Shown: positions 1-60,096 of the stretch, piece after piece | Layout: each line of letters starts with the position of its first letter | Numbering within the stretch: the stretch's first letter is position 1 | DNA from: Chiloscyllium plagiosum | Taxonomy: Eukaryota | Assembly: GCF_004010195.1 (NCBI RefSeq) | Contig: NC_057757.1 | Coordinates: 2,588,327 to 2,648,422, forward strand | Direction of reading: 5' to 3' | Length of the DNA: 60,096 nt | The notes under the pieces: generated by a model | The model's database searches: none | What the model saw: the letters and a program-made list of their open reading frames with translations, nothing else | Told to the model about the DNA's origin: nothing | Made by a program: the position numbers and the translations under genes

Positions 1-25
1 CTCCAGTTTCCTCCCACAGTCCAAA

Positions 26-598
26 GATGTGCAGGTTAGGGTGTGTTGGCCGTGCTAAATTGTCCCATAGTGCCCAGGGATGTGCAGGTTAGGGTGGATT
101 GGCCGTGCTAAATTGTCCCATAGTGCCCAGGGATGTGCAGGTTAGGGTGGATTGGCCGTGCTAAATTGTCCCATAGTGCCCAGGGATGTGCAGGTTAGGG
201 TGGATTGGCCGTGCTAAATTGTCCCATAGTGCCCAGGGATGTGCAGGTTAGGGTGGATTGGCCGTGCTAAATTGTCCCATAGTGCCCAGGGATGTGCAGG
301 TTAGGGTGGATTGGCCGTGCTAAATTGTCCCATAGTGCCCAGGGATGTGCAGGTTAGGGTGGATTGGCCGTGCTAAATTGTCCCATAGTGCCCAGGGATG
401 TGCAGGTTAGGGTGGATTGGCCGTGCTAAATTGTCCCATAGTGCCCAGGGATGTGCAGGTTAGGGTGGATTGGCCGTGCTAAATTGTCCCATAGTGCCCA
501 GGGATGTGCAGGTTAGGGTGGATTGGCCGTGCTAAATTGTCCCATAGTGCCCAGGGATGTGCAGGTTAGGGTGGATTGGCCGTGCTAAATTGTCCCAT
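26..598 (+). repeat. 53-bp tandem array (~11 copies) expanded inside an HE1-type SINE
   Basis: Unit GATGTGCAGGTTAGGGTGGATTGGCCGTGCTAAATTGTCCCATAGTGCCCAGG repeats with period 53 and is preceded by SINE body sequence (tttcctcccacagtccaaag). Confidence 0.95.
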
Positions 599-750
599 TG
601 CGTGTGCTTCCCTGGTCGTTCTGGGTTTGGAGAGATTGCAAGTTTGGGGACATACTTTCCACATCTGCAGCCAAAATATTTGCCCCTCCCCGCAACATCA
701 GCCTCGATGGGAACAAGAAAAAACAATGGAAATCATGTGTGTATCACAAG

Positions 751-756
751 TTTATT
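751..756 (-). terminator. Probable polyadenylation signal (AATAAA) of LAMTOR4
   Basis: tttatt on the + strand, about 440 nt downstream of the LAMTOR4 stop. Confidence 0.55.
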
Positions 757-1192
757 GTGACTTAAACACCGCAAGTTACAAGGTAAGAAAGAACAGTGGG
801 TTCCACAGTACAGTAACTGTCTAAATTTCTACCACTCGCTCCTCCAACTGGAAGGCAATACACGATGGAGAAAGAGTCTGGTGGGATTTAGACCAATGCA
901 TTTTGAAGTACTTTTTTTTAAACTGGTTAATGCAAAAAAAAATTGAGGGGAAGAAAAATAATTTAGTCGAATAGCTTCACAGTTTCAGTGATTGTCAAAC
1001 CGTGCGAAAGGAGTCATTGAGAAGATGTGCCACGTTATGTTGAAGTTCTCGCTGCCCGATTGTGAAGGAGTGAGCTGCTCCGAAACAGAGTTCAAGAGTC
1101 ACCGCAGGAAACAAACTGATGTCCAAAGTCTGCAGGAAACATGATCCACGCCGTCAGGGACAGGAGCAGCTCCATCACTCGCTCTCTCACCG

Positions 1193-1290
1193 TCACACCT
1201 CAACCGCCTCGTGAGGATTATTGTGCCTTTTCACCACAAACACTTTCTGACCAGAGATTGTTGCCATGTATGTGTGCTCTCCGAATACCA
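1193..1290 (-). CDS. LAMTOR4: LAMTOR4 (Ragulator subunit) exon 4, last coding exon
   Basis: cag|TG GTA TTC GGA... reads (V)[31 protein letters not shown], matching the vertebrate LAMTOR4 C-terminus; phase-1 acceptor fits exon 3. Confidence 0.93.
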
Positions 1291-1804
1291 CTGCAGGCGA
1301 CAGAGTCCTGTTAGAGTTAGTGCCCAAGTGCTGACCCTACCTTTACAAGCCCTCTCACTCAACCCGTTACCACAGGATACATGGACAAGATTAGCCCTCC
1401 TGCCTTCCCCATCTACCTGCTCTGCCTTCCAACTAGATTGTGGCTAATTTTCCCCTTCCCCGTCAGTTTCCGCACACTATCCCCTTAATCTGCTAATATC
1501 TTTAATAGGTGCTAAACAAAAGGGGTACCGCACTCGGTAAATAGCAAATTGATCCCACTTTTGGGAGCGATCTCTTGCCCACATTATCAGGTCTATAAGA
1601 TGCTAAAGGCGATTAACAGAGAAGGAGGAAAGAGGATGGTTCCTCAGGTGAGGCAATGTAGAACGAGAGGTCGTAGCTTCAGCACAAAGGGGCAGCTGCT
1701 TTAAAACACAGATGGGGAGGAACTGCTTCTCTCACAGGGTCAGAAACCTGCAGAATTCACTCCCCTGCGGTGCGGTGGATTTTGGGACATTGACTAACTT
1801 TGAG

Positions 1805-2716
1805 TCGTCGTAGAGATGTACACCAACGGAAACAGACCCTTCGGTCCGTCCGTGCCGACCAGATATCCCAACCCAATCTAGTCCCACCTGCCAGCACCCG
1901 GCCCATATCCCTCCAAACCCTTCCTATTCATATCCCCATCCAGATACCTTTTAAATGCTGTAATTGTACCAGCCTCCACCACTTCCTCTGGCAGCTCATT
2001 CCATACACGTACCACNNNNNNNNNNNNNNNNNNNNNNNNNNNNNNNNNNNNNNNNNNNNNNNNNNNNNNNNNNNNNNNNNNNNNNNNNNNNNNNNNNNNN
2101 NNNNNNNNNNNNNNNNNNNNNNNNNNNNNNNNNNNNNNNNNNNNNNNNNNNNNNNNNNNNNNNNNNNNNNNNNNNNNNNNNNNNNNNNNNNNNNNNNNNN
2201 NNNNNNNNNNNNNNNNNNNNNNCAAGGAGCTATGAACCTGCACTCCAAGGTCTCTTTGTTCAGCAACACTCCCTAGGACCTTACCATTAAGTATATAAGT
2301 CCTGCTAAGATTTGCTTTCCCAAAATGCAGTACCTCGCATTTAATCTGAATTAAACTCCATCTGCCACCTCTCAGCCCATTGGCCCATCTGGTCCAGATT
2401 CTGTTGTAATCTGAGGTAACCCTCTTCGCTGTCCACTACACCTCCAATTCTGGTGTCATCTGCAAACTTGCTAACTGTACCTCTTATGGTCACATCCAAA
2501 TCATTTAAGAAAATGACAAGAGGTAGAGAGCCCAGCACCGATCCTTGTGGCACTCCACTGGTCACAGGCCTCCAGTCTGAAAAACCACCACCACCCTCTG
2601 TCTTCTACCTCTGAGCCAGTTCTGTATCCAAATGGCTAGTTCTCACTGTACTCCGTGAGATCTAACCTTGTTAACCGGTCTCCCATGGGGAACCTTGTCG
2701 AATGCCTTACTGAAGT
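1805..2716 (-). mobile_element. CR1 LINE 3' fragment (RT and 3' end), spans a gap
   Basis: ORF 2341..2565 has SGVPQGSVLG and KFADDT; ORF 1878..2243 has the CR1 C-terminal WNELPEEVVEAG. Confidence 0.85.
2016..2222. other. Assembly gap
   Basis: Run of N. Confidence 0.99.
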
Positions 2717-2999
2717 GATGGATATTTAAATCGGGAACAAGTTGAAAAGTAGTGGACAGGCAGGAACATGGTGTGGAGGCCGAGGTGAGTGTACTAAACG
2801 TTACAGCAGGTTTGAGGGGCTACTCCTGCCTCTTAGCACAGGAGAAATGGTGACCTAACGATGTGGTTAACAGGAGCTGATTCTCTACCCAGATCGCACT
2901 GCAGTGATAAAATGGGTTAAATCACCATTTACATTTCCCTGGATAAAAACCCATTCAACGTCACATCATTATAAGTCTGATTTACCCGTTAATTAGTTG

Positions 3000-3380
3000 G
3001 TAAACTTTTCTCCATGGAGGGGCGGAGGCTGAGGGGTGACCTTATAGAGGTCTATTAAACCATGAGGGGTGTGGATAGGGTGTATAGATGAGCTCTTTTC
3101 CCCAGGATAGGGGAAACCAAACATAGATGGTGGAGGGGGAACGATATAAACGGGATTAAGAGGTACCGTTTTCAGGCAGAGGGTGGTACATGTATGGAAT
3201 GAGCTGCCAGAGGAAGTGGTGGAGGCTGGTACAATTACAACATTTAAAAGGCATCTGTTGGGTAGAGGAATAGGAAGGGTTTGGAGGGATATGGGCCGGG
3301 TGCTGGCAGGTGAGATTAGATTATGTTAAGATATCTGGGCGGCATGGACAGGTTGGACAGAAGGGTCTATTTTCTCTCCA
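3000..3380 (+). mobile_element. CR1 LINE 3' end fragment
   Basis: gaggctgaggggtgaccttatagag and tggaatgagctgccagaggaagtggtggagg match the other CR1 3' ends in the window. Confidence 0.75.
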
Positions 3381-3509
3381 TCCCAACATAAACACTTAAT
3401 GTTCATGGCTTCATCTGTGCTACTGTTGATTTTCCTCACTTTCTTATTTACCACAATGCGCACCCTTTTATAGGCACATAACCAGTTCTCTAAGCCAACA
3501 CCAGATGGC

Positions 3510-3810
3510 GCCCAGGGATGTGCAGGTTAGGGTGGATTGGCCGTGCTAAATTGTCCCATAGTGCCCAGGGATGTGCAGGTTAGAGTGGATTGGCTGTGCT
3601 AAATTGTCCCATAGTGTCCAGGGATGTCCGGGTTAGGGTGGATTGGTCGTGCTAAATTGTCCCATAGTGCCCAGGGATGTCCGGGTTAGGGTGGATTGGC
3701 CGTGGTGAATGTGAGGTTCCAGGCTTGGGGTGGCTCTGGGTGGGGTACTGTTCAGTGGGTCGACATGTACTCACTGGACCAAATGTCCTGCTTCCACACT
3801 GTAGGGGACA
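3510..3810 (+). repeat. 53-bp unit array (~3.7 copies) plus HE1-type SINE tail
   Basis: Same unit as 26-598 with a few substitutions, followed by cttccacactgtaggg. Confidence 0.85.
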
Positions 3811-4259
3811 CTATGAATGGGAAAGCTGCATCCTGTCTCTCTCCTGCTCACCCCCTCCCCAAATTTAAAAAAAAAAGAGCAGGTTCTCAGGTCTGACTGC
3901 AAACTTCAGAGCGGACGGGGCGAGATGTTCTTTGCGTTGGGGAAGGGTTGACTGGCCAAGGTAGGTTGATGGAGCTATGGTGCAGAGCTTGGCTGTGATC
4001 TCCTCGAATGGCAGGTCATGGCTGAGTGGCCTTCCCCATCTTTCCCCTCCCTGTCCCCATTAACAAAACAAAAAGGGAAGGGGAGCTGAAATCCCACACT
4101 GACCGAGGAGAGCTGCCCATGTGGATGTCGTATTACTGTCCCACAGTGTTCAGGCCATCATCCTCAGCCTGTTCCACGCACAGAAGCACACCACTGCTTC
4201 CCGTTCCCCCCCTCAGCTTTCAATCCCGCCCTGAGGTACAGCGCAGCACGTTAACGTAC

Positions 4260-4377
4260 CTGACATTCTCTTGAAGAAAGGTTCGCTGCTGCCGTTCATG
4301 CAGAGTTTGACAGCCGTCTGCATCATGCGCATGATCACTCCCGCAGCGTGTTCATCGTTCTCCATCTCACCTGCTGA
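4260..4377 (-). CDS. LAMTOR4: LAMTOR4 exon 3
   Basis: ttcag|TCA GCA GGT...ATG TCA G|gtacgt; SAGEMENDEHAAGVIMRMMQTAVKLCMNGSSEPFFKRMS; 118 nt, phase 0 to 1. Confidence 0.93.
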
Positions 4378-4699
4378 CTGAACCGAAACACACGTCAGAG
4401 AGAGACGTAGGTTAGCAAACACTGCTGCTGCAACCAGCTCACACCTCGGCAGCCAAGAGGCTGCAGCCTGGCTTTAATCAGCGCCATACACCAGGCTGCA
4501 GGTCAATGGGCAGCTCTTCGGAAACAGGCCTTCCCTAGTTGGCTAGCTCCTCCTCCTTCCCAACGCGCTCCCCCCCCCTCCCCCCTTACCGGGTGGCTGT
4601 CTATTGGCTGTTGGCTCTGAAGGTTCTACAGCTTCCATCTCACACAGCAAAGCTCAAAGTTTCAGGATAAAGTTCCCAAAGGCAACATGATGTCGCACA

Positions 4700-4825
4700 G
4701 TCGGAGGGCCAGCCCCCGAGGGGGCGCCGCCCTGCCGGAGGGCCAGCCCCCGAGGGGGCGCCGCCCTGTCGGAGGGCCAGCCCCGCATTGTCAGAGGGAA
4801 AGTGCCGCCCTGTCGGAGGGAGCAC
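4700..4825. repeat. GC-rich ~34-bp minisatellite (about 3 degenerate copies)
   Basis: cggagggccagccc recurs at 4702, 4736 and 4770. Confidence 0.7.
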
Positions 4826-5052
4826 GCCTGTCTGCTCCATTCAGATGGCCCTTCCTGGTTGACAGAGAGATGTTGAGTTGATGCCTCAGCTATCCTGCCA
4901 TTCCTCACACACCTTCTGCTGAGCTCCGACCCATGCCCTAAACCTTTCCCCCTCCAGCAGCAGCCCTCAAACTCCGAGGGGAGTTCCCTCCCCTTTGTTC
5001 TTTGATCACACTGTGCCGCGCGCCCCCCCCCCCCGCCCTGAGTCAGACTCAC

Positions 5053-5133
5053 AGACAGGACTCCATCTTCACTGATGACAAGGTAACCCAGCTGATCTGG
5101 AATCCTTTCCAGGCCTTGTGTCAAAGTCGAAGC
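5053..5133 (-). CDS. LAMTOR4: LAMTOR4 exon 2
   Basis: taaccag|GCT TCG ACT TTG...CTG TCT|gtgagt; ASTLTQGLERIPDQLGYLVISEDGVLS; 81 nt, phase 0 to 0. Confidence 0.95.
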
Positions 5134-5705
5134 CTGGTTACAACAAGGAGAGACAACGTACAGTTAGAGCAGCAACAACGAGGAACAGCATAAAGGCATG
5201 GGTTCTCAGCAACTTTCAATCAAACGAGCTTTATTCTCACTAGTACTCAGAGGAGGAGAGTGAAAACTTTATGAGTTGGCACTAACATACAAAGGTACCT
5301 CAGTACACATTCTTCAGTCTAAATCTTCAGGAAAAATAAATTAGGAAAATAAAGAAATAATGAGGTGCAGCATTGCAGTTTGCTGGAATAAATTAGAAAC
5401 AAAAAGCTTGTGTGACCAGTGGACATTAAGAAAGGTGATGACATTACTGGGGTGCTGAATGGAAAAGAAAATGACAAAGGCTGATCCCAGGCTGCGCGGT
5501 AAATGGACATACAGAAATTACAGACCATTCAGCCCACTGACACAATCAGTGTTTCTGCTCCCCATTAGCCCCAGGCCACCTCCTCTCGCTCTTTCACTTG
5601 GGAGGAAAGTTGTTCACGGGATGTGGGTATAGCTGGCTGGACCAGCGTCTGTTACTCACCCCTCCCTGTCCTGGAGGAGGTTTGGTAAGGGGTGGGAGAG
5701 ACATC

Positions 5706-5914
5706 NNNNNNNNNNNNNNNNNNNNNNNNNNNNNNNNNNNNNNNNNNNNNNNNNNNNNNNNNNNNNNNNNNNNNNNNNNNNNNNNNNNNNNNNNNNNNNN
5801 NNNNNNNNNNNNNNNNNNNNNNNNNNNNNNNNNNNNNNNNNNNNNNNNNNNNNNNNNNNNNNNNNNNNNNNNNNNNNNNNNNNNNNNNNNNNNNNNNNNN
5901 NNNNNNNNNNNNNN
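5706..5914. other. Assembly gap
   Basis: Run of N. Confidence 0.99.
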
Positions 5915-6499
5915 GTGTGTGGGGGGTTGGGGGCGGGGGGGGGAGGGGAGACACCGCGGTGTAGGTCCCAGCGACACTGAAGGAGCGGCTGATATATTTC
6001 CACTTCAGGATGGCGAGGGGAGTGTGCCCTTGTCCCTCTAGGTGTTAGTGACTGTTGGAGCTCTTTCAAAATCATTTGAATTTAAAACAACGTAAATCAA
6101 AAGGGTGTCAGCCCGTGCAAGGGACCAAAAATCAAACTTTAAACCAACAACATGGAGGTTAAAGTGTCATTTTGATAATGCCCAGAAGCCCCTCCGGTGC
6201 CCACACACGTGCCCCAAACACTGCACACTCCCTCCCAAAGTCTCCCAGGCACAGACCCCAACAGTGAACAAGGGAGCAGACCAGCAGTCAGGCCAAACTG
6301 TCCTGTCAACCTCCCACTGTCCAAGGTCCTGCTTAACACCCAGACAGAGAGCAGACCCGTGACCAGCTCTGGCGGCTGGCCTGCCCTCCTGCTCGCTCTC
6401 CATCTCCCGCATTCACCCAGATTCCCACCCCGACCTTTCCCAAAGACAAACAGCTGAAACAGAGAAGCTCTCATTCCCCTCCCTGACACCCGAACCAAC

Positions 6500-9400
6500 C
6501 ATAACGTACAGACCCTTTACTATCTTAGATCATTCCAGTGCAGTACAAGCCCCTCAGCCCTCTATGCTGTGCTGACCTGTGGAACCAATCTGAAGCCCAT
6601 CTAACCTACACTATTCCATTCTTGTTCATATATTTATCCAATGACCATTTAAACACCCTTCAAGTTGGTGAGTCTATGACAATTGCAGGCAGTGCATCCC
6701 ATACCCCCTTCTACTCTGAGTAAAGAAACTACCCCTGACATCTGTCCTTTATCTATCACACCTCAATTTAAAGTTATGTCCCCATACTTGGAAAAAGGCT
6801 CTCCCTTGTCCACCCTCTCTAACCCTCTGATTATCTTGTATGTCTCTATTAAGTCACCTCTCAATCTTCTTCTCTCTAACGAAAACAGCCTCAAGTCCCT
6901 CAGCCTTTCCTCGTAAGACCTTCCCTCCATACCAGGCAACATCCTAGTAAATCTCCTCTGCGCCCTTTCCAAAGCTTCCACACCCTTCCTATAATGCGGT
7001 GATCAGAACTGTACACAATACTCCAAGTGCAGCCGCACCAGAGTTTTGTACAGCTGCAGCATAACATCATGGCTCCGAAACTCAATTCTTCTACCAATAA
7101 AAGCGAACATACCGTATACCTTCTTAACAACCCTATCAACCCGGTGGCAACTTTTAGGGATCTACCTGGACACCAAGATCTCTCTGCTCATCTACACTAC
7201 CAAGAATCTTACCATTAGCCCAGTACTCTGCATTCCGGTTACTCCGACCAAAGTGAATCACCTCACACTTTTCCGCATTAAACTCCATTTGCCACCTCTC
7301 AGCCCAGCTCTGTAGCTTATTTATGTTCCTCTGGAACCTGCAAAATTCTCCAGCACTATTCACAACTCCACCGATCTTAGTGTCGTCTGCAAATTTAATA
7401 ATCCATCCTTCTACCCCCTCATCCAGGTCATTTAGTAACTGAACTCCAGGATGAACATTTCCCATCAACCTGTCATCTTTCAGCTAACCAATTTCTGATC
7501 CAAACCACTAAATCACACTCAATCCCATGCCTCCGTATTTTGTGCAGTAGCCTCCTGTGGGGAACCTTATCATACGCCTTACTGAAATCTATATACACCA
7601 CATCAACCGGGTTACCCTCATCCACCTGTTTGGCTACCTTCTCAAAGAACTCAATGAGGTTTGTGAGGCTCAACCTACCCTTCACAAAACCGTGTTGACT
7701 ATCCCTAATCAACTTATTCCTCTCTAAATGATTATAAATCCTATCTTTTCCAACACTTTACCCACAACCGAAGTAAGGCTCACTGGTCTATAATTCACTG
7801 GTCTATAATTACCAGGGTTGTGTCTACTCCCCTTCTTGAACAAGGGAACCACATTTTCTATCCTCCAGTCTTCTGGCACTACTCCTGTAGACAATGACGA
7901 CATAAAGATCAAAGCCAAAGGCTCTGCAATCTCCTCCCTGGCTTCTCAGAGAATCCTCGGATAAATCCCATCCGGCCCAGGGGACTTATCTATTTTCACA
8001 CTTTCCAGAATTGCTAACACCTCCTCCTTATGCACCTCAATCCCATCTAGTCTAGTCGCCTGTTTCGCAGCATTCTCCTCTACCACATTGGCTTTTTCCA
8101 ATGTGAATAATAATGAAAAGGATTCATTTAGCGCTTCCCCTATCTCCTCTGACTCCATGCACAACTTCCCACTACGATCTTTGTTTGGCCCGAATCTTAC
8201 TTTAATGATTTTTTTTATTCCTGACATACCTATAGAAAGCTTTAGGGTTTTCCTTGATCCTATCTGCCAATGACTTCTCACGTCCCCTCCTGGCTCTTCT
8301 TAGCTCTCTCTTTAGGTCTTTCCTGGCTAACTTGCAACTCTCAATCGCCCTAACTGAGCCATCACATCTCATCCTAACATAAACCTTCTTCCTCTTGACA
8401 AGGCATTCAACTTCCTTCGTAAACCACAGCTCCCTTGCTTGACCACTTCCTCCCTGCCTGACAGATACATCCTTATCGAGGACACCCAATAGCTGTTCCT
8501 TAAATAAGCTCCACTTGTAATTCTGTCCATCCCCTGCAGTTTCCTTCCCCATCCTATGCATCCGAAATCTTGCCTAATTGCCTTTCCCCCAGTTATAACA
8601 CTTGCTCTGTGGTATATACCTATCCCTTTCCATCTCTGAACTAAACGTAACCGAACTGTGCTCATGATCACCAAAGTGCTCACCTATCTCCAAATCTAAC
8701 ACCTGGTCGGATACATTACTCAGTACCAAATCCAATATGGCATCGCCCCTGGTCAGTCTGTCTACATACTGTATCAGAAAACCCTCCTGCACACGTTGGA
8801 CAAAAACTGACCCGTTTAAAGTATTTGAGCTATAATATTTCCAGTCGAGAGTGTAGTGTTGAAAAAACACAGCAGGTCAGGCAGCATTCGAGGAGCTGGA
8901 GAATCGACGTTTTGGACATAAGCCCTTTATCAGAAAGGGCTCTCTTGCTCCTATCCAGAATCATCTTTGCTATCCTTTCCTCTACATCTCTGGAACTATT
9001 TGGAGGCCTATAGAAAACTCCCAACAGGGTGACCTCTCCTTTCCTGTTTCTAATCTCAGCCCATACTGCCTCAGTAGACGAGTCCTCAAATGCCCTTTCT
9101 GCCACCGTAATACTGTCCTTGACTAACAATGCCACACCTCCCCCATTTTACCATTTTCTCTGTTCTTACTGAAACATCTAAATCCAGGAATCTGCAACAA
9201 CTATTCCTGTCCCTGCTCTACCCATGTCTCTGAAATGGCCACAACATCAAAGTCCCAGGTACCAACCCATGCTGCAAGTTCACCCACCTTATTCCAGCTG
9301 CTCCTGGTGTTGAAGTAGACACACTTCAAATCAACTTCTTGCTTGCCGGTGCCTTCTTGCAACCTTGAAACCTCAGTTCTAACCTCACTACGCTCAATGT

Positions 9401-9570
9401 CCTGTCTACTCAAACAACAATTTCGGTTCTCATCCCCCCCCCACAGAATTAGTTTAAACCCACCCAAGCAGCATTAGCAAATTTATCCCACCCAGGATGT
9501 CGGTACCCCTCTGGTCCAGGTGAAGACCGTCCTGTTTGTAGAGGTCCCACCTACCCCAGAAAGAACCAGC
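6500..9570 (-). mobile_element. Long degenerate CR1 LINE (end of ORF1 esterase, ORF2 endonuclease and RT, 3' end) in LAMTOR4 intron 1
   Basis: Collinear ORF fragments WGRWDLYKQDGLHL, DVVAISETW, GVFYRPP, KSPGPDG, NYRPVSLTS, YIDFSKAYDKVPH, KFADDTK, RRRLRGDLIE; many frameshifts. Confidence 0.92.
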
Positions 9571-9954
9571 AATTAAAATCCAATTTCTTCCAGCCAGTTC
9601 AGAGGGTGGGGAATCCTTGGAACGGTCTCCCCAAGAATGCTGTGGAGGCTTAACCACCAAGTGTGTTCAACAAATTTCTAGACGTTGAAGATTTCAAGGT
9701 ATAACATGCACAGCTTTGGTCTCCTTACTTGAGAAAGGATGTACTGACACTGGGGGGGGGGGGGGAGTTCACTAGGTCGATTCCAGAATGGAGAAGGTTG
9801 GCATTTGAGGAGGTATTGAGTAGACTGGGACTATACTCATTGAAACTTAGCAGAGTGAGGGGAGAATCTTATAGAAACATATAAAGTTATTGCATGAAGA
9901 GAAGAGAGAAACAGGTGGGGCAGGCCATTCGGCCCTTCAAGCCTGGATTCCTGA

Positions 9955-10240
9955 AGCAAGATGGCAACGGATATGGACAGCTTCCAAGTGCAGATCTAAG
10001 TTTCCTATTTCCTACAATCGTTCAACACTCTAAAAACTTAATAGCATACTTTTAAAAATTACTAATAACTCTTGTTTTATCCATCATTTGCCTGTACCTG
10101 TGTTTTTTGTTTTTGCCGCTGTTTACTTGTTATTTACTTATGTATGCTACTTAACTCTGTGATCTGCCTGTAATTGCTCGCAAGACAAAGCTTTTCCCTG
10201 TGCCTGGGTACACATGACAATAAATTCAATTCAATTCAAT
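9955..10240 (+). mobile_element. Short non-autonomous element with a Rex1/Babar-like 3' tail
   Basis: Starts CAAGATGGC and ends ggtacacatgacaataaa(ttcaa)n; similar tails end near 16230 and 36225. Family assignment is from recall. Confidence 0.5.
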
Positions 10241-10733
10241 TTGGTGCCAGGAATGCCCCCTTTTCCACAGGAATCTCCAAGGCAGGACCCAGCTCCAGAT
10301 CTGGATTGGAGATATCCTTTTTTTTTTCAGATGCCTCCCTCCCCTTGCAAAGGATTGACACCCCCCACCCCCCACTCAAAATCCCCAAAGCAACAGCAGA
10401 TTGGTGCAAGCTAATGTTAGCTAGAATCAGTGCATTTAGCGCAATGCAAACGATTCGAGGTGGTGCAAATAAATAATTGCAATGTTTGGGTTAAGCCCAC
10501 TCGGGTTTTTGTTTTGGCCAGAACCTGTTCCAACTTTAAACAAGGAATGGCCAATGGCCGTGACCTATGACCTCCCAGGGTTGGCCAACCCCGGGAAAAG
10601 GGGGAAGAGGAGGTTAACGGCTTTCGGAAAGCGGCTCCCCCGCCTTGCCCCCGGACAAGGTGGACACCCCGAGTCGGGTCAGGGTGGGTTTCTTACCCCT
10701 ACCCCCCCCCCCCACAGCCCGGCTCGTACTCAC

Positions 10734-10736
10734 CAT
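10734..10736 (-). CDS. LAMTOR4: LAMTOR4 exon 1 coding part (ATG only)
   Basis: gctgATG|gtgagt inside a CpG island; the phase-0 donor gives a 99-aa protein with exons 2-4. Confidence 0.85.
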
Positions 10737-10759
10737 CAGCACGGAGCCCAGACACCACT

Positions 10760-11540
10760 TCAGCTTCCGCCCATCCGTCGCCCACGGCCCGCGTCACATG
10801 ACACTCGCATCCCGCCCGCCGCCGCGTTCTGATTCGCTCGACCCGAGCGTCGCCGGTTTCCAATTGGTCCGACGATCCGTCCGTCAAGCCCCGCCATTGG
10901 GGGGCCGGGCCCAGTCTGAACGCGACGATTGGACAGAAATCGGTGCGCCATTTAGTTCTGATTGGTCTGAATGATCGTCCATCATCACGCATTTGGCACC
11001 CGCCTCACGCCACATGGCTTCGGGTCCACCCCCTTCTTCAAAGGCGATTGGATACTACCTAGCGACTCTACCTCCTGTTTGATCAATACAGCCGTCCATC
11101 ATCCGTCAAACGACTCCCGCCCCTTACGTCACTGGTGGTCGTACGATTGGGCACACCTCTACCTTTCTATTGGTTCTGGGAGCTGGCAATCAGTTCACCG
11201 CGCAGCACCATGCCCCTTTTGTGTATCACATGACTTTCAGTCCCGAACGTCCACTGATTGGATGATACTTGTCCCTCTTCCCGCCCATCGATCGCGCGCG
11301 CCGATCACTCACCGATCGAGGCCCCGCCCTCCTGCTCACCAACCGTCGGTCTCGCCCCCACCTTCCTCCCAGCCGATTGGCGGGAAGGGCGCACCTGGCA
11401 TCCGATTGGTCGAAGTGGATGTCACCCCGCCTGCGTCGTTCACCGATTGGCCGATGCCAATGGACACGCTACACTCCGGTTGGACCGTCTCGCCGTCAAT
11501 CATCCCGCCCCCCTCTCGCGTGGAGACTGTCCGCTTGATG
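10760..11540. promoter_or_regulatory. CpG-island promoter of LAMTOR4 (possibly bidirectional) with many CCAAT boxes, M-box/CLEAR-like and GC-box motifs
   Basis: CpG-dense; ATTGG at 10863, 10896, 10928, 10961, 11047, 11146, 11169, 11257, 11376, 11405, 11446; GTCACATGAC 10793-10802; TCACATGA 11226-11233; TTACGTCA 11124-11131. Confidence 0.8.
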
Positions 11541-12342
11541 TGGAAAGGGAGGATTCCTCAGTCTCTCACATAACACCACCCTTACGTATTTATTTTTGGC
11601 GATAAGTTTTGTTTTTACGAAGTCAGATCGTTTAATACTTTAAATTCCTCTTTCCTGAAAAGACAACGATCACGCTCAATACTTTAGAAAAGTTTGCCAA
11701 CCGACTCCTCCCCAGCGATGTAAGTATATATGAGGATTCCATTTACCAGAGAGATCCGTTGAGGATCTCAGTGTCAGGGGAATAAAGAAAGCTCGTCTTT
11801 TGCTCCTAGTTCGTGTGTCCGTGTACGGAAGTATGAACTTTCACACCTCTTCCCATGCGCACCCCTGTAGGGCGGAATGGTCGCGCCCCTTCTCCGTAGA
11901 AGCTCAGCTGGGCTGCACCATCTTGCCCCGTGCGACGGGGGATGCCCGCGTGTTCCTGGCGATGTGTGTGTGAAGCTGTCCCTCGATCCCCCTAAAAGAG
12001 AGTGGTAGAGCCCACTGTACGTGCGAGGGCCATTGGCAGTAAATGGGACTGGACCACCTGCCGTGGGGAGGGCGGGGGAGAGGGGATGAGATGGATGATG
12101 ATGATGATGATGATGTGGCTGATGTCCAAGAAAGGGTGCCCATTGTTAGACCTGGACCTTGGGAAGGAGCTGAGCTGCACCAAACCGAATCAGGTACCAG
12201 TAGGGAAACGTTTAAGGGACAATCCACAGAGAGAACTATCAACTGGATAGTTCCCATAGAAGACCTAAATTACCCACATGTAGTCATTGAATCCCTGATT
12301 TGGACTTTCTCACACTCACAACCCCCCCATTCCCCCCCCCCC

Positions 12343-12360
12343 NNNNNNNNNNNNNNNNNN
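12343..12360. other. Assembly gap
   Basis: Run of N. Confidence 0.99.
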
Positions 12361-12655
12361 GCTATCACTATTGTTAACAGCTAACCCGAGAATGCAACTT
12401 TAAAAAAAATGTTTTGTGATTTACACATGAAAGAAGTGAAACTATCACTGTATTCTAACAGATGAAAGGCTTAACAGACAATCAACTTTTCAATGTATAA
12501 TTTCAGTTACATCACACTGCAAATTTTTGCTATAAATTCTGTGTTACGATCGAGCCCTCCACTACCACCTGATGAAGGAGCGTTGCTCAGAAAGCTGGTG
12601 TGCTTCCAATTAAACCTGTTGGACTATAACCTGGTGTTGTGTGATTTTTAACTTT
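12361..12655 (+). mobile_element. Penelope-related terminal fragment carrying a family-B hammerhead-like motif (12569-12596)
   Basis: cacCTGATGAAGGAGCGTTGCTCAGAAAGCTggtg; surrounding sequence is shared with 51165-51545. Confidence 0.6.
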
Positions 12656-12960
12656 ATCATCGAATCCCTAGTGTGCAAACAGGCCATTTGGCCCAACTCG
12701 CCAAAGAGTATCCCACTCAGACCCATTCCTCTAACCCTATTACTCAACATTTTCCCCTGATCAGTGTCAAGATTAGATTGTACACAGTTAAAAATCACAC
12801 AACACCAGGTTATAGTCCAACAGGTTTAATTGGACTATAACCTCGTGTTGTGTGATTTTTAACTGTACACCCCAGTCCAACACCGGCATCTCCAAATCAA
12901 AATTAGAGTGGTGCTGGAAAAGCACAGCAGGTCAGGCAGCATCCGAGGAGCAGGAAAATG

Positions 12961-12988
12961 GACGTTTCAGGCAAAAGCCCTTCATCAG
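12961..12988 (-). ncRNA. Minimal hammerhead ribozyme motif, family A
   Basis: CTGATGA-A-GGGC-TTTT-GCCT-GAAACGTC on the minus strand. Confidence 0.55.
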
Positions 12989-13089
12989 ATGAGCCACGTG
13001 ACCTCTGTCCACATTAGGGATTCTATCATTCAACATAAATGGAAACTTTATGTGGATGTGAGGGGCAAGTGTTTGTGGATTAAGTGTGC

Positions 13090-13510
13090 CGGAGAACTGG
13101 TCTGGAGGTTTTTAGTTCTGAGGAGAGGCTGGATAATCCCAGATTGTTTTCACTAGAAAAATGGAGGCTGAGGTCTACAAAATTATGAGAGGTGTAGATA
13201 GGGTGGATAGTCAGAGGCTTTTCCCTGGGTGGAAAAAGTCAACTGCAAGGGGTACAGGTTCAAGGTGAGAGAGGGAAAATACTTCACACAGAGTTTGGTG
13301 GGTGCCTGGAACACAGTGCCAGTGGAGGTTGCAGAACCAGGCATGTTAGCACCATTTAAGGCATGTCTTGATTAACAGATGAATGGGAAGTGATCAGAGG
13401 GATAGAAACTGCCAATGGGCAATAAGTAGCAGGTCTAAATATGGATTAGGAATCAGTACGGGCTAGGTGGGCCGAAGGGCCTGTTCCTTTTCTCCATTGT
13501 ATTATTGTAT
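13090..13510 (+). mobile_element. CR1 LINE 3' end fragment
   Basis: Degenerate CR1 3' coding end and tail (gggccgaagggcctgt). Confidence 0.65.
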
Positions 13511-14749
13511 AATTATCAAACCTCATTAAGGCCTAAGAAAGTGACATACACAGGTTTTAATTACAGGCAATTGGAAATTGTTTTCTGATAGTTTCTTTCG
13601 TGAACTTAGAATTGAATGTGTTCTCCTCACCCTGAGCTGGAAAGGGTTTGGTTCAAGTCCCACCAGAGACCATTGATAAATCAGTGCGTGACACTGTTAG
13701 TCACCTGCTCCGAAAATTGAGAAATGATTACGATGTGGGAACAATCTGTCAAATTTTACCATTAGTGATTATTGTTTTGTGTGATGAGGAGTCTGACTCT
13801 GATTTTCCCACATTGTGATGCCATAGAAAATGCCACACCCAACATGTTCCAGTACTGCAGCAACACAGGCACATACCTAACGATGCGCAAAATTGCTCAG
13901 CTATGTCCTCTCAAGCAGGTCAAATCCAAGCCAGTCTCTGACTGCCATATCTTCAGCAGGTGTCAGAAAAAGTCACCAGAAGGTGCTAGCGACTGGCTCT
14001 TACCAATAGTCTGCCCACAATGCTCAGTCTAACTTCATCAGGCCTCAGTATAGCTCCAGTTGTAGGCTCAAGTTGAATTACAGAGATGAGTTAACACCAG
14101 TGCAATATTTGACAATTGTTATTGAAACTGAAGTTATTGTGGATTAGGAGAAAGCTCTCCACTAGCTGTAGTCATTACCAGACACAATTGTGTCTGCACT
14201 GTAGGAATTTTATGATTCTATAATTCCAAATCATTGAATGTTTTCAAGAAGGAGTTAGATTATAGTTCTTAGGGCTAAAGAGATCAAAGGGTATGGGGTA
14301 GGAGGGGTGGGGAAGTGAGAGCAGGGCACTGGGTGATCAATCATGATCATATTGAATGGTGGAGCAGACTTGAAGGGCCGAATGGCCTGCTCCTGCTCCT
14401 ATTTGCTATGTTTATAATATTGGTCTCAGGCCCAAGACTTTTCTGCAGGAGTTCTTTTGAGCAGCCTCCAAGAGAGTTTCATTTGCAGTCCCTTTGTTAA
14501 TGAAACAGTTCACACCTGCATGCATTTCTCAGACATACTCCTTCCCTCAGTGCAGAAAGACCTAGACAATATCCATGTTTGGCTGGATAAGCAATGAGTT
14601 GCATTCACACCACATAAAGTTTCAGGCTGATTCTAACAATAGAGATCATCACCAACACTGTCTGCCCACCCCCAGCCCCACCCATAATGTTTAAATGGCA
14701 TTACTATTATCTACTGTAACAAATTGGGGTTACCACGCTCCAGATACTT

Positions 14750-15090
14750 AGGTGGCAGAGTGGCTCAGTGGTTAGCACACTGCCCTACAGCGCTAGGGGC
14801 TGGGTTCGACTGCAACCTCGGGCGACTGTCTGTGTGGAGTTTGTACATTCTCCCTGTGTCTGCGTGGGTTTCCTCCTGGTGCTCCGGTTCCCTCCTACAG
14901 TCTAAAGATGTGCAGGTTAGATGAATTGACCATGCTCAATTGCCCATAGCGTTCAGGGATGTGTAGGTTAGGTGCACTAATCAGGGGTAAATGTAGAGTA
15001 GTAAGGGAATGGGTCTGGGAGGGTTACTCTTTAGAGGGTTGATGTGGACTTGTTGGGCCAAATGGTCTGTTTCCACACTGTAGGGATTCT
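14750..15090 (+). mobile_element. HE1-type V-SINE
   Basis: tRNA-like head (tggctcagtggttagcac...ggttcgact), central ctgtgtggagtttg domain, tail tttccacactgtagggattc. Confidence 0.85.
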
Positions 15091-16685
15091 ATGACTCTGT
15101 GAAACGATACTGCATCACGCAGATATATGATGTTGCTGCTAGAGTGGATCACACACTGTAATCTGCAGTAACTGGTTCACTTCCTGACTCGCCAAGGCAC
15201 AAGACAGAAATGGAATGGAGTATCATTTTCCCCAGAGAAGTGCTTCTGTACAAGCTGTCTTACCAGTGCCTGCTGCCTGCTTGTTTAACACTCATTAAGC
15301 ATCTATGTCCTCCACCACCACTGCAATATGTGAACACCATCTACAAGATGCATTTCAGGCAACTCGCCACAAATTCAGCAGTATCTAGAATATTTTCACG
15401 ACTTGAATTGCAACATTTCAAGAATGAAGGTACAGAGTTTTACTGAGCATAGTGATGCCATTTGGCCCATCATCCGTGTGCCGAGCAAGATGGACCATTC
15501 GGCCTAATCCCTCTTACCAGCCCTGTCTCCATAACCGTGTAGCTTATAACACTTCCAAGTGTCTATCCAAAAAGATTTTTTTTATTTTCAATACAGTGCA
15601 GGTTTTTGGCTCTTTACGGCACTTTTGAGAGTTCCACATCGGCACTATTCTTTGGATGAGCATCTTCTCAACTCCTCTCCAATCTAACAAATTGCGACAC
15701 CTCTGGATTCTTGACCAATCCCGCTAAGGCAAATAGGTCCTTTCTCTACAGTCTGTCTTCCTTTTTCTCCTGTTGTCCCCTGGGCCACATCTTTTTGTGA
15801 GAGACCAGGCCCTGTGTAGCACCAGGCTCATGTCCCACTCCAGCTCAGACATGCCGCAGGAGCAGGAGCGGAGGATGTGCCCGGCACCAAGACCCCTGCA
15901 GCCGCTGTCCAGCATCAGTGTCTGGAGGAGCATCAGAGATGGAACAGGAGGTAGGAGGAGACACATGCAGCCCCAGACCATGGCCTGCTCTAGATCAGAC
16001 TCAGGCCAATGATAAGCAGCAGTGACTGGAAGAGCAGCAGGGAAAAGGCAAGAAGTAGGAGGAGCCAACTGAGACGAAGATGAATTGCTGAACCAAAAGC
16101 TGTTGCAGTAATAGCATGCAATGCAAACAAATCCGAGGTGACGCCAGAGAGTGGTGACACTTCGCAAATAACTCGCAAAACAATACTTTTCATTGTAGGA
16201 ACATGTGACAGTATTAAATAAATCTAAATAATATTATACACTTCGATTAAATCTTTTCTCAGCCTCTTTTGTTCCAAAGAAAACAAATGCATAAAGGCAA
16301 GGATATACTTAAAGCCATCCAGCGATTTAATTTTGGATTTCAACCAGGGAATTGTTTTTAAGTTCAGATTTAATGTGTCTATTTTAACACAGTTTGTAAT
16401 GGTTATACATTGTTTGTGTGGAGGTAAGAATCCTTTTTGTGGCTATCCAGTCTTAACTAAAATTCTTCATTCCTAGCAGCATCTTCATAACTCTTCTCTG
16501 TACCCCACCCCCAGTAATCCGACCACCATCTTTTGCGGACACTGAGGGATGGACAGGCTTATCCACAGCTTCCTAACAATTGTAGCCAAATCGTAACTGA
16601 GTTATTTTGGTAACAGAAGGAGTGCATAAAGCAAAACAGGACAGAAAGAGGAGCTAATCAGTACATAGAAGGATGCATAACAAAC

Positions 16686-16691
16686 TTTATT
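16686..16691 (-). terminator. Probable polyadenylation signal of the CARD-VLIG gene
   Basis: tttatt on the + strand about 530 nt past the stop at 17218. Confidence 0.5.
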
Positions 16692-16956
16692 GAATATGTC
16701 CACATATTACAGGATAATAAAGTAAGAGTTCAGAATTATGACAATTGATTCCTTCTATTTAATTCAACCTATCCTAATTTAAGCATTGTTTCTAGCCCAG
16801 CCTCAGTGGGATTCCCTCTAAAACTACTTCAACTACAATGTCAGAAATATATTTAAAGCAAACTATAATCACTAAGATAACATTGATCAGTACATTATTC
16901 CCCTCTAGATTGGCAATTAACTCTCTTGTAGGAGACTAGACAGTTCAGTTCACTAG

Positions 16957-17055
16957 GAGAAAGTGAGGCTGAAGAAGGGCTTATGCCCGAAACGTCGATT
17001 CTCCTGCTTCTTTGATGCTGCCTGACCTGCTGCGCTTTTCCAGCAACACATTTTT
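16957..17055 (+). mobile_element. 99-bp Penelope-related insertion with a family-A hammerhead motif (16969-16996) and 16-bp direct repeat
   Basis: CTGAAGA-A-GGGC-TTAT-GCCC-GAAACGTC; flanked by cagttcagttcactag at 16941-16956 and 17056-17071. Confidence 0.75.
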
Positions 17056-17217
17056 CAGTTCAGTTCACTAGTATTTTTGCACAATTTCTGAAGTTCTTTA
17101 CTTCCCGATTTTGTGAAGGGATAAGTTCACCTGAGTCCTAAGTAATGATAAAAATCCTCACCTGAAACTGGAGTTAATAGTATTAAAAGTGGACGTCTGA
17201 TCATCCTGTATTTCTAA

Positions 17218-20200
17218 CTATTTCAGTTCTTTTTTCCTAAACATATTGTATGTTTTCACAATTTCTGCCCTTACAGTTTCCTTCTGTATATTTTTCCAGT
17301 CAACAGGAATATCAGCTTTGTTGGCCTTGTAAGCTTCTGCAAACTCTCTATTAAAAGTAGACAGGACATATTTCCAGTAGGTTGCTGCTTGGACACTTGT
17401 GTCAGGCGGAATATCCCAGGAAGCGAAATAATCATTTACACTGCGGTAGTCTTTATAGGGATGGAATGTATATTCAGTCTCTGCACAGCGGAATGAACTG
17501 TCAGATGCTACTGCAGAAGTGCACACTGTCGCCACAAGCTTGTTGTTGTCAATATAGCGATAACTATTTAGTCCTTCAGGTCGATGGGTTGTAGCAAAAT
17601 GCTCCTTATGTCCTGAGCCTTCACGTTCACAAGGCACTCCACAGAATGGGCACATCTTCCCACAGCCGAGAACCTGGCGGAAGATCTCTTCATCCGGCTG
17701 CACTGGCAGACGTGGCAGAACTTCTTCAATGTCGCAATTCTTGTGAAAGTCTGATGTGAGTTTCTGCTCCACGTCATCCAGGGCAGTAGTAAAATCAGTA
17801 GCAAACTCTCTGGCTGTGACAGCATTCTGAAAGAGTATAATTTCCAAACTCTCCTTGTTAATTACAAAATCATTCTTCAAAATGTCACAAAATTCTGTTA
17901 AAAATTCTGACACGTTCTCCTTCTCCATCACCATTGCTTGTTTTATGGCATCTTTTGTCTTTCGTATCAGTGCTCGGATTATTTTTGTGATGATCTCCAT
18001 AATTTTAGTTGTTCCCGTGTAATTCTTTATTATTCTTTTCCTGATCCACTGTCTTGCAAAATGCTCATAGTTTTTGATATATTGTAAGTAATTTTCCACA
18101 CGGTGCTCATCCAGCAAATCCAGTAGAATCACAGCTTGGAGATAGGCTCTGCTGCTCATTTCATGGTTTGTACAGCTGGCTTTTACACCTTCGACAATCT
18201 CCACACCAAGCTTTTTGTCAATGGCTTTCTGAAATGCGGGCTGGAGGCAGTTGCTGCACAGAGCTTGAGCCCTTTTCTGACTTTGATCTTTCTCGTGGTA
18301 AATATCTTTAAAAGTGGAATAGTAGGCATCCTTCATTGTTGTCAGACAAGTCAGTGGATCGTTCTCTCTGAAGAAATCTTGGTGCATCTTTTGGAAAATC
18401 GGCAGGACATAACCACACATATGCAGCTTTAGGTCTACCTCAAAGTTAACATTTGTGTGAAAGTGGCACCATTTCCTATTCAGTAATGTATCGTCAGTAT
18501 TTTTCAGCAATGTTTGACAGTAAGTTGGATCGAAGTCAACTTTTGCTTTCAGCTTTTCCAGTGCAAACTGCTCAGCGTTTTCAATTAAACTATCTGCAAA
18601 CACTTGCACTTCACTGCTAGATCCATTTGTAAAAAAGTCTTTAGCTCTTTGCCAATAACCCCTCTCAATATGATCCCTGGTAACTTTAAACTCGACTTGT
18701 CCTTTTTCAAATAGTTTCCCAGCGGTATCTAATCTCTGGCACACCGCACTGCCTCGATAGCGTAGATTTTGTTGCAGTTGATTTTCAAACTCAATTTCGA
18801 TGTTCTGTTGTTTGATTGACATTGCCTGAAGTGGTTGGACTGTATCTCTCCACATCTTTTCAAACTTTTCCTTGAGTTTACTGTCATTGAGTTCAGAATT
18901 TGACTCTTTGCACATTTGTAGCAGTTCACAGACCTGTTTCTGAATAATCCCCTGATACTCCTTCTGTATGTTATCCAGTTTGGCCATGCCTTTGCGCCTC
19001 TGAATTGCATCCTCACATTTGCGCTTGCTGTAAATCTCAAGCTCATTTCGCAAACTCTCAGTACTCAGGGTGAAATCCATTTTGAATTTCTCCACAAGAT
19101 GGATGTTGTCTACTTTGCTGTTGAAGTATTTTTCCAGATGTATGAGAATCATTTGCTTTTGCGCCTGGAGAATTTTATTTGTTTCTTGTATCAGAGTCTG
19201 GTACAAATCATCAAGCTGATCAAGAGGGTGATTCCCAATGTTGTTCTCAGCCTTTTCTACCTGGGAATGAATGCTTTTCCTAAATTGCCACTCCCATTCC
19301 GAGTACTTCAAACTGAGCTGGCTGTAAGCATCTGCAACTAGGCTGTTTCTAAAACTGAAAATGAAATTTTCGTACTTGACTGCATTCCATAAACCCTTCA
19401 TCCATTCTCTGAATTGGTGAATCGTAAATGGTTCTTTTCTTTCTCTGCGTTGCTTAAACAAATCAAACAGATATTTCTTTAGTTCAAATATATTTTCACT
19501 GTAGCCAGTGTTTACCGGTGCCATGGGAGGAACACCATGCCAGAGGCCTGGAATGTACCAGTTGTTCTTTTCAGGATCATATTCCATGATATCTGAAAAC
19601 TTTGTGAATTTGTGGTCTTTCTTCTCCATCTTTGCTGCTGCCTTTGTCATTTCATTTAACTGATCCAGGAGATGCTTCCTGTCTCTCATGTTCTGATCAT
19701 GTGCTGACACTTCTCCCACATTTTGATGAATGAACTGACAGTTTGGTTTGTGCCCTACCTCTTTCATCCTCAGGAAGGCGTGCACCACTATCTGCAAGAT
19801 ATCCTTCATTTCAGAAGAGTTTTCCATAGCCATGTTGACTAATGTAATGTCACTCAGTCCAACAACCAGCGTTGCAAGTTCGTTATCATGTTCATGGCTG
19901 TCCTCCAGCTTTGCCAGTTCTGGAGCTTTTAATCCTTCAGTGTCAATAATCATCAGGTACTCACTACCGATCTCCTTGCTCAGGTCTCCTGTAATTTTGA
20001 TCAACTGCATGAAGGCTCCTCTTGTACATCTCCCACTGCTCACTGCAAACTGCAAACCAAACATAGTGTTTAAGAGGGTAGACTTCCCTGTACTCTGTAC
20101 ACCCAGGACAGTCAGAACAACTATTTTAGTATCTGGTCCTAGTTTCTCTGAAAGATGTGTGAGCACAGCGCTGACCCACTGTTCAGAAATGCTGGACGCA

Positions 20201-21956
20201 TCGCCATCTAGAAGTTCAAGTGGAAAGCCATCTAACATGAGATCAGCAACCACACTAGGAAGTGATGTATACTGACGAGTATTTTCTGACAGAATGTGTT
20301 CCTGAACTAGAGTTGCCTCAGCTTCATAAATCTGTCCTATTTCTCGCATGAAATGTTCTAGCCCTAGAGAACTGTCTGATATTTGTTTGTCGAGGTCTGT
20401 GAGTTTTTTGGTTGCACCAGGTGATGCTTTATATAATTGTTTATAAGCTTCACGTAATTCAGAAAGCTCTTCTCGTGCGGTGGCATCGAGAAGATATTTG
20501 ATCCATTTCAGGAACAAGTGTCTTTCATCGTGGCTCGTATTTGCCATTACTGCGACAAACTCAGAAAGGTTTTCCGTAATGTCATACTCTCGCTGTTTCT
20601 TCCGCAAATTTGTTAGTTCAAGTCTGAGTTCGGAGTTGTATGCCTCAACAGGCATATCACCACGCTTCTTCTGGCGACAAAGCTCCTTGTCTATCTTCGA
20701 CCATTTCTTCCAGAGCTCTCCCTGTAAGGGTAGTTTTTCCATCTTATACTCTGCCACACTTCGCATGTCTCCCATGGCAGCCTCTGCCACTTCTTTAGCA
20801 CTATGGCAGTGTGGCTCATCTTCATCCACTAAAATCTCTAACTTGCGAGCTACATCAGCCATTCCCTCAATGCTCACACAGTCTGTCATGTTTTCCAAAG
20901 TCTCCTTGATGCATGATCGAATTTGTTCAACAAACATTGATGTGTTCACGTTCTTATTTTTAACAATAATGTGATTCCGTTCCAACTTCATTAATGGAGC
21001 CAGTTTCTGGAGAAAGCTGCTTGTAACAACCTGCTGGTCCAGCTGTGGATTGAGGATGAGGAAGTATCGCGTTTCCAATTCAGCGACAGACTCCAAAAAA
21101 GCGAACTCGTTGGCACCGACCTGATCGACAAATATAAAGACTGCTGAGGATACCTGAGCCAGGAAATGAACTTGGGAGCGTAGCGTACTTGCATCACCAC
21201 GGAGGTTGGCAATGAGGATGGGTTCTGTGAAGATATCAATATTTCTCTTGCCACAGGGGAGGTACCAGCAGAACTCCACTAATCCGTCCGAAATTTTCCG
21301 AGGAATATCACCACATTCCATGCTGTGAGTGACAAAGAAGTTGTGATGATGGTGGGGGTTACTTAATACCTCATTGAGAATCCTTGATTTGGAAGTACTG
21401 CACTCACCCAGGCGAATAAATGAAATAACGTGCATTGGCGTGGTCACCATTGTTGCCTCTTTGAATCCTTTACTCGCCTCGAGTGACTGAGGTCTCCACT
21501 TCTTCACAATGAAACGCATGGCCCACAGCAGTAGGGTGCTGTTGTCCTTGCTGTAATCTGGCAGTAAGAGAGGCAGCGCAAACTGACACATAGACATCTT
21601 CATCATCACCTCTTGCTGCAGGATGCTGTCAGCACAAAGGAAAACTGCAGTAATGACATCCAGTGGATTGCATGCATCGCCAGTGTCTTTTCCCGTGATA
21701 TCAAAAAGATCGGAAAAATTTGTTTGATCAACGGTCAGTTTAGGAATGTCTGCTGAGCATTTGATATTTCTGGCTGTCAAATTGAGAATCATAAGTTTCT
21801 TTAGAAAATACCACGGAATATCTTCCAAGCTTTGTGACTTTGCACACGCTATGGTTTCTGGGCCCATTTCAAGAATTTTGCTTAAAGAAAGTTTCTCTCT
21901 CAAGTACTTCTGTAGTTTCAGCTTGGAAAGCACTTCCTGAAAATTGTTTTCTTTGA
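17218..21956 (-). CDS. URGCP/GVIN1-like very large inducible GTPase, large terminal exon of a CARD6-like CARD-VLIG gene
   Basis: Uninterrupted 1571-aa ORF; P-loop GVQSTGKS (20080-20103), GRCTRG, G3 DTEG, HDNELAT, C-terminal GCGKMCPFCGVPC...H; phase-1 acceptor tttcacag|TC at 21956 is in frame. Confidence 0.92.
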
Positions 21957-22169
21957 CTGTGAAATGAAAAATACAAAAGATGCTTCAAATATGTAAATTA
22001 AACATATTTCTCTTCTGATATTGCAGTCCATTTCAACATAGAATATGTTCCGTCAAGTTTACATTAAGTTACACTAGAGATTTCTTAATTAAGTGCCCAT
22101 TTTACGTGGCACAGTTGCTCAGTAGTTAGCACTGAGGGACCTGGGTTTGATCCAATCAATGGCCTATGA

Positions 22170-22647
22170 GATTCATTAGAAATCTGAACTAATAAGTTAA
22201 GGAAAGAATAAAAATAATATGATGTTGTGGCCATTACAGAGACTTGGTTGAGAGAGTCACAGGACTAGCTGCTAAACTTTCCCAGGTTTCGTTGTTTTAG
22301 ATGAGATAGAGAGGGAGTTAAAAGAGGTGGAGGAATTGCATTTCAAGTCAGGGAGAACGTCGCATCTGCATTCAGAGAGGACATACTGGAGGGCTCATCC
22401 ACTGAGGCAGGAAGGGTAGAGCTCAAAAATAAGATAGGTGCAATCACTCTGATAGGATCATACAATTGCCCCGCAACAGCCACCGAGACATTGAGAAACA
22501 AATATGTAGGCAGATTATGGAAAGATGCAATAACAACAGGGTTGTCATAGTGAGTGATTTTAACTTCTCCAGTATTGACTGGGGCTTCATTAGAGCAAAA
22601 GGCTTAGATGGTGCAGAATTTGTTAAGTACATCCAAGAGGGTTTCTT
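22170..22647 (+). mobile_element. CR1 LINE endonuclease segment, left of the Tx1 insertion
   Basis: ORF 22466 has VVIVSDFNFSSIDW...FVKYIQEGF and continues at 27698. Confidence 0.85.
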
Positions 22648-22855
22648 TTTTTATTATTTCAAAAATATACTTTATTCATAAATACTTTGATCTATACAAC
22701 TGGACATGTCATACATATGTACACATTCCATTTCTTTGCGTATCGAAACAGAGTAATCATTCTTATTTACAGGTTGGTGCGATTACATTGAGCTGAGACG
22801 CCAGCAGAGCCCAAATGACTGCGTGGGCCCCTTGTTCTTCTGAGGCAGGCAGATG

Positions 22856-25800
22856 TTACATGGTGGTCTTTCCCCACCACGCCTTGGCGGCAGCTGCCCC
22901 AAGCTTCAGCGCGTCCCTCAACACATAGTCCTGGACCTTGGAATGTGCCAGTCTGCAACACTCAGTCGGGGTCAACTCCTTCAGCTGGAAGATCAACAGG
23001 TTTCGGACCACCCAGAGAGCGTCCTTCACCGAGTTGATGATCTTCCAGGCGCAGTTGATGTTCGTCTCGGTGTGCGTCCCGGGGAACAGGCCGTAGAGCA
23101 CGGAGTCCCGCGTCACAGTGCTGCTCGGGATGAACCTTGACAAACCTCACTGTATTCCTCTCCAGACTTCCTCTGCATAGGCACATTCCACAAGGAGGTG
23201 TGTGACAGTCTCGCTCCCCCCGCAGCCGCTTCGAGGGCAGCGTGCGGTGCGGCAGAGAGTCCGGGCGTACATAAAGGATCTCACAGGCAGAGCCCTTCTC
23301 ACCACCAGCCAAGCCATGTCTTGGTGCTTGTTGGAAAGTTCTGGCGATGAGGCATTCTGCCAAATGGCTTTGACAGTCTGCTCAGGGAACCGCTCGATAG
23401 GATCCGCCCTCTCCTTTTCCCGAAGGGTCTCAAGGACACTACGTGCTGACCACTTCCTGATGGACTTGTGGTCAAAGGTGTTTTTCTTCATAAACTTCTC
23501 CACGAAGAACAGGTGATCTTTTATGGATGTTGGGCAGGCTTTGAGAGTCAGGAAGTCAGTCTTCTGTTGCAGGCTTCCCAGCGTCTGACCTGCTGTTGTA
23601 TCCACTGTATTGATATGGTAAGTACAATTCAATTGCTGGTCAATGATAAATTACCAAATTATTAATCAAATTGTTCATTATTCAGTTACTGCAAACAGCT
23701 CCCGAAATTCTTAATCCATTTCTTTAAAGATACCTCAAAGAGTTAATGCAAAGTGTGATTAGTTCTGGTTATAGAAAGCTGAATATGCTGAATCTCACTC
23801 AATTATTCCCAGAGGAGATCTTACATAGTGACAGCAATGTCCAGGTGTGAGGTGGAAGTGGCTCATGAGGCACAGTGTTGTAACTGCCTTGTTGCAGTTT
23901 TACTGTCAGATTAGTGTGTTTTACATTTCAGCAGATATTCAGGCAGCAGGTGGAACAGGATGGTGACTCAACTGGGTGACGTATAGGCAAAGTTGCAAAT
24001 GTTAAATCAGCAGCTGTGAAAGGAAACTTCCTGATCCCAAATGACTGTCCTATTTATACTGCAAAGGCACGAAAGAGTGTCAGCAAATTTAATGGCTATC
24101 TAGCAATGTTGCTTTTTAATGAATATTTTGCACAGTTTGCTCAGTAGAATTATGGGCAGTTGCTCCACTAAGAGCGACACTGACTAGATTTTACCAAGAT
24201 GTTTGGTACACATCCTTTATTGATCAGAGCATTGAGTAGAGGTGTTGATCTGGTCGATTAGGCCTTTTTTTGGAATACTACCTTCAATTCTGGTCAATCG
24301 TATCTCTGAGGAGTGCGAGACTCTCAGCAATCGTCCTGCCCGGTACAGCACAGGTTTGGTCAGGGTGAATCACCGACCCCAGAGCAGACCTGACCCAGTT
24401 GGCAATGACCTTTGACAAGATTTTGTAGTCTGTGTTTAACAGTGAGATTGGTCTCCAATTTCTAATTTCCTCCCTCTCCCCCTTCTACTTGTAGATGAGG
24501 GTGATGATGCCTTTCCTCATGGATTCACTCATAGTACCTGCCCGAAGCATACTGACATACACCTCCAGCAGGTCCCGGCCAATCAAGTCCCAAAGAATAG
24601 ATTTCGACCAGTAAGCCGTCACTTCCGGGAGTTTTATTCTTTTCGAAGGACTCGAGGGCCTTGGTCAGCTCATCCAGAGATAGCGGCTGGTCCAGCCTCT
24701 CCCATGTTCCGTCGTCTAGGACCTCCGTGATAGAGGACAGGGATGACTGGGAGGCCGTGCTGTCGATTGGCTTCGAGTCATACAGACTGGCATAGAAGGA
24801 TTTACTGATCCTCATGATGTCAGCCTGAGATGACGTTGCCGAGCCATCTTCTTCCTTCAGGCTGCAGAGCACGGGGCTCTCTTTGTGCACCTTCTGGATG
24901 AAGAAACGTGAGCAGGTCTCGTCTTGCTCCACCGAGCGGACCCTGGACCGGAAGATTATCTTGGAGGCCTCCGAGGCAAAGAGCGAGGCTTGCTGGCCCT
25001 TCACCTCCTGGCCCTTCACCTCTGTGACATCGACCCCCATTGTCTGCAGCAGGAGCAGGTTCTGCATACTTTCCTGGAGTTGGGACAGTTTTCCCCGCCT
25101 CTCTCTCGCCTCCTGAACAACTTTGAGGGTGAAGAACCTCTTGATGTTCCCTTTTACTGTTTCCCACCAGTCCACTTGGGACTAAAAGAGGGGCTTCGCG
25201 GTTCTCCAACCTGCGTAGTCCCTCTTGAGCTCCTCGATGTTACCCGAGGTCAACAGCTTGGTGTTCAGTTTCCGCGTTCCCTTACCAGCCCGCTGCTCGT
25301 CCTGTAGGTGACAATTGGCCAGCAGGAGGCAGTGGTCGGAGAAGAACACGGCTTGACGTCGGTGGATCTGACCGAGAGCGTTCGGGACACAAACAGGTAA
25401 TCTATCCTTGAGCGGATAGACCCGTCTGCCCGTGACCAGGTGTATCTACGCTGCGCTCTGTCTGCAGGGGTGCTGAAGACGTCGTGCAGCTTGGCATCTT
25501 TGACCGTGTCCATCAGGGCTCTGGACGTGGCGTCCAGTTTAGTGTCCCCCCCGGCCGGATCATCCATCTGCATCGATGATACAGTTGAAGTCTCCGGCCA
25601 GAATGACCGGCCTGGACGTAGCCAGCAACAGTGGAAGCTGGTGCAGGACGGCCAACCGTTCACTCTTACCCGCTGGGGCGTACACATTGATTAGTCTCAC
25701 GGGAGCGTTTCTGTAGGTAACATCAGCAACGAGGAGGCGCCCGCCCACCACCTCCTTAACCTCGGAGATGGTGAAGTTGCCTCCCCGTAACAGGATACCC

Positions 25801-26015
25801 AGGCCCGAGGAGCGGTTATCGTTGCCCCCCGACCACACTGACGGCCCATGGGCCCACAAGCTCGACCATCTCCTGTAACTGCTGAGGTGCGGTATCCCAC
25901 ACTCCTGCAGGAACAGGACATCGGCTTTCACGTTGGCCAGGAAGGCCAGTGTTGAAACACATTGTGCAGCAGATTTTATGCTGCGCACATTAATAGTTGC
26001 AATTTTTAACCCCAT
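22856..26015 (-). pseudogene. Tx1 ORF2 (APE endonuclease, partial RT, C-terminal zinc finger), disrupted
   Basis: MGLKIATINVRS..FLQEC..NVYAP..ILAGDFN..SRIDY; KTPGSDG; CPRSGCGGSETVTHLLVEC; frameshifts; central RT replaced by foreign DNA. Confidence 0.85.
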
Positions 26016-26130
26016 TTTGTTAACAGGTTGTAAGGTTACCCATGTCCGATTGTCACTGGTCCTGCCCCTCTGGGGTAGCTGTCTGCATCCCCACGCAGCA
26101 CGCAAACTGCTGGACCCTCACAGGGCTGAT

Positions 26131-27494
26131 TTAGCTGTCCAGTTCCTCACTCGGCCCATTTGCCCGCTTCGGTGTCATCGGGCCGAGACCAGGGTCCACG
26201 CTGTCTGTTTCTATATCCGACAGCGGGGCTGTCAGAGGGTCGCTGCTCCCAGTGACCTGGAGCTGTGTGGCGGTGGGGCCCTCTTGGCTTTCACCTGGTG
26301 GGGGGTGGTAGTTTCCCATTTCCTCAAGAGGTTCGTCCCTTGGTTGGCAGTTGCTGCTCTCCTTTCTCCTCTCAGCGCTCTGCCTCTTCTTTTGGTGATG
26401 ACCCTCCTTATGCCCGTCCTCACCCTCCGAACAGCTGTCCGTGTCTTCCACCTGCAGCTGCCTTTTCCCCTTTTTCTGGGAGGTCTTGGTGGCCGGGTGG
26501 GTTTTCCTCCTCTTGTTTTGCACCACAGTCCATTCCTCTGCCTCCTTCTTTCCCTTCTCCACCTCCTCCTCCTCCGCCTGTCCTGTCGGAGATTCGCTCG
26601 GCAGCTGTCCCTCTCCGGTAGCTGTCCCTCTCCGGTAGCTGTCATCTGCTTTGTTCAGGCCTGTCCTTCCTTTTGCATGCCCCCAGACACCATTCCCTTG
26701 CCGGTTTGCGGTGCCTTGCCGTCCTTTTGTGGCCCGCCTCCGGCCATCTGCGTGTAGGTGGCGGCCCCTCGTCTTGGGCAGGCCCTGTACACGTGGCCTG
26801 CCTCCCCGCACAGATTGCAGTTCTTTTCCTCTTTGCATTCTTTGGTCGGGTGACCCTCCTTCTTGCAGTTCCGACAGATTGTGACCTTGCAGTCCGCCGC
26901 CATGTAGCCTGACCTCCCACAGGTTCGGCACACTTTCGGCTGCCCTGCATAAGTCAGGTACTCTCTGCTCCCTCCGATAGCAAAGCTGGAGGGTGGGTGG
27001 AGGATATTCCCGCTGGCATCAACCCTCAGGGTTAACTTGACCTGTCGTAAGCTGGTCCAGATCCCGAAAGGGTCAACCACATTGGTGCTTTATCCCTCGA
27101 CCTGCACATATCTTCCCAGGAACGTCAGGACATCGGTTGCTGGCAAGTAGGGGTTGTACATGTGGACCGTAACAACCCGACTCCTCTGTGCAGGAAGCAC
27201 ACACAACGGGACCGCCGACAAGATGGAGAACAGCGGCTCCCCTTCCTTCTCCTTGAAGACCTTCAGGAGCTGCTCACATTGCTTCATGCTCCTGAAGGTG
27301 ACGTCAAAGTAGCCTGCCCCAGGGAAATCCTGCAGGCAGTACACATCTGCTGCGGCGAATCCACAGCACTCGAACAACACCTTCTTGACGAACACCGTCC
27401 GATCGACTGGTGTACGCTCTTCCACCTTCTTGACAGTCACCCGGACTGTGTTGCGAACGCCCTGGCCTGGGGTGCGAGCAGCTGTTGAGGCCAT
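26131..27494 (-). pseudogene. Tx1 ORF1 (ZCCHC3-like, three zinc knuckles), disrupted
   Basis: MASTAARTPGQGVRNTVRV...YFDVTF; CRTCGRSGYMAADC, CRNCKKEGHPTKEC, CNLCGEAGHVYRAC; stops at 27090 and 26655 and a 17-bp duplication frameshift. Confidence 0.85.
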
Positions 27495-27652
27495 AGCTCT
27501 GAGGTTGGCTGGTCCCTGAATTGGCGTTAGGCCGAAGCCAGCATGAAGATCCACCAATAGCAGGTCAGCACAACCAAACGATCCTCTAATGTCCAATCAC
27601 GATCCAGCGATGATCTCCACTAGCTCTGATGACTCGCAACTTGACTCCTGTC

Positions 27653-27699
27653 CTGATAAGAACAGACACTTGATCTTAGCCAAAAGGCCGAGAAGCGAT
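27653..27699 (-). pseudogene. U2 snRNA 5' fragment (nt 1-52, 5-nt deletion) forming the retrotransposon 5' end
   Basis: ATCGCTTCTCGGCCTTTTGGCTAAGATCAAGTGT then CTGTTCTTATCAG equals vertebrate U2 nt 1-34 plus 40-52. Confidence 0.92.
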
Positions 27700-30040
27700 C
27701 CAAGAGGGTTTCTTGGAACAGTATGTGGATAGTCAAACTGCAGGAGGAGCCATACTGGACCTTGTAATGGCTAGTGAGCCTGGCAAGGTGACTGACCTTT
27801 TAGTGGGTGCACATTTTGGAAACAGTGGTCACAACCCCTTAAGTTTTAAGATTGATATGAATAAGGATAAGTCAAGACCTTGTGGGAATGTACTAAACTG
27901 GGGAAGGGCAAATTATGTCAGTATTAGGCAGGAACTAGGGAGTATTCATTGGGAGGAGCTTGTTATTGGGCAAGTCCACATTTGGCATGTGGGAATTGTT
28001 TAAAGACCTACTGATCAGAGTTGAGGACTGGCATGTTCTTAAGGATGAAAGACAAGGATGGCAAGGTAAGGGACCCTTAGATAATGAGGGAGGTTCTGAA
28101 TTTAGCCAAAAGGGAAAAAGGGGCATATGTAAATTTTCGAAAATTGGACAAGGCCCATGAGGAATATAAAGAAAGCAGAGTAGAACTCAAGCAGGAAATT
28201 AGGAGAGCAAGAAGGGGCCATGAAATGACCTTGGAGAGTAGGGTTAAAGAGAATCCCAAGGCATTCTATCTTGACATTAAAAATAAAAGGAAAGCTAAAG
28301 AGAAGGTAAGACCACTCCACAATAAAGGAGGGAACTTATGTTTGGATGAGATCCTAAATGAGTGCTTTGCACTGGTGTTCACCCAGGAGAAGGATATGGA
28401 GGATAGTGAGATTAGAGTGGAGCATGCTAATATGCTAGGGCATTTTGAGATCAAGGAAAAAGTGGTAGTGGGTCTCTTGAAGAGTATTAAGGTAGATAAA
28501 TTTCCAGGGCCTGATAGTTTCTACCCCAGGTTATTGAGACAGGCGAGAGAGGAGATTGCTGGGGCCTTGACCAAGATTTCTGCATCCTCACTAGTCACTG
28601 GTGTGGTCCTGCAGGACTGGCGAGTAGGTAATATTGTTACTCTGTTCAAGAAGGGAAATAGTAATAATTGAGGATGGTGAGTCTCACTTCAGTAGTTGGG
28701 AAGCTATTGAAGAGAATTCTTAGGGATAGAATTTACGCATATTTGGAAAAGTGTGGCCTAATTAAGTACATCCAAGAGGGTTTCTTGAAACAGTATGTGG
28801 ATAGTCCAACTGCCGTACTGAACCTTGTATTGGCTTTGAGCGGGACAGGTCATGTCTTACTAACTTAATTACATTTTTCGAGGAGATGGCAAAGTGATCA
28901 TTGAGGGTAGAGCAGTGGATGTTGTCTGTATGGATTTTAGTAAGGCTTTAAACAAGATCCCTCAATGGTAGGTTCATGTAGAAGATTAAGATGCATGGAA
29001 TCCATGGTAACTTGGCCATTTGCAATCAGAGTTGGCTTGCCCAAAGAAGGCAGAGGATAGTGGTGGGAGGGTGACTTTCAGGCTGGAGATCTGAGACTGG
29101 TGGTGTTCTGCATAGATCCCATACTCTGCTATTTGTGATATATGTAAATTACTTGGATGAAAATGTAGATTTTAGCAAGTTTGCAGTAGACACAAAGATC
29201 GATGGGGTTGTAGAATGTTATCAAAGGATACACATCAAAGGATATAGATCAGCTGCAGATATGGGCAAGAAAATAGCAGATGAAGTTTAATCCCAGTAAG
29301 CGTGAGGTGCTGTACTTTGGGACATAAATGTGAAGGAAATGTATCCAGTTAATGGCGGGACCCTGAACAGCATTGATATACAGAGGGATCTGAGGGTTCA
29401 AGTCCATAGTTCCCTGAAAGTGGCCACCCAAGTGGATAGGCTGGTAAAGAAGGCATAAGGCATGCTTGCTTTTATTGGTTGGGGAATTGAGTACAAGAGT
29501 CAGGATGTCATGTTGCAGCTTTATGAGAGTTTGGTTAGGCCAAACACTGAAGAGTATTGCATTCAGTTCTGGTCGCCACATTACAGGAAAGATGTGGAGA
29601 GTTTAGAGAGGGTGCAGAAGGATGATGTGTGGATTAAATGGTATAAGCTATAAGGAGAGGCGAGAAATTCTCAGGTTGTTTTCTCTGGAGCAGCGGAAGC
29701 TGAAGGGTGATTTGGTAGCAGTCTATAAAATTATGAGATGCATAGATAGGGATGACGGTCAGAATCTTTTTTCCCAGAGTTAAAATATCTAATACTAGGG
29801 GCATGCATTTGAGATGATGGAGGGAACGTTTTTTACAGAGTGTGGTAGGAGTCTGGAATGTGCTGCCAGGGATGATGGTGGAAGCACATACAAAAGAAGC
29901 ATTCAGGAGACATTTAGATAAGCACGTGAATCTGCAAGAAATGGAGGGATATGGATCAAGATTAAGCAGAAGGGATTAGTTTAATTTGGTATCATGTTCA
30001 GCACAACATGGTGGGCCAAAAGGTCCATTCCTGTGCTATA
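27698..30040 (+). mobile_element. CR1 LINE ORF2 remainder and 3' end, right of the Tx1 insertion
   Basis: AILDLV, KENPKAFY, KFPGPDS, VSLTSVVGK, YCIQFWSPHYRKD fragments in order. Confidence 0.88.
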
Positions 30041-30234
30041 TTAAATAAATGAAGGTTTCACTGAACCGGAAACAATAACACTTTCTCTCCACAGATGCTA
30101 CCAGACCTACTACAATTCTCCAGAAATTTCTGATTTGGTTAAGGAAAGAAGTTTGATTTTTGAGCAACCCTAACATTGTAGATATTACAGTAAAATCCCT
30201 GCAGCCCCTCATAAAAAACTATTTGTTTATTCTG

Positions 30235-30366
30235 ATTCCTGATGAAGGGCTTTTGCCCGAAACGTTGATTTTCCTGCTCCTCCGATGCTGCCTGACCTGC
30301 TGTGCTTTTCCAGCACCACTCTAATCTAGACTCTGGTTTCCAGCATCTGCAGTCCTTGTTTTTACC
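30235..30366 (+). mobile_element. Penelope-related short element with a family-A hammerhead motif (30239-30266)
   Basis: CTGATGA-A-GGGC-TTTT-GCCC-GAAACGTT followed by the shared gatgctgcctgacctgctgtgcttttccagca body. Confidence 0.7.
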
Positions 30367-30408
30367 GATAAACTGTTTGTAGCCAACCCAATTCAATAAA
30401 TGATGCAC

Positions 30409-30504
30409 CTTTTTTCCCAATTCTTTGTTGGTTTTCTTCTTGTTGATTGAGCAAGTCCTTCTCAGCAGCAGGAGTTCCACTTGTATTAGTACAGCAAGAT
30501 TCAC
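30409..30504 (-). CDS. Putative linker exon of the CARD-VLIG gene
   Basis: ctcttgactcag|GT GAA...AAA AAA G|gtgcat; (G)ESCCTNTSGTPAAEKDLLNQQEENQQRIGKK; 96 nt, phase 1 to 1; alternative in-frame acceptor at 30528; donor is weak. Confidence 0.55.
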
Positions 30505-30675
30505 CTGAGTCAAGAGAACAAACAGACCCTGTAAACCATACAAAGCATTGAAATAGTACTAGTTCAGCAGGAAGGTAGGAACAGGAGAAGTGAGTTCTCC
30601 CCTCAAGGCTGTTTACCATCAATGAGGTCATAGCTGACCCACAGCTTGACTCTCTGTATATCAGTATCCTCGGTA

Positions 30676-30920
30676 GCACGGTGACTCTGTGGTTAGCACT
30701 GCTATCTTGCAGCATCAAGGACCTAGGTTCAATTCTACCCTTGGGTGACTGTCAATGTGGAATTTGTGTGCAGTCCCCGTGTCTGCATGGGTTTCCAGTT
30801 TCCTCCCACAGTCCAAAGATGTGCAGATTAGGTGCATTGGCTGTACTAAATTGCCCGTAGCATCCTGGAATGTGCAAACTAGGTGGATAGGCTGCAGGAA
30901 ATGCAGGTTTATAGGGTTGG
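30676..30920 (+). mobile_element. HE1-type V-SINE
   Basis: gcacggtgactctgtggttagcactgct head and conserved body. Confidence 0.8.
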
Positions 30921-31321
30921 GTTGCTGTGGACTTAGTGCCTAAAAATCTGCTTAACAATTGTCAGTACTTCTCAATGGAAGCTTACAAACACAATGAAAA
31001 TTGTTGAAGGAAGATACTTAATTTAATGAAGTATGAAGTGGTAAAAAGACTGTGGGCTGTTGTGCTTCACTCTTAGCTGGCCGTGAACTCTTACTATGCT
31101 GCTTTTAGAAGACTCCCACTTTTCCAATGTAGACTTAACTGCAGGTAGCTGCTACCAGTGTGCGTTTGCCAGATCCTGTCTACTGATATTGAAATCAGCC
31201 TCACCCCCCCTCAATTTAGAGACCTAACTTCTGCACTATTCTTATCCCTTTCCATATGATTTTGAAACTTACAGGGTCTGATTGTGAATTTAGTAATACT
31301 GACTTGCAAGCTCCAACTCAC

Positions 31322-31625
31322 CTCTTGTGGCAAGATTAAATCCAACCAATATTTCATCCACTCCTGGGAATTCACTCTGTAAACTTTGCAGAACTCTTAG
31401 AAAGATCTCACAAGTCTCCTCTCCCTTCAGAACCACAGTGTTTATAATTGTTCTGATCTTATCCTTGGGATCTGTGATCCCATCAATACGATTATACTCA
31501 TCCACTTTGAAGATGAGCATCGCATCGAACTCATCAAGGAGAACGTTTGGTTGCTCTTTCAGAATGTCAATGAGCGTTCTGCGATTTTTCCGTAGAATGT
31601 CTGATGGAATCTGTTCCGAAGCCAT
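31322..31625 (-). CDS. CARD-domain exon (CARD6-like), first coding exon of the CARD-VLIG gene
   Basis: MASEQIPSDILRKNRRTLIDIL...DEY...KGEETCEIFLRVL is a typical CARD; Kozak aaaATGG; acceptor at 31651; donor G|gtgagt at 31322 (phase 1). Confidence 0.85.
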
Positions 31626-32959
31626 TTTGTGGGACAGTTACTTAGCAACACCTGTGAGGAAATACAAAGTTGTTAGCCGAATCGTTAATAGACTTTGAAG
31701 CAATAAATTAGAAACATTAATTCTCTCTGTGCTATTCTTACCTTCTTCTATAACAATGTAAAATCTGAAGCTTGTTGATAGACTCAGAGCCAGTGCTCCT
31801 ACTATACCAATGAAAACTACAAAATTTAATTTAGTTGTGTTTGAACTGTAATTGTTTAAAAATAAAAGACACTTATTTATGCTCAGAATGATGCGCTGGC
31901 TTTGGAAGACCAGAGGAGGTTTACAAGAACAAACCTGGGGATGAAGGGCTTGACATGTGAGGAGTGGTTAAGGACTCTGGGTCTGTACTCGATGGAGTTT
32001 AGAAGAATCAGGGGGGAATCTGATTGAAACTTATAGAACACTGGACGAGGAGAAGGTATTTCCGTTAGTCACAGAGAGTAGTACCTGAGGCCACAGCCTC
32101 AGAGTGAAGGGATGACCCTTTAGAACTGAGATGAGGTGGAATTTCTTCAGCCAGAGGTTGGTGAATCTTAGAAATCCTACAGTGTGCAAATCAGGCCCTT
32201 CAGCCCAACAGCAACCCTCCAAAGAGTAACCCGTGCAGACCCATTCCCCCTACTCTATATTTACCCCTGACTAATGCACCTAACCTAGGCATCCCTGAAC
32301 ACTATGGGTAATTCAGTGTGGCCATTTCACCTGGCCTGCACATCTTTGTGCCCAACCAACACCTGGCCCAACCAATCAAGAACCTATCTATCTCTGTCTT
32401 AAAGACACTCGATGACAAAGCCTAGAAATTACACTAAAAAATAAGTGGCAATTCTTTGATTCATCCAAACCTTTAACTTTTCCATCCATTGGCAGGCACC
32501 AGGCTTTGTTTTGGACTCCCGAGTTATCAACTGAAGGACTGGTGCTTTCAGAGAGTCTAATATAATTCCCTGAAGATCCTCCCACCTTTTGCAAAACAGC
32601 AACATGTGATTTCCAATAAACACTGAGTATAGTTTCTATTGGTGGCATACGTCACTCCCGGGCAATAGTTACAATCACAATGTATGGATAATTCCTCAGA
32701 ATCTGTACTTGAAAGGCTGGATGTTTCTTCTCTTTCCTTTGACCTTGCACTACAGTATCAATGATATATGGAGATTACAGTGCTTATCTCAGGACAAATT
32801 AACCCTACAGAACAAGAAAATCCAATCTTTGATTTCCCTTGCTGTAGGGGAATAAAGATTAAAATAATAGCAATTGTCATTTTTGATAATGGATTGGATC
32901 AGTATGACAGCTTTGATAGAAAATTTGAGAATGGAATTGCAAACACAATTGCAAGCAAG

Positions 32960-33053
32960 GCATTCCTGAAGAAGGGCTTATGCCCGAAACGTCGATTCTC
33001 CTGTTCCCTGGATGCTGCCTGACCTGCTGCGCTTTTCCAGCAACACATTTCCA
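32960..33053 (+). mobile_element. Penelope-related short element with a family-A hammerhead motif (32966-32993)
   Basis: CTGAAGA-A-GGGC-TTAT-GCCC-GAAACGTC plus the shared body. Confidence 0.7.
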
Positions 33054-33524
33054 GTTCCGTAGTTAACCACGTGGAAGATCGTATCTGCATTTATAAGCAT
33101 CCTTCACAACCTCAAGGCATTTCCATGCTCTGTGTGGCCAAAAACATGGCTTTGAAGTGTATCTAGGACCCGTGGCAACCAATTTTCTCAGGGCAAAAAC
33201 TGACAGAGGCAATATATAGTGAACTAAGGGAATCAAAGAGTGATTTATGGCACATATTCAGCCCATTGAATTTATGCCTGCTCTCCAGAGCAATCCAGTC
33301 CAGCACATTCCCTTTTCTAACCTTATAGCCCCATGAGTCTGTTTCTTTTACGTGCTTATCCAATTTTCTTTTTGAATTATTGTCTTTGCTTCCACCACAC
33401 TCAAGAGCAGTGAGTTGCACATCATTATCACTCCCTCCAAGACAGGTTAATTCTCACACTCCCTCTTGAACAAATTCAGAAATCTGTGATCCCCCAATCC
33501 TTATCCCAACAGTCAGTAGAAGTC

Positions 33525-33835
33525 ATAGAATTCCTACAGTGTGGAAATAGGCCATTTGGCCCATTGAATCCACACCAACCCTCCACAGATCATCCCATCC
33601 AGACCCACCGCATCCCTGTTACCCTGCATTTCCCATGACTAATCCACCCAGCCTACACATCCCTGGACTCAATGGGACAATTTAGCATGGCCAGTCCACC
33701 CTCACCTGCATATCTTTGGACTGCAGGAGGAAACCAGAGCATCCAGAGGAAACCCATGGAGACGCAGGGAGAATGTGCAAACTCCACACAGACAGTCCCC
33801 CAAGGGTAGAATTGAACCCAGGTCCCTAGCACTGG
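33525..33835 (-). mobile_element. HE1-type V-SINE
   Basis: Reverse complement of the SINE tail, body and part of the head. Confidence 0.8.
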
Positions 33836-33915
33836 AGTGTACATGGCAAAGATGTTTCCGCCAGTAAGAGAGACAAGGACCCGAACGCACGGCCTCGGGG
33901 GGGGGGGGGGCGCGG

Positions 33916-33948
<33 letters not shown>

Positions 33949-34140
33949 ATGACCCGTTAAAATTGAGATGAGGAGGAATTTCTTAAGCCAGAGGGTGGTG
34001 AATCTGGGACTCTGCCACAGAGGGCTGTGGAGGCCAAGTCATTGAGTGTCTTTAGGACAGTGATAGGTAGATCAGTGAGGGGATCAAGGGTTATGGGGAG
34101 AAGGGGATTGAAAAACATATTAGCCATGATCAAGTGGCAG

Positions 34141-34364
34141 TCGAGAATGTGGTGCTGGAAAAGTACAGCAGGTCAGGCAGCATCCGAGGAGCTGAAGAAT
34201 CGACATTTCAGGCAGGACCCTTCATCAGATTCATTCCTGATGAAGGGCATAAGCCCAAATCATCGATTTTCCAGCTCCTCGGATGCTACCTGACCTGGTG
34301 TGCTTTTCCAGCACCACATTCTCAACTCTGATCTCCAGCAATTGCAGTCCTCACTTTCTCCTAG
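34141..34364. mobile_element. Back-to-back inverted Penelope-related mini element with two hammerhead-like motifs and 15-bp TSD
   Basis: Inverted arms 34141-34229 and 34235-34325; atgatcaa(g/a)tggcag at 34126-34140 and 34365-34379. Confidence 0.8.
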
Positions 34365-34876
34365 ATGATCAAATGGCAGAGCAGACTCGATGGGCTGAAT
34401 GGCCTTCTTAACTCCTTACTGAATCTGCATGTTAACCTTCAGAGAACCCTGAACTAGGACTCCCTTGTGCTTCAAATTCCCAAAGCCTTTCTCCATTTAG
34501 AAAAGAGTGTGTGTCTCTATTTTCCTATCAAAGTGCAGAACCTCACATTTTTCCACATTGTATTCCAGCTACCACTTCTTTGCACATTCTCCTAGCCTGT
34601 CCAAGTCCTTCTACAACCTGTCCACTATTCCTAAAGGATATTAGTGGACCAGATGGGATTTTCCTGACAATCAACAATGGTCTCATGGTCATCATTAGAT
34701 TGCCGACTCTAGGTATTTATTGAATTCAAACACCACCAGCTACTGTGGCATTATTCAAACCCAAGTCCCCAGAACATTACCTAGGTCTCTAAATTAATAG
34801 TCTAATGATGATACCAGTCATCCATCACCTCCACAAGCAGATGTACAGAGAAAGTCTGGGTGGCCTGCTATGTGAA

Positions 34877-35890
34877 TGGCACAGTGGTTAGCACTGCTAC
34901 CTCATAGCGCTAGAGACCTGGGTTCAATTCCCACCTCAGGCAACTGTCTGTGTGAAGTTTGCACATTCTTCCTGGATTTGCTCTGGTTTCCTCGCACAGT
35001 CCAAAAATGTGCAGGGTAGGTGAATTGGCCATGCTAAATTGCCCGTAGAACATAGAACAATACAGCACAGAACAGGCCCTTCGCCCCACGATGTTGTGCC
35101 GACCATTTGTCCTAGCTTAAGCACCCATCCATGTACCTATCCAATTGCCGCTTAAAGGTCACCAATGATTCTAACTCTGCCACTCCCACAGGCAGCGCAT
35201 TCCATGCTCCCACCACTCTCTGAGTAAAGGACCTACCCTTGACATCCCCCCTATACCTTCCACCCTTCACCTTAAATTTATGTCCCCTTGTAACACTCTG
35301 TTGTACCCGGGGAAAAAGTCTCTGACTGTCTACTCTATCTATTCCCCTGATCATCTTATAAAACTCTATCAAGTCACCCCTCATCCTTCGCCGTTCCAAT
35401 GAGAAAAGGCCTAGCACTCTCAACCTATCCTCGTACGACCTATTCTCCATTCCAGGCAACATCCTGATAAATCTCCTCTGCACCCTCTCCAAACTTCCAC
35501 ATCTTTCCTAAAGTGAGGCGACAAGAACTGCACACAGTACTCCAAACGTGGTCTAACCAAAGTCCTGCCAAAAAAATGGACCTCACACTTGACAGGGTTG
35601 AACTCCATCTGCCACTCCTCAGCCCAGCTCTGCATCATATCTAAGTCCCTTTGCAGCCGACAACAGCCCTCCTCACTATCCACAACTTCACCAATCTTCG
35701 TATCATCTGTAAATTTACTGACCGACCCTTCGACTCCCTCTTCCAAGTCATTAATAAAAATTACAAACAGATAAAAATTACAAACAGTGTTAGGTGAAGG
35801 GGTAAATGTAGGGGGGTGGGGGTTTCTCTTCAGAGGGTCAGTGTGGACTTATTGGGCCGAAGGGCCTGTTTCCACACTAAGTAATCTAAT
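34877..35890 (+). mobile_element. HE1-type SINE interrupted by a minus-strand CR1 3' fragment (about 35049-35787)
   Basis: The SINE reads ...attgcccgtag, then CR1 (KFTDDTK, RRRMRGDLIE), then resumes tgttaggtgaaggggtaaa...gtaatctaatc. Confidence 0.85.
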
Positions 35891-36337
35891 CAATAAGGCA
35901 GTTGTTTTTTCCAGGAGCTGAATGGAACTTCCCAGAAAAAGTTGCAAGTGTTCCACCATTATATTCTCTTCCATCAGGCTGAAGATATAAAAGTTTGAAA
36001 AAAACATACAAACAGGTTCAAGGACAGCTTCATCCATGCTCTTATCAGACTTATCGTCAGACCTGTCAGATATTCGACTTGATCATTCTCTATAACTGTT
36101 AGACTATATTTTGCATTGTGTTCTGTTGCCCTATGTATTTACATAAGGTATGATTTGTTTGGTTAGCACACAAAACAATACTTTTCACTGTTTCGCAGTA
36201 TGTGACAAGAATAAATTAAATCAAAAACAAGAACTCCTGGAGGATTAACGTGGAGGTGCCGGCGTTGGACTGGGGTGGACAAAGGCAGAAGACGCATGAC
36301 ACCAGGATATAGTCCAACAGGTTTATTTGAAATCACA

Positions 36338-36365
36338 AGCTTTCGGAGAGCTGCTCCTTCCTCAG
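36338..36365 (-). ncRNA. Minimal hammerhead ribozyme motif, family B
   Basis: CTGAGGA-A-GGAG-CAGCT-CTCC-GAAAGCT on the minus strand. Confidence 0.5.
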
Positions 36366-36499
36366 GGTGAAGTGATTTCAAAAAGACTTATTGAACTATA
36401 ACCTGGTGTTGTGTAATTTCTGACTTTGACAACGTGCTTAAAAAAGTAATCAAAGTTCGATGTGAATATGTGGAAGGCTGTAAAAAGAATGACTTTATT

Positions 36500-36645
36500 T
36501 CCCTAAACCGAAACTGATGCATTTCCTGGAAGTCACATGTTGAAACTGAGTGGTACAAATTCACGGATTATACAATTCATGATGTACTAGGGAATTACTT
36601 CGGGTTGGCCACATGTATTTGATTGTGAAATTACTGGGAAATAAA
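36500..36645. promoter_or_regulatory. Candidate interferon/NF-kB-responsive promoter or enhancer
   Basis: AAACCGAAACTG (36505-36516, ISRE-like), TTCCTGGAA (36523-36531, GAS), GGGAATTACT (36590-36599, kB-like) in non-repeat sequence upstream of the CARD-VLIG gene. Confidence 0.5.
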
Positions 36646-36839
36646 CCCCATTATTCACAGGGGTTTAAGACCAGATTAAGAGCAGGCAAACTAGTACATT
36701 ATAGCTTCAGGAACAACAGTAAAATTGTTTGTAAAACCAAGGACTACAGATGTGAAGCAAAATCAGAAATTGCTGGTGAAGGGTCATAGAATCTCTACAG
36801 TGTGGAAACAGATTCTGAATCAGTGGTGCTGGAAGAGCC

Positions 36840-37135
36840 AGGCCATATGGCCCAACAGCAACCCTCTGAAGAGTAACCCACCCAGACTCATTCCTCCTAC
36901 CCTATATTTACCCCTGACTAATGTACCTTACCTACACTATGGGCCACGTAGCATGGCCAATTCACCCTAAACTGTACATTTTTGAACTGTGGGAGAGAAC
37001 CAGAGCACCTAGAGGAAACCCATGCAGATACGGGGAGAATGTGCAATCTCCACACAGACAGTCACCTGAGGCTGGAATCGAACCAGGGTCCCTAGAGCAG
37101 TGAGTTGGCAGTGCTAACCACTGAGCCTCCATGCC
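36840..37135 (-). mobile_element. HE1-type V-SINE
   Basis: Reverse-complement copy ending gcagtgctaaccactgagcc. Confidence 0.8.
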
Positions 37136-37619
37136 AGCAGGGTCTGCATCATCTGTGCAAAGAGAAAGTAGAGTTAATATTTTAAGTGCTATCACCTTTC
37201 TTCAGAACCAAATGGCAGAAGCAAGGTATTTTTGTACCAGCTATCCATGTCTAAAATGCTGAAATTCCTTTTGTAGCACCAAAGATAAAGAAACCAGGAG
37301 TTTTCAGTAAAAGCAAAATATTAAAGAGCCCGGGAACCAGAAATGCAACCAGAGTGTCAGCAAAAGCTCAGGTCTAGCAGCATTTGCAGAGAGAGAGAGA
37401 GTTAACATGGAGTCCAGTTGAACCTGGAAAATGGTGTTTGTGCTTTTGACAGAGGAGGGAGTAGTAAGTGGATAAACTAAGTACCACCTAGAGCAAATAA
37501 CAAAAGACCTGTGATAGAACATTACAGCGCCGTACAGGCCCTTTGGCCCTCGATGTTGTGCCGACCTTTGGAACCAACCTGAAGTCCATCTAACCTACAC
37601 TATTCCATTTTCATCCATA

Positions 37620-40085
37620 ATCCAAGATGGAGGATGGGAAGATTTCTGACTGCAACAGGCTACTCCTTTTTTGGAATTGTCGGAGGTGATTTTCTCGAAT
37701 TCCAGGAGCAGCTACTGTAGTTTTATATGCTGTTGCATTGTTTTGGAACTTTAGAGAAAAAGTCAAAACAACAGCACTTTTAAAAGGGAGAGGAACAGAA
37801 AAAGGCAGCACATGGTCAGGTCAGTGCAGGATAGCAAAAGAAACCCACACTGCTAACTGACACAGCAGTGAACCTGCTGTTGAATTCATGTATATCTGGG
37901 ACATCAGAGTGCGTCTGGGAAAATTCACAAACAGTGAAATTCACAACTGATCTTGGAGGAACCTGTTTTGGAGAAGTCACAACACAGAAAATAGATAAGT
38001 GAATAGTTTTAAGTGTGGCCTTGCTGTAAGTCTGCAGTAGTGAGTAGAGTGTGTTCTTTCTTGATTATATGTCTTGTTGAGATATGTCTCTTGATTAAAC
38101 TTAAAAATATAAGCCATAATTATGAGGTTAGCCTGGAACAGTGTTTTGTAGAGGAATAAGATGGGGCTATTTTCTGAGTCTGCAGATTAGAAGCAGCAAA
38201 AATGGCCCTTGGTAGAGTGATATGCTTCTCATCAGATGTGGGAGTTTAGGGAGAGTTTACGTGTCACTGAGGATATCTGCAATAAATACTGTTGATTGCG
38301 AACCCAATCAGATTGAATGGATCGGTTGGAGCGACAGTTAAAGGCAGTAAGGAATTTACAAGAGCAATGAGGATGTGATGGAAGGGAGAAAACCCACAGA
38401 TACAGTCAGGTAGATGGGTTAACTGCAGGAAAGGTAAGAGAGGTAGGTAGTGCAGGAATCTCCTGTGGCTATCCCCATTTCAAACATGTATGCTGTTTTG
38501 GATAATGTAGTAGGGGAATGCAACACGAACAACCAAGTTTCTGGTATCGAGACTGGCTGTAATGTATGGGGTTCTAATAATAAGGGGTATGTTAGGTTCC
38601 AAGAGATCGATTGTGTTAGGGGACTCTCTGGTCCGAGGCACAGACAGATGTTTCTGTGGCCAACAACAAAAAGTCAGAATGGTGTGTTGCCTCCCTGGTG
38701 TCAGGATGAAGGGTGTCTCAGAGAGGGTGCAGAATGCTCTCAAGGGGGAAAGAGCCCAGTAGGAAGTCATTGTACACATTGGAATGGCAAAGGATGAGAT
38801 TCTGAAGGGCGAATATAGAGGGGTTAGGCAGGAATTTAAAAAGGAGGTCCTCGAGAGTAGTAATATCCGGGTTACTCCCAATGCTACGAGCTAGTGAGGG
38901 CAGGAATAGGAGGATAGAGTGGATGAATGCATAGCTGAGGAGCTAGTGTATGGGGTAAGGATTCACATTTTTGAATCATCGGAATCTCTTCTGGGGTAGA
39001 AGTGACCTGTATAAGAAAGACAGATTGCACCTGAATTGGAAGGGGACTAATATACTGGCAGGGAAATTTGCTAGAGCCACTCGAGAGGATTTAAACTAGT
39101 AAGGTGGGGAGGATGGGACCCAGGGAGATAGTGAGGAAAGATCAATCTGAGACTGGTACAGTTGGGAAAAAAAAGCAAATCAAATAGTCAGGACAGGCAG
39201 GGACAAAGCAGAGAACAAGGGTGGACTGATAAATCAAACTGCATTTATTTCAATGCATCAGGGAAGGCAGATGAACTCAGGGCATGGGACTGGAATATCA
39301 TAGCAATTACAGAAATGTGGCTCGTGGATGGACAGGACAGGCAACTTAATGTTCCAGGATACAAATGCTACAGTAAGGACAGAAAGGGAGGCAAGAGAGG
39401 AGGGGGAGTGGCGTTTTTGAAAAGGGATAGCATTACAGCTATACTGAGGGAGAATATTCCTGGAAATACATCCAGGGAAGTTACTTAGATGGAAGTGGGA
39501 ATTAAGAAGAGGATGATCACCTTATTGGGATTGTATTATAGACCCCCTAATAGTCAGAGGGAAATTGAGAAAGAAATTTGTAAGGAGATGTAAGTTATCT
39601 GTAAGAATAATAGTCCCAGTCTATGTTTCCAAACATAGACTGGGACTGCCATAGTGTTAAGGGTTTAGATGGAGAGGAATTTGTTAAGTGCATACAAGAA
39701 AATTTTCTGATTCAGTATGTGGATGTACCTACTAGAAAAGGTGCTAAACCTGACCTACTCTTGGGGAAAAAAGGCAGGGCAGGTGACAGAGGTGTTGGTC
39801 GGGGAGCACTTTGGAGCCAGCGACCATAATTCAATTTGTTTTAAAAGTGATGGAAAAGGATAGACCAGATCTAAAAGTTGAAGTTCTAAATTGGAGAAAG
39901 GCTCATTTTGACAGTATTAGGCAAGAACTTTCAAAAGCTGATTGGGGGCAGATGTTCATAGGTAAAGGGGTGGCTGGAAAATGGGAAGCCTTCAGAAATG
40001 AGATAATGAGTCCAGAGACAGTATATTCCTGTTAGGGTGAAAGGAAAGGCTGGTAGTTGTAAGGAATGCTGGATAACTAAAGAAA
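37620..40085 (+). mobile_element. CR1 LINE 5' portion (5'UTR, ORF1 with Cys-rich N-terminus and esterase, ORF2 endonuclease), degenerate
   Basis: Starts CAAGATGG; IVLGDSLVRG and VCCLPG (SGNH esterase); IIAITEMW, GGGVA and FPNIDW fragments. Confidence 0.85.
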
Positions 40086-40290
40086 TTAGATTAGATTCCC
40101 TACAGTGTGGAAACAGGCCCTTTGGCCCAACAAGTCCACACCAACCCTCTGAAGAGTAACTCACCCAGACCCATTTCCCTCTGACTAATGCACCTAACAT
40201 TGCAATTTAGCATTACCAATTCACCTGACCTGCACTTCTTTGGACTATGGGAGGAAACCGGAGCACCCGGAGGAAACCCATACAGACATG
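40085..40290 (-). mobile_element. HE1-type V-SINE 3' half
   Basis: ttagattagattccctacagtgtggaaacagg...ggaggaaaccggagcacccggagg. Confidence 0.8.
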
Positions 40291-40374
40291 TTTGATTATA
40301 TAAAATAAAGGAAGCTTGTCGTGTATAGACAGGTTAGATCAAGTGAATCGTTGGCAGAGTATACGTAAGAATCC

Positions 40375-40830
40375 TACTCATTGAAGCTGAACTGTAGTCA
40401 ACACTATTATCCCCTCGAGACTGAATACTAAACTTAGTGATCTCGGACTAAGCCCCAATCTCTGCAACTGGATCCTCAGTATCTGACCCATAGGTCACAA
40501 TCAGTGAAGATTGGGGACAATATTTCATTCTCGCTAACACTCAACACTGGAGCCCCCCGGGGTATGTACTCAGCCCTTGACTGTACTCACTGTATACCCA
40601 TGACTGCATTGCCAAATGCCATTTACAAGTTCGCTGATGACACCAGAGTCAGTCGAATCTCAGATGGTGATGAAACAGACTACAGACAGGAGGTGGAAGA
40701 CCTGGAAAATTGGTGGACTGAGAACAACCCAAGTCTCAATGCTGGCAAAACCAAGGAGCTCATTATTGACTTTAGGCAGGATGTTACTTATGTCCCCCCT
40801 ACACATTAACAGCACGGAGGTGGAATGTCC
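40375..40830 (+). mobile_element. Rex1/Babar-type LINE RT fragment
   Basis: LTLNTGAPRG...KFADDT...NPSLNAGKTKELIIDFR. Confidence 0.75.
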
Positions 40831-41719
40831 CTATGACTATATGCCTATCCAATAACCATTTAAATGCCCTTAAAGTTGGCAAGTCTCCTACTGTTGCAGG
40901 CAGCGTGTTACATATGCCTACTACTGAGTAAAGAAACTACCTCTGCCATCTTTTCTAAATCTATCACCCCTCAATTTAAAGCTCTGTCCCCTTGTGCTAG
41001 CCACCAACGAGGATAAAGGCTCTCACTGTCCACCCTATCTAACCCTCTGATTATCTTATGTCTCAATTAAGTCATCTCACAATCTCTTTAACAAGAACAG
41101 CCTCAAGTCCCTCAGCCTTTCCTCCATACCAGGCAACATCCTAGTAAATCTCCCTGAACCTTTTTCAAAGTTTCCACACCCTTCCTATAATGTGGCAACC
41201 AGAATTTAAACAGTATTTTGCCAAATCCTCTTCCTACTTGAGCATTTAGCAACAATTTAGGAACAAGCTCAAAAATAAACAGAACACAGCTCATTCTTAA
41301 ACCAAAGACTTGAGCATATTAAATCAGATTGACTATCAATCAATCTACTGGGGAAAGGATGTGTGGAACTGGGGGCTGAAATGTACAAATACACTCCAGG
41401 CTCTGGATTATCTTCTGTGGGCAGTGTAGTGATTAGCACTGCTGCTTCACAGCATCAGGAACCTGGGTTCAGTTCTGCCCTCAGGAGAATGTGAAGTTTG
41501 CATATTTTCCCCTGTGTCTGCACACGTCTCTTTATTGTCCTGTGCGATGCTGAGGACAAGTGCAGTCTTGACAGGGCAAAGGTCTTCTTTCTACACTGTA
41601 GGCATTCTATGACAAAAATCGACAAATAGCTCACCGCACCCAGTTACAGGAGACAGTAAAAACAGATTTAAATTGGTGGAATGCCAAAGGTGCATAATTT
41701 TTGCTGACTCACTTTACCA

Positions 41720-43300
41720 AGTAGGGTAGACAAACAGGAGGCTGGAAGAACACAGCAAGCCAGGCAGCATCAGGCAGAGAAGTCAACATTTTGATGTAAC
41801 CCTTCTTCAGGAGCAGGAGTGGGTGTAAGGGGAGCTACAGATAAAAGGGTGTATGTTTATATAGAAAATATTTTTTTTAAAAATCAGGGCAGGGTGGCCA
41901 GGTGGGGATCTGTGAACGCAGGTAGAGTGTAACACCTGGTTGGTTAATGGCAGGATTGAATCTGGTTGGTTGGTAGGAAGGGTTGATAAGAGGAATGGGA
42001 GAGGGAGGTGCTAGAAAGGAAGTCCAGGAATAGGGACAGAGATTTCAAATTTGAATCAGAGTCCTCTGGACTGTAGGCTACCTAGACAGGTGGTGAGGTT
42101 TCGTTCCTCCAATTTAATTTCTGATTCACTGTGGTGTGGCAGTGGAGGTAGCCAAGGATGGTCCGGTCAGAAAGGGAGTGGGAAGGGGGAATTACAATGG
42201 GCAGTAACAGGGAATGCAGGTCAGCCCTTGCAGACACAGCTAAGATGATCAATGAAATGTTCCCTTAGTTTACCTTTGGTCTGCCCCCTGTAGAGAAGAC
42301 CACATCAGGAGCACTGGATACAGTAAAGTAGTTTTGGAGGAGAGTCCCACCTGAAAGGACTTGTGGCCAGCATGTTTTGCTTCTTTTCCTGTTGCAGGGG
42401 AAGGTACCTAGGGTGGGGGCACATGCAGTGTGGGGAGAGTGGCATGAACCAAGGATTGGCAAAGGGAGCAGTCCTTGCAGAACGTGGATAGGGGTGGGGT
42501 CAGGAGGGGAAGATGTTCTTGGTGGAGTCTAGTTGAAGTTGGAAGTGTTTAAGGATGATGCATTGGATGCAGAGGCTGGTGGAGTGGTAGGTAAGGACAA
42601 GGGGGACTCTATTGCATGGGGCAGAGGGTGGGAAGGTTTAGAGCAGTAGAACAGAGCATGGAGGTGGTGCAGTGGAGGGCTGTCAATGACAGGCAGGGCA
42701 AAGTATGTTGTTCAAAATAGGTGGATATCTGGATGTTGGGATTAGAATGTAAATTCATCTGAGCAGATGCAGAGGAGTTGGGAAGAATGGAATGGCATTC
42801 TTGCAGGATACTGGGTGGGAAGAAGTCTAGAGCTGAAAGTGTTGCTGGAAAGTGCAGCAGGTCAGGCAGCAACCAAGGTGCAGGAGAGGGAGCAAGGATC
42901 ATTCCTGAAGGGGTCATGCCCGAAATGGATGCTGCCTGACCTGCTGCACTTTTCCAGCAACACATTTTCAGCTCTGATCTCCAGCATCTGCAGTCCTCAC
43001 TTTCTCCTGGGAAGAAGTCTAGTCCAGGTAGTTAGAGAGAGTGGGTTTATATTAAAAAATGCACCTGGAGACTGTCACCAGAGATTGAAATTGAGAGGGC
43101 AAGGAAGGGTGGGGGAGAGAGAAGAGGTGGTGTCCAAGATGGACCAAGTGATGGAGGGTAGGGTGGATGTTGTGGGCAAAGCTGATGAACTGCTCCAATT
43201 TGACCTGGGTGCAGAATGCTGCACTGATGCAGTCATTGATGTTGGGGCATAGTGCCTATGTAGGTACTGAAGGACTATTCAACATAGCTGGGGCCCATCA
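41720..43300 (-). mobile_element. Degraded Penelope-like element
   Basis: GTFPCNRKRSKTC linker, RT remnant near 43150-43250, terminal degenerate CTGAAGAAGGG motif at 41784-41810. Confidence 0.7.
42831..43007. mobile_element. Inverted Penelope-related mini element (degenerate hammerhead core) with 15-bp TSD
   Basis: tgggaagaagtctag at 42816-42830 and 43008-43022. Confidence 0.8.
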
Positions 43301-43628
43301 ATGCTGTACAACACAAAGACCCTTAAAGAAAAACAAAAGACCAGAGTATTATCAAGTCATGCTTATATTAGAAATTTTACATCCAACTTTTAAAAACACC
43401 TATTGGTTTCAGAGTTATGTACAAAGCACAGTTTACTTCTATGAGCATAGAATGAAAGTAGTGTAGAAAGAACAGTGTTTTCAGCTTTAATAAAAAAAGT
43501 CTACACATGCACTGCTAATGAGTTCAAACCAAATTTCACCCACAGTAGGCATACATATTTGACAGTGAGCAGATACATTTTCCCCTCCCCCCCCACAAAA
43601 AACTGAACAAGATTTCTTCAGCCAAAAT

Positions 43629-43837
43629 TCAACTGCTTCTTTGCCTGATGCTCAGTGTCCCACCTAAAGCACATGCACAAAGCAAGCCGCAGAATCCTAG
43701 AAACAGTGCAATCCCAAGGAGGATGTATGTGATAGTAGTGGCCCAGAAGGCAAAAAAGTAGAGAGTTTTATCGCAGTAATTGGGAGATGTTTTGTCAATG
43801 TATTCTGGCTCATAGATGCTGTAGATCCAAACATTTC
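43629..43837 (-). CDS. TMEM272-like gene copy 1, last exon
   Basis: cttctag|GA AAT GTT TGG; (G)NVWIYSIYEPEYIDKTSPNYCDKTLYFFAFW...SIRQRSS*; ATTAAA at 43486-43491. Confidence 0.88.
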
Positions 43838-44009
43838 CTAGAAGAGGTAGAGAAATAGGTTTTTAAATATTGATACTTTCCCCAGAGATCACAAATCAAA
43901 CATTTTACATTTCTGCCTCCTTCCTTCAGAATCTGGATTTTCTAACTCCCAACACTGAACAGTTATGCATGAACACTATCCTTCAGCACTTAGGTTTCCT
44001 CATTCACCA

Positions 44010-44900
44010 CCCTTGCCAGAGTGCCACAGGGATCAGTGCTGGGTCCACTACTTCATCATTCAAATTATTTGAATGTTAGCATAGGAGGTACAGTTAGTAA
44101 GTTTGCAGATGACACCAAAATTGGAGGTATAGTGGACAGTGAAGGCTACCTGAGTACAATGGGATTTTGATCAGATGGGCCAGTGGGCTGAGTGGCAGAT
44201 GGAGTTTAATTTAGATAAAATGAGAGGTGCTGCATTATGCAAGAGCAAATCTTAGCAGGACTTATACACTTAATGGCAAGGTCTTCAGGAGTGTTGCTGA
44301 ACAAAGATCTTGGAGTGCAGGTTCACAGCTCCTTGGAAGTGGAGTCATTAGTAGGTAGGATAGTGAAGAAAGTGTTTGGTATGCTTTCCTTTATTGGTCA
44401 GAGTATAGGAGTTGGGAGATCATGTTGCAGCTGTGTAGGATGTTGGTTAGGCCACTTTTGGAATAATGCATGCAATTCTGGTCCCCTGATCAGGAAGATG
44501 TTGTGAAACTTGAAAGGGTTCTGAAAGATTTACAAGGATGTTGCCAGGGTTGGAGAGTTTGAGCTATAGGGAGAGGTAAATAGGGTAAATAGACAGTCTT
44601 TTCCCTGGGGTGGGGGAAGTCCAGAACTAGAGGGTTTAGGGAGAGAAGGGAATTTATAAAAAGGAACCTAAAGGGGCAACTTTTTCCATGAGGGGGGGTG
44701 GCACATGAATGGAGTGAGCTGCCAGAGGAAGTGGTGGAGGCTGGTACAATTGCAACATTTAAGAGGCTATTGGATGGGTATATGAATAGGAAGGGTTTGG
44801 AGGGATATGGGCCGGGTGCTGGCAGGTGGGACTAGATTAGGATCTCTGGTCAGCATGGACAGGTTGGATCAAAGGGTCTGTTTCTGTGCTGTACATCTGA
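44010..44900 (+). mobile_element. CR1 LINE 3' fragment
   Basis: gtgccacagggatcagtgctggg (VPQGSVLG), aagtttgcagatgacacc (KFADDT) and CR1 3' end. Confidence 0.85.
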
Positions 44901-45072
44901 CTCTCCAAAAAGAGACACCCCAGCACTGAGGCAGCAGTGCTAACCATTGAGCCACCCATGCTGCCTCAAGGGATTGGTCAGAGGAACCTCACCCCATGAA
45001 CATTCTAAAAAACAGGTGAGTAGCAACATGCAAACTCAAGTTAAACAAAGCTAGTTTCAGTTAAGCAGTTAC

Positions 45073-45276
45073 CTGTTATAAACCAGATGAAGGAAAACAG
45101 TGAGATGAGACTTTTCCAAACTCTGCCAATTCTATGAAAAGCCAACATATTGCTTTCATCATTTGGAGCACATGAAACTAGTGAAATCATCACAAAGAAC
45201 AGGGTAAAGCTACCAGAGACAATCAAATAAATTGGGATCAGGTACTGCTTGGGACAGGAATCCAAATAGACAGTAC
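45073..45276 (-). CDS. TMEM272-like gene copy 1, coding exon 3
   Basis: (G)TVYLDSCPKQYLIPIYLIVSG...LFSFIWFIT; 204 nt, phase 1 to 1, canonical ag/gt. Confidence 0.88.
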
Positions 45277-45634
45277 CTATATGGGAAGGAGAAAAGAAAA
45301 AAAAAGTGTCAGAAGTGATTTGTTGCAAACTTAATGTCACCATAAATCTGACTATTTTGAGAACAAAGTTACTCTAGTTTTTAATTTTAAGCTGTTGTTA
45401 AAAACATGGAAGTGGTCAAATCCTTAGAACCAAAGGAAGAATGCTGCTCCTAATATTGAGCCAAGCTTGGTACAGGAATCCAAGCCATTTATATGCAGCT
45501 TAACTATTTTAATGTCAAGCATAGCTATGACTAGATTACATTAAATCTAACAAGCTTGCCAAAAACAGACAAACAATCCAAGTGAACAGCTTTTAAATTC
45601 ATGCCACCAACATCCTTTATTATTGAAATCTCAC

Positions 45635-45685
45635 CAATAGTGATGGAAGCAACAGCCAACAGACAGGTCATAATTTTCATAGATG
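45635..45685 (-). CDS. TMEM272-like gene copy 1, coding exon 2
   Basis: ccttttcag|CA TCT ATG...ACT ATT G|gtgaga; (A)SMKIMTCLLAVASITI; 51 nt, phase 1 to 1. Confidence 0.78.
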
Positions 45686-46337
45686 CTGAAAAGGAATTGG
45701 AGAATGTTTAAAAAAGTGTGTAACATTCAACATATTAGTGTAGGGGCTGGTGATCCAGTTCATCCCTACCTGCTCTTTCAAAAGAGACCCACTCCCCAGT
45801 TCCCTCCCTGCCACCCCCTCCAAAACCCAAGTGAAATCTTTCACTGGAGATTCTGCTGACACCACTTCAGGCATGCATTCAAGACTAAGAACATCAAGTG
45901 TATTATGAAATGAGGGTCTTAAGGGGAGATTTCCTGGCCCTTGACGGGAAGTAGCCAATCAATGATGAACTTAGAAGAAAAAAAATTGTTTTATTTAACC
46001 CAGGGATTTAAGCATTTAGATGAAATGGTACTCATTGAAGTGGGTAGTGTCACTTAGCTGGGCAACTGGTTTGCAGTGATGCTAACATTAGCATGAAGGA
46101 CTCCTCAACATTTCCCCTTACCCAAGGGGTGAGGACTCCAGTTAAACCAGTCATCCATTGGAGTACAGTCCCATGGTTAATAATTTACTTTTTTTAAAAA
46201 GCTGGTTACAGAAGAGGAGATCGTCTCTTGACCCACATCTATTATAGCAATTGCATTTTACATTTATGCTTTCCTATTGAATGTACTTTCTCAAGAGCTA
46301 TTGACTTGTTCCTTGGATGTGAACGAACAATCAGTAC

Positions 46338-46413
46338 CTGATGCCACTGGGGATGTAGGAGGATATTCAATAGTCCGCAGGAGAGGAGTGTATAAGCTAC
46401 TTTCAGGGTCCAT
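46338..46413 (-). CDS. TMEM272-like gene copy 1, coding exon 1
   Basis: aacATGG Kozak; MDPESSLYTPLLRTIEYPPTSPVAS then G|gtactg; acceptor at 46428; total CDS 540 nt = 179 aa. Confidence 0.7.
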
Positions 46414-46859
46414 GTTATTAGCCACCTCCTATACACCAGATCTAGGAGTTAAGGCACATATTAAATTAACAAGCAACCACCTGTTTTGACCCACCATCTC
46501 ACTTAACAGTCCTGTTGTTCAACTGGTCTTTGTTTGGACCTCCATTAGAGAGTTGTAGATTACACATTTAAACCTCACTCCTTGAGAACTCAAATAGAAA
46601 ACATCTAAAAAAGAACCACTAAGCAAAATAAAAGTTGCTGGAAAAACTCAGCACTGTCTGACAGCATCTGTAGAGAGACAAGACTGAATGTTATGGATCC
46701 AAAGACCCTTCTTAGGAGGATTGCTAGACCAAAAGTATTAATTGTCTTTCTCTAGATGCTGCCAGACCTGCTGAGCTTTTCTCTCTCTTTCCCCCCCGCC
46801 CCCCCCCAAGCAATTTGTTTGACTTCCAGCATCCACAGATTTTATTTGAAAATAACATG

Positions 46860-47170
46860 GAGCAGCAGTGGTTAGCACTGCTGCCTCACAGCACCAAGGA
46901 CCCAGGTTCGATTCCAGCCTTGGGCAACTGTGTGGAGTTTGCACGCTCTCCCAGTGTCTGCATGGGTATCATCCAGCTGCTCCAGTTTTCTCCCACAAAT
47001 CAAAGAGTTAGGAGGGTTAGGTGAATTGGCCACACTAAATTGTCCATGGTGTTCAGGGATATGTAGGCTAGGTGATTAGTAAGGGGTAAATATAGGGTAG
47101 GGAAATGGGTCTGGGTGTTGCTCCTCAGAGGTGGACTTGTTGGGCCAAAGGGCTCGTTTCCACACTAAAG
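46860..47170 (+). mobile_element. HE1-type V-SINE
   Basis: cagtggttagcactgctgcctcacagc...ggttcgattcc head and conserved body. Confidence 0.85.
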
Positions 47171-48179
47171 ATTCAGATTCTAATTAGACGGTGATCACTT
47201 TGGAAAGACATCCATACGGCATTAAAAAGCCCTTCGGTCCAACTAGTCCATGCCAGCCATAATCCCAAACTAGTCTCACCTGCCTGCTCCAGGTCCATAT
47301 CCGTCCAAAACCTTCCCTATTCATGTACTTACCCAAGTGTCTTGGATGTTGTAACTGTAATGCACCTACCACTTTCTCTGGTAAGTCATTCCAGATGTGA
47401 GCCACTAAAATGAGCTACCCCTTACGTCCTTTAAAATCTCTCTCTCCTCACTTTAAAAATATGCCCTCAGCCTTGAAATCCCCAACCTTAGGGAAAACAG
47501 TCATTCACCTTAATAGACCCCTCATGATATTACAAACTTCTGAAGGTGCCCACTCAACTTCCTATGCACTAGTGAAAAATGTCCCAGCCTATCCTGAAAA
47601 CTCAAACCTTCTGTTCCTGGCAATATTCTGGTAATTTTTTTGAACCCTCTCCAGCATAAATGATATCTTGTGTTGTTGATCAAGATCATTGGAAGTTAGA
47701 TATCTCCCTTGTATTAATCTTCTAGTTGTAAAGACCTGGTCTTGTGCAGACTTTCCATCCACAGAATGGGGTTTTTGAAAACTACAGATTAAATATTGAC
47801 CCAAGGCAATTCTCAATACAAATAGAATTAATACTGGTAGCTGTTATCCATTTTTGAACTCCAATCCTCCCCTCCACCCCAGTTCCACAGTAGTTCAGGG
47901 TAGAAGCATTGTCAAGTTTTTTTGGATTCCTAGTCTAGACTCTGGTCAAGATCAGAGGAATCAACCACGAATTCCTGTTTCGGTAAGATCACCTCATTTT
48001 CCATTCCAGAGTACCCAGACCCCCATAAAATGAAAACTTCTGATGCTAGAGATCCAGAACCAAAATTGCTGGTGAAACTCAGCAGGTCCAGTAGCATCTA
48101 TCTATTGGAAGAAAGCAGAGTTAACATTTCAAGTTGTGACTCAGAACTCTGAAGAGTCAGACTTTAAACACAAGCTTTC

Positions 48180-48564
48180 CTCCCACAGACATGGCCAGAC
48201 TTGTGGCGTCCAGGCCCATTTAACACAAGCACTCCTCAGAGGAGATCAATCAAGGATCGATCGATCTCTGAAGAATTTTTGCCTAGCGCACACACAGTGG
48301 GCCTAAGGGGTTTTTCCTGTGCTGTAGACTAATCACATTGACGTTTTGGATCCAACTTTCTCCAGATATTGCTCTCCCACAGACATGGCCAGACTTGTGG
48401 CGTCCAGGCCCATTTAACACAAGCACTCCTCAGAGGAGATCAATCAAGGATCGATCGATCTCTGAAGAATTTTTGCCTAGCACACAGTGGGCCTAAGGGG
48501 TTTTTTCCTGTGCTGTAGACTAATCACATTGACCTTTTGGATCCAACTTTCTCCAGATATTGCT
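48180..48564. repeat. Tandem duplication of ~194 bp
   Basis: Units 48180-48373 and 48374-48564 differ by two small indels and one substitution. Confidence 0.9.
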
Positions 48565-50149
48565 GTAAGTTTGAAATTCTCCAGCATTTTGTTTTTACAT
48601 CATATGCCTGCCCAGCTATTGGTTAACTCCATAAATCATACATCAATTTTTTGAACAGGAAACTCTTTCCTAATTTTTAATTCACCTTATTCCATATTTG
48701 GCAGCCCCTGCCACTTCCTTCACTCAAGTTGAAGTTATGTACAACATTAATGTAATCATGCATAAACTTGCTCCACTTATTTACAAAATTAAGAAGCCTA
48801 TTCCAAATAGAATTTCCTAGTTTGATCCCAGCTAAATGCATTATTATATAATCCCTATAGTGTGGAAGCAGATCCTTCAGGCCAACAAGTCTACACCAAT
48901 CCTTCCAAGAGTAATCCACCCAAACCCATTTCCCCTACCCTATATTTACCCCCGACTAATGCACTTAACCTGCACATCCCTGGGCACTATGGGACAATTT
49001 AGCACAGCCAATCCACCTTAACCTGCACATCTTTGGACGAGCCACCTTAAAAAGTGATATTACAGGAATCTAGACAAATCAAAGACAAAAAAATAGGTCA
49101 CTTAGTTGTTCATTTCAGAAACGATGGCGCTGATCTGACAAGGATATAGTTTTTAAAGAAATGTTTAAGTTGGGAAAGGCTTAGGCCAGAGACCAGGAGC
49201 AACCTATCAAATCCAAACAGAAAGTAAGCGTTTTTATAGGATTACGTGTAACCCTTATACTAAGGAAGTTCAGAAACATTTCCATCCCTCTGTTAGTCAA
49301 CACGATAGACAGCAATCAGAACAGGTTTTCAAACAAAGTAGAGTACAGGTAGGTTTGAGACGTTTCCCTCTACAGAAGGGGGGATTGGGCTAGATAGAGA
49401 GAGACCTCGAACACCCAACCAGAGGGCCTGATTCTATGCTGTGGGACTAACTCTCCCCACGCAACTATTAGAAAAGATTTTTTTTAAAAAATTACTTAAA
49501 AGTTTTCACGCCCAGAAAGATCCATTAATGTTTGTAAAGACAAGCGGCTCAGCCTCCTCTTCCGAACTGAGTTAGAGCAGTTGTTTAAAAGCCACCAATA
49601 AAATCTACAACTACCCCCTATTGTTACAAAAATAGTTTTCGCTTTTTTTCTTTAGTTACAAAAATAGTTTTTTTTCCCCTTCTCGCTCTCTGTATTAAAG
49701 CCAGACACCTCTTCATACTTACGTAGAGAGTAGATTAGAATCATAGCGCCTGCCTCATTCTAGCTATATAAAAGATTCCTGCCAATTTCTTCAAGAATAA
49801 ATTCTCGTGTTTAATTTTTGATTTCAATTGAAAGAGTTACTGAGATGTGTTGGAGCACACGTGCATCGGGCTGGGAAAACAAGGGTGCGTCTTAGAATTT
49901 AGCCCTGCGCTGTTGTTGGGAGGGATTCCATCCTTGATTGTTTTCCCACTCAGCAGTTTATTTGCCACGTCCAATAAACTTTATTTGGCTGGGAGGTCAT
50001 TTCATTAAGGAACGCCATTAGGATTAAAGTGGGTTACTCCAGATCCATCGAGTTACAAACGAGAGAAAAAATAAATTGTACGTGCATTCTGTCTTTCACA
50101 CCCATAGCAATTGCATTTGCATAGCGCCTTACACATCCACAGCAAAGTG

Positions 50150-52300
50150 CTCTAGAAACATAGAAATTGGGAGCAGGAGTAGGCTGTTCGGCCCTTCAAA
50201 TGTGCTTTCCCCCTTCAAGATGATCATTGCTGATGACCCAACTCATTCTCTTCTTTCCCCCACACTCTTTAATCCCTTCAGCCCTAAGAGCTATATCTAA
50301 CTCCTTGAAAGCTTTCAATGTTTTGGCTTCCACTGCCTTCTTTGGCAGAGAATTCCACACGTTCCCACTCTCAGGGTGAAGACATTTCGAGTCACAGAGA
50401 TGTATAGCACGGAAACAGACCCTTTGGTCCAACTTGTCCATGCTGACCAGATATCTTAAATTAATCTAGTCCCATTTGCCAGCACTTGGCCCATATCCCT
50501 CTAAACCCTTCTATTGATATACCAATCCAGATTTTAAATGCTGTAATTGTACCAGCCTCCGCCATTTCCTCTGGCAGCTCATTCCATACACGCACCACTC
50601 TCTGTGAAAAAGTTCCCCCTTAGGTTTCTTTTAAATCTTTCCCCTCTCACCCTAAACCTCTGCCCTCTCTTTTTGGACTCCCCTACCCTGGAGAAAAGAC
50701 TTTGACTATCCACCCTATCCATGCCCCTCATGATTTTATTATCATGATGCCTCCAATGCTGTGGGGAAAAACAGCCCCAGCCTGTTCAGCCTCTCTCTAT
50801 AGCTCAAACCCTCCAATCCTGGCAACATCCCTGTTAAATCTTTTCTGAACTCTTTCAAATTTAACAACATCTTTATTATCATGATGCCTCCAATGCTGTG
50901 GGGAAAAACAGCCGCAGCCTATTCAGCCTCTCTCTATAGCTCAAACCCTCCAATCCTGGCAACATCCCTATTAAATCTTTTCTGAACTCTTTCAAATTTA
51001 ACAACATCTTTCTTGTAGCAAGGTCCCAGAATTGAACATAATATTCCAAAAGTGGCCTCACCAAAGTTCTGTACAGCCACAACATGACATCCCAACTCCT
51101 ATACTCTATGCACTGGTCAATAAAGTGATGTCAATCCATGTAATATTTTATAAATTCCTACTTTGGGAATAGAACCAGTCTGACTCAAGATTAGAATACA
51201 GACAGATGCTAACCTCACACCTTTAATATGTTGTCTGAGCTGATATGTCACTTTCTTTTTAATAATACCTTGAGTTATCTCAAGAATGTGACTTAAAAGT
51301 AGTTCTGGGATTTACGTATTAATGAACTGAAACCTGCATCACATTCTAAAAGATGAAAGACTTAACAGCAATCTAGGTTTGTTCAATATATCATTCCAGT
51401 TGCAAGACACAGTAATCTTTTGCTATAAATTACATATCTTATGATCCTCTTCCAAAGCTATCTGATGAAGGAGCAGCGCTCCAAAAGTTAGTGCTTCCAA
51501 ATAAACCTGTTGGACTATAACCTGGTGTTATGTAGTTTTTAACCCTGATCAATGAAGGCAAGAGTACCAAATGCCTTCTTTCTACCTTGTCTACCTGCAA
51601 CTGCACTTTCAAGGAACTATGAACCAACGCTCTGGGGTCTCTTTGTTCGACAACACTACCCAGGATCCTCCCATGAGAGAGAGTCACAGAGATGTACAGC
51701 ACGGAAACAGACCCTTCGGTCCAACCCGTCCATGCCGACCAGATATCCCAACCCAATCTAGTCTCACTTGCCAGCACCCGGCCCATATCCCTCCAAACCC
51801 TTTCTATTCATATACCATTTTATCCAGATGCCTTTTAAATGCTGTGATAGTTACCAGCTTCCACCACTTCCTCCAGCTCATCCCACATGTGCGCCATCCT
51901 CTGCGTGAAAAAGTTGCTCCTTAGGTCACCTTTATATCTTTCCCCTCTCACCTTAAACCTATGCCCTCTAGTTGTGGACTCCCCCACCCCAGGGAAAAGA
52001 CCTTGCCTATTTACCCTATCCATGCCCCTCATGATTTTATAAACCTCTATAAGGTCACCCCTCAGCCTCCAACACTAATGTGTAAGTCTGGCCTTACAAA
52101 AATACATTTCTCCCAGTCTCAGTCCTACCCCATATCCTTAGACTGTGACCCTATGGTTCAGGATTCCCTGGTCATCGGGAACATCCTTTCTGTGTGTACT
52201 CCTGTCTAGACCTGTTAGAACTTTATAGATTTCTATGAGGATCCTCCCTCGCATTCTTCTAAACACCAGCAAACATGGTCGTAAATGATCCAATCTCTCT
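50150..52300 (-). mobile_element. Cluster of nested CR1 3' fragments, with a 137-bp tandem duplication (50735-51011) and a family-B Penelope-related insert (about 51165-51545)
   Basis: Repeated CR1 3' ends (gtcacagagatgta...ggaaacagaccc); CTGATGAAGGAGCAGCGCTCC at 51462. Confidence 0.75.
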
Positions 52301-52759
52301 TCATGCATCTTTAGATCTGTTGAGGTAGTTTTTGAACTGTATTTCCTGTTGTTATCAAGGAGATAAGAGCTCAGGTAGTTCACTTGGCTGGATGGCTGGT
52401 TTGTGCTGCAAACAGTATGGGTTCAATTCCCACACTGTCTTGAGGTTACCATGAAGGTCTCTTCTTCTCAACCTCTGCCCTCTCCTGAGGCATGGTGACC
52501 CTCAGGTGAAACCCCCATCAGCTGCCTCTCTGATAAGAGAGTAGCCCTATGGTCTGGCGAGACTCTAGCGACTTTACCCAATCAAGGACAGACTCTCACA
52601 CAGTAATCCGAAGGAGATGACAGTCTGCTGAATAATGTTGCTGGATGAGAGATAGATATTGGACCGGGCGCTAAGGGGTGAACTCATAAGCAAAATGCCG
52701 AAGATCTGAAATAAAAACACAAGTGTTGGAGAAAACAAAGCCATACTGTACCCAAAATG

Positions 52760-53070
52760 GGCGGCACGGTTGCTAGGTGGTTAGCACTGCTGCCTCAGGG
52801 AACTGGATTCGATTCTACTCTTGGACGGCTGTCTGTGGGAGTTTGCACATTCTCCCCATGTCTACCTGGGTTTCCTCCGGGTTCTTCGGTTTCCTCCCAC
52901 AGTCCAGTGTGGACTAGTTATGCCTAAATTGCCCATAGGGTCCAGGATGTGTGGGTTAGCCAGTGGAAATGCAGGTTTACAGGGATAGAGCGGGTCTGGG
53001 TGGCTTGCTCTTTGGAGGGTCAGTGTGGACTCGATAGGCTGAATGGCCTGCTTCCACACTGTAGGGACTC
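52760..53070 (+). mobile_element. HE1-type V-SINE
   Basis: gggcggcacggt...ggttagcactgctgcctca head; tail ttccacactgtaggg. Confidence 0.85.
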
Positions 53071-53639
53071 TGTGAGGATATGATTCATGGTAACTTCAGC
53101 CACCCTTATCAAAACAGAGTAGCATTAGACCATCTAGACTTCAGTAGCACAGGAATACGATCTCATAGATTCCGAAACAGTGCAGTGCAGTCTTCGTCGT
53201 GTGCTGAATCCATTTTTAAATGGTTTCGAGGTACAATCCTGTGGTAAAGTGCTCACACTTCCTGCTGGGGAAGAGATCCGACTCATAACTGGCCAATATA
53301 CCTCCGAAGGCTCACCGTTTCAGTGAGAGGGCACAGCTTTGAGGTTACTTAGAAAAGCAGTAAGGGTGACACAAGGGAAAACATTCTCAGGGCGAGTGGT
53401 GGGGACCTGGGGTGTGCTGCCAGAGAGTGTAGTGGGGGAAAGCTCAGCTGAGACATTCAGAAGAGAATCATCAGGAAAGGAAATAGGTGCAGGTTTGCAG
53501 GGCCTGAGGGGTGAGGTACATTGCTGATTGGGGGGAAGCCAGTACAGATGTGATGGACTGAATGGCTTTCAGCGCTGAAACCGCTCTGTGCCTGTGGGAG
53601 TTTGAGTAAATTAACTGCAACTTCATCGGTAGCACGTAG

Positions 53640-54220
53640 AACATAGAACATTATAGTGCAGTACAGGCCCTTCGGCCCTCGATGTTATGCCGACCTATGG
53701 AACCAGTTTGAAGCCCATATATCCTACACTATTCCATTCTTGTCCATATGTTTATCCAATGACCATTTAAATGTCCTTAAAGTTGGCGAGTCTACTGTTG
53801 CAGCCACGCCCCTATTACCCTCTGAGTAAAGAAACTCCCTCTGATATCTGTCCTATATCTATCACCCCTCAACTTAAAGTTATGTCCCTTCGTGCAAGCC
53901 ATCACTATCCGAGGAAAAAGGCTCTCACTGTCCACCCTTATCGAATTATCTTATGTGTCTCAATTAAGTCACGTCTCAACCTCCTTCTCTTGAATGAAAA
54001 CAACCTCAAGTCCCTCAGCGTTCCCTCCATACCAGGCAACATCCTGGTAAATCTCCATTCCAAAGCTTCCACGTCCTTCCCATAACGCGGTGACCAGAAC
54101 TGTATGCAATACTCCAAGTGCGGGCCACACTGGAGCATGACCTCGTGGCTCCGAAACTCAATCCCTCTACCAATAATAGCTAACACACCGCATGCCTTCT
54201 TAACAACCTTGTCAACATAT
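53640..54220 (-). mobile_element. CR1 LINE 3' fragment
   Basis: ORF 53938..54267 has LEYCIQFWSP and RRRLRRDLIE. Confidence 0.8.
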
Positions 54221-54809
54221 TGAAATTTCCTGTTTACCCCATGAAATTTCCTGCTTACGCTGCTCAAATTTCCAGCTCAGCAGTTTTCACGGAGATGGAA
54301 TCCCTTCTCCCAGAGTCTTCGGAACTCCTTGCCACAGAGAGCTGTGGGTTGGGTTGGGGGGGGTGGGCACAGTCCTTGTGTACATTGAAAGCTGAGACAG
54401 ATCCTCGATCTGAGGAAAGGCCAGCAAAATGGACACGAGGAGGGCTGGATGAGTCACGATCCTGCCGAATGGCGGAGCAGACAGGAGGGACCACATGGCC
54501 TGCTCCTGTTCCTGTTTCTGATGGTCTTAAGGGCACGGTTTGTTAATCGAAGTCGAACTGGTAAAATTGCCGAATGAAAGAATGAGCTGCGGATGCTAGA
54601 AACAAGAAACAAAAACTGAAACTGCTGGAGAAACTCAGCAGGGTCTGGCAGCATCTGTGGAGGGAAAGCAGAGCTCAGCTGGAAACATAAGCTGCCAGAC
54701 CCTGATGACCTGCTCCAACAATTTCTGTCTGTTTCGAATAAAATTGCTGTTTTACTTTAAGCCACTGGGTGGCCCCACAGACTGTACCTTTCCCAGTCAC
54801 GAGGTCTTA

Positions 54810-55180
54810 CATGGAGATGCTGGCATTGCACTGGGGTATACAAAGTTAAAAATCACACAATGCCAGGTTATAACCCAACCGGTTTATTTGGAAGCACTAG
54901 CCTTCAGAGCGCCGCTGTTTTGTCAGGTGGTTGTCAGAGTCCACCTGATGAAGGAGCAGCGCTCGGAAAGCTAGTGCTTCACAACCTGGTGTTTTGTGAT
55001 TTTTAATTTTGCAGTTTTTGAGTCAAGATTAGAGTGGTGCTGGAGGACCTGATGAAGGGTGTTTCCCCGAAACGTCAATTTTCCTGCTCCTCGGCTGCTG
55101 CCTGACCTGCTGTGCTTTTCCAGCACCACTCTGATCTTGACTCCAATTTCCAGCATCTGCAGTACCCACTTTCACCTTTG
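54810..55180. mobile_element. Adjacent family-B (54945-54972) and family-A (55049-55076) hammerhead-bearing mini elements
   Basis: cacCTGATGAAGGAGCAGCGCTCGGAAAGCTAgtg with an inverted degenerate copy at 54899-54926; CTGATGAAGGGTGTTTCCCCGAAACGTC. Confidence 0.65.
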
Positions 55181-56413
55181 CAATTTTTCAAGTCATAGAG
55201 ATGTACAGCACAGAAACAGACCCTTTGGTCAAACTTGTCCATGCCGACCAGCTACCCTAATTTAATCTAGACCTATTTGCTATCAATTGGCCCATATCCC
55301 TCCAAATCCTTCCTATTCACATACCCATCCAGATGCCTTTAAAATGCTGCAATTATACCAGTCTCCACCACTTCCTCTGGCAGCTCATTCCATACACATA
55401 CCAACCTCTGAGAAAAACTTTCCCCTCGGGTCCTTTTTAAATCTTTCCCCTCTCACCTTAAACCTACGCCTCCCCTAGTTTTGAACTCCCCTACCCTGGG
55501 AAAAAGACATTGGCTATTCATCCTAGCCAGACCCCTCGTGACTTTTTAAACCTCTATAAGGTCACCCCTCAGCCTCTGACGCTCCAACCCCAGAAACATC
55601 CTTGTAAATTTTTTCTGAGTCTTTTCAAGTTTCACAACATCCTCCCTGTATCTTATGAACCTAACTCACAGTTAAACATGCAAATGTGGAACTTTTCTGT
55701 AAGGCTAGATTTGCAACAAGTTGAGCAAGTCTATTCTATCCGGAAGTTTTGATATGAAGGTTGGTTAGTAGCTTGTGGAATTCAATCAAGAAATGTTGAA
55801 TCTACAATTCTACGCCGTTTCACCTCTCCCCTCTTATCAAGGAGTTAGTAAACATGAGCTGGAATTCTGACTTAGAAAGCTCACTTCTATAAACTAGTTT
55901 GAAAGATACAAATAGAGTCATTGAGTCATAGAGATGTACAGCATGGAAACAGACCCTTCGGTCCAACCCGTCCATGCCGACCAGATATTCCAACCCAATC
56001 TAGTCCCAATCCTAGCTGCCTTGAATTTCTTGCCATTTTGAATTCAACTTTTATCTGAGCTTGATGTTATTAAATTGATAGAAATTTTATTGAAATTAAG
56101 TAAAACAAAAATCCTTCGCTGAGAGAATGCAGGAATTACTGGTGCTTTTTTATTAGAAATATATCACAGATACATCCAAAATGTTTTTTTGAAACATAAC
56201 TGATTGGTTTGAGAATGACGAGCAGATTAAGTGCCGTTTCCTTCCTGAAATATCAGATGAAGGTTATGCAGAACAAACGAAAAAATGTGGAGATGCCTTT
56301 GTGAAAAGCTGTCCCACACAAGCAGTGCGAAAGCCATTCGTTCATCTGCGGAAGCCCAGAGTTTATCGGCAGGCAAATTTCTCAAATTAAGATGGAGCAA
56401 AGGCTTTCCTCAT

Positions 56414-56616
56414 TCAAGAGCTTGAAAAATTCTTGGTCAGAACCAAGGTTCCACCACAAATACACACACAAAATCCAACAAGCATCATGAGCCCGAGAAT
56501 GATATAAACAGCAGTGGTGATCCAGAAGGCAAAGAGGTATAGTGTTTTGTCGCAATAATTGGGAGAAGCTTTGTCAATATAATCTGGCTGGTAGATGCTG
56601 TAGATCCAAACGCTTC
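56414..56616 (-). CDS. TMEM272-like gene copy 2, last exon (upstream exons not seen in the window)
   Basis: cttccag|GA AGC GTT TGG; (G)SVWIYSIYQPDYIDKASPNYCDKTLYLFAFW...NFSSS*; same phase and motif as copy 1; AATAAA at 56149-56154 and 56086-56091. Confidence 0.85.
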
Positions 56617-57072
56617 CTGGAAGAGATGAGGAATGCAATATTTGACATTTAATCCTCAATGTCTTTTTGATGTTACAAATACACTTTGATATTAAGAAGC
56701 GACACAGATCACACCTTCTTCGGGATATGTACTGAAAGTACTTTTGATCTCAAAATGAAACACCGCTCCCCTTACTCTCACTTTTTATTGAGTTTGCAAG
56801 TTTCAGGCTGGTTGGATGTTTGCTATGAAACTGGATTTAGAGTCAGACGGTCATGCAGTATGGAAACAGACCCTTTGGCCCAACTCGTCTATGCTGACCA
56901 GGTTTCCTAAGCTAACCTAGGCCCATTTAGAGTCATAGAGGCATAGAGATGTACAGCATGGAAACAGACCCTTCGGTCCAACCTGTCCATGCCGACCAGA
57001 TATCCCAACCCAATCTAGTCCCACCTGCCAGCACCCGGCCCATATCCCTCCAAACCCTTCCTATTCATATAC

Positions 57073-57172
57073 NNNNNNNNNNNNNNNNNNNNNNNNNNNN
57101 NNNNNNNNNNNNNNNNNNNNNNNNNNNNNNNNNNNNNNNNNNNNNNNNNNNNNNNNNNNNNNNNNNNNNNNN
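57073..57172. other. Assembly gap (100 N)
   Basis: Run of N. Confidence 0.99.
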
Positions 57173-57987
57173 TCCTCCAACCCTGGCAACATCCTTGTAA
57201 ATCTTTTCTGAACCCTTTCAAGTTTCACAACCTCTTGCCTGCATTTGGCCCATATCCCTTGAAACCTTTCCTACTCATGTACTGTCCAAATATCTTTGTT
57301 ATCATTGTGTCCGCCTCTACCACCCCTTCTGACAGCACATTCCATATACACACTACCCTCTGCATGAAAACATTGCCCCTCAAGTCCTTTTTAAATCTTT
57401 TCCCTCTCACCTTCAAAATATGGCTGCTAGTTTTGCACTACCTTACCCTGGGGAAAAGACCAGGTCTATTTCACCTTATCTATAGCCCTCATGATTTTAT
57501 AAACCTCTATAAGGACACCCCTCAAACTCCTACACTCCAGGGGAAAAAGGTCCCAACCTCTCCTTGTAACTCAAACCTTCCAGTCCCAGGCTAACATCTG
57601 TGTAAATATGTTTGGCACTCTTTTCAGTTTAATAGTACCCTTCCTGTGGCAGTTCAACCAGAATTGTATATTGTACTCAAATGTGGCTTTACCAGTCTCT
57701 TGTACAGCTATAATACGATGTCTCAACTTGTGAATTCAATGCTCTGACCGATGAAGGCAAGCATGCCAAACCCCTTCTTTACCTTTCTGTCGAACCGTGA
57801 TGTCACATTCAAGGGCATATGTACCTGCACCCCCTAGGTCTCTCTGTTCGACAACACTGCCCAGGGGCCTACCATTAACAGTGTAAGTACTTCCCTGGTT
57901 TGTCTTACCAAAACGCAACTCCTCACGTTTATCTAAATTAAACCCCATCTGCCATCCCTTCAGCCCACTGGCTCAGTTGATCAAGTA

Positions 57988-58274
57988 GGCGGCACGGTGG
58001 CACAGTGGTTAGCACTGCTGCCTCACAGCGCCAGAGACCCGGGTTCAATTCCCACCTCGGGCGACTGTGTGTGTGGAGTTTGCACATTTTCCCCGTGTCT
58101 GCGTAGGTTTCCTCCGGGTGCTCCGGTTTCCTCCCACAGTCCAAAGACGTGCAGGTTAGGGTGAATTAGCCATGCTGAATTGCCAGTAGTGTTAGGTGAA
58201 GGGGTAAATGTATGGGTGGGTGGATTTGTTGGGCTGAAGGGCCTGTTTCCACACTGTAAGTAATCTAATCTAAT
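57988..58274 (+). mobile_element. Full-length young HE1-type V-SINE
   Basis: GGCGGCACGGTGGCACAGTGGTTAGCACTGCTGCCTCACAGCGCC...GGTTCAATTCC (A/B boxes) through a GTAATCTAATCTAAT tail. Confidence 0.92.
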
Positions 58275-59237
58275 CCCGTTGTACTCTGAGATAATCTTTT
58301 TTACTGTCCACTATACAAATCTATTTTGGTGTTATCTGCAAACTTACTAACTATACCTACTATATTCTTATCCAAATCATTCATATAAATGACAAACAGC
58401 AGTGGACTCTGATCCTTGCCACACGCTGCTGGTCACAGACCTCGTTTCTGAAAAATAACTGTCTACCACCACCTTTTGTCTCTTACCTTTAAGCCAATTT
58501 TGTATCCAATTGACTAGCTCTCCCTGGATCCCATGTGATCTAACATTACGAACCACTCTACCATCCTGGGACCTTGTCGAAGGCCTTGCTAAAATCCATT
58601 TAGACAACGTCTACCACTCTGCCTTCATCTATCTTCTTGTTCACCTCTTCCAAAAAAACTCAATCAAATATGTATCCCATGAACAAAGCCACGCTGACTA
58701 TCCCTCATCGGTCCATGCCTCCTCAAATGCCCATAAACACTGCCTCTCAGAACCCCCCTCCAACAACTTACCCGCCACTAACATCAGGCTCACCGGTCTA
58801 CACATCCCTGGCTTTTACTTTTAGCTCTTTTTAGATAAAGGCACAACATTAGCCTTCCAGACCCTCACCCATGACTGTCGATGATACAAATATCTCTATT
58901 AGTGGCCCCGCAATTACTTTCCCAGACTTCCCCCAAAATCCTGGGATAGACCTGATCAGGCCCCAGGGATTTATGGGTTTGAAGACCTCCAGCACCTTGT
59001 CTTTGCTAATGTGGACTTCTTTTCCAGACAGCAGTATTCAGTTCCCTGAGTTCCCCAGCTTCCATGTCTATTCCCACAGTAAATACTGATGAGAAATATT
59101 GGTTTGGGATCTCATTCTTTAAGAAGAGGGAATCTGTGTCACTGAGGCACACAGGATGAAGGCAAGAGAAACCATTCAGTGACTATTTCATAGAATCATA
59201 GAATCTCGGAATCCCTACAGTGTGGAAACAGGCTGTG

Positions 59238-59555
59238 AGACAATTTAGCATGACCAATCCACCCTAACCTGCACGTCCCTGGACACTATGGGACAATTTA
59301 GCACGGCCAATCCACCCTAACCTGCACGTCCCTGGGCACTATGGGACAATTTAGCATCGCCAATCCACCCTAACCTGCACATCCCTGGGCACTATGGGAC
59401 AATTTAGCACGGCCAATCCACCCTAACCTGCACATTCCTGGGGACTATGGAACAATTTATCACGGCCAATCCACCCTAAACTGCACATTCCTGGGGACTA
59501 TGGAACAATTTAGCACGGCCAATCCACCCTAACCTGCACATCCGTGGACACTGTG
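59238..59555 (-). repeat. 53-bp tandem array (~6 copies), reverse complement of the 26-598 unit
   Basis: acaatttagcacggccaatccaccctaacctgcacatccctgggcactatggg repeats with variants. Confidence 0.9.
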
Positions 59556-59559
59556 TGAC

Positions 59560-60096
59560 AATTTATTTCCGCAACTACACTGGCCCCACCCCCCACCTTT
59601 TCCTCCGCTACATCGATGACTGTATCGGCGCCGCCTCGTGCTCCCACGAGGAGGTTGAACAGTTCATCCACTTCACCAACACCTTCCACCCCGACCTCAA
59701 ATTCACCTGGACAGTCTCAGATTCCTCCCTCCCCTTCCTTGACTTTCTATTTCTATCTCAGGCGACCGAATCAACACAGACATCTACTAAAAACCGATCG
59801 ACTCCCACAGCTACCTGGACGACACCTCCTCCCATCCTGCCCCCTGTAAAAACACCATCCCATTCTCCCAATTCCTTCGACTCCGCCACAACTGCTCCCA
59901 GGAGGACCAGTTCCAAAAAAGCACATCCCAGATGACCTCCTTCTTCAAGGACCGCAATTTCCCACCTCCCTCCAAGGCCCCAAAGGAAACTTCCATATCC
60001 GCCACAGATTCACCTGCACCTCCACACACATCATCTATTGCATCCTCTGCACCCGATGTGGCCCCCTCTATATTGGGGAGACAGGCCGCCGACTTG
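59560..60096 (+). mobile_element. Penelope-like element fragment (RT and GIY-YIG endonuclease start), internally deleted, runs off the window
   Basis: FLRYIDDCIG...LKFTWT...LPFLD; last frame reads FTCTSTHIIYCILCTRCGPLYIGETGRRL. Confidence 0.88.

Follow-up and report, generated by a model that had tools for sequence, protein, structure and literature searches.

A CARD-bearing very large GTPase gene of the shark Chiloscyllium plagiosum and its probable relation to mammalian CARD6 and URGCP

CARD-bearing GBPs of zebrafish, such as Gbp4, combine an interferon-type GTPase with a CARD, which in this family lies at the C terminus. Among the giant GTPases, human GVIN1 coats cytosolic Burkholderia, and both its two large-GTPase domains and its dimerisation are predicted (bioRxiv 10.1101/2025.03.24.645074). 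CARD6 binds RIPK2 and microtubules according to a secondary citation in PMC6949089, excerpts of which also state that reports on the direction of its effect on NF-kB conflict and that CARD6-deficient mice show no defect in immune signalling. The CARD of ARC (NOL3) mediates apoptosis inhibition, as stated in an excerpt of PMC11445919. Little is understood of CARD6, URGCP or the giant GTPases, and the coating of bacteria by GVIN1 is a recent result. Titles and abstracts returned by a literature search dealt neither with VLIGs that have a CARD nor with a common origin of CARD6, URGCP and NOL3 (subscription papers, for example Klamp 2003 and Li 2009, lay outside it), and no biochemical or cell data on CARD-bearing members were found.

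The shark gene described here lies in a window of 60,096 nucleotides (that is, the whole stretch of DNA that was analysed). Three pieces on the minus strand, all with AG/GT ends, join into an open frame of 1712 aa with a single terminal stop, and this frame stays open (1680 aa) when the linker exon is left out; coordinates and phases are as the sequence-only reading had given them (Table 1). The GTPase body, more than 1500 aa including the Cys/His tail, occupies a single exon, and the CARD exon, which starts upstream of the ATG, is preceded by at least one further exon (45 more contig letters, not placed on the genome). The large intron holds retrotransposon pieces that Pfam assigns to a ZCCHC3-type RBD, a zinc knuckle and an endonuclease.

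Table 1. Features of the CARD-GTPase gene, in positions of the window.
Feature	Position	Strand	Remarks
CARD exon	31322..31651	-	ATG at 31625; coding piece 31625-31322 (304 nt), phase-1 donor; 26 nt 5' UTR after AG acceptor; PF00619 E 2e-10; contig fit 31318-31653
Intron, 817 nt, GT-AG	30505..31321	-	X1 and X2 both show the joint across it
Linker exon, 96 nt, phase 1 to 1	30409..30504	-	colinear with P0001; frame join; contig
Intron, 8.45 kb, with broken non-LTR retrotransposon	21957..30408	-	GT/AG ends; removal inferred from colinearity with P0001
Large exon, 4739 nt, whole VLIG/URGCP-type GTPase	17218..21956	-	stop TAG at 17220-17218
URGCP domain, aa 230-527	20776..21669	-	PF25496; part retained in CARD6
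URGCP_GTPase region, aa 556-953	19498..20691	-	PF25683 E 1e-192
G1 GVQSTGKS, aa 752	20103-20080	-	motif reading
G3 DTEG, aa 805	19944-19933	-	motif reading
C-terminal Cys/His cluster CxxxCPxC ... HRPxG	17569..17664	-	kept in 118/120 and 113/120 best homologues

Transcript evidence comes from two sequencing runs whose RNA nature is a guess: X1, whose organism label agrees with that of the best-matching DNA runs, and X2, from another organism; among the listed runs that contain the large exon, none is recorded as RNA. A 3533-nt contig of X1 joins 31318-31653 to 30409-30500, exactly skipping the shorter intron, then stops matching the genome at the linker donor (30409) and continues for 3060 letters more, and 0.76 of the sampled words of the large exon are present in this run. 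Run X2 shows the identical first joint but reads 36 nt beyond the linker donor. Raw single-cell runs were uninformative on the exons (X10, reads on repeats only; X11, 0 reads). The second splice, from linker to large exon, we infer from colinearity with an NCBI protein of Chiloscyllium punctatum (P0001, 'interferon-induced very large GTPase 1'; 1638/1712 residues identical). Taken with the open frame and the X1 contig, this colinearity supports the earlier proposal that CARD and GTPase are fused in one gene, and the gene is confirmed as real.

In the 1712-aa protein, Pfam finds a CARD (E 2e-10), URGCP (E 4e-113) and URGCP_GTPase (E 1e-192); the latter two, in this order and both far above the cut-off, constitute the layout of a VLIG/URGCP very large GTPase. 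The G1, G2, G3 and HQN motifs are intact and conserved in 118, 119, 113 and 120 of the best 120 homologues, respectively, and the CPFC/HRP tail is present, in agreement with the sequence-only reading of G1, G3 and the Cys/His tail as intact. The C-terminal cluster is a predicted metal site. Weaker Pfam matches of the GTPase region are to RHD3, GBP and dynamin families, and no solved structure was matched to this part by sequence. The URGCP domain may be a second, degenerate large-GTPase fold, as suggested by a degenerate P-loop (GxxxxSKS, at 118 places among the best 120 homologues) and by GBP and RHD3 look-alikes, which score at most 0.82 in the Atlas and serve as a lead only; an HHalign comparison of the first with the second domain found no relation (1.3%). 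A single-sequence AlphaFold model of the CARD reached pLDDT 49 and was set aside.

The CARD-VLIG layout is common in non-mammalian vertebrates, is already annotated in databases and is not peculiar to this shark. A CARD of this type occurs in 57 of the best 120 homologues, from chimaera to crocodilians, and 55 combine it with the G1, G3, Cys and HRP motifs, these full sets spanning sharks, chimaera, coelacanth, amphibians, turtles, crocodilians and lepidosaurs. Ten of these 55 homologues have two to three tandem CARDs, and other family members carry FN3, PYD, Ig, TRIM or AIG1 at the CARD's position; such swapping of N-terminal modules would be typical of immune sensors. The VLIG/URGCP family shows lineage-specific expansions, and the shark gene falls within a slowly changing orthogroup of sharks and chimaera. 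No named mammalian protein was among the 120 matches listed in one homologue search.

The sequence-only reading had taken the gene for an ancestral-type full-length CARD6/VLIG. Its assignment of the CARD to the CARD6 type holds: in a CARD tree, the CARDs of shark, coelacanth, amphibians and sauropsids group with those of CARD6 and NOL3 (44/67 rows, support 92/89; amniote subclade 98/98), and a search with wombat CARD6 returned the shark gene as the genome's best match for both domains. In the URGCP-domain tree, which mostly mirrors the species tree, CARD6 and URGCP fall inside tetrapods (99-100 SH-aLRT) and beside sauropsids (87-92), whether analysed together or alone; these trees are unrooted and exclude mammalian GVIN1, and CARD6 (two rows in full) and URGCP are long branches in them. 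The trees thus make the gene look ancestral to CARD6, but it is equally URGCP's relative, as URGCP is as close to it as CARD6 is. An exclusive clade of CARD6 and the shark orthogroup was rejected by an AU test (p-AU 1.6e-4). Synteny with the CARD6 locus (near C7 and PTGER4) was likewise rejected: a scan of 136 candidate frames from 200 kb of flank plus the window, which small genes could escape, showed GAL3ST, TRAPPC14 and an L6/TM4SF gene in the flanks, and none of 22 MACPF and none of 7 L37e matches lay on C48. With CARD6 and URGCP nested in the tetrapod branch, no clade restricted to CARD6 and the shark gene, and neighbours unlike those of CARD6, we regard the shark gene as a pro-orthologue of CARD6 and URGCP and not as CARD6 itself. 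The sequence-only reading described mammalian CARD6 as retaining URG4/VLIG-1 homology without the canonical GTPase motifs; the URGCP domain is indeed kept, but the loss is larger, comprising the whole canonical G domain (absent from bat and wombat CARD6) and the C-terminal half.

We consider it rather probable that the locus encodes an intact CARD plus complete VLIG/URGCP-type GTPase in three coding exons, that this is the likely ancestral layout of jawed vertebrates, of which CARD6 and URGCP are complementary truncations, and that the product is a likely cell-autonomous defence protein in which GTP-driven assembly would cluster the CARD. By analogy with human GVIN1, the shark protein would hydrolyse GTP and dimerise, and its GTP-driven assembly would coat cytosolic microbes; assembly may then cluster the CARDs, to which RIPK2, a caspase or the like could be recruited through a CARD of its own. 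Mammalian GVIN1 was not among the matches listed in the homologue searches, and the coating analogy spans an unmeasured distance. The whole window contains no strong ISRE and two core matches, in a scan not tied to a placed promoter. We counted against this explanation the null result in CARD6 mice and the conflicting NF-kB reports, ARC as nearest solved CARD, the lack of synteny with the CARD6 locus, the long branches of CARD6 and URGCP and the lack of a strong ISRE.

A different role for the CARD, with the same gene and ancestry, is less likely: it may act as a brake which, in the manner of ARC, binds caspases or RIPK2 at the site of GTPase assembly and dampens them; microbes would then be restricted by the coat while the cell survives. 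The closest solved CARD is that of NOL3/ARC (profile E 7e-19 versus 8e-8 for the next), NOL3 is nested in the same CARD clade, the ARC CARD has the inhibitory activity cited above, and inflammation and apoptosis rose on CARD6 loss in one mouse study (excerpts of PMC6949089); ARC, however, is short and derived and has no GTPase, and the tandem CARDs and PYD swaps of relatives would better fit nucleation of signalling. It is improbable that the protein has a non-immune role at membranes or the cytoskeleton (atlastin/RHD3-like remodelling or growth control) with the CARD only a scaffold, as might be suggested by RHD3_GTPase as best non-URGCP Pfam match (E 3.5e-8), the slow change of the shark and chimaera orthogroup and the ISRE result, given the lineage-specific expansions, the N-terminal domain shuffling and the antimicrobial action shown for GVIN1 (bioRxiv 10.1101/2025.03.24.645074). 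Finally, we give very little credence to a CARD-only transcript of CARD and linker exons (an ARC-like product) with the GTPase exon expressed apart and the fusion an artefact of gene modelling, for although the contig does not display the second joint, X2 reads through the linker donor, the intron has poly(A)-like hexamers and two shark models (P0006 and P0007) lack the CARD, the X1 contig departs from the genome exactly at that donor and runs on, and the in-frame fusion is likewise modelled in 57/120 best homologues.

Building on the defence reading, we tentatively propose that this CARD-GTPase is an inheritance of jawed vertebrates and acts as a self-contained sensor that coats cytosolic microbes and signals via its own CARD. 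In mammals the intact gene may have disappeared, leaving three fragments: CARD6, with the CARD and a dead GTPase domain; URGCP, with the GTPase but no CARD; and NOL3/ARC, with the CARD and a linker. Such a loss would explain the near-normal CARD6 knockouts, and, if it occurred, the fragments might act in trans to regulate or restore the ancestral pathway. CARD6, URGCP and the well-studied death inhibitor ARC would then share a common ancestry. The intact CARD-GTPase, found from sharks to crocodilians, offers a natural full-length protein for studying the assembly of a giant GTPase as a possible driver of CARD signalling. Databases already list this gene, whose interest is for evolutionary and comparative work.

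Compared with known systems, the closest is P0001, which has equal length, a gap-free alignment and an identical Pfam set including the CARD, under an automatic annotation whose name mentions neither the CARD nor a relation to CARD6 and URGCP. Mammalian CARD6 shares the linker, the URGCP domain (33-35%) and the type of CARD, at 36% against the shark and 55-60% against turtle and crocodilian CARD-VLIGs, but its acidic linker is longer, a Pro/Gln/Ser-rich end replaces the G domain, helical half and Cys/His tail, and its neighbours differ (excerpts of PMC6643130 and the flanks given above). Mammalian URGCP (URG4) aligns to shark aa 134-965 at ~38% and keeps G1 as GVPGTGKS, yet lacks the CARD, has DSGG at G3 and ends right after the G domain; the shark protein thus has the full G domain, unlike CARD6, and the CARD and C-terminal part, unlike URGCP. 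In NOL3/ARC, a cell-death inhibitor, a linker that is acidic and Pro-rich comes after a CARD belonging to this clade, and the GTPase-derived part is absent. Human GVIN1 and mouse VLIG-1 are likewise giant GTPases in one long frame with two predicted large-GTPase domains, but are intronless, and the word CARD appears nowhere in the GVIN1 paper (bioRxiv 10.1101/2025.03.24.645074). The giant GTPase exon and CARD of the shark gene, in turn, form a pairing of CARD with interferon-type GTPase that is shared with zebrafish Gbp4-type proteins. In those proteins the fusion is independent.

The gene under study is real and conserved, and its structure is almost certainly as modelled. The three minus-strand exon pieces proposed in the sequence-only reading hold at their coordinates: they have AG/GT ends, match in phase 1 and join into 1712 amino acids with one stop, and the frame stays open, as also claimed, when the linker is left out (1680 amino acids). 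The joined model agrees with an NCBI Chiloscyllium punctatum protein (P0001) in 1638 of its 1712 residues, gap-free. The window is of shark origin: the closest named protein among the best 120 of 1191 homologues (96%) is from this species. In a sequencing run guessed to be RNA (X1), one 3533-nt contig carries window positions 31318-31653 and 30409-30500 as adjoining pieces, skipping exactly the 817-nt intron, diverges from the genomic sequence at the linker donor and continues for 3060 letters. This contig therefore shows the first splice directly, together with use of the second donor; we infer the join of linker to large exon, and X1 contains 0.76 of the sampled words from the latter. The same contig starts the CARD exon at 31651 and has a further exon upstream. 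X2, a run from a second organism, has the same first joint but extends 36 nt beyond the linker donor; neither of two raw single-cell runs had a read on the exons. Candidate poly(A) signals lie 450-530 nt past the stop. The long intron holds a broken non-LTR retrotransposon in the orientation of the gene, which we take to be Tx1-like, with ZCCHC3-type RNA-binding domains, zinc knuckles and an endonuclease.

Features of the gene and its flanks (exon, signal and retrotransposon positions in the window; L, genome loci)
Feature	Position	Strand	Basis
CARD exon, coding part	31625-31322	minus	
Linker exon	30504-30409	minus	
Large GTPase exon	21956-17218	minus	
CARD	N-terminal exon	minus	Pfam, E 2e-10
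URGCP domain	aa 230-527	minus	Pfam
URGCP GTPase region	aa 556-953	minus	Pfam
Candidate poly(A) signals	16691, 16763	minus	
Non-LTR retrotransposon, broken	24528-27596	minus	Pfam
Galactose-3-O-sulfotransferase	L019:5894-8268	+	
TRAPPC14	L024-L026	+	
L6/TM4SF gene	L033-L035	-	

Among the best 120 of 1191 homologues, 57 bear a CARD of the shark-gene type (two or three CARDs in 10), and 55 of these 57 keep G1, G3, the Cys and the HRP motifs. Their hosts are sharks, chimaera, coelacanth, caecilian, salamanders, frog, turtles, alligators, tuatara and lizards; this ranked list, in which absence is not proof, holds no bird, no mammal, no CARD-bearing ray-finned fish and no CARD-bearing skate or ray orthologue. 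Other members carry an FN3, PYD, Ig, TRIM or AIG1 domain in place of the CARD. Skate and ray VLIGs (P0012 and P0022) lack a CARD and have the URGCP domain in two or three tandem copies. A coelacanth protein (P0142) joins the shark-gene type of CARD to a small P-loop GTPase-like domain; its contig is equal in length to that of the coelacanth CARD-VLIG P0016.

In the shark genome the GTPase profile has 14 matches, on contigs C48 (10 Mb, with the window at 2588327-2648422), C37, C46 and small contigs, and the CARD has only three, the two besides the window gene being 25-29% identical. Paralogous VLIG genes (L005-L009, L013, L015) lie at 5.12 Mb and 19.71 Mb on C37 and at 10.91-10.93 Mb on C46, where they form a cluster; some paralogues have in-frame stops. 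The two further CARD exons (L002:1501-1761, +; L003:1498-1752, -) fall outside the CARD6/NOL3 clade. Within 100 kb on each side of the window lie exons of the three flanking genes tabulated, and none of the 22 MACPF or 7 L37e matches in the genome falls on C48; in human, CARD6 is close to C7 and PTGER4 (PMC6643130). The shark gene thus occupies a different position from CARD6, and the family has moved. Many single-exon MACPF (perforin-like) frames lie on C49, which has four matches, and several small contigs.

A quick IQ-TREE analysis of URGCP domains (63 rows picked out of some 390 proteins, six loci of the shark genome and the window; one picked row dropped for want of a complete domain, two ray proteins reduced to their last repeat) mostly tracks the species tree of cartilaginous fishes, coelacanth, ray-finned fishes and tetrapods (100); the remaining shark paralogues cluster with the shark orthogroup (94). 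No tree was rooted, and none included GVIN1. CARD6 and URGCP, both on long branches, are sisters (92) adjoining sauropsids (90). When URGCP and four long rows are taken out, CARD6 is still within tetrapods (SH-aLRT 99), adjoining sauropsids (92), and when CARD6 and the same four rows are taken out, so is URGCP (99; 87). A single group of CARD6 with the shark orthogroup was rejected (p-AU 1.6e-4). In the tree of CARDs (67 rows over 93 columns, careful setting, outgroups mainly uncharacterised CARDs), the proposed grouping with CARD6 is borne out, as all CARD-VLIG CARDs, CARD6 and NOL3 fall together in a group of 44 (92/89, not starred), within which CARD6, NOL3 and sauropsid CARDs form an amniote group of 24 (98/98). 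NOL3/ARC CARDs (P0162, P0169, P0171, P0170) sit among amniote CARD-VLIG CARDs; a turtle protein named NOL3 clusters with turtle CARD-VLIG, not opossum NOL3, and may be a separate truncation or partial model. The shark gene is very probably the pro-orthologue of CARD6 and URGCP.

The protein is already annotated automatically in databases. In the non-subscription literature searched, mostly at the level of titles and abstracts, we found no description of CARD-bearing VLIGs or of a three-fragment origin, and passages of PMC4476151 and PMC3925390 do not address them. The joining of CARD and complete GTPase, with its link to CARD6, URGCP and NOL3, thus seems undescribed, though visible in databases.

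The G motifs of the shark protein are intact and strongly conserved. As a lead, its first (URGCP) domain could be a degenerate GTPase fold: it has a GxxxxSKS motif and GBP/RHD3 look-alikes at 0.82, and two such domains are predicted for human GVIN1, though HHalign gave no link between the first and second domains of the shark protein. A preprint (bioRxiv 10.1101/2025.03.24.645074) predicts two large-GTPase domains in human GVIN1, with dimerisation through them, and describes GVIN1 coating cytosolic Burkholderia thailandensis. By analogy, the shark protein is predicted to undergo GTP-driven assembly on microbes, which would bring many CARDs together and recruit a CARD partner; the output may be activating or dampening. 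CARD6 binds RIPK2, with effects that conflict between reports, and knocking it out caused no defect in immune signalling (both PMC6949089); the ARC CARD, a sister CARD, inhibits death (PMC11445919). We give the activating sensor, drawn from this analogy, an even chance.

CARD6 is similar to URG4 and VLIG-1, and PANTHER places it together with NOL3. The shark CARD had 55 matches among 1.84 billion representative sequences, and the 30 looked up by name include CARD6 of bat, wombat and gerbil and NOL3 of opossum and turtle. Among solved structures, ARC/NOL3 ranks first whether the query is the CARD profile, the shark CARD or wombat CARD6. Against the shark genome, the window gene is the top match both for the URGCP domain of wombat CARD6 (E 1e-55 versus 5e-44) and, in a near tie, for its CARD (1e-5 versus 7e-5); the nearest relatives of wombat CARD6 overall are full-length turtle, crocodilian and caecilian proteins. 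Bat and wombat CARD6 align to the shark protein only over the CARD and residues 135-521 and, unlike it, have no G domain by Pfam. Mammalian URGCP aligns to residues 134-965, retains G1, reads DSGG at G3 and carries no CARD.

Follow-up and report, generated by a model that had tools for sequence, protein, structure and literature searches.

The promoters of snRNA genes lie upstream of the gene, and how retroposons headed by snRNA sequence are transcribed is a question that PMC4494074 leaves open. A LINE of Chiloscyllium plagiosum that starts with the front of U2 snRNA and lies away from any U2 gene raises the same question at a single locus: from which sources, and from which promoter, was its RNA made? 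We analysed this copy within a 60,096-nt stretch of contig NC_057757.1 (the whole of which is hereafter called the window) and searched for its relatives in the assembly (3.56 Gb, 101,977 contigs).

The U2-headed copy and its host locus

The element is oriented on the minus strand and is bracketed by perfect 17-bp target-site duplications (TSDs) (Table 1). A first-pass annotation of the window had placed a TSD around the element, an A-rich tail next to the left repeat, and a 3' flank other than U2 sequence, all of which agree with our results, the tail and poly(A) signal adjoining the left repeat. It had also placed U2 nt 1 directly against the right repeat; the U2 head is real, but the TSD shares its first two bases with U2 nt 1–2, which leaves a 2-nt uncertainty in where +1 lies in this copy. 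When the flanks were joined with one copy of the repeat, they formed a single open endonuclease-like frame of a host LINE. The host had been called a CR1; its LINE nature holds, whereas the CR1 type is what we take its peptide to represent, and Pfam assigned no family to a nearby host LINE frame. A second short piece of host LINE at window positions 28766–28810 carries the same 17-bp site, which is empty there. The splice sites of the CARD and URGCP/VLIG exons, which surround the element, are phase-compatible, and the element appears to lie within the CARD–VLIG intron, as previously proposed. Elsewhere in the window, a tandem array with a 53-bp unit occupies positions 12–598, with related pieces near 3510–3704, 49000, and 59230–59565, and two exon-like frames on the minus strand (45041–45373 and 56414–56749) resemble a membrane protein gene, presumably TMEM272-like.

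Table 1. Features of the U2-headed element and its surroundings (window coordinates)
Feature	Position	Strand	Remarks
URGCP/VLIG GTPase exon (PF25683) of host gene	17218–21956	−	
Host LINE, left part	22200–22630	+	Left limit of host unmapped
TSD copy at 3' end of element	22631–22647	.	Perfect direct repeat, 17 bp at most
A-rich tail and poly(A) signal	22648–22676	−	Signal at 22671–22676; family tail motif
3' UTR	22677–22855	−	
ORF2, C-terminal part, zf-RVT region	22856–23517	−	By match to other copies
Foreign segment (~780 bp)	23518–24296	.	In place of ~1 kb of RT core
ORF2, N-terminal part	24297–26015	−	AP-endonuclease (PF03372), linker, RT start; frameshifted
ORF1	26023–27494	−	ZCCHC3-type RNA-binding domains and zinc knuckles (domains from open copy L077); frameshifted here
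ORF1 insertion hot spot of other copies	27340–27352	−	Empty in window copy
5' UTR core	27495–27652	−	~95% common to two different bodies
U2 head	27653–27699	−	U2 nt 1–34 and 40–52, canonical-type U2, 5-nt deletion between
TSD copy at 5' end of element	27698–27714	.	Perfect 17-bp direct repeat; overlaps U2 nt 1–2
Host LINE, right part	27715–28671	+	Right limit of host unmapped
CARD exon (PF00619) of host gene	31322–31651	−	

The minus-strand match to U2, which starts at position 27699, has an E-value of 1.6e-6 and 39.4 bits, against an Rfam gathering score of 46; no Rfam match was found in the window at the gathering score, and the head is visible only at the E-value setting. The five bases missing from the head belong to the branch-point-pairing stretch of U2. 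The foreign segment has a GC content of 40%, compared with 56%, and had no long match among the other loci compared. Because ORF1 and ORF2 are both frameshifted and the RT core is replaced, the window element is a dead copy. The 5-nt deletion, the foreign segment at 23518–24296, and the frameshifts in both ORFs had not been noticed in the first-pass annotation.

The domain composition is of the Tx1 type, with an AP-type endonuclease, RT, and zinc finger in ORF2, and RNA-binding domains and zinc knuckles in ORF1 (PF00078, PF13966, PF23057, PF23058, and PF00098 in family copies; PF03372 in the window). The nearest proteins in sequence searches were unnamed amphibian and fish LINE proteins at ~33–45%; one distant match was labelled Transposon TX1 149 kDa, and none of the matches to the family was named Keno.

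The U2 head is a family trait

A head-free query, consisting of the UTR minus the head, returned 564 candidates, and 39 of the best 40, including the window copy, carried the head sequence. These best 40 of 564 are the nearest to the UTR of the window copy and thus sample one subfamily. The exact head-junction pattern matched 98 sites on many contigs, with no match for the control; the junction is fixed by the search pattern for these 98, and the copies found with the head-free query show the same one. The 5-nt deletion was present in 96 of the 98 heads. The two intact heads match the canonical U2 gene at 100% through nt 52, which means that the original head was U2 1–52. By the suffix rule, the head starts at U2 nt 1 in 31 of the 98 copies and within nt 1–9 in 78. 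The first-pass annotation would have been refuted had other full-length copies lacked the head, which was not the case. A one-off chimera of snRNA and LINE, such as a template switch that made only the window copy, would be expected to show variable junctions, an snRNA piece without mutations, and a truncated LINE; it was rejected on these counts (the head in 39/40 of the copies scored, one junction in 98/98, and one deletion in 96/98), and the recurrence of the same junction and deletion in nearly all copies also effectively rules out separate chimeras.

The 5' ends themselves suggest where the RNA began. Among the 34 copies that begin at U2 +1, 24 have a G at −1, against a background of 23.7% (p 1e-8), and no comparable G excess was found at positions −2 to −6; five promoter-bearing U2 loci have a T at −1. 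In one copy (L091), a single G stands between the duplication and +1, and in others, including the window copy, the −1 G doubles as a base of the target. At the junctions of full-length L1 copies, an additional G has been read as a mark of the cap (PMC11702581). The RNA of the element was therefore likely capped at U2 +1, and a cap-derived G, which would be consistent with an m7G cap, marks the capped 5' end at +1, not the position of the promoter. Three copies (L085, L095, and L164) share a different 5' end, composed of G, U2 nt 1–2, and then nt 4 onward, without nt 3, which is possibly the mark of a second source allele.

The head is combined with more than one body. Of 96 copies of the UTR core, 81 have the window-type head and nine have a second head, which consists of another U2 variant and a spacer; two lie directly behind a variant U2 gene, one is headless, and three are uninformative. 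Among the 98 exact heads, the deleted head occurs on the full-length body in 43 copies and on another body in 19, with 36 unassigned. The second body is 76% alike to the full-length one and is mostly a 1.6–2.1-kb, ORF1-only form, and the UTRs are 95% alike across the two. Both nesting at the ORF1 hot spot (see below) within one source and a swappable internal promoter explain why the two bodies share head and UTR. The short ORF1-only copies (L082, L101, L105, L113, L114, and others), which have the same U2 head and tail, are half-LINE-like. Some headed copies (L077, L088, and L110) form tandems in which they immediately follow another tail of the family, and in L077 and L088 the same short spacer is repeated after the copy's own tail.

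Target sites and a second insertion hot spot

Duplications were resolved for 45 insertions, of which four were dropped (three beside another tail and one segmental duplicate). At the remaining 41 sites, the junction has an A in 37 cases, the site starts with AW in 36, and a pyrimidine precedes it in 37 (67% expected, p 6e-4). The duplications are 10–24 bp long, with a median of 17 for the 35 headed copies. The off-target consensus is therefore Y|AW, which is like the U2 site and agrees with the T|A step found at nt 37/38 of U2. An L1-type TT|AAAA target, which the first-pass annotation had read at the window copy, was rejected: the window site matches TTAAAA at three of six positions, none of the 41 sites matches at all six and one matches at five, and the L1-like label has no support beyond priming on A.

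The recurrent flanks seen were the ORF1 of the family itself, U2, and one CR1-like site. In ORF1, 56 tails end at a single hot spot, compared with none at a control position ~80 nt away. The junctions there are staggered, and the 5' part of the host copy is found upstream in five cases; the loci include L107, L113, and L207–L216. By eye, the ORF1 hot spot resembles U2 nt 31–42, and a copy of it is also present in the UTR of the second head type. At the CR1-like site, which belongs to an abundant repeat, four of 176 distinct tail flanks were found (L102, L119, L128, and L226).

Family copies behind U2 promoters

The dispersed headed copies do not carry a U2 promoter upstream (0/98). When the upstream flanks of all 98 (one of them just 40 nt long) were compared with three U2 upstream regions, the best local alignment score was 26, whereas true promoter-bearing loci scored 135–157 within a U2 class and 51–58 across classes. 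In contrast to the headed copies, 6 of 13 distinct U2-promoter loci contain family sequence directly after U2 nt ~35–57; among the other seven, three are intact genes, one is broken by another repeat, and three are uninformative. Locus L179 contains a full-length copy between the promoter with U2 1–36 and U2 from about nt 25 onward, and locus L180 consists of U2 1–53, two stacked pieces, and then U2 from nt 41–42. Both thus retain the 3' half of U2, along with a duplicated stretch of it. Among the six on-target loci, these two are the ones with a visible U2 3' half; three others have gaps, and none was seen in L181.

All six on-target copies lie in U2 genes of a variant class, whereas the head of the window copy is of the canonical class, and the single canonical U2 gene found contains no element within its 10-kb stretch. 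No locus with a promoter and the deleted head was found with the PSE-plus-U2 pattern (5 loci) or in searches with promoter DNA (13 loci). The source of the deleted head is accordingly absent from the assembly, which could reflect collapse or turnover of the U2 array. A tree of a 550-nt segment of ORF2, with the 19 rows, three of them on-target, that were the full set covering 80% of it, had no supported fork and a median end branch of 0.034, and on- and off-target copies were not separated; it therefore neither orders nor counts the sources.

The genome contains at least three or four classes of U2 sequence, ~76–89% alike (L031, L034, L042, and L033). In the variant class, which has its own promoter, bases are changed within the branch-point-pairing region and close to it. 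A further U2 variant occurs as dispersed full-length copies, mostly from +1 and without an A tail (L035–L040, L045, and L197); they lack the promoters found here, no promoter-bearing parent gene was found for them, and they are likely retrocopies or a SINEU-3-like family.

U2 sequence carried behind the tail

An exact pattern for a family tail followed by U2 matched eight times and its control not at all, compared with 3,039 family tails found with a slightly different pattern. Three of the eight matches are in the promoter loci L179 and L180, and five are dispersed. Each dispersed match consists of a 5'-truncated element, the tail, U2 from nt 38–42, and a short second piece of tail, with no U2 front upstream. 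Non-U2 duplications enclose two of them (L306 and L308), each of which therefore moved as a single unit. In L305, U2 nt 38–100 is 100% identical to the canonical gene. The U2 flank begins at nt 39 in L305 and L306, in transduced form, and at nt ~25–42 elsewhere. The sources of the five dispersed copies consequently had U2 behind them, and these U2 stretches probably had promoters; on-target copies thus likely served as sources. Eight U2-flanked tails against 3,039 are nevertheless few if all copies come from such sources, and U2 was the 3' flank in 0/30 and 0/30 of two samples of tails. No clear 3' transduction of non-U2 sequence was found among the 98 headed copies, a weak test in that the tail was out of view for 27 of them and 39 lacked a duplication by the criteria applied; four duplications lie away from the first scored tail, for which mutation of the tail, the presence of a second one, or nesting accounts.

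Sources and transcription of the family

From these sequence comparisons, we consider this a relaxed Keno-type Tx1 family whose copies probably derive from sources within U2 genes, with the U2 promoter driving transcription. A full-length copy would have inserted into a canonical U2 gene at the site used by Keno, with the first nick near nt 38 and the second near nt 52, which would leave exactly U2 1–52 before the on-target copy. The U2 promoter would then have made a capped RNA that starts at U2 +1, continues past nt 52 into the element, and ends at the element's own poly(A) signal. The disabled U2 allele that held the element would have lost 5 nt, and the RNA of this deleted allele would have seeded the ~100 headed copies, and many more 5'-truncated ones, at loose Y|AW sites. 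The dispersed copies would be promoterless dead ends, and the family would persist solely via those rare copies that reinsert into a U2 gene. Two proposals of the first-pass annotation meet in this scheme. Off-target integration of RNA from a hijacked U2 promoter gains from the finding of the family behind real U2 promoters, and use of such a promoter, although inferred, is the best supported of the readings. The other, a lineage that lost specificity and kept its U2 head, describes a family that is almost wholly off-target, but not one that still enters U2 genes.

More tentatively, it is almost as likely as not that the family represents a LINE without a promoter of its own, in which a few live sources in U2 genes produce thousands of off-target dead ends, the 5' end is rebuilt from the U2 gene class that harbours the source at the time, and an snRNA promoter drives a kilobase-sized, polyadenylated, translated RNA. 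If true, such a scheme would account for the transcription of both SINEU and snRNA-headed LINEs. One family here holds the intermediates (on-target copies behind promoters, dispersed copies with a U2 front, U2 3' transductions, and a cap-like G); it represents a stage between strictly site-specific and free-ranging LINEs and makes the question of transcription directly testable. No paper that describes a U2-promoter source route was found in the mostly open-access literature searched.

Alternatively, the head would go back to a single capture from an on-target ancestor, and the head and UTR would now act as an internal Pol II promoter, the dispersed copies being the sources. The absence of a promoter-plus-deleted-head locus from those found, the U2 flank on only eight of ~3,000 tails, the same head-and-UTR cassette on two bodies, and the further 5' end without nt 3 shared by three copies are all what this would predict. 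We nevertheless regard it as unlikely, because every identifiable transduced flank is U2, the heads derive from different U2 classes, and the switch of bodies falls at the ORF1 hot spot, where a nested insertion in one source explains it; furthermore, no internal snRNA promoter is reported in PMC4494074. It is very improbable that dispersed copies served as sources through readthrough transcription from unrelated promoters upstream, followed by trimming or processing at the head. Upstream transcription has been proposed for SINEU (PMC4494074), and in three copies (L101, L295, and L298) the head is indeed preceded by additional 5' sequence from the family's ORF1, but the cap-like G (24/34) and the exact starts at nt 1 (31/98) point to initiation at +1, and the upstream flanks are otherwise unrelated, save in tandem, nested, or duplicated copies. 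That U2 snRNA and element RNA were joined anew for every headed copy, through template switching or RNA ligation as in U6/L1, is scarcely credible: such chimeras are common for L1 (bioRxiv 10.1101/2025.02.02.635956) and a template switch is favoured for SINEU heads (PMC4494074), but the deletion shared here is absent from the canonical gene and largely refutes this origin, the LINE part here has a complete 5' end whereas U6/L1 chimeras have a truncated L1 (bioRxiv 10.1101/2025.02.02.635956), and a single ancient switch would come under the internal-promoter explanation.

Relationship to known U2-associated retroposons

Keno is a U2 snRNA gene-specific member of the Tx1 clade (PMC4640811, PMC4494074, PMC6136364), and in Keno and Utopia the U2 3' flank starts at nt 39 (PMC4640811, PMC6136364). 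The present family resembles Keno as an AP-endonuclease LINE with two ORFs and insertions in U2 genes, with a flank from nt 39 in L305 and L306. Unlike in Keno, far below 1% of its tails are U2-flanked, its on-target nicks are spread over nt ~25 to ~42, its U2 front travels with the dispersed copies, and it has a second hot spot in its own ORF1. Under Kojima's working rule, specificity means that >20% of flanks lie in the target (PMC4494074); the eight U2-flanked tails against 3,039 tails, and the sampled 3' flanks, fall below this. The family thus works like Keno and shares the U2 site, but fails Keno's test of specificity.

Dispersed Tx1 families with a U2 head have already been described, including the crocodilian Tx1-11_Crp; three other Tx1-Mar families have U1 heads, and the group clusters with Keno (PMC4494074). 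In these families the U2- or U1-derived head occurs outside snRNA genes (PMC4494074), and a U2-derived 5' end outside U2 genes is fixed in the present family, as in the Tx1-11_Crp type. Tx1-Mar elements prefer a Mariner transposon, and their heads have been ascribed to template switching (PMC4494074); the present family differs from Tx1-Mar as described there in its cap-like G, its U2 transductions, and its on-target copies downstream of U2 promoters. We place it among the U2-headed Tx1 families, and the evidence on the origin of the head is better here.

SINEU-1, -2, and -3 likewise have a U2-derived head and an A tail, with no promoter found, but they are short and non-coding (PMC4494074), whereas the present family is protein-coding and is accompanied by its ORF1-only 1.6–2.1-kb form. 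Reptile Utopia is another U2-targeting lineage, of weak U2 specificity, in which few copies are still U2-flanked, as here, but it has a restriction-like endonuclease and belongs to another clade (PMC4640811). R2 in 28S rRNA genes also relies on the promoter of its target gene (cited in PMC4494074); a ribozyme releases R2 from the co-transcript, and R2 remains on target (PMC4494074), whereas the present family keeps the front of its target.
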